Positions 1 to 64,000 of a DNA stretch of 64,000 nt are shown here, in pieces. Origin of the DNA: Piromyces finnis finn (lineage: Eukaryota > Fungi > Neocallimastigomycota); contig MCFH01000039.1 of the NCBI GenBank assembly GCA_002104945.1, positions 186,001 to 250,000 of the forward strand. The letters run 5' to 3'. The stretch's first letter is position 1. Every line of letters starts with the position of its first letter. A model generated the notes under the pieces. That model was given only the letters and a program-made list of their open reading frames with translations. It was not told where the DNA came from and made no database searches. The translations under genes and the position numbers were made by a program.

Positions 1-3000
1 TATTTTTTTTTTTTTTGATTCTATTAACAGAAATACCGAGGATGAAAATACTTTTACAAATGAAAAAGCTAGATTATTAACAGAATATTTATATCAAATC
101 AAGTTACCATATATTAATAAGCATGATCAAATGAACCTTGTTGGTATTGTTAACATTTTATTATCAGTAAGTTTTTCCAATAACTATATATTTAATTAAA
201 TTCAATTTCAATTCAGGAATATAGACAAGATAAATTAATCCTATAAAAATTATTAAAATATTAATAAAAAAAAATTTAGACTACTGAGCAAAAAACTCAA
301 CTTGATGAAAATGGTATGAGATATTTGATATCTATGAAGCTTTTCACTTACTCTAGAAAGTTTATTTCCCAAAATGCCCAATTAAACTTTAGAGATATAA
401 CATGGGCTTACTATAGTGAATCACAGGTAAACCATAAAATAATAACCTATAAATTTTTTTTTTTAAAAAAAAAAAAGTCTCATCCTATTTATTTACCATT
501 ATGTATTCTAGGATGTTTTAATTAATTTCTGTAAAAATTCATGTGGTGAAAAATTCTTGTGGAAAGATGCAAGAGCTCTAGGTTTAGGTTTCTGGATCAA
601 GAATAATGCTACATTGGTAATTTTATTTATTTCAACCTATCATTATTAATAGTTATTATTTTATCCATTTATGTTTTTTTAACTTTTTTTTTTTCCCCTC
701 TTATAGCGTCGTCAAGTTGAACTTATTGCAAGAAATCAATATATGAATAATGGTGAAAATAATCCATACAATTGTTTCATTCTTTATATGGCCATGAGAA
801 AATTAAAGGTTGTTATAGGTCTTTGGAAGAATGCTGTCTGGCATCCAGAACGTGAAAAGATGTTGAATTTCTTAGATCATGATTTTACTGATTCTAGATG
901 GCAAAAGGCTGCTTTAAAAAATGCTTTTGCTTTATTAAGTAAAAGAAGATTTGGTAAAGTATTAAATACACTCACGAATCCTATTAAAATAATAATAATG
1001 AAAAAAAAAATTTTTTTTTCTTTTAATTTATATAAACCATTATTCAATTTTTTTTTTTATTATTCCTATATATAAATTATCATTCTAATCTTGGTTATTT
1101 TTAATTTATTTTTAATTCAATAGAAAATGCTGTTGGTTTCTTCTTATTAGGTGATAGATTATCCGATGCTGTAAATGTTTGTATAAAACAATTAAATGAT
1201 GTTCAATTAGCTATTACTATTTGTAGATTATATGAAGGTAGGAACAAAACTATTTAGAAATAATATTAATGAATAGTTGATCTAGAATAGAACTATTTAG
1301 AAATAATATTAATGAATAGTTGATCTAGAACAAAATAATATATATATATGCATATTTATTTCTAATATATTATTATGTTTATTCTAATTCTAGGTGATGA
1401 TAGTGAAGTTTTAAGGGATTTATATACAAACTATTTATTACCACAAGCTATTAAGAACAATGATAGATGGCTTGCTAATCACATTTTCTCCTACTTGAAC
1501 GATAAAGAAAACACTTTACAATCTATCTTTGTAAATATTTATTTCCTTTTCTATTTTTTGATTTTTCTTTTTTTTTTTTGTTCAAAAATAAATTTTAAAA
1601 ATGTATATATATACATTATAATTAACAATTCATTTTGATTCGTGTGTATGTATAGGTTCCATTGGATTCTTTCAAAGATAGGATTACTTCCCAATCCTAT
1701 ACTGATTTATCAGGTTTTGAATATTTCCAAGAAACTAAAGCAGAAGATCCAATTTTATTAATTTTATATCAAAATTTAAAGGATAACTATAAAAGTTTAC
1801 GTATGCCAGTTAATGTTACCCCATTCCAGGAAAAGAAACTTATTTTCAAGGCCATTAATTCTTATGAAATTATGGGTTGTCCAATGCTTTCTTTAGATTT
1901 AATTAATAAATATTCTGAAACTTTATTAAAAACAGAAGAAGAAGAAGAAAAGCTTTATCATCCAAAAGAGTAAGTCATTTTAATAAATTTTATTATTAAA
2001 TAAATAAAAGAAAAAAAATTAGTTTATTTTGATTCATTTTAAAAAATGAATTTTTTATTTATTAACAATTGTCTTTTTTTTTTTTTTTAATTTATTATTA
2101 TTATTATTATTTTTTTTTCGTTACTTTTATATTAAATAGAATTTCAAAATCTTTCAGTTTCCTTTCAAAACCATCTACCTCCAAGAATAATCTTGATTCA
2201 TTAAATTCTGGTTTATTAGATTGGGGATCCTTCGGCTATAATACAACTACAACCACAACCACTACATCTACAAATAATTATGATTGGCTTAATCAAACTA
2301 TTAAATCATCACCAAAAATGCATTGGAGTGAAAATAGTACTATTACTTCTATCGATGAAAATGGTCCACTTCGATCAGAAGATAAAAAATCTTCATTGGG
2401 TGATTTCAACTCTTCATTAAATAATAAAAATGTTTATATTGATCAAAGTATTACCTTATTAAAATGGTACCTTGGTTTAAGAGCTATTTGGGTATTTTTT
2501 TTTTTTTTAATACAATAGTAATATATTATATATAATAATAATAATAATTTATCTCAATTTTATTAATTTTTTTTTTATTCTTCATTTTATATACCCTAAT
2601 ATTTAATATATTAATCAAATATATATATTTTCATTTTTTTTTCTATTATAAAAGGATGGATTTAATTCTATAGCTAATGTTTTAGAAAATGAATATGTTC
2701 TTGTTGAAAGTCAAATATTTAAACAATTTATTAAAAAGATGCATAATGGTTTAAAGAAATTATCTAAATTAATCAACATGCCAATAGAAATTATAAATTG
2801 TGTTTTAATATGATATCCTTTTTATATATATATATTTATCTTCTACCATTAGTAGAATTAGAATTATTAAATGTTAATTTTAATCTTGTTAGTTAACTGA
2901 TTTAATGAAACCATTTTTCCTTAATTTTTTTTTTTTTTTTATATATATATATTATTTTTTTCTGGAATATACGGGGTGCAATCAAGATCATTCCACTTTA

Positions 3001-5205
3001 GCCTTTATTGATATTTTCCCAATGAATGGTAAAGCTGTTGATTTCATTGATATTGTTGATAGTATTTTCTATGAAAAGAGTAATACTTTAAATAGATTGT
3101 TATTTAGATTATCCGATGGTAGTGACAATTTCCCAGGTTCTGAAATGAATTATCAATACATTGCCAAGGTTGCCCTTCGTTTCTTAATTACATTAGATCA
3201 TTGGATTAAACAATTACACAAATCAAGTATTAAAAGATTCTCACCAAAGATGATTCAATTTGCTCATTCCACCTACCTTTCATTATTATTAACTACAGTT
3301 CATTTAAGAGATTGGAAAAAGCTATTATTACTTGTTTATAATCTTAAAGGATTTTTAATGGGACTTCAAAATGAAGATCATAGAGCCCTTCATTCCATTA
3401 TAAAGGATATTATTAATAGTGTAGAAGTAGGTGTTTTTTTTTTTTTTCTTTCTGATTTTTCTTTTAAAATTAAAAATATAAAATATTTGATATCCCCTCA
3501 AAAAAAAAAAAAAAAAAAAAAAAAGATGCCATTAACCCACTAAGCAATCCATTTTTTTTTTTAATAAAACAAAAAAAGGTTCAAGTTAATAATGATGGTA
3601 TAGAAGAAAATGATGATTATTTATTATCTGATGAAGAATTAGATGAAGATTTAAGGAAAAACACCAAAAAGAAGGATTATTCTGTAAAGGAAAGAAGAGA
3701 AAATACTGTATTATTATTAGAAGTAGTAACTTATTATTATGTTATTTCATCATTAGAAAAGTATTTAGAAGATTTAGAAGAAATGAATTCTGGTAGGGAA
3801 TAATTTGGAAATTTTTTATTTTTTTATTTTCTGATTATTATATTTTAATTTTAAAAAACAAAAGAAATTAATAATAATAATATTATTTATATATATATAT
3901 TCATCATCATTATCATTAATATGCTTATACAAATGTTTTTTTTTTTTTTTTTATAGATGAAATAAGTAATTATTTCTATGACTTTTTACTTAAACCTCTT
4001 TCTCATATGACCTATGAATACGAATCTAGTGTAAAGGAAAAGTTAAAGGATTGTCACAAATACAAAGGTAAAAAAAAAAAAAAGTAATTAAAATACAAAG
4101 ATTAAATAATAAATATATATATTTTGATTTTATTTTTATTATTTAATAGATAAATTAAAGTCCTATATGACGAATAGAAATGAAAAGAAATATTATGAAT
4201 TATTAAAAAATTTAACAGAAGTCGATTTAATTATTAATCATTTATCTTCCAAAAAGGTAATTATAATACTGTTATAATTAATAGAATGAACATTGCCTAT
4301 AGTTATTAAATAAATCATTTTATTATATAAAAGAAGCATGATAAAGATAATGAAGAAGATTCTGATAATACCAACGAATTAATTCTTAAATTGAATGAAC
4401 CAATACTATCATTTACTATCAATCCAGTAATTATTTTTTATATTTATTTTTTTTTTTATAAATTGAAATTAAAAAATACATATATATATGATATGAACAC
4501 TCTTTTAAAACTATATTTTTATTAAAAATAGATTGATACTAAATGTGTTGCTGTAGCTACTTCTAAGGCTATCTATGAACTTGATATTGAAAATGCTTGT
4601 TCATACTATGAAGTAAATAATTTATATCAATTTTTTTTTTTTTTTCTCCTTTTTGAATATAAATCGTAATAAAATATATTGAAATTAAACGAATTATTAA
4701 TAATATTTATAATACTATTATTATTAATTTTTAAATAAAGCAAAAAAATAGTGGAACAATAAGTAACAGTAGTTCTATTACTAATCATCGTAATATATCC
4801 ATTAAGAGTTTTGATATATTAAATAATCTTGAAATAAAGAAAGCCTCCCAAAATTATAATGATGAAAACGCAAGTCAAATTAATTCAACAGAAAGTCAAT
4901 ATTCATTAAATAGTACTCCAAGTTCACCAAAATCCTCAATATCAATGGGTAGAAATCTTAGCTATGATTCTATTCAACGTGCCTTTAAACGTTCCCTTTC
5001 TGGAAATATTAGAAGTAAATACAGAAAAAATAAAATATAGATTTAACCATTTTTTTTATTAATAATTATTTAAATGTTTAAATTTTATATATATATATAT
5101 ATGTACTTTTTTAAATATAGATTCAACATTACCTTCTGATCTTGATTATATAATCGTAATTTTTTTTTTTTTTTATTATAAAAAATTAACGACAATAACA
5201 AAAAG

Positions 5206-5263
<58 letters not shown>

Positions 5264-6690
5264 TTTTTTAATATATTAAAAAAAAAATTTTTTTTAAATA
5301 GAATTTAAAAAGACAAGCTCTTCATGTTACCTGCCTTTCCTCACATCCAACCAATAATTATTGTAAATTGTTCATTTATTTATTTTAAAAATAATAATAA
5401 TTATAAATTACTCTGTAAATTCAATATTCCTCTTTTTTTTTTCCTTTAAATTTAACTTTTATATTTTATTTTTATCATAATATATATGTAATCTTATAGA
5501 CATTGCATCCATTAATGATACTCAATATTCAAAATCATCTATTGTAGTATTCCAATTTGGTCACCCAGATCCAATTATGATTTATACCACTAATGATACC
5601 TCAAAAATACTAAAATGTAGTTTTGATTCTTATGGCCAAAAATTTGGTGCATGTACTGGAAATGGTGATCTTTATTTATGGAACTTTGATAATGCTCAAA
5701 CATCATCAGACCCTATTCAAATTATTACTAATAATCATACGCCAATTAATGATTTCCGTTTCTTATCATCAAGTAGTTTAATTGCAACCGCTTTAACTTC
5801 ATCGAATAATGAGTAATTTTGAACCCTACAATTTTATTATTTTTTTTATTGATATAAAAATAAATCAAAGTATGATATAATTTGAAATTAATATTTAAAA
5901 TTTATATGTATATATATGCCTATAAAAAAAATTTTTTTTTTTTATATCTAGTAATGTTTGTATATATGACACATTATTGCCACAACAATCTCAAAGAGTT
6001 AAAGCTTTTGCATTATCTGAAGAGAATGCTATTTCTATGGCATATTCTGGACAATATAAGATGTTAATTGTTGGTAGTAAACGTGGTGATATTTGTAAGT
6101 ATTTTTTTTTTTTTTTGTTAAATTTTAGGAAAAATTAATTTTTTTTTTTTTTTTTTTTTTTGAATAATAAACATAATAGTAAACATAATGATATATTTTA
6201 TTAATTTATATATATATGTGTATTTTTTCATCTTATTAGATGTATTTGATATAAAGAACATGACTTGTTTAAATACCTTCCAAGCACACAACTTATCTAT
6301 TAAATCATTAACTATTGATGAAGTCAATGACAATCTTATATCAAGTTCTGCTGAAGGTGATATAAAAATGTGGTCATTGAAGGACTTTACTCAAGTAAAT
6401 GCTTGGGCAAAGGTTCATACTAAGAAAGCTTCAAAGAATCATTCTGAAAAGTCTTCCAGTAGTAAGGTAACTCTAAAACCTATATTTAGATAAATTATAA
6501 ATATATAAAATTATGTTATAAATGTCAGTTTTTTTTTTTTTTTTTACTAATTTTAAATACCTATAAAAAAAAAATCCTGTTTTAATTTTAATAGATGAGT
6601 TCAATAGGTGTAAATGATTTAGTCGTTAAAGATGAATATATATATTCATGTGGTGCTGATGGAACATTAAGACGTACACATCGAAAATAA
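1..6690 (+). CDS. RAV1: RAVE complex subunit Rav1 / DmX-like (rabconnectin-3 alpha) WD40 protein, multi-exon, 5' end outside window
   Basis: Exons give WQKAALKNAFALLSKRRF and FFLLGDRLSDAVNVCIKQLNDVQLAITICRLYEG (Rav1p_C signature), followed by C-terminal WD40 repeats (GDLYLWNFD, EGDIKMWSL, YSCGADGTLR). Stop TAA ends at 6690. Confidence 0.9.
1248..1330. repeat. Direct tandem duplication (40-bp unit, period 43) in a RAV1 intron
   Basis: aactatttagaaataatattaatgaatagttgatctagaa occurs twice, starting at 1248 and 1291. Confidence 0.9.
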
Positions 6691-7751
6691 GAAAGAAAGA
6701 AAAGAAAAAAAAAAAAAAAAAAAAAAAAAAAAGAAAAATTATAATCGAAAAATTTTATATATATAATTCTATTTTACGGTTAAATCAAAATAATCATAAT
6801 ACATAATAATATTTTTTATTTTATTTGAAAGAAACAAACTCTAAATTAAAAATGATTCAATATAAAATAACAAGAAATTATTATTAACAGGAATTTTACG
6901 AAACAATAAATAATTAATCATAAAAAGGAAAAAAAAAAAAAAAAAAACTTTAGGAAAACAAAAAGATATATATATATATAAATATAATATATATTATAAG
7001 TAGTTAGTTATTTGGAATATAAAATAGAACGATAAACTCAAAATAAAATACGAAATCCAAAAATCCATATATATATATATATAAAAGGAAAAAGGAAGAA
7101 AAAAGAAAAAACAATATATATTTATTATAATATATATTTAATTTTTCTAATTATTATTTATCTTTATATCCTATTTAAAAGATATATACTTTTTTTTTTT
7201 TTTTTTCATTTTCTTTATTTTCTTTTTTTTTCATTCTATATATATCATTATTTTTTTTTTTTTTATATTTTATATAAGCATTACACTATAAAACTTTTTT
7301 TTTTTTTCTTTTTTTTATAATATTTATTTCGTCATATATATCAAACCACGTCTTTTTTTTTTTAAAAAAAAAAAAGAAAAGAAAAAAAAAAAAAAACAAT
7401 GCTATAAAAAAAAAAAAAAGAAAGAAAAAAAATATCAAACCATCCTAATAAATAGTTTTAATAATAATAATGATTAAAAAAAAAAAAAAACTTTTAATTT
7501 AAAATAGCAATTACAATTAAATAAATAAAAAATAAAGTAATAATAATAAATATAATTTGCCTTGATTTTTATTTACTTGAATAATAAAAACACTTTTTTT
7601 TTTTTATTTTTTATTTATTTACACCTTGAATATTTTATATATTTATATATATATTTTTTGATATTATAGTTTGTTTAAAAAAAAAAAAAATAAATAACAA
7701 TAAAACAGCAATAATAATAAATATTAGCAGCAACAACAATAACAACAACAC

Positions 7752-7791
<40 letters not shown>

Positions 7792-8349
7792 CAAAAAAAA
7801 AAAATAAAAAATAAAAAAATAATAAAAAAAAAAGAAAATTAAAACAATCCTAAAAAAAAAAAAAAAATAAAAAAACTTTTTTTTTAACTATATTTCAATC
7901 AACTTCCTCTTTCCTTATTTTTGATTTCCTTTATTTTATACTTATTTATTTTTTAAAAAAAAAAAAGATAAATATAATCTTTAATAAAATTTACAAAAAA
8001 AAAAATATAATTGAAAACTTTTTTTCAAATTTTATTATACCTATTCTATTTTATGTTTAAAAGAAATGAATAAATATATATCACTTTTTTTTTTTTTTTT
8101 TTTTTTTTACTGTTTTCTTTCTTTTCTTTTTTTTTTTATAATGATACATATAGATATGTTTATCTATTTTCTATACTTTATGCTTTTTATTATTATTATT
8201 TATTATTATTTAAATTATTTTACATTAGTATTAAATGAAAAATTATTATAATTTAATTTTTAAATGTTTTATTATAATATTTTTAGTTACTATTTTTTTC
8301 TTTATTCCTTTATTTTTTTATTTCATAGTTTATAAAGATAGAGGATTTC

Positions 8350-8371
<22 letters not shown>

Positions 8372-8380
<9 letters not shown>

Positions 8381-10773
8381 TGAATCAAAATTTAAATTAT
8401 TCATATTATTAGTATTATTTGTGTTATTATTATTTGTATTGGTGGTGGTGGTGGTAGCAAAGGATCCCATCATATTAGTTGTAGTAGTTTTATTCTTATT
8501 ATTTCCAGAAATAGTTAAAGAATCAAATGAAACTAAATCACTGAATAAATCATTATTCTTTCCTTTTGATGATGAAGTAGTTGTTGTATTGGTATTATTA
8601 TTGTTTGGTTTAACAGGTTGCATTGTTGGCATAGTTTGCATAGTTTGCATTGGTTTCATGGTTGAAGAAGTATTGAATAAATTATTCATATTATTAGTTG
8701 GTGGTGGTTGAATGGTAGTAGATGGAGTAGAAGTTGCTGGCGCAGGACTTGACATAAATAATGAAAACAAATCATCATTGGCTTTATTTGTATTTGATGA
8801 TGCAGCGGTAGCAGTTATAGTACTGTTACTATTTGTATTTGGTGTACTTTGAAATGATTGAAAATCAGCAAAATCATCCATAGCATTATTATTACTGGTG
8901 GTATTGTCTATTGAAGGAATAAAACATGGATACAAATTATAAAAATAAAATATTATCATTATTGTTATCATCATATTCAAAATGATAGGTAATTAATAAA
9001 AAATGAGGGTTTTTTTTTTTATTTTAAAAAAAAAATATTATAATAAAATATTAATAAATTAATATATCTTTTAAATTATATTTATATAGGTAAATATATA
9101 TATATAGATGAAAAATAAAAATTATAATTACTGTCAAAGGATTGGAAATCTGCCCATTCATCATCATTATTAGATGTATTATTATTAGCATTATTGGTAG
9201 ATGAAGATGCTGGTTCATCGAAACCGAAATCTAACAAGTTAGTTTCTTTAATGGCAGGAGTAGTGGAAGAAGATTCCTTCTTTGTAGTAGATGAAGATGA
9301 ATTAGTTGCTTGTTGTTTAGCTCTATAAGCTGCTTCATGAGCTTCTTCTTCATTTTTACTAATTTCTTTAACTGGTTAAAATTTATGAAGAAAATCGTAA
9401 TTTATTCATGTATTTAAATTTAAAAAAAAAAAAAAAAAAACAATATATTTAGATATTGTTTTAAATATAAAAAATTAGTCTATAGTAATAAACGGTATAT
9501 TAAAAGTAATGTAAATTTTTTTTATATATAGTTTGATAACTACAGTTACTACTGAAACTAGTTTTTGTTGTACCAGATCCAAAACCACTAGATGAACCAA
9601 AACCTTGATAACGAGCTTTTTCAGAGGATACACCCTTGTATTTATTTCTATTTTCTTTAGCTCTAGCCCTTTCTTCTTCAATTTTATCCTTGTTCTTTAA
9701 TAAATCATAAATTTCTTTGGCACGAGCTCTTACTATTTTATTTTTATTATTAATAATATTATTTTTTTTAATAGGTTCAATAGGTTCAATTGGTAAAATT
9801 TTAAAAGATTAATATGCTATTTTTTTTTTTTTTTTTTTGGAAAGATTTATTAAATTTTTTATAAATCTTATTTGATATTATACCATTGATTCCTTGATCT
9901 TTTCCATTTGGATCAACATATATAAACTTTTGTAAAGCTCTAATAACATAAATATTTTCATGACAACTTTTAACAACTTTTTCTGAACCATTTTTAATTA
10001 AATATTCCAAAAGTTGAAGAGCCTATATAATTTATGCAATACCATTGTAAATATATTATGAAATATAGTAATAATTATTATAATATAAATAGGTTTCATT
10101 ATTTCTTTTACTACTCCAATTATATTTACTTTGTAACATTGTCTCCATTTGTCATCAGTACATTCGGTTAATCTTTTTAATATTTTTGGAGAATATCAAA
10201 TAATAATAATAATAATAATAAAAAGGTATTAATATATAAATAAAAATGTTATGACTTTAAATTTCTTTGAAATTTCTTTAAATTTTATTGAACCTTGTGT
10301 AAATAGTATTCATAATATCGTTGAAAGAATCAATTTGATATGTTCCTCGAGCAATTTCTTTCATTAAAGTTGAAGAAGCACCCCCTTTACCGAAAAATTA
10401 TATAATGTCATATTTAAAATTATTTTATTTATTTATTTTATTGTATTGAATTTCATTGTATTATATTGCATTTGTTTTTGTAAAAATTAACTTACATGGT
10501 TCATTATTAGTAGCTATTTAAAATAATAATAATAATAATAATAATAATAATTAATAAACAAAGAAGAATATAAATAAAAATATTAAAAGTATTAATTATA
10601 AAATGTATTTGATGTATAATAATTATAGGTGTTTCTTTCTTTTTTTTTTAAAAAAAAAAAAAATTACCATCTCTAACTTTAATTTCCCATTCACTATAGT
10701 TCATAACAACGTTTTTTACTTTGTTAAGTATACCTACAGCATCCCAGTAGGTCATATTTTTAAATGAATCCAT
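8372..10773 (-). CDS. ENT3: ENTH-domain epsin-related adaptor (Ent3/EpsinR-like), multi-exon
   Basis: Spliced MDSFKNMTYWDAVGILNKVKNVVMNYSEWEIKVRDATNNEPWGASSTLMKEIARGT...WRQCYKALQLLEYLIKNGSE...VRARAKEI (ENTH). The tail carries gamma-ear-type DFADF/WADF motifs and LLDFGF. Confidence 0.85.
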
Positions 10774-12126
10774 TTTGGTTTAAACTTTTTAGTGGGTAAT
10801 TTGTTTAAAATGAATAGTAAGTACCATAAATAATAATTGTTTTAATATCGTTTATTTCTATGTATTTATACATACAAAATTGAATTTTTACCTTTTTTTT
10901 TTTTATCCATGGAGAGAGGCAGCAGAGGTTTGATTATTTCAATGGTAATTTAATAGAGTAAAAATAGTTTTTAGAATTTTTTTTTTTTTTTTGGAAATAA
11001 TAAAAAATATATCTAAAAAACATTAATAAACCCTTACCAAAGGTGCCTTTTTCCTTTTTTTAAAAACGTTTCTTTATTAGAAGTTGCGATGAAGACTTTT
11101 CTTCCTTTTGAGATAAATATGAAAAGAAAAATGTTCTTTTTTTTTTTTTTTCTTTCTCTTTTATTAAGAAATAAAATTTATGAATGAAATATTAAAAATT
11201 AAATTAATAAATTAAATTTACATATATTATGAATGTAATAATAATATATACAATTAAATATAAATAATATTTAATCTATAAAAATAGATTCAACACTTCT
11301 ATTAAAAAAATAATTAAAACGCGTTTAATTCAAAATTTAAAATAATTATAAAAATATATAAATGGTGGGTGTGAATGAAGAAAACTTCCTATTTAAAAAA
11401 TGTTAAATATAATTGCTTCATGTAGATGAAAAGAAAGAAATTTAAAAAGTAATAAAAATGGAATAGAATGATCATTGAAAAAGTAAAAAAAAAAAAAAAA
11501 AAGATTCTATATTGGAAAAATTAATGGATCATTTATATAAAATTGAATTTCTTTATTTGTAAAAATGATCAAAACATATGATTATTACATGATTATCACA
11601 ATATAAACATAAATATATGCTTTATTTCCATTATTAAATTAAAATTTATACATAAATTTTAAAATTAAAAATAAAATAAAAATTTGAAATTAAAAATTAA
11701 TCCGAGTAAAAATCTATAAAAATTCATCAAAAAGGACCGTTTTTTTTTTTTTTCCTTAATATTTTGTATAAAGAGAAAATAAAAAGAATAAAGAAGAAGC
11801 AAGAAATAAGAAAGCTAAAAATAAAAGTTTTAATTAAAAAATTTTAAATGAAATAAATCATCATCAAGAAATATTATCGGAAAAGATTGTAAAAAATTTG
11901 AATATTGAATTGAATTGAATTTTTAAAGTATGTGTGCCTACTTCAATTGAAGTACAAACAATAACAGTAAAAGCAACAAAAGCAACACCAAAGAATAATA
12001 ATAATAAATAAAAGATTAATTTAATTTTTTTTTTATAATTATTGAAAAAAAAAAGGAAAAGGAAAATAATATTTCATAGATAATTATTATTATTATCAAA
12101 TATTTTTTTAAAAATATAATATCAAT

Positions 12127-14490
<2,364 letters not shown>

Positions 14491-14924
14491 TCCCATATTT
14501 AAAAAAAAAAAAAAGGATAATCCTTACTTTATAAACAAAAATTCATGATATTAAATTCTGGTTAAAATTAATATTTTGAATAAACCTACTCTATCTTTTT
14601 TTTCTTTTCTTTTTGTAAATTATAAACATTTTTAAATATATCGATTATTTTTCATATTAATAGTTTTATCATATCCTTCATTAATTGTAGTATAGGTCAT
14701 TCACTTTTTTTTATCATGCATTTTAAAAAATCATTAATTAAAAATATTTAAAAAAGTCATGCATAGTCAAAAAAAAAAAAAAAAAATTTAAAAAATAAAA
14801 ATAAAAATGAAAAATAAATTATTATATTATCATTTTGATATCTTTTTTTTTTTTTTTATTATTATTATTAATGTTAATATTTAAATATTTTTTTTTAAAA
14901 GGTATATATATTATATGACAAGGT

Positions 14925-15260
14925 TTAAACGTTAATTAAAGTATAAAAATCATTTGGTTTTAATATTCCATTTTCAGCATCTATATTTATAGAAATATAA
15001 ATAGATAGATAGATACATTATTTATAAAGATGATATAATTAAATTCAATAATTAATTAAATATATAAAAATATAAAAACTTACGTTGACAATGTTCTGTA
15101 ATAATATTTTTCCATATAACACTGAATTTTATTAAATTTGTTTTATTCCCCACCAGAACAAGATGACTAAAGAGAGTGTATTATATTAATAACATAGATA
15201 TAATTATTTATTCATTAATGTAAACATATAAACCATTATATTTATTTTATATCAATTATG

Positions 15261-15291
<31 letters not shown>

Positions 15292-18200
15292 TAGATATAA
15301 ATATGAATAAACTTACTTTTTTGCACGTGTAATGGCAACGTTAACACGACGATCAGAATCAATAAATTCAGAGGAATTACTTTTAACAATCGATAAGAAA
15401 ATAATTGATTTTTCTGCACCTTGAAAAGCATCCACTGTAGATACCTGAATCATTTTAATTTTATCTATAGGATTTGAACCAAGACGGTTCTTTTCATTCA
15501 TATAGGTGAGTTATAAAATGTGTCATTATTATCTATTTTCAAAGATTGTAATAATAGTGGTATAAATGAAAAAAAAAAAAAAAGATCATTCATTAAAATT
15601 ACCTTTATTAAATCAGCTTGTCCTTTATCTATAATTTTATTGTCATTATAAAGGATAGTCAATTTTAAATTAATAAATGATATTTTAATAAAAAAAATAA
15701 TTATATTAAAAAAAAAAAAAAATTTTACATAATGATATGACACCAATATCTTCTCCATTTATACCATTTTCCACTAATTTTTCAATAGATTTTACAATAA
15801 AATCAGCTTCAGAAGGATTTATAAAACTTGAAAATTGTGATTTCCCCATACTATTGATATCAACAAAACATAATATTGGGAATTTTTCACATAATTCTTC
15901 TGGTAATTCCGATTTTCTACCATTGATTAGTTTATTTTCATAAAATAGACAATTACTTTTTTTTTTTTTTTTAAAATACATAATTATATATATATATTTT
16001 AATTCCATTAATATATTTAAAATTAAAAATAAGGTATTTATTAAAATTAGAACATTAAAAAAATTTAAAGAAAAATAAAAAAAAAAAAAAAAACTCTTTA
16101 CCTTATATTAGATATTGTTGGATGACACTATAGATTATTGTTTTATTTTAATTTGATTTTATTATAAACAAAAAAAAAAAAAAAAAAAAAAAAATTGAAA
16201 TATTTAATTTTTTTTATCTTTTATTATTAATTTGGATAAATAATTTATTAAAAAAAATATAGATAGATAGATAGATAGATAGATTTTAATAATTACTCTA
16301 TATTGGGTTCTTAAAAGAATAGGATGACATTGACAAAGTGCCAATCTTTCAAAAAGAGTTCTATCCAAACCTTTATTCACTGGATCTTTATCATAGGCTG
16401 AATTTGTAGTGATAGTTGGAGATAATTGTTTTGGATCACCTACTAATAATAACTTTTCACTTTGAAATCGACAAATAGGCATTAATGAAAGTGGTTCAAT
16501 AAATTGAGAACATTCATCCAATATTACAATAGGTACTTTAGTATTATCTAATATTTCAAAAGAAGAAGCGATACAAGTAGTTGCAATCAAAAAAGATTGA
16601 TGAATATTATTTCGATTTTCATTTTTTTTAAATTTTTTAATTGTTTCTTGAATATATTTAACTTCTTTTGGGGAAAGATCATCACATTTTAATAAACTAT
16701 TTAATTCTTCAATATCTTTTTTTTTTTTTTAAAAAAAAAGAATTATTATTTTAATGAAAGAAAGAAAGAAAAAAAAAAAAAACATTTTTATTTTAATTAT
16801 CAATATTATTAAATTATAATATTTAATAATTAAACAATAAATTTTTATTATTTTCTATGGATTCCTATCCAATATACATTTTGTATATTAATCATAATAC
16901 TACCTACCTTCATTTCCTTTACTAATTTGGGCAGCATAGGGTAATAGAGGTCTTGCAATTTTTTTCAAACTTTTAAAATGTTTACGAATAAAAAAAAGAT
17001 TAATAATATAGAATAAGAAAAAAAAAAAAAGTATTTATTATTCTATTATTATAATTACCTTCCAACACGAACAAAATTTTTAAAATCAAATTTTTCCATT
17101 AAATACTATAATAGATTATATATGAATAGAAATATTAACACAATTATATAGATATAAAAAGGAATAAAAGCATGAATATATACTTTACCAACAAAATTCT
17201 ATCAACAGCAACTAATAAATTTTTAAATTTATAAAAATTTTTTTTCAAGAAAAAATTATTATATATGATAAATATTTATGTTTATCTTGTTTAAGATATA
17301 TTATTTTCCTTACCATTTGTCATTGACGATATTAATATTTTAAAATTGGTTTTTAGATTTATAAATCCAGAAATGTAGGATCGATAGAGGAAGAAAATTA
17401 TGATACTAATTAATAAACTATTTAATGATTAAATAATATTATAATAATGATAAAATATTAATAGAGTTATATATATATATATATATATTTATTTTTTCAT
17501 TAATCCTAATATCTTAAAAAAAAAAAAAAAAAAAAAAACCTTTTTCCTGCACCAAAAACACCATGAACTAATGTGATAGGACTTTTCGATGATGTTTTTA
17601 AACTTTCAACAAATGTTCTTAATACTGTTTCTTGGTCTTCATTCAATTTATATTGAATAACAATATCATTTAAGAAATCATCTAGTTCCGGTATTTTTTT
17701 TTCATTAATTAAAGAAACCATGGACGGTGAATTAAATCGACTTTTATCATTTTTTTTCTTCATAGTATTACTATAATTTAATAAATATGGCAAAACAGAT
17801 GATTTTGTTAAATTGGTTCGTAAATTACTTAATATGATTTCCTAATTATTTATAATTAAATATTAATAATAATAATAATAATAAAAAGGCATTTGTAAAT
17901 TTAGTAAAGAAAAAAAAAAGATTGAAATTATATATATATTATAATAGGATTATTAAAAATTGTTTTTTTTTTATTACTTCTGTATTGATATTAATGGTTC
18001 GAATGGCACAAACGTGAAATATTGGTTTTTTACTTAAAGTTAGATATTTTGAAACTTCAATATCCGTTTTACTTATTGGTTCAACCTTTTCCAAAATAAG
18101 CATTCAAAATAAAATAGAGTATAATAATACATTTCAATAGGTATTAGATAAATTATTAAAGGTATAATGAATAAGTGAATAAAAAAAAAAAAGATAAAAT

Positions 18201-19668
18201 ACTTCTACTGCTGAATTTCCATTGGGACCATAAAATACACTTTTTGCTAAAAAAGTTGTATTTTTTTCAAAATTTTTATTTATTGAAATAATCCATATGT
18301 CATCCTTGGAATAGGCAGATGATTTTTCTTTTTTAGCAATAGTTAATAAATAATTACAATTATTATTCTTTTTTTTAAATTTTAAAAATACCGGTTGAAA
18401 TCGACTAAAATAAATAAATAAATAAATAAAAATTAAGAGTAAATTTTTTTTTTCTTTTCTTTTTTTTTATATATAAAAACTTTGTTTATGTGCGAAAATC
18501 AAATTTAATACACTACGTTAATATACAGTCAGAATAAAAATTTATGCCATTTGAACGATAAGAACTTTCATTCAATAGAGGTAAAGATCTAAATTTAATG
18601 GCGAGTTTGGATAATTCTATTTGAATATTTTCTATAATAGCTTTTCTAAAGGCTTCTTGATATTCATGTACATTTGGCTATATTTTTTATATAATTAATT
18701 TATATATTTCAAAATATTAATAATTAAAAAAATGAAAAAAAAAAATTGTTAAAAAAAAAAGAGGTATAGTTAATATTAACAACTTAATAGGCATACAAAA
18801 TTAACTGGAATAATTGCATTTCTTATTAAATTGTTATTATTAATTTCTAAGCATTCTTCTGAAGAAGGAAAATAGAGTTCTGATTTATTCAAATCATTTT
18901 CACTTTGTTTCTTATTATATTTATCATTGTTGGATAGTGTGCTTTTGTTTTTTTGATTATTATAAGAGGTTATGGAATTATTACTTGCACTGACAATATT
19001 TGAATTATTATTCGAAATACTATTGTTATTGAATGAATTTATATGATTATTTCTGTTATTATTATCATTATTACTATGCTTATCACTGTAGTTGTACATT
19101 ATATTATATTTATTATTTTGATGGTTTTCGCTAGTTAACTTTATATCTTTTCTGCTTAATACGTTAATATTAGAATATTCCATTGCATCGTCTTTATTTA
19201 TATTTTGATTGTTAAATTTTTTAGTATTATAATTATTTTCGATACTATTATTATTAAATTGGAGTTGTCTTGAATTTTCAATTTGTATTTCCTTTGAATT
19301 CAAATTAGAATTGTTGTTGTTGTTGTTGTTAAAACTATTGAAGCGTTCATCATCATCATTATTCGTATTCATGGTATTGTCATTATTTAGAGACGGTAAA
19401 TTTGTATTATTATAATTCTTCAAAATAATATATATTAAATATTAGGAAATAAATCAATTATATAATGTTAATTTTTGGCTATATAGATTTTTTAAATTAA
19501 TGATTATACAAAAAATTACTTTATTTGTATTATTTATATTTTGAGATAAAGGTTTTGGTGTTGGAATTTGAGAATTGGGAAAGAGAGATAGTAATTGAGA
19601 AATTGACCTTGAATTTGAAGGAATTTTATTATTTTCTTTTTTCTTTATAATTTTATTTAATATTGGAA

Positions 19669-19701
<33 letters not shown>

Positions 19702-20424
19702 TACTACTACTACTTTTATTATTGTATGGTATATCATTTACAATCTTTTCCTAAAATAAAAAAGAATTATATTTCAAATATTTAATTAAATACAAGAAAT
19801 TATTATTAATAGTACTATAAAATACTTTATTTTAATAATAATAATAAATTATAATTCATTTTAAATTTATTGGTATTAATAAAGATAAAAAGAAAAAAAC
19901 ACTATTATAATTACATTTTGAATGTTCTTTTCATTACTTTGATTTGAATTAAAAGTATTTTGTATAATGGATTGGGGAAGAACAACATATTTATCAAATT
20001 TTATTTCTTCTTCTAGTGCTATCTCTACACCAATTCCATAATAACTATTATTTTTTTAAAAAAAAAAAAAAAAGATAAAATGTATTAAGAAATTTACTAC
20101 AAATTATATATTTTTATACACTATATATATATACACTATATTATTTTTTTTTTATTTAATTATTTACCTGTCAATTTTTTTATTCTCTTCATCATATAAA
20201 TAAGCCTTGCTTCCATTTGGAAAGTAGGTCATAAAACCATCTTTCCATGATTTATTCTTTTAATAAAATATATTCAATTTATTTAATTTCAAATGTATGG
20301 ATTTCAGAATTTAATTTGAATTTATTATGTGTAATTTTTTAAATAATTATAATTGGTAAAAACATACCTTTTTGTTTATTTGATTTGAATATAAAACTTC
20401 ATACTTTATTCCACTAAATTCCAT
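14925..20424 (-). CDS. ZGRF1: ZGRF1-like protein: N-terminal DUF2439 plus C-terminal UPF1-like SF1 helicase (AAA_11/AAA_12), multi-exon
   Basis: The N-terminus [21 protein letters not shown]...KAYLYDEE matches DUF2439. SSAYSKDDIWIIS...FLAKSVFYGP, ITLVHGVFGAGK, FKNFVRVGS..KIARPLLPY, ILDECSQ, VGDPKQL and VSTVDAFQGAEK...RRVNVAITRAK match ZGRF1-type helicase motifs as I recall them. Confidence 0.85.
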
Positions 20425-20945
20425 TGAATTAATACTAAAATTTTATGCATATTATCTATGTTTTTTTTTTTTTTTACAATAATAGGGATTATTATATCAA
20501 CTTAAGAAAACTTTATTAAATTATTGATAGAAAGGAATTTTATAAATTAGTAATTTTAAATTCTTTGAACTATGGATATCTAACGTAATGTTGCTTTTTT
20601 TTTTTTATTAATTAAGATTTCAAATTAAAAGAAAAAAGTGAATTTCAAATGATTATCTATAAAGCTATTATTCATTTTTTTTTTTTTTTTTTTTTATTCC
20701 TTTATTATTATTATTATTTAGAAAAGGAATGGTGGTTAAGCATAAACTATAAAATATGGCTAATGAAATTTTGTATGTTCATTCTACAAGAAATTTATTA
20801 AGAAATATAAAAATGATGTGGCAATTGAATAATAATTAATAAATTGTTACGTTTGAATGTAAAAGAAGAAATTTTTTTATATTTTTTATAAAAAAAAAAA
20901 AAAAAATTTGTCATACTTTAAAATAATTACAAATAAAAAAAATAA

Positions 20946-21800
20946 ATGTTTGATAATATAGTTATTAATCCAGAATGGTTAAGGCATTGTAAAGATTATT
21001 GCAAATCAATGAATTTAAACGATCATGATACCTCATTAGAAATATATAAAAATTTTATTCATTCTGATTTAAAGACTTCACTATCTGAACCTAAACTTCC
21101 AGAAAATTCAAATACATTAACCACCCAAAAAATAGATAAAATATACCTTCTTCAAATTATAGATATTGTTGAAATTGGAATATCATCGCAAAGTATTTTA
21201 CAAGAAATAGAAGATTTAATTTCGGAAAGAAAAACAAATCCTTCAAAACCAATTAATTTAAAAAAAAGTATGTTAAAATTGACACTATCTGATGGACAAC
21301 GAATAATATATGCTATTGAAAATTCACCTATTCAACAATTTCATTTAGATATGCATCTAGGTGCGAAAATGTATGTCAAACATGCTGAAGCTGTTAGAGG
21401 TGTTCTCCTTCTCAATCCACATAATATTGAATTTTTAGGTGGTTATATCCAAAATCTTTTTCAAAATGATATTCTAACCTATCTACAGGAAAAATTAAAA
21501 GACATATTAAAGTATGTACTATTTTTTTTATTAATAAAAAAGAATTTCAAAGATTTTAAATTTAAAAAAAAAAAATATTATTTTTATATTTATTCTCAAT
21601 AGAAATATTAGCCCTATTTATATTATTATTCTTATTAGTATTATTATTTTACTAATTAATATGTATATGGGTGTATATTTAACAACCATAGGAATGGAAA
21701 TAAAAAGAGAATAGTCAAAAATATACGTACAATTACTTTTAATAATGACAATAATAATAACAATAATAATAGTAGCAATAAAAGAATAAGAACGGCTTAA
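20946..21800 (+). CDS. RMI1: Rmi1-like OB-fold protein (RMI1_N), short fungal-type form, 2 exons
   Basis: LQIIDIVEIG...MLKLTLSDGQRIIYAIE...LGAKMYVK..VRGVLLLNPHNIEFLGG. Intron 21512-21691; the second exon ends KRIRTA*. Confidence 0.8.
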
Positions 21801-22330
21801 AGTTAAACAATAAAAAAAAAAAAAATAAAAATAAAAAAATGTATAAATTTAGTTATACATTTTAAATAAATAAAACATATCAAATAAATTAATTCAGTAA
21901 AGATTATCAATTTCAAAATGTATGAAATGGATTATCTTAAAATATATCTATTAACTTGAATTTCAATAAAATAACCAATACTATCCGATTAAAAACAACA
22001 AACCATTATTTTTATATATCAAACGTATACTATATTTTGTATATATTTTTAAAAAAACATTTTTATTTTTTTAATTAATCTTTTATCTTTTATATACTTG
22101 AAGAAGAAAAAAAGTATATATTTCAAAAAAAAAATAATTTAAGACATGTGTAAGATTTTTATAATATTAATAAAAAGTATACTATTATTAATATATAGTT
22201 TTTTAAATAAATAAATGTGAAAAAAATCAGATTAAAAAACATATATATATTAGGATTTATTTTATTTTATTTTTTTCTCTTTCATAAGGATATATAAAAA
22301 AAAAAAAAAAAAAAAGAACTTTAATATTAT

Positions 22331-24255
22331 TTATTGAATATCAATACTCAATATTTTAACTTCATTGTATGGTTTATCTTGTTTATCTGTTTTAACATTT
22401 TCAATTTTATGAATAACATCCATACCAGCTGTAGCACGACCGAAAATAGAGTGCTTATTATCTAACCAAGGCTATAGTATTCAATATTTATTTTTATAGA
22501 ATAAAGGAAAAATTAGTTTTTGATATAGAAATAGATATTTATAATTTTTTTTTTTTTCTTAGAATATATATACTCAAAAAATGAATATTTTTTGAATATA
22601 AATTATTTTTTTAATTGAATAAAATATACATTCAACTTACTGTTGGAACAACGGTAATAAAGAATTGACTAGCATTTGTATTTGGACCAGCATTAGCCAT
22701 ACTTACAGTGTATGGTCTATCATGCTTAATAGCTTTATGGAATTCATCTTCAAAATCGTGACCCCAGTAACTATCACCACCAGTACCATCTCCTAATGGA
22801 TCACCTGTTTGAATCATAAAACCTTTAATAACACGATGGAATATAACATTGTTGTAATATCCTTTCTTTGACAATCCAACAAAGTTTTCAACGGCCTTTG
22901 GAGCATATTCTGGGAATAATCTTATATGAATATCACCCATAGTTGTATGAATAGTTGCTTGTGAACCTAATGAATGCTTCAATGATGAAGTAGATAATGA
23001 AGCAACAGTTTGTTCTTCTCTTGATGGTTTTTCATTGAAGATATCACGACCAATACCATCTGGAGTTTCCTCACTAAATAAAGTTGATAAAATTTAATTA
23101 GTATATCCGTTATATTATTATTCATTATTTATTATAGTATTATAGTGTTAGAGATTAAAACTCTTTTATTGTTTATCATAGTATTATAGTGTTATAGTAA
23201 ACCTCTTTTTATTATTATTATTCAATAGATATATTTTAATTTGTTAAATAAAATTAAACTTACGAATCTGGTTCTCTCTTGGAAAAGAGGTAGAAACGAT
23301 TTCTTTTATATGCTGTACAGAATAATGTAGGATCTCTTAACTCACTTTCTTTAAATAATTGATTATCAGATGCTGCCATAGCCTATTTAATAAAGATTGA
23401 TTTAGTATTTTTAATTATTTTATTATGTTTTTGTTTTAATAAAGATTTTTTTTTTTTTTTTTTTTTTTTGTATAGATTTTAATAATTTATAAAGAAAAAA
23501 AAAAAAAAGATACATACCAATGTAATGATATTCTTTTTCTTTGGAGCACCTTGATAAAGACTAATATTCATAAATCTTTGAGTTTCCATTTTACCAATTA
23601 ATCTGGAAACTTTGTTTGTTTTCAAGTTACATACTTTAATACCAAATAATGTTGGATATAATAAAAAGTTACTAGAATCATCAAATACTAATAAAAGTAA
23701 TAATAATTGTTAGATCAATTTTTTTTTTTTCATTTTTATTAATACTTTTTCTATATTTTATTAAACTTTATTCTTACTAGCATTGACAGTTGAAGCTTGT
23801 CCACCATTTAGTTTCTGTATTTCTTTTTCTAAAGCTAATCTTCTACCAAATTCCATATCATCTAATTTATTACCAGCGGTACCTGCTTGTTGCATTTCAC
23901 TAACAACTTCCAAACTTTCATCATATATTCTATAAAGTTTTCCTGTTTTAAACTTGAATACTCTTAATTTTCTATCACCAAATCCAAAAGTAACAAATTT
24001 TGAATAATCTGGTGAAAATTGTAATGATGTTGGAACTGTATGATTCTAGTAGTGTTAAAAATTATAGGTAAAAAAAAAAAAAAAAAAAAAAAACAATGGA
24101 AATTATAGAGTATAAAGTATGATTAAATGGCGTGCCGATTTAAAGCATTTTTATAAATTAAATTGAATAATGAATTAGTAATGGCAAATACACAATGATA
24201 CTTTATAAATTATAATAATAATAATAATTATTATTATTATTATTATTATCATTAC

Positions 24256-24300
<45 letters not shown>

Positions 24301-26001
24301 CATTACTATTATTATTATTATTATTATCATCATTATTATGTAAATTATTATATATTATATACATATGTATATGTTTTTTTTTTAGGATTTAAAAAAAAAA
24401 AAAAAAAAAAAGAATTTTAAAAAAAATTTTTTAATATTCATTACCTTTTTAAAGGTATATAAATCAGTATCACTTTTATATGTCCAAGCAATCGTTGGTG
24501 GTTTTGGTTGATTAAATTTTTCATCTGGGTTAGGTTGCCAGTATTCAATCATACCTCCATCATCAACACTAACTACAACATCATCCACTGGATTATATTC
24601 TATAATGCTTACTGGTTGAGAATGAAGTTTATCGATAGTATATAATATACTTCCATCACCCTTTCCATCATAAACATTGATAATAGGTTTTTCACGATCT
24701 GAACTTTTTTTTTTTTTTAATAATTTTTATTTTTAAATTTATATTGTATATTATATATATATATCCATATCCATATAAAATAGAATGTTATTATAAGTAT
24801 AGAAAATTTATAGATATATCATTCAATGTAATATTCCCATGATGTATAAAGCATCTTATTGAATTATATTTTATAGGTTTAAAACTTACACAGCAACTAA
24901 TAAATTTGGTTGACCTTGTTTGTAAATCCAGGAAACACATTTTGGTGAATAATCCAATGAAATCATATTAATCATATCTTTTAAAACAAAATTAGAATTT
25001 GAATTGTATATATAATATTAATAATTATTAATCTCTAATTTGGATAGAAATTTGTTTAGGAAAAAATTATAGTTTTAAAAAGAGAATTGGGAGGAATATA
25101 ATTACCAAAGTTTTCGATATCAAAAATTTTAAATCCTTTATCGACAGCAATTGTTGCTAAATATAATCCATCACTACTAACAGATAATGAAACAATAGCA
25201 CCTAAATGAGCTCTGTAATGTTTAACAAATTCAATACCTTTTTCTGTTTTCTTCCAAAATTTAATATGACCATCAATAGATGTTGTAATAATAAAATCGG
25301 TTCTATTTAACATTAGTATCATAATATGTTTTAAAGTAAAAATTTCATTTTAATTTATAATAATAAAAAAAAGTTTTATATATATTAGTTTTTTTTAAGG
25401 TTTTATATACTACCACTACTACTAATAATAATAATAATAAAATACCTACTTTTGAACAACTTTTACGAAATTAATTACATCTCTGTGCATTAAACTACGT
25501 TCATACATATCACTTGAAGGAAGACAATCCAAATATAATTTTTCATGTTTTAAAACTAATAAAGATAGAAATTTAATTTTTATATAGAAAGAATAAAATT
25601 TTGTTATAAATTATTAATTATCATTGTTTATTATTGTTATTATCATTATTGTTGTTGTTTTTGTTGTTGTTGTTATTGTTGTTAGAATAAAAGAAAGGGA
25701 AGAAGGGGAAAAAAAAACTTTTGGAAATACCTCTTTGTTTTTTATTAGTTCCAGGAGCTTCTGGCATTGGACCAATATCATCAGAATCTACAATTTTATC
25801 ATTGATAATTGACATATTTAAAAAGTATTTAATAATAATGAAAACAAAATTGAATAGGTTTATTATTAATTTTTTTGTTTATTTAACAAAGTTCTTAAAG
25901 AAAAGTTTCACCCTATCAACGTTTTATAAAATGAATTTTTAAAATTAAAATGTACCATTTTCAGATTCTTCCTTTAATTTTCTTTTATTATTATTATCCA
26001 T
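22331..26001 (-). CDS. PPWD1: Peptidylprolyl isomerase with WD40 repeats (spliceosomal cyclophilin), multi-exon
   Basis: [34 protein letters not shown] (WD40) and cyclophilin domain [23 protein letters not shown]...[15 protein letters not shown]...[17 protein letters not shown]...[11 protein letters not shown]. Confidence 0.95.
24211..24340. repeat. (ATT)n microsatellite in a PPWD1 intron
   Basis: Direct inspection. Confidence 0.9.
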
Positions 26002-26971
26002 GGTATAAAATAAATAAAATAATTCTTTATTTCTATTATTGAATATAACTATAAATGTTTTATTTTTAAAAAAAAATACAAATAAATTGCTTGTTTGCTT
26101 GTTTGTTCCTTGCTTGTTTTATGGTCAAATGTCAATCCTTTCAATTTTTTAAATTTAAAAAAAAAAAAAAAAGAAAAAATTAAAATTTTTTTGATTTTCT
26201 TTTTTTTTAAATTTTCTCCAATAAAAAAATTTTTTTTTTTTTAAATTTTAAGACTTTTAACATAAAAAAAAAAGGAAAAGAAAAGAAAGGGAAATGGGAA
26301 AGAGAAAAGTGAAAAGGAATGCTGAAAACAATGCAAAAATGTTTTAAATAGTTAATAAAAAAAGGTTTTTTTTTTTACTATAAACCTTTTTTTTTTTTTC
26401 AAAAAATAAAAGACAAAATTTTATTTTAAAAAAATTAAAATGGATCATTCATTCAAAAGCATTTTTTTTTATTTTTTCTTTTAAAAATGGATTGTTTTTT
26501 TTTTTATTTTAAAAAAAATTACTACTTTACATCTATTTATTTATTTATTTATAATTGTACTTCTTTTTATTATTACCATTCGATAATTCAAAGCATTGAA
26601 AAAGTGACCTTTTTTTCATCTAAAATAAAAAAACTTTTTTTTTTTTTGAAGAATTTATTTAATTATTAATTTTTCATTCATTTATTTTTTATAATTGATA
26701 CCATTTTAATTTGTATGATCCATATATTACATTATATAATAATATATTAGTTAATATATGAGCAATTAAATTCTTATCAATAAAATTAAATTAAAAATTT
26801 TTTTTGATATAAAAGTGCACTTTTAAAAAAAAAAAGTTTACTTTTCTATTATAAAATTTCAAATTCGAAATCTAAATTTGAATTTTTAAAATATTAAAAG
26901 AAAAAAAGTGCTCACTATTTAAATAATAATAAAAAAAAAAGAAACAAACTTATAAAAGTAATTTCAAAAAA

Positions 26972-28379
26972 ATGACAGAGGAAAAATTAAATCCACTTAG
27001 TCTTGACGATTTTCATGCTTATTCTCAAAAGCATTTACCAAAAATGGTTTATGAATACTATGTAAATATAGATATAAATAATAATAATAATAATAATAAT
27101 TGTTGTGGGTATTATTGAAAAATTATAATGAATATTCTCTAAACTTTACTAATGGGTTATAAAAAAATAAATATATTTGAATGTATGTGTATATATTATT
27201 TGTATCATCCTAGGCTCACGGTGCTAACAACAATGAAACCGTTGAACAAAATTTAAAATCATATTTAAAGTAGGTATCATTGTTTCATGATAAAAGTATT
27301 CATATATCTATATATATGTTGTTGTTGTTGTTTCTGTTGAAACAAAGAATTAAATAATATATGTTTTTATGTTATATATATAATTATAGATATAGAATTC
27401 GTCCAAGAGTTATGCGAGATGTATCTCAAGTAGATACTTGTGTTGAAGTTTTTGGCCATGTATTACCAATTCCAGTTGGTATTGGTAAGTTGGGGAACTT
27501 TTATTTTTTTTATTAATTTGAAAAGAAAATAATAATGACAACTTAATTAAAAATAATAAATTAATATTTTATTTCTTATGTTAAAAAAAATGATAGCCCC
27601 AGTAGCAATGCAAAAAATGGCTCATTTATCTGGTGAAATTGGAATGGCAAAGGGTATATATTGATAATTTTGAAATTTGGATTTCTAAGATTTTTAATTA
27701 AATAAATAAATAAATACAATACTAAATGAATGTTATTAAAATAATTAATTTTATTATTTACTTCAATTTACAATTCAAAAAAAAAATATTTTGGATTTCT
27801 TGAAATTTCTATCCGATAAACTATAATAAAATAAAAAAAAAAAAAAAATAGGTGTTTCAATGGCTGAATCCTTAATGATTGTTAGTAGTTTTTCTACTTG
27901 TAATTTAGAAGATATTGCTCGTGAAAATCCAAATGCTCTTCTTATGTTCCAATTATACCTTCGTGATATAGAATTAACTAAAAATATGATTAAAAGTGCT
28001 GAAAAGAATGGATTTAAGGGTATTGTAGTTACTGTTGATACTCCAGAAGTCGGTAAACGTGTTTCCGATAAAAAGAATAACTTCCAATTACCAAAATCAC
28101 TCAAAATTGAAACTTTAGAAATTGATGACGACAGTGATAGCGATAGTGATAGTGACGAAGAAGATGTTGATAATGGTTCTACCATTACTAACGTTTCTAT
28201 GGCAACTCTTCATTCCAATGCTAATGATGAATCAAAAAATAATCTTATTGATGGCTTAAGTGTTGGAATGAATTCTAAATTATCTTGGGATATTATTAAG
28301 GAATTAAAGAAAATGACTAAATTACCAATTATTTTAAAGGGTATATATTGAAATAAAAATAACAACAACAACAACAACA

Positions 28380-28414
<35 letters not shown>

Positions 28415-28467
28415 TAGAATAATAATAGTAATAATAATAATTAGAATAATAATAATAATAATAATTA

Positions 28468-28511
<44 letters not shown>

Positions 28512-28540
28512 GTTGTTATTATTATTATTATTATTATTAT

Positions 28541-28581
<41 letters not shown>

Positions 28582-29627
28582 ATAGCAGTAGTAGCAGTAA
28601 TAGTAGTAGTATCAGTAGTAGCAGTAGCAGTACATTATAATTTTTTTTAAAATATATATTCAAAAATTAAAAAAAAAAAAGATTTAATATATTATTAAAA
28701 TAAATATTCAATTATATCCTTTTTTTATATATAATTATTAAAGGAATTCTTACTGCTGAAGATGCTGAACTTGCTGTTGAAAATGGTGCTGATGCTATTA
28801 TTGTTTCAAATCATGGTGGTAGACAATTAGATACCGTTTGTACTACTTTAGAAGCTCTTCCAGAAGTACATCGAATGACTTTTTTTTTTTAAATATTAAA
28901 TTTATAGATAGATAGACGGATAGATAGAAATAGATATAATATTAATGATTTCATATCTTAAAATAGAATATAGAATATAGAATATAGAATATAGAATATA
29001 GAATATAGAATATAGAATAGAATATAGAATATAGAATATAGAATATAGAATATAGAATATAGAATATAGAATATAGAATATAGAATATAGAATATAGAAT
29101 ATAGAATATAGAATATAGAATATAGAATATAGAATATAGAATATAGAATATAGAATATAGAATATAGAATATAGAATATAGAATATAGAATATAGAATAT
29201 AGAATATAGAATATAGAATATAGAATATAGAATATAGAATATAGAATATAGAATATAGAATATAGAATATATACATTATGTATTATGAGTATATTAATAA
29301 TTAATTTCAATTTTCTTATATTTCCTTTATATTATTATATAAAAGGTGGCTAGAGCTGTTAATAAGCGAATTCCAGTTTATGTTGATGGTGGTATTAGAA
29401 GAGGTTCTGATATATTCAAGGCCATTGCCCTTGGTGCTGATTGTTGTTTTATTGGTAGACCAGCTATTTGGGCTTTAAATGCCATGGGAGCTGATGGTGT
29501 TAAGAAAATGTTAGATATTTTAACTGAAGAATTCAGATTAACTATGGCTTTAGCTGGATGTACAAGGGTTGACCAAATTTCACCAAAACACATTCAACAT
29601 AAAAAAGTCTATGCTTCAAAATTATAA
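26972..29627 (+). CDS. FMN-dependent alpha-hydroxy acid oxidase/dehydrogenase (glycolate/lactate oxidase family) with C-terminal PTS1 (SKL); no cytochrome b5 domain
   Basis: [75 protein letters not shown]. Ends VYASKL*. Confidence 0.93.
28361..28632. repeat. Compound triplet microsatellite (AAC/AAT/ATT/AGT/AGC) in an oxidase intron
   Basis: Direct inspection; it explains the spurious ORF at 28334-28663. Confidence 0.95.
28962..29272. repeat. Heptanucleotide (AGAATAT)n array, about 44 copies, in an oxidase intron
   Basis: Direct inspection, with one shortened unit near 29015. It explains the spurious YILYSIF ORFs. Confidence 0.97.
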
Positions 29628-29864
29628 GAAAAAAAAAAAAAAAAAACGGGAAACTAATCCTAATAACTCTAAAAGTGTATATATAAAAATAAATAAAATA
29701 AAAATATATGAAATAATTCATTCATATATTTTGAATTTTTTTTTTTTAATTTATTACAAATAAAACAATACAAAAAAAAAAAAAAATGTAATTATTATCA
29801 TCCTCATCAGTAACAGTAATTAATAATAAATATCGTTATAGAATAATAACCCATCAAAAGCACA

Positions 29865-29904
<40 letters not shown>

Positions 29905-30628
29905 AATCCTTTTTAACAATATCTATCCAATAATTAAAGTATACAATATTTTTAAAAAAAAAAATAATAATAATAATAATAATTTTTCTTTTTATTGAAA
30001 TGTAATTATTATAATTCATTTGATAAAATTGTAATTTTAATATTTGCGATAACTAAGCAATTTATACATAAAAATAATAATAATAAAAAAAAAAAATAAA
30101 AAAAAAATAAAATATAATATTCTATAAGAGAATATATATTGTGTGCATCTATGATATAAATATTTTTTAGAGTTTTATTAAGTTTGTTATAAAAAAATAT
30201 ATGTATGAATGTAGGTATATATGTAGATTTATTATTACAATAGAAAAATGGTTGAAATGAAATCATGAGTTTTCTTTTTTTTTTTTTTTGAACTTTAAAA
30301 AAAGTTGTTTTATATATATATATTTAATAATAATAATGATGATGATGATGATGATGATGAAAAAATAAAATAAAAAAAAGAAAAAGAAATAAAAATTGTT
30401 GATTAAAAAGTTATCAAAAATTTTGAATACTCAAAAAAAAAAGAAAGAAAGAAATAATTGTAACTAATATTAAAATTAAATATATATATATATATTATAT
30501 ATAAATACTTTTCTGTAAACTAATTTATGTAATCTTGAATTATTAATTAAATTATAAAGTATATCTTGAATTTGTAAAGAAAAAAAAAAAAAAAAAAAAA
30601 AAAAAAAGGAAAAATAAATTGGGATTCT

Positions 30629-31178
30629 TTAGAGCATGACACCAAGATTAATATTTTTTATACCAAATCCATTATACATTGAACCAAATTTACATTGACG
30701 CATATCACTTCTTGGAGTATGGAAAAAGAAATAACCTGGCCATAATAAACTACGTAATGTTACAGTGGAACCACCATTTTCTACTTGAAGTGACCATATG
30801 CCATTTGGTTTATCCTTTTCAATATTATCAAATATATCTATAGATTGATCTATATCAATTCTATCTTCAATAGTATCAAGACTTAATTTGAATCCAGATC
30901 TAAAATGGAAATAGGATGAAAGATCAATCATTTCCTTTTCTGATAATCCTGTTTTTATATATACATAATATTGATAATAATCAATTTTTTTTTTTGGAGT
31001 TTTTTTTTTTATATAAATTTTTTAAAAAATATAATTATAAAATGTTTATTAATTATATTTTAATAAAATAAATTTTAATAAAAAAAAATAAAAAAAAATG
31101 TTAATATCTATAAAATATCATTTATAACTATAAATCATTGTTGTTGGTGATGCTATTGTTTTTGTTATTCTTATTTTT

Positions 31179-31209
<31 letters not shown>

Positions 31210-32564
31210 GATATAAAATATTACCTTTAAATTTATAGTTGAAATGAATTCTCTTTAATCTATCTTGATAGTATGCTCCTCTTGGTACAATTTCTACATC
31301 ATAGTTTATCATTTTTATTACAGCAGAAAGTCTTTTTTCTTCATTAATTGGTTCTTTTTCTTGTGGATTCTAATTTAGATATTAATAACCCATCATTATA
31401 ATATTAATAACAAGAAATTTTTTAAATATATTTTGATCTATTATCTATTTAGTTTTATGTAAAATAATAAAAAAAATGTATGTTTACCTCTTCATCAGTT
31501 TGTTTTAAGGTATTATCTTTATAATATAAAAAAAATAGATAGTTTAAATTATAAAATTAAGGATATAATAAAAAAATAATTTATTTTATTATTAATAACA
31601 GTACTATAGGTGTATATATCATATTGATGTATTCATAAATTTACCGTTATTTGGAACTGAGCTTTGAACTTGATATTCATAAGAAGGATCACCAATAAAT
31701 CTTGAATAAATTTCAGATATATCCTTTAATTCATCATCAGTCACTTCTGGAAGTTGAAGCCATGTAATAGTATCCGTACTTTTATTAATCCATAAAAGAA
31801 AATAATAATAATAATAATTAATATTCAATATTTTGATATAAAATAAAAACAAAATAAGTTATTATTAGTTATTATTAGTTAATATTATAATTGTTGCTAT
31901 TGTTATTATCATTTGTTATTGTTATTATTATATCTTTATAATATTGATTCTTTTATTAATTATTTTTAAAAATTCTCTCTTTTAATTTTTTTTAAATAAT
32001 ATTGATTTATTGAGTTTTTTTTTTTTTTGGTTTTGTTGTGTGTGTTATAAAAAATTTAAAATAAAAGTTTCTAAACTTTTATATTTTTTTATACATTTGT
32101 TTGAAAAAAGTATCTTTTTTTTTTCTTGTTAAATATTTATATTCTAAATGATATTGTCATGCTTATTATTTGTTGCTACAAAAAAAAATAGTTGTTTAAA
32201 TATATCCTCTTTCCTTTTAATGTTTAATTCAACCATTTCATTTTTTTTTAACATATATATATATATATATTTTTTTTTTGAAATAGTATCTTTTTTTTTA
32301 AAAAAAAAAAAAAAAATAGAGATGAATATTAATGAAAAAAGAAGAGTACCTATAGAAATATTTTCTTCCAAATATATCATCATTCCAACATTGAGCAACA
32401 AAATAATCTTTTTGAACACCTAATATACGTCCCCATAATGAAACATTTTCATATTTTTCAGCATCTTTTAAAATACGTAATGAAGAATTTAAACCTGCAC
32501 GATCTTCATAATTTATAGTGAAGCCTCCAAGACTTAAATAATTAATATCATCCATTAAAAACAT
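30629..32564 (-). CDS. RSPH9: Flagellar radial spoke head protein 9, multi-exon
   Basis: LWGRILGVQKDYFVAQ, FIGDPSYEY, EEKRLSAVIKMINYDVEIVPRGAY, and WSLQVENGGSTVTLRSLLWPGYFFFH...YNGFGIKNINLGVML*. Confidence 0.92.
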
Positions 32565-33781
32565 TTTGACTAATTTTTATATTATTTATATATTTTATTA
32601 TTGTATATTTTATATTATTATATAGTTTATTTATTATTTTATTTTATTTTCTATTAAAAAAAAAAAAAAAGTTTTATCTTTATTTAACACGACCTTTTTT
32701 TTTTTTAATTAAATAATGAAAAAATAAAATTTTAAAATTGAATATTTTATGTGGAAACTTTAATTTATATATTTTTAAAAAAAAATAATTAATTAAAAAA
32801 AAAGTAAAAAAAATAAAAATTGTATTTAAAAAAAAAAGATAGCTCTTTTTATTATTTTTTGTCATAAAAAAAAAAAGTAAGATTAGAATTTGACATTACC
32901 TCAATAATAAAACTAATTTATATTTTATTTATTTTTTTATTAATCAAAGAACAGATAGAGTTTTTCATATTCTTTTGAAAAAAAAAAATTACAAATTTAA
33001 TGAATGTTTTAAACGTTTGTTATTTATTATAATAAAACTTTTAATTTTTTACAATCCTAATTGTATATATCAACTCTTTCTTTTTCTTTTTTTTACTTCA
33101 TTTTTATTATTATTCATTTAAATATTACATTCAATATTCTTTTTATTTTTTTTAAAAAAAAAACATTAAATAGAACTGATTGAAATAGTAAAAAAAAAAA
33201 AAAAAAAAAAAGATTAATAAAAAAGAAATAGTGAAATGCCTTTGAAAAAATTATTAAATCTCCGATTTTCCATATTCAAAATTCGGCATTTGATCTTTTT
33301 TTGTTGTTGCTATTGTTGTTTGCTTTTTTTATTATTATTATTATTATTTATATGTTTATATAATAATTATAATTTTAATATTATAATAAAATGTACTTTT
33401 ACATTGACATTCATTATAATATTAAAAAAAATTTTTTTATTCACAAATAATAATTGATAATAAAAACTTGAACAAAAAAGATAAAAGTATTTATTTAAAC
33501 TAAATTTGACTTTTTATTTTTTTTTTATTTTATCGTTATTATAAAATAATGGATATTTAAAAAAAAAGTTTTATGGTTATTTGTTCAAATTTTGTTACAA
33601 TTAAAAAATAATTATCTATAATAGAAGAAAAAAAAAAGGAATATGTATACACATGCACAGCATTAAAATAAATACATTAACAAAAAACAAAAAAAAGTCA
33701 AGAATATTATTCTGTATTATAATAATTATTTAAAATTATCTTAATAAAATAAATTCTAGAATTTTTTTTTTTTTACTCATA

Positions 33782-33822
<41 letters not shown>

Positions 33823-34191
33823 TAATTATTATTATTATTATTATTATAGTTTAGAAACAAAAATATGGTTAAAAAAAAAATTATTTTTAAAGTTAATTTC
33901 CTAAATCTCCGATGATTGTATATATTGTATATATATAAAACTTTTTCAACAATTGTATAGTTTAATAGTCAGTTTCATAAATAAATTAAAATAGTAAAAG
34001 TAAAAAAAAAAAAAGGAATTAATAATATACATATAAAAAAAAGAGGTAAAATGAATATATAGTATATATATTTATTGAATGTAATTTTAAAATAATTACA
34101 TAATTACTCATCATAATACTATAATTACTAATATTTTAAATATTAAAAAAAAACATTATATAGTTAATAATTATAATAATAATCGAACAAG

Positions 34192-34281
34192 ATGAATGAT
34201 AAAATCCCAACAAATTATCCTTTAATTATTGCTTTAATCATTGATTTAGTTGCTACTCTTTATTTCCTTTTATATAAATAA
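34192..34281 (+). CDS. Candidate 29-aa single-pass membrane microprotein (or terminal exon of an undetected gene)
   Basis: MNDKIPTNYPLIIALIIDLVATLYFLLYK*. Locally C-enriched with coding-like codons (cca, cct, gct, gtt, act, ctt) inside otherwise low-complexity intergenic DNA. An AG immediately precedes the ATG. Confidence 0.35.
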   Translation: MNDKIPTNYPLIIALIIDLVATLYFLLYK

Positions 34282-35084
34282 ACAGCCATTAAATCAACCT
34301 ATTGATTTGAAAAAAAAGAATTTGTATATATGATATATATATTAATCCTATATCCCCTTCCTATCAATTCATAAAAGATCATTGTATAATATCATAAATA
34401 GAAAATAACAATTGTAAATATCATTTCAACAATAAATAAAAAATAAGCAAAGTCCTTTTTTTATCATTTCATATTCAAACTATCTATTAATTAAATATAT
34501 ATATATATAATTCAATTTGAAGATAAAAAAAAAATGATAAAAAAGTTTTTTCAATTGTCATCCTATAAATCATGTATTATTCAATTTATTTCAACAAGAA
34601 TTTCTGTTATTAACAATTAGTAATATATTTTATATTTTGTAGTAAATATATGTATAACAGAAAAAAAAAATAAAGTAAAAATTAAAAAATGATTTTTGGT
34701 TTTTTATTTTATACTAAAAAGAAATAAAAGTGTTGTTGAAAAAAAAAAAAAAGAATTACTTTATTTTTCCTTTTTTTTTCTATCATCTTTAATGGTTTAT
34801 TTTTTTTAACATTTCAATTAAGAGTTAATGATTTATAAAAAAAAAATATTTTATTCTATTACCATTTAGAAATAAATATGAAAATACAAATGACTTTGAT
34901 TATACAATAATAATAGTAATAAAATGGTATTATTCTAAGTTATTATGATAATAAATATAATTCAAAAAGAAATGTAGTAGAGAAAAAAACTTTTAAATTA
35001 TAAAAATTCAATATTTTTGAAGTGGTTACAATTGAGCAATTAATTAGGAAAAAATAGTTAGGTCCATCTTGATCTTTTTTTTTT

Positions 35085-37825
35085 TTAATTAAAAGTCCAT
35101 AATTCTAATTCGGATATATAGAAATTTTCAAAGGAAGCTAAACATTTACTTTTAATTGTATTATTATGATAAGAATGTCCTTTTCTCAAAACTATTTTAT
35201 TGTAATAGATAATTATTAATGATAAATAGATGAAAGAAAGAGAAAGAAAAAAGAGTATTAATAAATTTAATTTTTTTATCCATATAATTATATATATATT
35301 GTATCGTATTATTATTATTATTATTATTTTACATTTATCTAAATAAAGAGCAAAATCACTGTCATCTCTATAATTTCCATTTTATAAATGAATAATTTAA
35401 AAGGAAAAAAAAAAAAAAGTTATTTTAAAGATATTTCTCAAAAGTATCATAAGTATAGAATAATTAAAATAGAATTAGAATCTTACACGCCACCAACAGT
35501 GAAAATATCACCATTACATAATAATATATTTTTATCATCAATATCATTTGATTTATAAACTTCTAATTCTGAATTATTATATTTCCATAAGAACCTGTTT
35601 TTTTTTATTTTGAAAATATTATTTTTTTTAATTAGTATATATAAAAGAAAAAGAAAAAAAGAAAATTCTTATTAAAAAAAAAAAAACTTTTACACTCCAT
35701 AAAATATAAAAAATAAATACTTAATATATTTACCAATTATTTATTCCAAAGTATTCATCATCATTATGTAATGCTTCATTTATAAATATTCCAAATACCT
35801 ATTTATTATTGATATGTGTAAAAGAAAAAAAGAGTTTAATTATATATTTTAAATATATATATATGTGTATTATTCAATGTTTTATATTATCATTACATAG
35901 TTATTATCATCTTGAAGAATAAGAAGGCATGGTCCACCACTATTTTGAGAGGCTTCTATAAGGTCAATTAAATTATTATTATTATTTATAGCATTATTAT
36001 GGCTATTATTGTCGGTATCATGGTTATTATTATTTTTAGAGTTTATCAAAGAAGAAAGAGAATATTGCATAGTCCATTTAGTGACCCCACGTAAATAGAC
36101 TGGTAATTGAGCTTGAAGTTTAAGAGCTAAATCACTTGTGATAATAGGACGAATACTTTTATTTTTATAAATTAATTCTAATGTTTTAGCTTCTCTTGAC
36201 TCTCCACCATTAGTATTTAAATTTTCTATATATTTTGTATAGGAGGTAATATAGGTTGGGAATTTTGGTATCACACTACAAACATAATCATGAATACTTA
36301 CAGCTTGTTCATACTCTATATTATATAATTGGGCAATGGCATCCACCGACATCACATGAATATTTCCATAATTATCGGTGGTGGTAAAGTATTTTTCGTA
36401 TTCTGGTTCATTTCTTTGATACATCCATGATTGAATAGATCTTGATAGGGAGGAGAACCATGATTTATTATTATTTTCATTTTGAGTGTCCTCTCTATCC
36501 TTGAAATCAATGGATTCGAGAGAATCAGACGAATCGTTTCTTTGAATGAGATCATGATCATGACATTTAATATCAACATTTTCTAATAAAACATTAAGAC
36601 TACTACTAGATTCACCTGTCATTTTGAATTTTTCAACACGATTATTATAGGTTGGTTGAAGATCTTCTTCTTGATCTTCTTGATCTTGATTTTGACCTTG
36701 ATCATCACTATGGGTAAAAACACCGTTTATTAAATCTTTTAATAACTTTGTGTCTTCATCTCTAACTTTTGGTTCATTTATTTCAATGAGTGTTGTATGA
36801 TTATTACTAATGATGGTAATATGATTCGATGGACGAACGGAAGCTATTTTATGTGGAGAACCATCTGGCATTGGTTCATTTAAACATATCATATATTGAT
36901 CATAACTATTTCTTCTATTTAATTTTTCTAAAGAGGTATTACTAAGCCCAAAATCTTTTAAATTTTCTTCTTTATTAGATTTAACTGGGGCGGAATAGGG
37001 TATACAACTAAAATCTTTTTTATTAAAAGTATGGGTATTAATTTTTTCTAAAGAATTTGATAAGGAAGATGTTATAATCTTTTCTTTTTCCTTGATATTT
37101 TCATCCATCCTTATATCATGACTATCATCATTTTCATTAAATTCATTTTCTTTATTTTCATCATCTTCACTATTTTCATTACTATTAGTATTATTATCTA
37201 GAGTTTCATCATCCAATTTACTATATTCTATTATTAAGTATATTAGATTTATTTACAATTAATATACCAATTTTTATTGTTTTTTAAAAAAAAAAAAAAA
37301 AGAAAAAAAATTTTTTTTAATCATAGAGTACATCGTATGTATTGATATATAATTAATATATATAGAGTTAAAAATTGTTATTATTTCACAAGATTCATCA
37401 ATATATTTATTATCAAATGTTTCTCTTTTTTTATTATTAAATAAATACTTTTTTTTTTTACCTTCTCTTAATTTATCTTCAAAATCTGCAATTTTTCTTT
37501 CTCTTTTTTCTTCAATTTTTTTTCTTAATTTTAATTCTAATTGTCTTTTAACTTCTTCTCTTTCTTGTAAAGTTCCAGCGTATTCATCCATTAATCCATA
37601 TTGACGATTATTTGTTAAAAGTTTTGTAAGATTTATAAAACTTTGACTTTTACAATTAATTTTGTTTTCATCTCTCCAACTTATATGTATTCCTTTATTT
37701 TTTTGACTTGAATTTTCTTTTGTTGATTTATTGGTATTTAATATGCCTTGTTGACTAGTAAAGTTTAACCATGAAAGATTTGGTGGTTGAACTATAAAAT
37801 TATTTAAATTATTGATATTTGCCAT
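35085..37825 (-). CDS. TLDc-domain (OXR1-like) protein with a long unique N-terminal region, multi-exon; start uncertain
   Basis: Manual splicing: LPVYLRGVTKWTMQYS...GGPCLLILQDDNNY|VFGIFINEALHNDDEYFGINNW|FLWKY...LLCNGDIFTVGG|..DFALYLDK|FLRKGHS...KCLASFENFYISELELWTFN*, which follows the TLDc pattern. Confidence 0.8.
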
Positions 37826-37925
37826 TGTCTTGTAGTGTCCTTTTTTTTTTTTTTGGTATTTTATCAAAATTTTACCAAAATTTCTAGAAATATATAGGTA
37901 TGATTAATTCTACTTTGTTTAAATA

Positions 37926-37986
<61 letters not shown>

Positions 37987-40952
37987 GATTATAATAAAAG
38001 AAAAAATGTTGTAAATAGGTTTTATTATTTTTATTATTTTTATTTTTTTATTGGTAAGGTATAAATAGTACAATTAGAATGGTATTTAAAAAAAAAAACT
38101 TTTTCCTTTTACAATTGGTTTTTTTTTTTCAACTAAAGAAATATAATATATATATAATAAATATAATAAATACAATCTTAATTGATATATATAATAATGA
38201 ATTAATGATCATTACCACTAAATTAAATAAATATATAATTTTGAATATTTAAAAAGGTTTTTTATTTTTTTTAGTCTTAATTTTTATTATATAATAATTA
38301 AGGTAATATCTTATACGACAATTTTCATTTTTTTTTAAAAATAATAAAGTTTCGATTAATTAAATAATCAATTACTAATGGAATCGTTTAAATAATGAAT
38401 GAGAAAAGTTTAATTTTAAATAAATAATGGAGTATATTTTATAAACTTTTTACAATTAAGCTAATATATTTATTAATAATGAGGATATTATATTATTATC
38501 AATATTAAATTTAATAATTCTTTTTTTATTTTCATAACGTTTTCTTTTTCTGTGTGGTAATATGTTATATGTTATTTCATAATGAATACTTTTTTTTTAA
38601 CTATTTAAATAATCAATGGAATAACATTTTAATTAAACAATTTCATTATATTATTATAATAATGAAATAACTTAAAACAGATTTTCAATATAGAGTAAGA
38701 GAATGACGTTTAAGTATAAACCATTCCTACTGCGTTTGTTTGCTTTTCTTTATATAAAAAGAACCTTGTTTTCTTTCAAAAGTGTACTTTCCTTTAATGA
38801 ACAAAATTTCAAACTTTAATATATAATATTTTATTTATTCTATATATTACAATAGACTTTAATATATGAAGTAAATTTAATTCTATTTTATTATATTAAA
38901 ATTTTAATTATTTTTTTGATATTTTAATTATAAAAATTTATATATATTTAATATATTACATCTATACTTTATAATATATTATAATATATATTAAATTAAT
39001 ATCCCAAAAAAAAACAAAAATTTAATTTAATTTGAAATGGAGACATTTTGAAAAAACATGGAAAAAAGAGAATGAAAGTGAAAGAATGAAAATGAAAAAA
39101 GTGAAAGAAAGAATGAAAGTGAAAATGAAGATTAAAAAGGACATTATATATTCATTTAACACTTGAATATTGGTTTTTATAACTTTTTAAAAAGGAATAC
39201 TGATATATTATTATAAAATAATAAAATTTTGAATTAGGAAATATTAAATTTCAATTTTAACCATTAACATGCCTGACAAACAAATGAACAAACATACAAA
39301 CAAAAAAAAAAAGTCATTAAATACTTAAATATAATTTCATTAATGGTTCTTTTTAAATATAAAGGGAATATGGAGAATATGCTTTGTTTTCCAATAAAAA
39401 AGTAATAATAAATGATAGTAACAATGTTATTTTATTAAAATCGTGTCATTTTCTATTATTTCATTGTCCATTATCTTTTACTGCTAAATAAATAAAAAAA
39501 AACCACAATGAATAAATGAAGATGCTCTTTTTTTATACCTCTCAAAAATAGTTGTATGATTTTATAAATAAACGTTTTTAAAAAACAAAAGGTTACTATT
39601 AATTTTTATTATTCTTTCATGGAAATGACATTTGTTACTTATCATTAAATTGATTTTCATGAATTGCTTTTTTTTTTTTGCTAGAAATGAACTTTATATT
39701 ATAAATACTTTTAAATATATTCTTTTTTATCAAAATTTTATTTCACCTTTTAACCGAAAAAAAAAAAAGTTTTTCTTTGTCTTTTTTTTTTCTTTCTTTC
39801 TTTCTTTTAATAAAAATGTAGTAAATTACATTTTAAAATTCAATTACATTACATTATAAATAATGTATTAAATAATGTAATTAAAAATTCAAAATTTTTG
39901 AAGATTATTTTTGTGTCATTTTAAAATTGATTTAAATAATATAATAATATATGATTACAATATATTGCAATGTATTCACTTAATTTATTTTTATTTAATT
40001 TTTCCAAATTTTGATTGAAAAAAAAAATTGTACAATTTTTTCAAAAGAATTGAAATTTTAGTAATAAAAAAAAATTTCAATATTTAAATAGAAAAAAGGG
40101 AAAAAAAAAAAGTATTAATATTAAATTTTAAACCTTTTCATTATTTTTTCAATCATTAAATAATCAATCAATCAACATCTAAAATTTTTGTTTATTTTAT
40201 TTACTGACCATCTCTTCTTTCAAAAAAGTATTATTATTTGAAAATAATAAAAATAAAATAAATATTGCATTGTCATTGTCATTGTCATTGGATATATATG
40301 GCTTTCTAGGTGTTTAAAAAAAAGTGCAAAAAAAAAAAGGTAAAAATTACAGTATTAATATTAGAAGAAGAAAAAAAAATATTTTATTTTCTCTTATGTA
40401 TACTTTTTTTTTTATTTGTAGTTTTAAAATACTGGTAAGGATATTATTATTATTACAAAAAAAAAAAGGTATTTATTAAAGGATTGATGCAACTCTATCA
40501 TACCGAAGAAAATTATCATAATTATAAAACAACTAGCTGATATATAATAATTTCCAACAATAAAATTATTAAACAAAAAAACATAGATTTAAAAAAAGCA
40601 AATTTTATATTACATTAATGAATAAACTATAGGCATATTTTGAAAATTTCATCAAAAAAAAAAAAAAAAAAAAAAAAAACTTATAATAGTCAATTTATTT
40701 ACCAATTTTATCTATTTTGCAATAAAAATATTTTATAAAAATTCCTCATTAAAGTATATAGATGGGGGAAAGTATTCTAATAATGACTATTCCATCATAA
40801 TTTCATAATAAATAATAATATATCCAAATTTGAAAAATGAATTTTAAAATGAATTTCTATTTGAAATGTAAATTTAATTTATAATTAAATTGCTAACTTT
40901 ATTTCCACTCTACATAAATTTAGTAAAAAATTTTTAATAAAAATACTGGAAA

Positions 40953-41115
40953 ATGGGTCGTTTAGTAAAACTTGAATTAGAAAACTTTAAATCATATAAG
41001 GGACACCAAGTCATAGGTCCATTTTATAACTTTTCATGTATTATTGGTCCTAATGGTGCAGGTATTATCATCAGGAGTTTCCAAAAAAAAAAAAATACAA
41101 ATTTAATATATTGTT

Positions 41116-41146
<31 letters not shown>

Positions 41147-44100
41147 TCAATTAATAAAAAAAAAATACTTTTCTACATGCTTTTTTTCTTTATTTATTTT
41201 TATTCAATAAATTTTAAAATTTATCAAAGGTAAATCCAATCTTATGGATGCCATTAGTTTTGTACTAGGTGTCAAATCATCACAATTACGTTCTTCTCAT
41301 TTAAAAGATTTAATATATCGTGGTGGTGCCATCAATAATTCAATAGATGGACTCGGAGGAAATGATACAGAAAATGATGCTTCAGGTCCAAAAAGAGCAT
41401 GGGTTATGGCAGAATATCACACTTCAGAAGGACAAGTATTGAAATTTATGAGAATGTACTGGTTATGAAATATTTGTTACAATAGCATTGAACAATTTAT
41501 TACTATTTCATATAAAACTAAAAATATTAAATGGAAAATTACTAATTATTATATATATATATTTTATTATTTACAAATATTTACTTTTTTAAATTATAAA
41601 TTCAAATAATCATAATACTACAACCATTAAAACGAACCAATTAATCAATTAAATTTCTCTATAAATTTTGAAATTCAAATTACAATTATACTTGACAACC
41701 TTTAAATCTTACTAATAATTTTTGAAATTCAAATTATAAATAATACTTGACAACCTTTAAATCTTACTAATAATTTTTGAAATTCAAATTATAAATAATA
41801 CTTGACAACCATTAAACCTTACTAATTAATCATTTAAAATTTTTAATAAATCTATATTTATTGAAATGCCTTATGATATATAAGAATTACAATTAATGGT
41901 GCAAGTGAATATAGATTTAATGGTAAAGTGACAACTTATGAAAAATATAACAAGGAACTTGAAAAACAAAATATTCTTGTTAAAGCAAAAAACTTTTTGG
42001 TTTTCCAAGTAATTAAATTTTTTTTTCTTTCATACATAAATATTGTAAATATTATATAAAGTGGATAAAAGCTGATGAATAGCATTATTAATATTATATA
42101 GGGTGATGTTGAAGCTATTGCTTCCCAATCTCCAAAAGATTTAACAAGATTAATTGAACAAGTTAGTGGGTAAGTACATTGACGTCATCATCACCACTTT
42201 ACACTAATAATTTATTCAGTAGAAAAAAAAAAACTAATTATAATTACCTATCATTATCATAATATAGTTCAATTGAATTAAAAGAAGAATATGAAAAATT
42301 AAAAGAAGAACAAGAAAAGGCAACTGAAGATTCAACATATAATTTCAATAAAAAAAGAGGAATTAATGCAGAAATGAAACAATTTAAGAAGCAAAAAGAA
42401 GAAGCTGAAAATTACAAACAATTAACAAAACAATTAGAAAATATTAAAATTAAATATATGTTATGGAAATTATATCAAATGGATAAACAGATTCAAGAAT
42501 TAAAAGATGATATAGACGCTAAAAATAGTCAAATTAATGAAAAAGCAGAAGAAAAAGTAATTATAATAAAATAATAGAATTAATATATAAATATAAAAAA
42601 AAATAAAATACTAAATATAAGTAATATAAATTCTCTATTTAAAATAAAAAAAAATCATTATCCTACTATTGAAAATATTGTTAATAGAAACAAGAAGAAA
42701 ATATTTTAAAAGGAATAAAAAAAGATTTATCAATCATATCAAATTCTATTATTCATTCAGAAAAGAAAAGAAAAAATAAGGAAAAGGAAATAAATTCAAA
42801 GGTAGAATTAATCACACTTCTTAACACCTTTTATATTATTTTTTAAATTTTATTTTTATGTATTTTCTCACATACTTTATCCTTTTTTTTCTAATCCAAT
42901 TTCAATATTTAAAATAAAAATTTTTAACAAAAAAAAAGAAACTCGAAATAATAAGTACCAAAGAACAAATTACTAATTGTAATGAAAAAATCAGTCAAGT
43001 TAAAAAAAATATAGAGAAAATTGAACAAGACTATACAAAACAAGTAAGATAGGATTTAATAAATCTTTTAATACTACCATAAATTTGAAATATAATAATA
43101 TTAAATAAATTATTAAACCCATTAATTTTTTCTTTTTTTACAAATGAATAAAAAAAAATATTAAATAAAATTATTAATTTATAGAATGATTCAATTACAG
43201 AATTAGAAGAACAATTATATAAAGTTAATAATGCAGCAAAAATATTTGAACAAAATGTTCAAAACAAAGAAAAAAGCGAAATAATAAAATTGAATTCAAA
43301 GGATATACAACAATATAATAAATTGTAAGTTGATATCCACATAAATTATTTATAGATTTCAATCCTTAAAAAAAAGAAAATATAAATAATAAGTATGATT
43401 TTTTTTAATCAATAATTTTATAATATATATAGAAAGGAATATGCAAGAATTAAAACGCAATCTTTATTACAAGAAATAGAAACTATACAAAGAAAAAAAC
43501 GTGTCGATAAAGAATCTCAACAACGTCTTGATGGTAAAATTAAAGAATTTAGAATAAGACAAAATGAATTGAATGATGAATTAAGAAACCTTACTTCACA
43601 AAAGAATAATGTAATTAAGGATATTTATCAATGATTATTATACAATATATAATATATATTTTCGGTAGTATTGTAGTGTTATATTAATAGATTTAAATTT
43701 TTTAAAAAAAAAAAAAAAATTAAAAATATTAGTCAACTGATGAATTAGAAACATTTACTAGAAAATTGAATGAAAATAAAAAAGAATTAGATGATGTTAT
43801 AACTCAACAACAGAAAACAGCGTAAGTTTATAATTTTTTTAAAATTATTTAATCAACTAACTTATAATAAATAATAGTTGAGTGCTATTCAATTTTAAGA
43901 ACAATTAATAAATAATATTTATAATATATAATTAGTTTAATGGAAAAAGAATTAAATGATAAATTGAATGATATTCATGAAAGACTTATGCAAGCCAAAG
44001 CAGATAAATTAGAAACTCATCGTGACTATGTTATCAAAGAAACCATTAAAAGATTAAAAAAGATTTACCCAGGTAGATATCAGAAATTTTATAAAGAAAA

Positions 44101-46743
44101 TGAAATGAAGAAAAAAAAAATTAATTTTTTTTTTATTTTTTTTTAAACATTTAAAAAAAAAATGTTAGGTGTTCATGGAAGAGTTTTAGATTTGTGTAAA
44201 CCTATTCAACGAAAATATGATATTGCTGTATCTATTATTTTAGGTAGAAATTTAGATGCTATCATTGTAGATGATCAAAAAACAGCTATTGAATGTATTC
44301 AAGTAGGACAATAATAATAAAAATTATTATTATTATTAGTATTAGTATTAGTATTAGTATTATTATTTTATAATATAGTTTTATAAGTATTAAAATCTTT
44401 TTTTTTTAATAAAAATAAAAAAAAATAATATATATATATATAGTATTTAAAAGAAAAAAGAATTGGTACTTCTACCTTTATACCATTAAATTCCATTTCG
44501 GTAAAACCAATTAATGAAAAATATAGATCTTATATAAAAGGAGCACATTTAGCTGTTGATGTCATTCAATATGATTCTATCTATGAAAAAGTCATTCAAT
44601 TTATATGTGGTAATTCAATAATTTGTGATGATATTAATATTGCAAAAGAAATTTGTTATAAACGTAAACAAGAAGTTAAAGGTAAGAAAGAAAGTCAAAA
44701 AATAAAATAAAATAAAAAATGGTTGGAATAATATAATAGTTTACTAATTAATTATAATTAAATATATTTTTTTAATTAAAAAAAAAACATGAATATATAA
44801 TATATAAATGAATTAAAATTCACACTTTGGAAATAATATTATAGCCGTTACTTTAAATGGTGTTGTTATACATAAAACTGGTATGATTACTGGTGGTCAA
44901 TCTGGTATATCACGTCAAGCTAAGAGATGGGAAGAAAAACAAATTGAAGGTAGAAAAAAAAAAAAAAATCATTTTCATGATAAATACATAATAAGGATGT
45001 ATAATAAATTGGATCAAATTAAAAATAATGAAAATTTAACGAAGCTCGAACAAGCGATGTAGTTATCATATTAAATACCATCTTTTGGGTCTGAAAGATT
45101 TGATCCTTGATATATCATTTGATATATAATTTATATAATATATATATTATATATAAATTTTGACAGATTAAATTATAAAAAAAATATTATATATTACATC
45201 TTTTTATATATACATTTTAAATAAATAAACATATATATATATAATACTAATCTTTTTTTCAAAATTTCTATATATTTAAACAAAAGAATTAAAGAATATG
45301 AAAGAAGATCTTGATAAGAAATTAAATGAAATTGCTCGTGCAAAATATAAAACTTCACGTATTGAATATCTTAACTCTGTAATATCTAGTTTTCAAACTA
45401 AAATGTCTTTTGTTAATCAAGATTTGGTAATTTGAAAAAAAAAAAAAAAAACATTTATATTATTTTTCTAAATTAAATTAAAAAAAAAAATATTATATAT
45501 ATATATTAATTTATAATATAATAATATATTTATCACTATATTTTGGTATCCTTAGAGTACTATGGAAAAAAGAATTGAAAGTTGTCAAAAAGAAGCTAAA
45601 TATGTATTGAAAGAAATTGCTAAATTAAGTCCACAAAGTTCAAAGGTAATTATTTTAATCTAAATAAATATTTATAGTATTAAAAACATTACACTATTTA
45701 AAAATATATATAATGATAATTTTTTATGATAAAAAATAAAAATAATAAATTCAATTTAAATAAGAAAAAAAAAAATATTATTAATTCATAAATATTTATA
45801 TTTTATTTTAATATTCAAAAATAGCTATCCATTGATATTAATAATGCCAATTATAAAATTGATGTTATTACCAATAAAATAAATTCAATTACAGATGAGA
45901 TATTCCATGATTTCTGTAAAACTATTAGAGTAAAGAATATTAGAGAATATGAAGAGAATCAACAAAGAGTCACTACAGAAATTAATGAAAAAAGATTAGA
46001 ATTTACCACTCAACAATCCAAATTATCAAGCCAGTAAGTTGAAATAAAAAAAATTATATTTTTTTTTTATTATTAATAAATGAAATATATATATATGTGT
46101 GTGTGCCTTTTTAATAAAAATCATTTAAGAATAATTTATATTTATGTATAAATTATTTTTGATTCGCTTTTTATACACATATAACTTTAATAAAATTATT
46201 AATATTTTATTAATTTTTTTTTTTTTTTTTTAAAAAAAAAAATCAAAAAAGGCTTGTATTCCAAAAGGATCAAATGAAAGAATTAGAAAGTCGTAGAGAA
46301 AAATTAAATATTTCAATTTCTGATGAAGAAGATTTATTGGCTAATTTAAAGATTGATTTAGGTGATTTAGAACATACTATTCAAAGTTTAGAAGAAACTG
46401 CTAAAACAATTATTGATATACTGAATGGACAAAAAGAAACCTCAAGAAAAATTAGAGAAAGTATACTTAATAAAGAAAAAGATATTAATAAAATTTCTAG
46501 TTATATTAATTCTATGGAAAAGGCAATCACTGATGTTGATACTTCCCTTGAAAAACTTTACGGTGAAAGATATATTATTCTTAAAAAATGTAAAATGAAT
46601 GATATTAATATTCCATTATTAAAGGGAAAATTATCTGAACTTATGGATAATGAAATAGAGGTAAGATAAAAGTAGAAAAGGTGTTTATATATATATATAA
46701 ATAGGATAATTATTTTTCAAAAATTATATAATTAATTCAAAAA

Positions 46744-46779
<36 letters not shown>

Positions 46780-46949
46780 ATTTATTATCATTCCGATAAA
46801 TTTATTTATTTTTATTCCAATTAATGAATATAAAAGACATCCTATAATCCAAATTCAATGGATGTTGATCATATTGCTAATTCTCAAATTTCACATGATA
46901 ACAAAAGATTATTAATTGATTATTCTATGTTAGATGATCGACTTAAAGA

Positions 46950-46982
<33 letters not shown>

Positions 46983-48391
46983 CTTTTTTATTTCATTATA
47001 TTTTATTTTATTATAGGATAAAAAAAAATATTAAATCATCAATATAATTATATGATTATTAAAAATAAAAATAAAAATAAAAAAAATAAATAAAACCAAA
47101 AATTAGGATAAAGAAATGAATCAAAAATTCATGGATGAAATGAAAAGAGTAACAGCTGAATGTGAAGCAATTATTCCTAATATGAAGGCCTATGAAAAGT
47201 AAGCATATTTAATTCTTAAACTATATAAAAATAAAATTTTGTATATTTTATTGCTTTGATTTGAGGATATATTTTATTCATCATATTCATTTTTTAATTT
47301 ATATTATTTCATTTTATCTATTTATTTAATTTTTAAAAATTTCAATACAAAATCATAAAAGATTGGATGAAACCGAACAAAAATTAAAAGAAACAAATAA
47401 AATCTTTGAAATTTCCAGACAAAAAGCAAAAACAGCAAAAGAAAGATTTAATCAAATTAAAGAAAAGAGGTATAATTTAAATAAATAAATAAGAAGAAGA
47501 AAAAAATTTTTTTTTTCTTTAATAATAAGTAGATTAAATGTTTCTAATACCCTTTATTTATAAATTATAAAAATTTTAATAATAAAAAGATATAATTTAT
47601 TCTATTCTGCATTTAAGCATATGGAATCAAAAATTCAATCTATTTATGAAGAACTTACAAGAACTCGTACTTCAGCTAATGGACCAGTATTACATGGTAC
47701 AGCCTATCTTAGTTTAGAAGATAGTGAAGTATGTTTTTTTTTTTTTAAAAAAAAAAAAATAAGAATTAATAGATTAATCCTATAACCATAATCCATAATC
47801 GTAATTATAATAATAATTTAAATCCATTCCCCACCTCTATTTTTTTTTTAATAATAGGAACCTTATCTAGATGGTGTTAAATATCATGCTATGCCTCCAG
47901 CCAAGACATTTCGTGATATGGATCATTTATCAGGTGGTGAAAAAACTGTGGCCGCTTTAGCATTATTATTTGCTATTCATAGGTAAGTCATAGATAATAA
48001 AAATAAATAATAATGTATGAAATGAATAATAGTATTGATACAATATAATAACAACAACAAAGGATACTAACTAATTACCATAATATAATGATTACAATAA
48101 ATGATATTATTAATTATCATAATACTAATATTTTATATATATTTCTATAGTTATCAACCATCACCTTTCTTTGTACTTGATGAAGTGGATGCCGCATTAG
48201 ATAATGCAAATGTTATGAGAGTAGCAAGTTATGTTAAAAGACATGCAAGTGAAAATTTCCAATTTGTTGTTATTTCCTTAAAGAATACATTTTATGAAAG
48301 AGCTCAAGCTTTAGTTGGTATATATCGTGATCGTGATGTGAATAGTAGTAAAGTTCTTACTCTTAAATTAGATGGCGAATATGAAAATTAA
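40953..48391 (+). CDS. SMC1: Cohesin SMC1 subunit, multi-exon
   Basis: [17 protein letters not shown]...[35 protein letters not shown], hinge [12 protein letters not shown], and [36 protein letters not shown]. Confidence 0.98.
41664..41828. repeat. 55-bp minisatellite, 3 copies, in SMC1 intron 2
   Basis: cttgacaacc recurs at 41691, 41746 and 41801. The unit includes the near-palindrome tttgaaattcaaa. Confidence 0.92.
45011..45106 (+). ncRNA. Intronic box C/D snoRNA (snR39b/SNORD2-like, guide for LSU rRNA Gm805 equivalent), possibly degenerate
   Basis: 9-bp terminal stem ggatcaaat (45011-45019) / atttgatcc (45098-45106); D box CTGA at 45091-45094; guide accatcttttgggt complementary to conserved LSU GACCCGAAAGAUGGU with one G.U pair; C'-like gcgatgt; non-canonical C box ataatga (45025-45031). 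Confidence 0.7.
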
Positions 48392-48801
48392 AAAAAAAAA
48401 AAAAAAATTAATAATAATAATAACAGAACGTCTTATAATTTTTACTTTTCCTTTTTTCTTTTTTTTTTTATTTTTTTTTAAATATAAAGTATCATCATTA
48501 AACTATTCATTTTTTTCTTTTCTAAATTTATATAAATATAAAGCTTTTTTTTTTTTATATATTTTACTTTACTATATAAACAATCCTTTATATATCTATA
48601 GCATTATTCTTTCTTTCTTTCTTTCCCATAAAAGTTTTAAATTTTTCAATTAAAAATCACAATAAAAATTAATATATATAAAAAAATTTTTTTTTTTTTT
48701 CCCTTTTATTTCTAATGTTAACCGAATCGAAATATTTATTTACGTAAATGAATGTTATTTCTTATTTTCGTTTTTATTTTTTTATAATTCAATTCGTTGC
48801 C

Positions 48802-49774
48802 AACACTTTACTGAATAAAAAAAACTTAATTTAAATGATAGTTTATAATTATTTATTTATTTATAATTATTTTTTCTTTAATAGATATTACTATTTTTAA
48901 TTATTTTTTTCTTTAAATATAATTACATTTTACATACATATATATATATTCAATCAATATATAAAGCTATGCATTTTTATGTAGTTTTTAACATTTTTCT
49001 TTTTATTAAAATAGAGTTACTTTTTATTATTAAGTAATTCTTGTTTTAACCTTTAATTCACAGTTTAAAGGTAGTGTAATAAACCAAGAGAAATACCAAT
49101 AAAAGCTGCTCCTAATCTAACAGTAACAGTAGTAGATTAGGACTGGTCCAATTCCAGTAAAGTTCTTTGCAGCTTTTGAAAAAGCTGATTTAGATGAAGG
49201 TTTCACAAAATTTGTAAAAGAAAAAAGTAATTTAGTTAAAGAAAGCAGTACATCTAAAAAAATGTACTGATAGTGTAGTTGCTTTCATTGATACTTATAC
49301 AAAGCAATATGACCATACAACCGATGTTGCAACAAGTGAAGAATTTGGCAAAAATATGAATGATGCTGTGGTAGAATTAAAATCAATGTCTGAAGAATTA
49401 AAGAAGAATGAATGTGTTAAAGCATATGCTCAATCTAGTGATGCTAAATCTACTACTGTTAGATTAGGAACAGCCTTTATTGGTATTTCTCTTGGTTTAT
49501 TACACTAACTTTAAACTGTGAATTAAAGGTTAAAACAAAAATTACTTAATAATAAAAAGTAACTCTATTTTAATAAAAAGAAAAATGTTAAAAACTACAT
49601 AAAAATGCATAGCTTTATATATTGATTGAATATATATATATAAGTATGTAAAATGTAATTATATTTAAAAAAATAATTAAATAGTAATATCTATTAAAGA
49701 AAAAATAATTATAATAAATAAATAATTATAAACTATCATTTAAATTAAGTTTTTTATTCAGTAAATAAAGTGTT
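48802..49774. repeat. Long inverted repeat: arms 48802-49140 and 49444-49774 with a ~300-bp spacer
   Basis: The reverse complement of the right arm aligns end to end with the left arm with only small indels and substitutions, e.g. gtgtaataaaccaagagaaataccaataaa vs tttattggtatttctcttggtttattacac. Confidence 0.95.
49141..49514 (+). pseudogene. 5'-truncated fragment of a GPI-anchored surface protein gene
   Basis: Reads TGPIPVKFFAAFEKADLDEGF...STSKK [frameshift in A-run near 49260] KCTDSVVAF...AQSSDAKSTTVRLGTAFIGISLGLLH*. The C-terminus has small omega-like residues, a spacer and a hydrophobic tail. The inverted copy has TAC where this copy has TAA. Confidence 0.7.
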
Positions 49775-50009
49775 TTTTAGTAATTTAAAATGGAATAATA
49801 GGATTGGGAAATAAAAATAAAAATTAAAATAATACTAAAAAAGAATATCATATAATGCTACAATGGATGTCAATGATATAATATGAAATATATCCAAGTA
49901 ATGGTGATAATTGAAAATAATATAATTATGATAAAAATAATATCTACAACAATAGTAAAAGTGTTAAAATAGCCATTATTAAGAAAACTCTATTTGAAGG
50001 TAATGACCA

Positions 50010-50690
50010 ATAATGATCATTAGCAAGTCGTTCTTGTTTTTATCCTGGTTGTTAAGACGTTTCCTTAGTATACATAAGACTTCTAGTTCAACCCCACAGA
50101 TGTCAGTGCTCATGAATTTCCCCCATTATGGGTTGAGTTATGATATTCAGGTAAGTATTAACGCACTTTTTAATTTACTTCTATGATATTAGCACTCGTC
50201 TAGCGGGCCTGAGTGGGTCTAAGTATACATGATTCCTTATCAAATTAGAACTTTATAAGTGGTGACTTCGGCTATGCCAAATACACAAGTAACATTCCTT
50301 AATCAATTTAAACATTAGGGGGCGGTTAACACGTGATCAATTGACTATATGAGACTTAGCATTATAATTGGAGATATCGTACAACGACATGCATCTAATG
50401 TACATGAATTAAGTGAGCGTCGAAGTTGAAGATTCAGTATGACAGACCAGGAGAGTCACAATCACCTAGCAATAGGAAAGAGCCAACGTTTCTCTAAGAA
50501 CCATCATTAGGGCTAATTCTGATTGATGAGAGAAATGGACTCAGAAGCATTAGCAAAATTCATTATTAGGGTTAGAAGTTTCACAATTACACGTCCAAAA
50601 AGCTTAAATTATGTCCGGTGTAATTAATAACATAATTTTATCTCTTGACAAGATTTAAGCATAAATTTTTAGGACCATTATTTTGAAGTT
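50010..50690 (-). ncRNA. GC-elevated ORF-less island; candidate telomerase RNA (alternatively a solo LTR or other TE relic)
   Basis: Hand counts of two 60-nt lines give 23/60 and 21/60 G+C against near-pure AT flanks. The minus strand carries CTAACCCTAA (50575-50566) 9 nt downstream of an 8-bp stem, plus several other hairpins. Confidence 0.25.
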
Positions 50691-51241
50691 AAATAAATAC
50701 AATTGTTATCTTTTAATGTAATAATCACTTTTTTTTTTCCTTTTTTTAAATAAAACGAATTGGAAAATACATCATATTCAATTTTATATATATATATATG
50801 TATCGAATAAACTTTACTATTTAAATTAATATTATAATAATAGTAATATCTTTATTTTCTTTTGTTACATTTTTAAATACACTTTTTTCTTTCAAACAAA
50901 ATATTCCATTTCATTCTTTATAGATAACGTTCCTTATTCCTTGTCTCTTTTTTTTTTTTTACTTTCATTAATTTTTAGTTTGCAATATATAAAAAAATAA
51001 ATGGATCAATATAAATTTATATAGGATGAAATATGATTTATCTATTGGTTAAAGAAAAATTCAAACTCCATCTTCGCATTAGAAGTGGACGTGGACATTT
51101 TTTTAAGAAAAAAAAATAATAATTAATATTCAATTAATCAATTTTAGATAAATATATAAAATTCTAGTTTCTCCCTTTTTTTCTCTCTTTTTTCTTTATT
51201 ATTTTTTTTTTTCAAAATACTTTTTAATTAGTAATATTAAA

Positions 51242-51916
51242 ATGGCTATTTCTACTTCTCCTATCGATGACATGTTAACTTGTGGAGAAAAGTTTTACAA
51301 TTTATGTGCATCATCAAAAGAAAATTCATTTTTATCTAGTACAGTAGAACTTTACACCTTATTAAGCTCTTTAAGTTACTACAATAATGACTCTGCTAGA
51401 GAAAAGCTTTACAACTTGTGTGAATCATCAAAAGAAAATCCATTGGTATATTATATTATAGAACCTTACACCTTATCATTCTTTTTAAGTCACTATGATA
51501 ATAAACATAGAAAGATACCAAATGTTTACGAGATTTCTTCATTTATTTTAGATTATATTTTCCATATTTTTATTTTTTTTAATTGGAAAAATGATTATAT
51601 TCCCACAACAATCTTAAATGATTATTCAGAAAGTTTAAGAATGCCTATAGATGCTGAAGTTGATAAACTTGTTGATGGACCAGAAAAAAAACTTATTAAC
51701 AAAATAAGACATACATGGTTAAACTTAAAAGATGAATTGTTAATAGACCAAGTTAATGATATAAATGTTTTCTTGGATTCATTAATTACTCATCTCCCTG
51801 ATAAATTGTTGAAAAATAGAGCTTCCTATTTGAAGGATGGAAAAACTATAGATATACTTTTTAAAACTATAGAAAAAGTGATTTTAAAATTTAATAGAAA
51901 TAGAAATGTTTTTTAA
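51242..51916 (+). CDS. Intronless orphan protein (224 aa) with an internal 38-aa duplication
   Basis: Uninterrupted ORF. EKFYNLCASSKEN... and EKLYNLCESSKEN... repeat with a 114-bp period (51287 and 51401). Confidence 0.6.
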   Translation: MAISTSPIDDMLTCGEKFYNLCASSKENSFLSSTVELYTLLSSLSYYNNDSAREKLYNLCESSKENPLVYYIIEPYTLSFFLSHYDNKHRKIPNVYEISSFILDYIFHIFIFFNWKNDYIPTTILNDYSESLRMPIDAEVDKLVDGPEKKLINKIRHTWLNLKDELLIDQVNDINVFLDSLITHLPDKLLKNRASYLKDGKTIDILFKTIEKVILKFNRNRNVF

Positions 51917-52499
51917 TACTAATTATTACTAATTAAATCATTATTATATCATTAAATCTATTAGAAAAGGAAGAATAGGAAAAATAAAAAGAAGACCTTT
52001 TTTGACTTTTCTTTTGGTTTTTATTATTTATTTATTTATATATTTATATGTACATTTATTTTATTATAAATTTATTAAGATATTCATTTATTAATTTAAA
52101 GATATTTATATTACAATATATTACAATATACTATATAATATATTATTTTAATTAAATTTAATTAATTATCTTTTATTAATTGATTAAAATATAAATTAAA
52201 AAAAAAGGTTAAAAGCTTTTTTCTTTTTTTTTTTTTTTTCACTTTTTATAGCGGTTGATGTTTTAAAAGTTTTAAATTAAGAAATAAAGACGTTAGTTGT
52301 AAGAAAGAAAAAAAAAAAAAAGTAAAAAAGAACTTTAAAAGTTTTCAAGAAAAGAGTAAATAAAAAAAAAAAAAAATTTAATTGTGATTTCCCCTTTTTA
52401 AAATTGGTTATATATTAATTATATTAATAGTTAAAAAAAAAAAAAAAAGATAATAAAAAACCAGTAGAAAAATCTTTAAACATTCGTTATACTATTTAA

Positions 52500-52530
<31 letters not shown>

Positions 52531-52538
52531 GAGATAAA

Positions 52539-54682
52539 ATGCAACTTGATAATAGTGTTAAACCAAGTGACGACAATTCAATGTCAGAATTAAAACAAAT
52601 TTTATCTGAAGCTTTAATGAAAAAAGGAATTTTTGGTAAAATTCAGGTATATACTCATAATAAAATTTGTCAAATTGCTAATTGAATGAAAACAAATTTT
52701 CAATATTAGTGTTTTCAAATAATAATAAGAATAATAAATATGTATAGTTTAGTTTTTTAATGAAAAAAAGAAAAAAAGTAGAAATTTGAATTTTAAGAAA
52801 TTTTAAACATACAATTTAATAAATTTAAATATAATAAAAACATTCAATTTAGGCTGAATTAAGAGCTTCAATTTTCTCAATTTTTAAAGAAAAAGAATTA
52901 AAACTTTCCTTTATGAGTCAAATACAAAAGGTTAATGATATAAAATCAACCGTAGAAGGTCAACTAATGTTTAATTTAATATTAGAAGCATGTGACATTC
53001 TTGGATTATCTTTTTCAAAATCTGTTCTTTTATCTGAAGCATCTTTAGTAAGAACTATTTTTAACTGGAAAAAAAAAATAAAATAAAATTAAATATATAA
53101 ATTATTAATTGTATAGTTTCATTGCTAAAAACTAAAAAAAAAAAAAAAAAAATATTATTACATAAATTAAAATGTCTTTAATTAATAATATTATAATTTT
53201 TATTATCTTTTTTTTTTATTATTAAAAAAGTTGGATGTCGCTGTCTCTCAAAATGCCTTGAGACATCAATTAAATTTAGAGGGTGAAGGTGAAAAAAGTA
53301 CACCGGTTCTTTTACAATTATTAAAGACACTTGATGTTCAAGATATAAATTTGGAAGAATATGTTATAAATGAAGTAGATATATATAATAGGAAGAAAAA
53401 AAAAAAAAAGAAATTTATAAATTTTAGTAAAATTAAATTATTTTTGAATTTTCTTTTTTTTAATTTATTGCTCTTTTATCATTGTATATGTATATATATA
53501 TATTTTTAGAAACATTCTCAGTTAGATTCTTTTGAAGCATTCAAACAAAAACAATTAAATATTAATATAAATGGTTAGTATTGTAATTAAGATTTTAATT
53601 TTTTAACCTAGGCCAATTCAATGTCCTGTTTTATTTATATATACATATATATTTGCTATTATTCATTTTTAGATACAGATTCTTCTTCAAGCCAAAGTGA
53701 AGAAGCCCCAGTTATTATGACTAGTGAAATGAGAACAGAAAAAAGTAAATAAAAATAAATAATTAACATTTATACTAATAATATATACATCAATAATAAA
53801 AAGTCGGAAAATTTAGACTATTAGAGATTTAGTAAAAAAAAAAAAAAAAGTGTTAATAATCATAACAATGATAATAAATTAACTAAATATTTTTTTTTTT
53901 TTTTTTTAAATAATAAATTCTTTTTACTTTTTAAATTATATATATATATGCTTTTTTTTTTTTTTCTAGCTATTGATAATTTCAAAAATAGAAATAATGA
54001 TATTTTAAAAAAATTAGATTCCATTATTAATATAGATAAACATTCCAATGATGAAATAAGTAATGGAAATGGTAATAAAGAAAGTGATAATTATGAAAAT
54101 AGATTTGAAGAAGACTATGAAGAAGGAAATTTTGATGATGATGATGTAGAAGAAGTTAGTTTATTAGATATTCAAAGCAATAGTCTTATTAGTACAGATG
54201 AAATTTTAAAAGAAAGTAAGATTATAGAAGAAGCGGAAGCCGAGGCTGCAGCAAAATCACTACAAAATGGATCTAAAAGTCTCTATGAAAATAGAAATGA
54301 TGAAAATAACGAAACTCTATTAAATAGTTTAAACGATGAAGAAACCCCAAATAAATATAATATAGAAGAAGATTCTGAAATAGATTTTGTGACTGAAATA
54401 TCAAAAGATAATGATGATACCGTAAATTCATTTTCAGAAAATTTAGATGATGATACTTTTGAAAAATTTGGAGATTATCAAATATCAAGTGATGATATTG
54501 ATGATCCTTCCGAAGTACGTAAACAAGCAACGAAATCTCTAATTCATGATATTCAACTTCAATTAGAAAATGAAAAAATAGAAAATAAAAATGAAACTAT
54601 ATCTACCGATGAAACTGAGCCGGAACAACAACAGCAACAAATTAGTATAAATGATATTAATGTTTCCAAAAATATTCGTTAA
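52539..54682 (+). CDS. FGFR1OP: FOP/FGFR1OP (CEP43)-like centrosomal LisH protein with acidic C-terminus, multi-exon
   Basis: ELKQILSEALMKKGIFGKIQ|AELRASIFSIF...GQLMFNLILEACDILGLSFSKSVLLSEA...TPVLLQLL, which fits the FOP dimerisation/LisH pattern. Confidence 0.7.
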
Positions 54683-54984
54683 TACCAATTAATCTAAAAA
54701 TTCATAATAACGATTCATAAATAATCAATAAAATAATTCATTCCTATATTTAATTTAAACAAAATATAAAAGATAAAAAAAAAAAAAAAATCTTTTATAA
54801 TCAATACTTTATTAAATTATAACTATAGATATCTTAACTATAAAATAAAAGAAAAAATACATAAAAAGTATTTATATATATAGGAATAATGTCCTTTTTT
54901 TTTTTTTTTTTTTAAATACATTTTTATCATATTAAAAGCGCCGTGTTTTATTTTTTTTTATGCTGATAAATTTTTTGTACTGAT

Positions 54985-55157
54985 AATACTAATAATGATG
55001 ATCGTTAAAGTTTAATTGTAAATAATAATACTAATAATGGTGATCGTTAAAGTTAATTGTAGATAATAATAATAGTAGTATTGTTGTAAATGTTGTCGTT
55101 TAAATGGTGATCGTTAAAGTTAATTGTAGATAATAATAATAGTAGTAAATGTTGTAG
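54985..55157. repeat. Three imperfect ~40-45-bp direct repeats, intergenic
   Basis: aatg(a/g)tgatcgttaaagtt(t)aattgta(a/g)ataataata starts at 54994, 55036 and 55103. Confidence 0.85.
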
Positions 55158-56501
55158 TTTATATGTAATTATAGTTGAAAGTTGAGTGGTAGTTTGTAAA
55201 AAATATTATAATTTAACTCTATTGCTTTTTCTTTTTCATATGATCCTATAAAATATAAGCTTTTTATACTTATTTCTTTCAATGGTTATTTATTATCATT
55301 AAATTCTATAGGTGATGATTGTTGAAAAAGCAAAATTATAATTATTAGTTTTTATTTATATGTTTAAAAATAGAAAGCAAATCATATTTAAAGTTATTTT
55401 ATTAATCTTTCTATTTTACTTTTAATTAAATGAATAACAAATGAAATTCAAATTCATGATGTATTGCATTTTGAATTGATGAATTTTTATTATTCAATAT
55501 TCAATAGATATATAACTATTACTAAATAAAAAAAGGTGAAATAACTTTGTTGTTTGAAGGAAATGGATAGTTGAAAAGAGTTTAAATTTATTTATTACTA
55601 TATATACCTTCTTAATTATAACAGATATTCACATCATAAATACCAAAATTTAAAAATAACAACAACAAAAACAAAAATTCTATTAAATTGTCAATTTAAA
55701 TATCTAGAAATAGTTATTTATATATAAGTATGATTATTCTTTTTATTATTTTTTTTTTCTATTCTTTCCTAGATCCATTTTCCCTTCTTGATAAAAAAAA
55801 GTTTACTTTTTACCAAAATTAAAATTCTTTTTTTAAATTTAATAAATTAATTAATTTTAAATTAATTATAAATTAAAATTGAATTTCTATATTAAATAAA
55901 GTTTATTAATAAAAAATATCAAAAAAAAAAAAAAAATATCGAATTTTGAATTGTTTTTTCTTTAAAAAAAAAAAGAAAAAAGTGTGTTAAAAGAAAGATT
56001 TTATAAAAAAGAACGTTTATTTAAATATACGTAAAAGAAAGAAAGAAAGAAAAATAAAAAATAATATTGATATATAACAAAAGGACTTTTACTAATTTAA
56101 ATATAAATATATTATGAAAATAGTGATGATAATATAACCTATCCCTCATTATAACTTTTGATTATCTTTTAGTTGAAAAAAAAAAAAACAGTAATAATAA
56201 AATATTAAATGATAACTCATTTTTTAAAATAAAATAAAAAAAAAATACATATATATACATATATATCTTATAAAAAGAAACTATTAAAGTTGAACTTTGA
56301 TAATTTCAAATTCATATATATCATTATAAAATAAAATTTGAAATTAATAAAATACAAAAGAATTGTTTATCAACAAATCAGAAATACGTATAATAATAAT
56401 AATAACATATATATATATATATTTTTTTTTTTCAAATAAAATTCATAATTAATACAAACAATAAACAAAGAGAAAAAAGAACAATTAATAAATAAATAAC
56501 C

Positions 56502-56532
<31 letters not shown>

Positions 56533-56627
56533 AAATATAACATTAATAATAATTTAAAAAAAAAAAAGTAACCATACTACTCTCAATAAATTATATAGTT
56601 TTAATATTAAAAAAATAATACACAAAA

Positions 56628-57826
56628 ATGTCAATAGAACCAAAAAAATCTATGATTGTTGTTACTTCTGGTTTAATACTTTTATTATTCAGTTTGATGT
56701 TTATCATGATGAATAATTCAAGTCAAGATTATACTATTCAATATGAAGATAATGATACCTCAAAATTTTGGGATCATTTACGTTATGTATTAAATATAAA
56801 TCAAAATACTGATGATGATTTAATAAATGAAAAAGAAAAGGAACCAAGTAAGTATGATTTACTTCATGGTGATGTTATTATGTCAGAGTTGGGTGACCCA
56901 GTCGTAAGGTAAAGTTAATATTCAATAATAAAATGCAAAAGTAAATAACAATAATAACAAAACAACGACACCAATTCAATTTAATAAATATTTACTAAAA
57001 AATATTTTTTTTATAACAATATTATTATTATTATTATTATTATCAAACAAATATATAAAATGTGTTTAAAAAAACCCATATGATTTTGTTATATATATAG
57101 AGCTGAATTAGGTCGTGCAACTTGGCATTTATTACATTCTATTACTTCAAGATTCCCAGAAGAACCAACAGAAGAAGAATCTGTAATTATAATATTTATA
57201 TTATATATATATATTCAATTAGAAATAATTATAATATTTATATTTTATTATTCAATTAGAAAAAAGAAAGTTTATTTTCAAAATAAATGACTTGTTTATT
57301 AATTTCATTTTTTTTTTTTTCTAATCTATTTCTATTTTATATTAAAAAAGGATGCTTTAACTCAATTTATTTTCTTAACAGCAAGATTATATCCATGTGG
57401 TGATTGTGCCAAACATTTCCAAAGAATGTTAGAAAAAATCCCATATTCAACAAAAGATAGAAAAGGAGCATCAAAATGGATTTGTGATAGTAAGTACTCT
57501 TATTTTACGATGATATATAATTTTTATGATATATATATATAAAATTTTATATAATACTATTTAATTTCATATTTGTAATGAAAATAATACAAATAGTGAT
57601 GCTTTTTCATTAAAAATTTATGATATATTTTAACCTTTATTTTTTATTTTATTTTTACTTTTTTTTAAAAAAAAAAAAAAAAGTTCATAATGGAGCAAAC
57701 AAATTTTTGAAGAAGGAAATATTTGATTGTGAAAAACTTCCAGAAAGATGGCCATGTTATAAATGTGAAGAAAGTAATAATAGTACTCGTAGATTTACTG
57801 AAAATTTAAAATTAGAAAATCTTTAG
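56628..57826 (+). CDS. ERV2: Erv1/ALR-family FAD sulfhydryl oxidase, Erv2-type (N-terminal TM anchor), 4 exons
   Basis: N-terminal hydrophobic helix; ELGRATWHLLHSITSRFPEEPT; LYPCGDCAKHF; WICD.HNGAN...FDC. Confidence 0.9.
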
Positions 57827-58727
57827 ACAAATCATCAATTGAAAAATAAAAAAAAAAAAAGTTATAATAATAATATTTATTATATAATAAAGATTTATCG
57901 TTATTATTATTATAAATATAAATTTAATAGAACATTGTTTTTTTTTTCTTTTTTAAATTTTTTTTTTTTAAAAAAAAAACAAATTGTATTTCACTTTTGA
58001 TACCACAACTCAAATAAATTGAATCTATAATATTATATAAATGTAAAAAAAAAAAAAAAGAGTTTTAATATAATAAAATATACATTGACAAATATTGATA
58101 TTTAAAATTGTTATTTAAAATGATAATAATAATAATTATAATACGCTATGTTGGATTAAAGTTATAATAAGAACTTTTTCTTTTCTTTCTTTCTTTTTTT
58201 TTTCAATATATATATATATTTTCTTTTTTTTTTAAAAAAAAAAAAAAACAAATAAAAATACATTGTAATTTTTTTTATATACTGGTTTAAAAAGAAATAA
58301 ATTTTCAGTAAGAAATACATAATTCTCAAGTTGGAACACTCTTTTAAGATTTAAAATTTTTAAAAATTTTCTTTTATTTGTTTAAAAACAAAAGTTTGAA
58401 AGATATACGTTGTTCTCTTACTTTTTTTTTTTTTTTTTATAATTTTAAATAATAATAAAATAAATAAAATAAAAAAAAAAATTAAAAGGTGAAATGAAAT
58501 GATTTAATGTTAAAAGTGTTTAGTGTATAGGGTATCTATATTTTTTTTTTTTTTAATTTTTTTTTAAAAAAATAATGAATAATGACTTTAGAAAAAAAAA
58601 AAATAAAAATAAAAATAAAACATTTAAACTTTTTAATAAAACTACTTATATATATAAAGGGTATATATATATATAAAAATAAAATATACTATTATTACTA
58701 ATTAAATAATATAATAAATGATTGAGT

Positions 58728-59045
58728 TTAATTTCTTGAATAGTAATTGTTTGGTGGTTGACTAGTCATATAACTTTCATCCTCTGGATTAGAATAATAT
58801 TCACTTTCTGTATAGACATCATGCAATCTTTCTTTATCCGGATGACTATCTATTTCATTAATATCAGTAAAGGATCTTTGTTTTAATGGCATTTGCCTTT
58901 TTATAATTTTTAATTCATTTTCTGCTTTTCGTAGTTTATCATAATATTCGGATTTCAAGGTTTTATATCTATAAAAAAAAATTTTTTTTTTTTAAATATA
59001 TAAATATTATTGAAGGAATTTTTATGAAACAAACATATTTCATAA

Positions 59046-59082
<37 letters not shown>

Positions 59083-62000
59083 TAATAATAATGCTATTCA
59101 ATCATTACCTATTTTCCCATTCTTTTTCAATAGTAATCTTTTGATCAATCCATTCTTTTTTCTTTTTAGATATATCTTCATACATTTTTTTTAATCTTGA
59201 CTTATATAATGCTTTCATATCTAAAAGTGCTTGATGATACTTTTCTTCGGTTTGACTATGTTGATAGGTAATTTGAGATAATGATTTTACCGTTTTCTAG
59301 AGATAAAAATAAATAATAAATAAAATTTTAATGTCATATCAACACACCCATGTATATGTATAATTGGAATTTAAAATATTAATATATAAACATAAATTAA
59401 TAAACTATAGGGATACTATTACTACTACCTACTACTACTACTATTACTACTATTACTACTATTACTACTATTACTACTATTACTACTATTACTACTATTA
59501 CTACTATTACTACTACCTACTACTACTACTATTACTACTACTACTATTATTACTACTATTATTATTACTATTACTGCTACTACAACCAATATATATCAAT
59601 ATATATAAATAATAGAGTACCTTTGATTCATTTAATTGCTTTTTCAATTCATCGAGTTGTTTTTGATTTTGTTCATATTTATATTTAAGATGTTGTGTTT
59701 CTTTATTTCGTTCGTCAACATACTTTTTAAATTTCTTTTCAAATTCATTCTCTAATTTATTTTTAAAGGCAACACTTTGTGTTTTTAACTTTGCTATGGC
59801 TGAAGCATAGGCTTCAGAACAATGTTGGGTAATACGTGAAGAGGCTGTGGTAAGATCTTCTTTAAAACGGGCATGCCATGCTTCATCTAATTTCTTCCAA
59901 ACAACCGATTCAATTTCACTTTTAAATTCTTCAAATTCATTGGGGTATATTTCTAAAAGTTCTTTTAGACTACTTTTAGGAAAAGTTTTTTTAGAAGCTA
60001 TTTCTTTTAATTGCTCTTCTTTTTGCTGGAGGGTATCCTGAATTTTATCATATTGGTTTTTCAGGGTAATGATATCATTTTCATAACGATCCTTTTGATC
60101 CTTTAATTCCTTAATATAATTGTTTTCAACCATGGCAATGGAATTTTGATTCTCCATCATAATTTGCTTTTGCATTACCTCTAAATTCTCGATTTGTTTT
60201 TCCATTTCACGAACATAATCATTTTTATTGCGATCAATGATTTTTAATTTACTAATTTGTTCGTTACTACGATTCACTTGCTCAATATAGGTTTGTACCA
60301 GCTGCTTCAACGATAAGGATTTCAAATATTTTTCATGACTCTTTGAATTAGACGGATATTCCACACCACTACTTGGTGACGCTTGATGTTCACGATTAAA
60401 ATCATCAACATAGTTAATATTTGTATAGAGTAAGAGGCGTACAGAATCCATTTCTGTTTTATAATTTGTAATAATTTCTTGCTTTTCTTCTAATCCTTTA
60501 TCAAATTGTTGAGAAAATTCCTTTGTAATGGGTTTTTCGGCCCTCTCTTTCAAATTAATAATTTGTTGATCCTTTTCTTCATTATTTTCTTTTATTTTAA
60601 CAAGTTCTTCCTGTAAATTTGATTTTTCCTTATAATATTCAGCTTGTTTCAATTGATGATCCGATTCTAATTTCTTTATAAATGTATTTTTTTCTTGTAA
60701 TATTTCTCGTAATTCTTGGAGTTGTTCTTCATACTTTTTGGTGAGATCTCTTTTAATATTTAAAATATTAATTTCTTGTTGTTGTTGAAAATTTCTTTGC
60801 ATGGAAGCAATTTGAGCTTGTGATTCATTCGTTTCTATTAATTGTTTCTCTAATATATTGATTTGATTTTGTAAAAAACTTGTTTTTTTATTATCTGCTT
60901 CCTGAATATTATTCATCATTGTTTCGTATTTTTCTTTTAATTGTTCCATTTCATTCTTATTTTCTTTATTTTTTAATTCTTTTTTTTTTTTTTTTTTTTT
61001 AATTTGTAGAAATATAAATAATTATAAAAAATAAAATAAAATTTTAAAACATTAAAAAAAAAAAATGATTACTACTATTTCCTAATAATTATTGAATTGA
61101 AGATTATTTATATTTATTGATTCTTTTTTTTTTTTTAAAAAAAAAAAAATAGAAAATATTTACCTAATCTAGATTCTAATTCCTTATTTAATTTTAATTG
61201 AACTTCATTTAAATTTTTCAAATGTTGACATTCCTCTGTTAACTCTTTCAATACCATTCGATTCACTTCAGCTGATGGTAAATCATTATACTTATTTCTA
61301 ATTTCCTCAATAAATTTATTAATAGATGGTAATTTTTCTGTACTTTGTATTGAATTTCTACGTAGACTATTATTTTGTTGAATGGTTTTCATTGATGAAT
61401 TTTGAGAGGATCGTAAATTTGTATTACCGATCAAGGATTCATTATTTATCGAATTATTGGTTTTTGTGTTTACGGATGTCAAATGTTCTTTTATACTTTG
61501 AGTGGAAATGTTATTATTATTAATACCTGATTTAGTTTTATTAGCTATGCTGGTACTATTTACAAAACTATTTAAATGATTACTATTTTGACTATTGGTA
61601 TTGGCATTTAGACTTTTATTCAATGAATGCTGAAGACTTTTTGTTGGTAAACTAATATTATTTGGATTTAAAGGTTCATTGGTCATGCTATTATCTACAA
61701 TTAAATCTTTTATTTCTAATTTATCATTTGTCGTTTGATTGGCATTTTTCGTATTTTTAATATTAAAAATATAATTATATATACTATTATCCGTCATGCT
61801 TGTATTATTTTCCTTGTTCATAGTATTTATGTATTCGTAAATACTTTGTCTATCAAACGAAACCTCATTATTATTAACTTGAATAGCTTCCTGTATATTA
61901 CTATTGCTATTTAGCAAACTAAAGTTAACTTCATTATTATTCTCTTTTTGCGTATCATAGAGGGTAACTGAAGATTCCTTCTTTAATATATTTTGTTCAT

Positions 62001-63669
62001 CCATAGTATTATCCACAATATTTAATCCGTAGCCTAGTACTGATTTATTTGACGATTGACTCTTATTCATTTGATTATTTTTAATATCCTCTAGGCTGTC
62101 AATATTTAATATCTTACTTGAAGTTTGACTTTTATTTAGTTGCATATTTTTATTAATGTCTTCAAGAGTGGTATTTAAAAATGATTTATTTGAGGACTGA
62201 CTTTTATTCAATCTATTTTCACGATTCCCTTCCAAGCTACTATTAAGGAAGGACTTCTTGGAGGATTGACTTTTATTTAATAGACTTTTACTGTCTTCCT
62301 CATTATCACTATTCAAAAAAGATTTATTTAAAGATTGGCTTTTACCAAGAAGGTTACTTATAATGGAATTGTTTGATGAAGTTGCTTTATCTAAATTTAG
62401 GGATAGAGAATTGGAAAAAACATTATTTTTTATGTTTGAATTATCAATGATAAAAGATTGAGAGGTTTTAGGAAGTGGAGGCTTAGATAGATGCTGGTTA
62501 TTTAAAATACTAAAATTATTTAGATCTTCTTTACCACTTTGTTCACCCGTATAACTAAACAAAAATGAAGAATTTTGATCCTTGGTTTGTTTAGACGCTG
62601 ATAAAATAATAGACGATAAACTATTATTTGTTTGATTATTTAGATTTTCATTAATTTGAGATTGATTAAAATTATTAAAATTTAAATCTAAATTTTTAAC
62701 AATGGAATTGTCTGTTTTATTATTTATAATACTACTTTTTTCCGGAGATTTTGACAATAAATTGGTTGATTCAAGGTTAATTTTGGGTTTATTGGACAGT
62801 GAATTAGATAAGGATAAATTAAAGGAAGAATTAATTTTACTATGTAACGATTCAACAGATTTATTTTCTTTAAATAATTCAACTAATGATTTTTTATTTC
62901 CGATATTTATGTCATATAAGGAGGTATTGTTTGAATTAAGCTCTGACTTTAAAAATTCTGCTGTAGATACTTTATTGCTAAATGAACCCATACTTTTATC
63001 AATTTCATCTAAAAATGTATTATTTGTATTATTTTTATTTTTACAATTTAAATTATTTAATTGGCTGTTATTTTCTTTATCAGAATTAATACTTTTATTA
63101 ACACTATTGATATTAGTACTATTGTTACAAGTATTATTTTTATTATTATTATCACGGTCGTTGTTATTGCTTTTGCTGTTGCTATTGCTATTATTGTTTA
63201 AAATATTATTATTGTCCTGTATTATTATATTATCTTTATTGAATTTTAAATTTAAATTATCTTCCTTTTCAGATGTTGTTTTAATTATTTCAATTTTTGA
63301 ATAACTTTTATTTATTGAATCAAGATTTAATATTTTATTATTAATTAAATCAAAGTTAAAATCAATGTTATCGTCTTGACCAATGTTATTGTTCTTTTCT
63401 ACTTCTTCTTCTAAAATTCTATTTTCATTTGATTCGTCAAAGAAATTCATATCATTGAGCTCCTGTTTTATTTTCTCTATACTTACTTCAGGAGGTTCAA
63501 AAAGTTCAACGTCTCTTGAATGATCGGTTGATATATTAAATTGTAAACTTGAAATTTGAAAAATATCTGAATTAACTGTTTGATTTAATAATATATCAAA
63601 TTGTTCCTCTGTTAAAGAATTATCACTTATACGGTTAATATTATTTTCATTCGTCTGAACAATAGACAT
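58728..63669 (-). CDS. Large (~1400 aa) protein with N/S-rich N-terminus and coiled-coil C-terminus; function unknown, 4 exons
   Basis: Long ORFs 63669-61135 and 60949-59513 join with exons at about 59297-59109 and 58970-58728. The C-terminal half is E/K/Q-rich with heptad character. Confidence 0.75.
59418..59585. repeat. (ACT/ATT)n compound microsatellite in intron
   Basis: Direct inspection; it explains the spurious poly-Y/L ORF at 59364-59612. Confidence 0.92.
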
Positions 63670-64000
63670 ATTCGTTTTTTTTTTTTTTTTTTTTTTTTTT
63701 TTGGTATTTTATATATATTATTTTAGTTGATTTATATTTATAATTTAGTTGAATTGGATATAAATAATTGTTAAATACAATATATTTTGATATAGGGAAT
63801 CAAAAAATTTTAATTCAATATTAAACATAATGATTTATAATTAAATTTACTTAATACATTTTTAATCTTATATAATAATAGTAGTTACTTTATTATTATC
63901 TTTTTATCTATATACAAATTATACAAATTTTTGGAAATAGCTTTATTTAAAAGTTGAGATTGAATGAATATTTAATTTTTACTCCTGCTTAAAAATATAA

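Follow-up and report, generated by a model that had tools for sequence, protein, structure and literature searches.

A probable pseudogene relic in Piromyces finnis: an inverted duplication of the 3′ end of a secreted-protein gene whose transcript could fold into a long hairpin

A foldback locus of about 1 kb in the genome of Piromyces finnis is, in our judgement, probably an inverted duplication, of fairly recent origin, of the 3′ module (the GPI-type signal and the 3′UTR) of a lineage-specific secreted-protein gene, now persisting as a pseudogene relic. The locus lies in the 64-kb stretch of DNA analysed here, hereafter called the window, which corresponds to positions 186001-250000 of the contig that we call C166; the contigs C156, C160, C163, C167 and C206 mentioned below are others of the same assembly. 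The genome-wide DNA searches made with the arms of the foldback and with the gene fragment that it contains covered 56.46 Mb in 232 contigs. In kind, the foldback is a well-known structure, the inverted duplication of a gene fragment, which is the raw material of hairpin RNAs (hpRNAs) and of young plant miRNAs.

The inverted-repeat scan of the region returned a repeat core of 188 nt, 98% complementary, in which 48938-49125 pairs with 49454-49641, and to which gapped extensions are added. When the longer arms were compared by pairwise MAFFT and BLAST (48807-49125 against 49454-49765), they aligned over 321 columns with 95.3% identity; the arm-to-arm BLAST alignment had 4 mismatches and 6 gap openings (E ~1e-141), and a weaker matching of the arms runs outward to 48803 and 49774. 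The perfect duplex runs between the arms measure 41, 34, 26, 102, 30, 32 and 16 nt. Within the 64-kb window and the ~213 kb of sequence that were scanned with it, no other complex inverted repeat reached 100 nt at 80% identity or more.

The left arm (48807-49137, minus strand) holds, in inverted orientation, the last ~23 codons of the gene and ~260 nt of 3′UTR, whilst the right arm (49441-49774, plus strand) holds the last ~22 codons (...SSDAKSTTVRLGTAFIGISLGLLH), the stop and ~265 nt of 3′UTR. Between them lies an asymmetric spacer of ~300 nt (49138-49440, plus strand), which translations, the alignment to the copy on C163, tblastn and a codon comparison identified as the body of a 5′-truncated fragment of the same gene. 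As the body of the right copy fills the spacer, the locus consists of two head-to-head truncated copies, the right one with ~120 codons plus UTR and the left one with ~23 codons plus UTR. Thus, the arrangement that had been proposed from the letters of the DNA, with the last ~20 codons and the 3′UTR inverted beside a 5′-truncated fragment, was borne out by alignment, translations and tblastn. Since only the 3′ module of the gene is covered, by arms of 0.33 kb, the foldback includes no intact coding copy. Outside the repeat, the segment 48764-48806 is the 3′ flank of the left copy (minus strand); the corresponding flank of the C163 copy shares homology with it, with a BLAST match reaching ~48764. 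At the inner junction between the left arm and the spacer (49108-49140) we also observed a secondary palindrome of 10 nt (TCCTAATCTA, 13 nt, TAGATTAGGA), which adjoins a 6-nt tandem duplication (ACAGTA x2) inside the left arm; this palindrome may be a microhomology or template-switch footprint and, taken alone, it is not statistically significant.

Upstream of the foldback, on the plus strand, there is a gene for an SMC-family ATPase, whose last coding stretch and stop occupy 48152-48391 (ORF 48101-48391) and which was recognised by a match to Pfam SMC_N (E 6.5e-18, profile positions 156-216 of 220). This gene, proposed as a source of read-through transcripts, ends at 48391, that is, 415 nt before the repeat; the sequence-only reading had given about 400 bp. 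In the 415 nt from the SMC stop to the left arm we found one AATAAA and two ATTAAA motifs, which are weak evidence in a genome of 20% GC. A search against Rfam gave no match at 44-56 kb at E up to 0.1.

Read on the plus strand, the right copy gives GPIPVKFFAAFEKADLDEGFTKFVKEKSNLVKESSTSKK in frame a (49142-49261), starting at ~49142, until an extra A in the A7 run at 49256-49262 shifts the frame; frame b starts at 49263 and reads CTDSVVAFIDTYTKQYDH...KAYAQSSDAKSTTVRLGTAFIGISLGLLH up to a stop at 49506-49508. This stop is a TAA where the left arm and the C163 copy have TAC. The left arm, on the minus strand, reads ...STTVTVRLGAAFIGISLGLLHYL-stop, followed by the same 3′UTR as in the right arm; its codons (49068-49137) end in ...LLHYL and its stop is at 49065-49067. 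By tblastn, residues 250-278 of the closest full-length relative, a protein of 278 aa, were placed on 49154-49068 of the minus strand, and residues 161-278 matched the right fragment with 34% aa identity; by eye, the right fragment can be aligned from ~residue 125 of the same paralog (CPFAVFF vs GPIPVKFF). A tblastn search of the whole window with the full-length paralog detected no remnant of the N-terminus or of the signal peptide. Moreover, a stop codon stands directly before frame a of the right copy, and a conserved Cys, kept in the C163 copy and in the 278-aa paralog, has been lost in the right fragment (ESCASRKC has become ESSTSKK-C).

Since neither copy has its own start codon, signal peptide or promoter, the locus is best described as a pair of pseudogene fragments. 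In fact, coding homology is accompanied here by truncation, a frameshift, the lost Cys, a premature stop and a dN/dS near 1, the features by which pseudogenes are recognised. The dN/dS of the window fragment compared with the C163 copy was 1.22 (Nd 15.7, Sd 3.3, 95 codons), a value that comes from just 19 differences. The truncation, the frameshift, the early stop and the dN/dS of ~1.2 thus appear to match the pseudogene pattern, on a small sample, and frameshifts in homopolymer runs could be sequencing errors.

The same frames might be read in another way, with the right fragment belonging to a live gene, for example as one of the later exons of a spliced gene that escaped recognition and has the left arm in an intron or in its 5′UTR. 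Frame b is open for 81 codons and ends in an intact GPI-type tail, and the frameshift in the A7 run could be a sequencing error. On the other hand, both a signal-peptide exon and N-terminal homology are absent upstream and in the window, the stop lies directly before frame a, the conserved Cys is lost, the dN/dS is ~1.2, and a matching annotated protein was not found; we therefore consider a live gene very improbable. The exact ORFs of the fragment are absent from a collection of 5.8 billion proteins.

The search of the genome for a parent gene, which the sequence-only reading had recommended, did identify a close copy, but one that is itself probably dead. It is the one other close copy genome-wide and is found on the minus strand at C163:10692-11251, with 87.0% identity to the right copy and 80.6% to the left copy. 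The C163 copy (C163:10957-11315, minus strand) opens with a signal-peptide-like sequence, MKFSTVSLFALLAVGSTFGKY, which is followed, in another frame (+2), by the last 97 codons; this arrangement led us to consider it internally deleted in comparison with the longer members of the family and probably dead, unless its A6 run was miscalled. One more A in this run would restore an ORF with the signal peptide and ~100 aa. A 32-nt intron restoring the frame was also considered and was rejected, by inference, as implausibly short. Proteins of 53-170 aa resembling the short copies were absent from the 5.8-billion-protein collection, which was searched with a 97-aa query and by exact look-ups.

The closest full-length relative, the 278-aa paralog used above, is encoded on the same contig as the foldback, 180 kb away (C166:52902-53738; ORX45566.1 / A0A1Y1V256), and bears the UniProt name 'Secreted protein'. 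In its sequence we recognised a putative signal peptide, a body that contains Cys, a linker rich in N, G and Q, and a tail of the GPI type (...SSDAKSTTVRLGAIIMGITFGLLYYL); its putative features of secretion and GPI anchoring were read by eye from this end and from its start (MKFLTTTLLTLLSISSSFG...). The GPI-type tail that had been attributed to the duplicated gene was likewise recognised by eye. In the genome search, weaker partial matches fell on the 3′ ends of the gene of this paralog (C166:53.6 kb, 72%) and of a copy on C156 (68%), and the remaining matches were short and AT-rich. A decayed short copy was observed at C156:~1256460-1256795, on the minus strand, with a signal-peptide remnant containing an in-frame stop, internal stops, and the tail ...ISLGLLYYF-stop.

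The wider family comprises at least 15 very diverged members of ~240-300 aa, often clustered. Clusters of family members in both orientations were seen at C160:86947-118614, C156:1192436-1256606, C167:375338-383450 and C206:49258-50943, and one family match falls inside an open frame of 1305 aa with two family-like domains. No Pfam domain matched the parent family, a word search with the 278-aa paralog returned only the paralog itself, and the ESM Atlas gave unnamed chytrid-type hypothetical clusters alone, with a faint lead to DUF7729. At the paralog loci no inverted repeat was found. A separate observation concerns the subfamily, in which the body has ~33% aa identity and the 3′ module, essentially the same segment as the arms of the foldback, is the best conserved part: the GPI-type signal and the 3′UTR are 73-76% identical at the nucleotide level over ~390 nt between C166:52902-54075 and the C163 copy. 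This conservation of the 3′ module could be due to 3′-end gene conversion or to a constrained UTR.

The relative age of the inverted duplication can be judged from the three copies. In a three-way alignment the mismatches between the arms amounted to 4.95% of the columns, compared to ~18.5-18.9% between either arm and C163, so that the arms are ~4 times closer to each other; in the same way, BLAST gave 95.3% identity between the arms and 80.6-87.0% to C163. Each arm thus has the other as its nearest relative, which places the inverted duplication, or the most recent conversion of one arm by the other, long after the split from C163. The three copies also tell what was duplicated. Both the left arm and the C163 copy end in TAC-CTT-TAA (HYL-stop), and in the right arm the TAC has become TAA. 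Furthermore, the homology of the left copy to C163 extends ~43 nt past the outer end of the repeat: in the 50 columns past the repeat, the left copy and C163 are identical at 33/46 positions, and the other two pairs at 24/46 and 23/46, a background level of ~50%. Since the HYL-stop ending and the flank are common to the left copy and C163, the ancestral unit must have consisted of the body, the tail, the UTR and ~43 nt of 3′ flank. From this unit the left copy retains the tail, the UTR and the flank, and the right copy retains ~120 codons of the body, the tail and the UTR.

The differences between the arms are also relevant to the possibility that the foldback is an artefact of assembly, in which a chimeric or foldback long read was built into the contig. 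SMRTbell libraries are known to produce palindromic chimeras, the P. finnis assembly is presumably based on long reads, and some of the arm differences are indels in AT runs, typical of long-read error. However, the foldback is found at 234.8 kb on a contig of 526.8 kb, with unique genes on either side, and is a short and local repeat with an asymmetric spacer of ~300 nt. The arms differ by substitutions as well, and these differences are structured relative to C163: the left arm shares the TAC (Tyr) codon and the ~43 nt of flank with this independent copy, whereas in the right arm the codon is TAA and the flank is missing. Such a pattern is not what an artefact would give; that the arm differences speak against an artefact had already been argued from the sequence. 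The mid-contig site, the unique flanks and the arm differences that track an independent paralog allowed us to exclude an assembly artefact, which we regard as extremely improbable.

Formally, the locus could pass for a foldback or MITE-like transposable element with terminal inverted repeats of ~330 bp, since its short internal segment is enclosed by long repeats of this kind. Yet the arms are made of host-gene coding sequence and UTR, the flanks (...TTCGTTGCC and TTTTTAGTAA...), when read directly, are unrelated and show no target-site duplication (TSD), and there is one other close copy in 56 Mb, which is without an inverted repeat. Moreover, past the left end a further ~43 nt are homologous to the paralog, which means that the end of the repeat is not the end of an element. 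This, together with the lack of a TSD and of dispersed copies, excludes a transposon, and we give such an origin hardly any credence. The sequence-only reading had arrived at the same opinion from the missing TSD, and the genome-wide search, in which many dispersed copies with TSDs were not found, agrees with it.

As for the origin of the duplicated 3′ module, two routes can be envisaged. A divergent inverted pair of genes may have lost both 5′ halves through one central deletion; alternatively, a replication fold-back or template switch may have copied the tail of the gene. Later neutral drift would then account for the arm substitutions, the indels in AT runs, the frameshift, the loss of the conserved Cys and the premature stop. 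Under the pseudogene-relic reading, any transcript across the locus would still take the form of a long hairpin, which an RNAi-competent fungus would probably process with Dicer, and this processing would be a by-product and not a selected regulatory function. An inversion in place was also considered; in that case the N-terminal part should have left a remnant on the right side of the locus, and the possibility was rejected, as tblastn found none in the window.

To evaluate the hairpin itself, the 1-kb RNA was folded in silico, which gave a near-uninterrupted stem of ~330 bp with an MFE of -454 kcal/mol; the proposal that a transcript of either strand is physically able to form a hairpin of ~330 bp is thus supported by the fold. 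Searching the genome for the proteins of RNAi, we identified 3 Piwi-domain loci (best E 2.5e-98) and 3 loci with two RNase III domains each; the search for an RdRP was blank, though it had no valid control. It has been reported that four genomes of anaerobic gut fungi (AGF), one of them from a Piromyces, encode homologues of Dicer, Argonaute, QDE-3 and QIP and no clear RdRP, and siRNA knock-down has been shown in Pecoramyces (Calkins et al., PMC5796279). The earlier statement that RNAi works in these fungi is therefore in line both with the literature and with the genes found here. Because AGF appear to lack an RdRP, their endogenous dsRNA would come mainly from hairpins and antisense pairs.

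It could be supposed, then, that the foldback is a locus of the hpRNA type, in which a transcript originating by read-through from the SMC-family gene or from a cryptic promoter forms the ~330-bp stem and is processed by Dicer to siRNAs; once loaded on Argonaute, these would hit mRNAs with the same GPI tail and 3′UTR, chiefly that of the C163 copy. Several observations are consistent with this: the near-continuous stem (MFE -454 kcal/mol) with perfect duplex of up to 102 nt, the 3 Piwi and 3 paired-RNase III loci of the genome, the RNAi response of AGF, which works and has no RdRP (PMC5796279), the exact stretches of 21-37 nt that the arms share with the C163 copy, and the fact that Drosophila hpRNAs arise likewise from inverted fragments of their targets, sometimes within existing transcription units (PMC10317233). 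On the opposite side, the transcription of the locus, read-through from the SMC-family gene included, is purely inferred, the locus is single, the scans of gut metagenomes for related loci were blank, and indels and mismatches are already building up in the arms.

The potential targets also argue against a silencing function. Exact matches of the arms to other genes, of at least 17 nt, were found essentially only in the C163 copy (37, 29, 28 and 21 nt), and this sole well-matched target has an internal deletion, is out of frame and lacks an annotation. The intact close paralog ORX45566.1 has no exact match to the arms of at least 17 nt, and the at least 15 distant members of the family have exact matches of 0-17 nt, AT-rich in composition. 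The idea that the hairpin silences the parent GPI-protein family in trans thus found poor support, the exact matches of at least 21 nt being restricted to the copy on C163. For these reasons we consider an hpRNA-type locus unlikely. That the foldback is a newborn hairpin-RNA gene, transcribed as a 3′ extension of the SMC-family gene or from a cryptic promoter and directing siRNAs to transcripts with the GPI tail and 3′UTR, seems to us slightly less likely again. The hairpin-siRNA reading is drawn from the architecture of the locus and lacks a credible live target. A search of papers returned no small-RNA sequencing of P. finnis.

The foldback shares several features with Drosophila hpRNA loci, such as Dsim-hp58 and hp88 (PMC10317233, PMC10292708), which, as here, are made of an inverted protein-gene fragment with arms of a few hundred nt. 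In both cases the hairpin is complementary to a progenitor or paralog and is located beside or within another transcription unit, in a host with Dicer and Argonaute and without RdRP. What defines the Drosophila loci, however, is the presence of Dicer-2-dependent siRNAs, of a primary transcript that has been mapped and of live targets that become derepressed, whereas the foldback is known from its sequence, and its only well-matched target looks dead. An analogy between hpRNAs and the plant proto-miRNAs or young MIR genes, which are formed by inverted duplication of the target sequence, has been drawn (PMC10317233). The origin from an inverted duplication of a segment of the target gene, and the extended similarity between arms and gene when the locus is young, are common to these plant genes and to the foldback. 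Young plant MIR genes have sequenced small RNAs and validated targets, whereas the P. finnis locus is recognised by its genomic architecture. In mouse oocytes, pseudogene-derived hairpins have been shown to be precursors of endo-siRNAs by small-RNA sequencing and Dicer knockouts. They resemble the foldback in being inverted fragments of pseudogenes in a cell that lacks RdRP; the dsRNA has been shown in mouse, whereas our locus was read from the DNA of the contig.

If the foldback is only a relic, as we think probable, its main use is to show how fragments of genes get shuffled in an AT-rich fungal genome. If it were transcribed, endogenous RNAi could be studied on a natural substrate in the anaerobic gut fungi, for which, to our knowledge, there are almost no genetic tools; the locus would also provide a case from early-diverging fungi for the rule observed in flies and plants, according to which hairpin small-RNA genes originate when their target is duplicated in inverted orientation. 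Should it turn out to be a true hpRNA, no endogenous hpRNA locus would have been described before it in Neocallimastigomycota, and we would be seeing such a gene when it has only just arisen from its target.

Two further features were observed in the window. A GC-richer island is present at 50010-50690, ~240 nt to the right of the foldback. A second inverted repeat (24208-24382 / 28313-28563) consists of opposed low-complexity tracts with a 3-nt periodicity, 4 kb apart, and is not a complex duplication.
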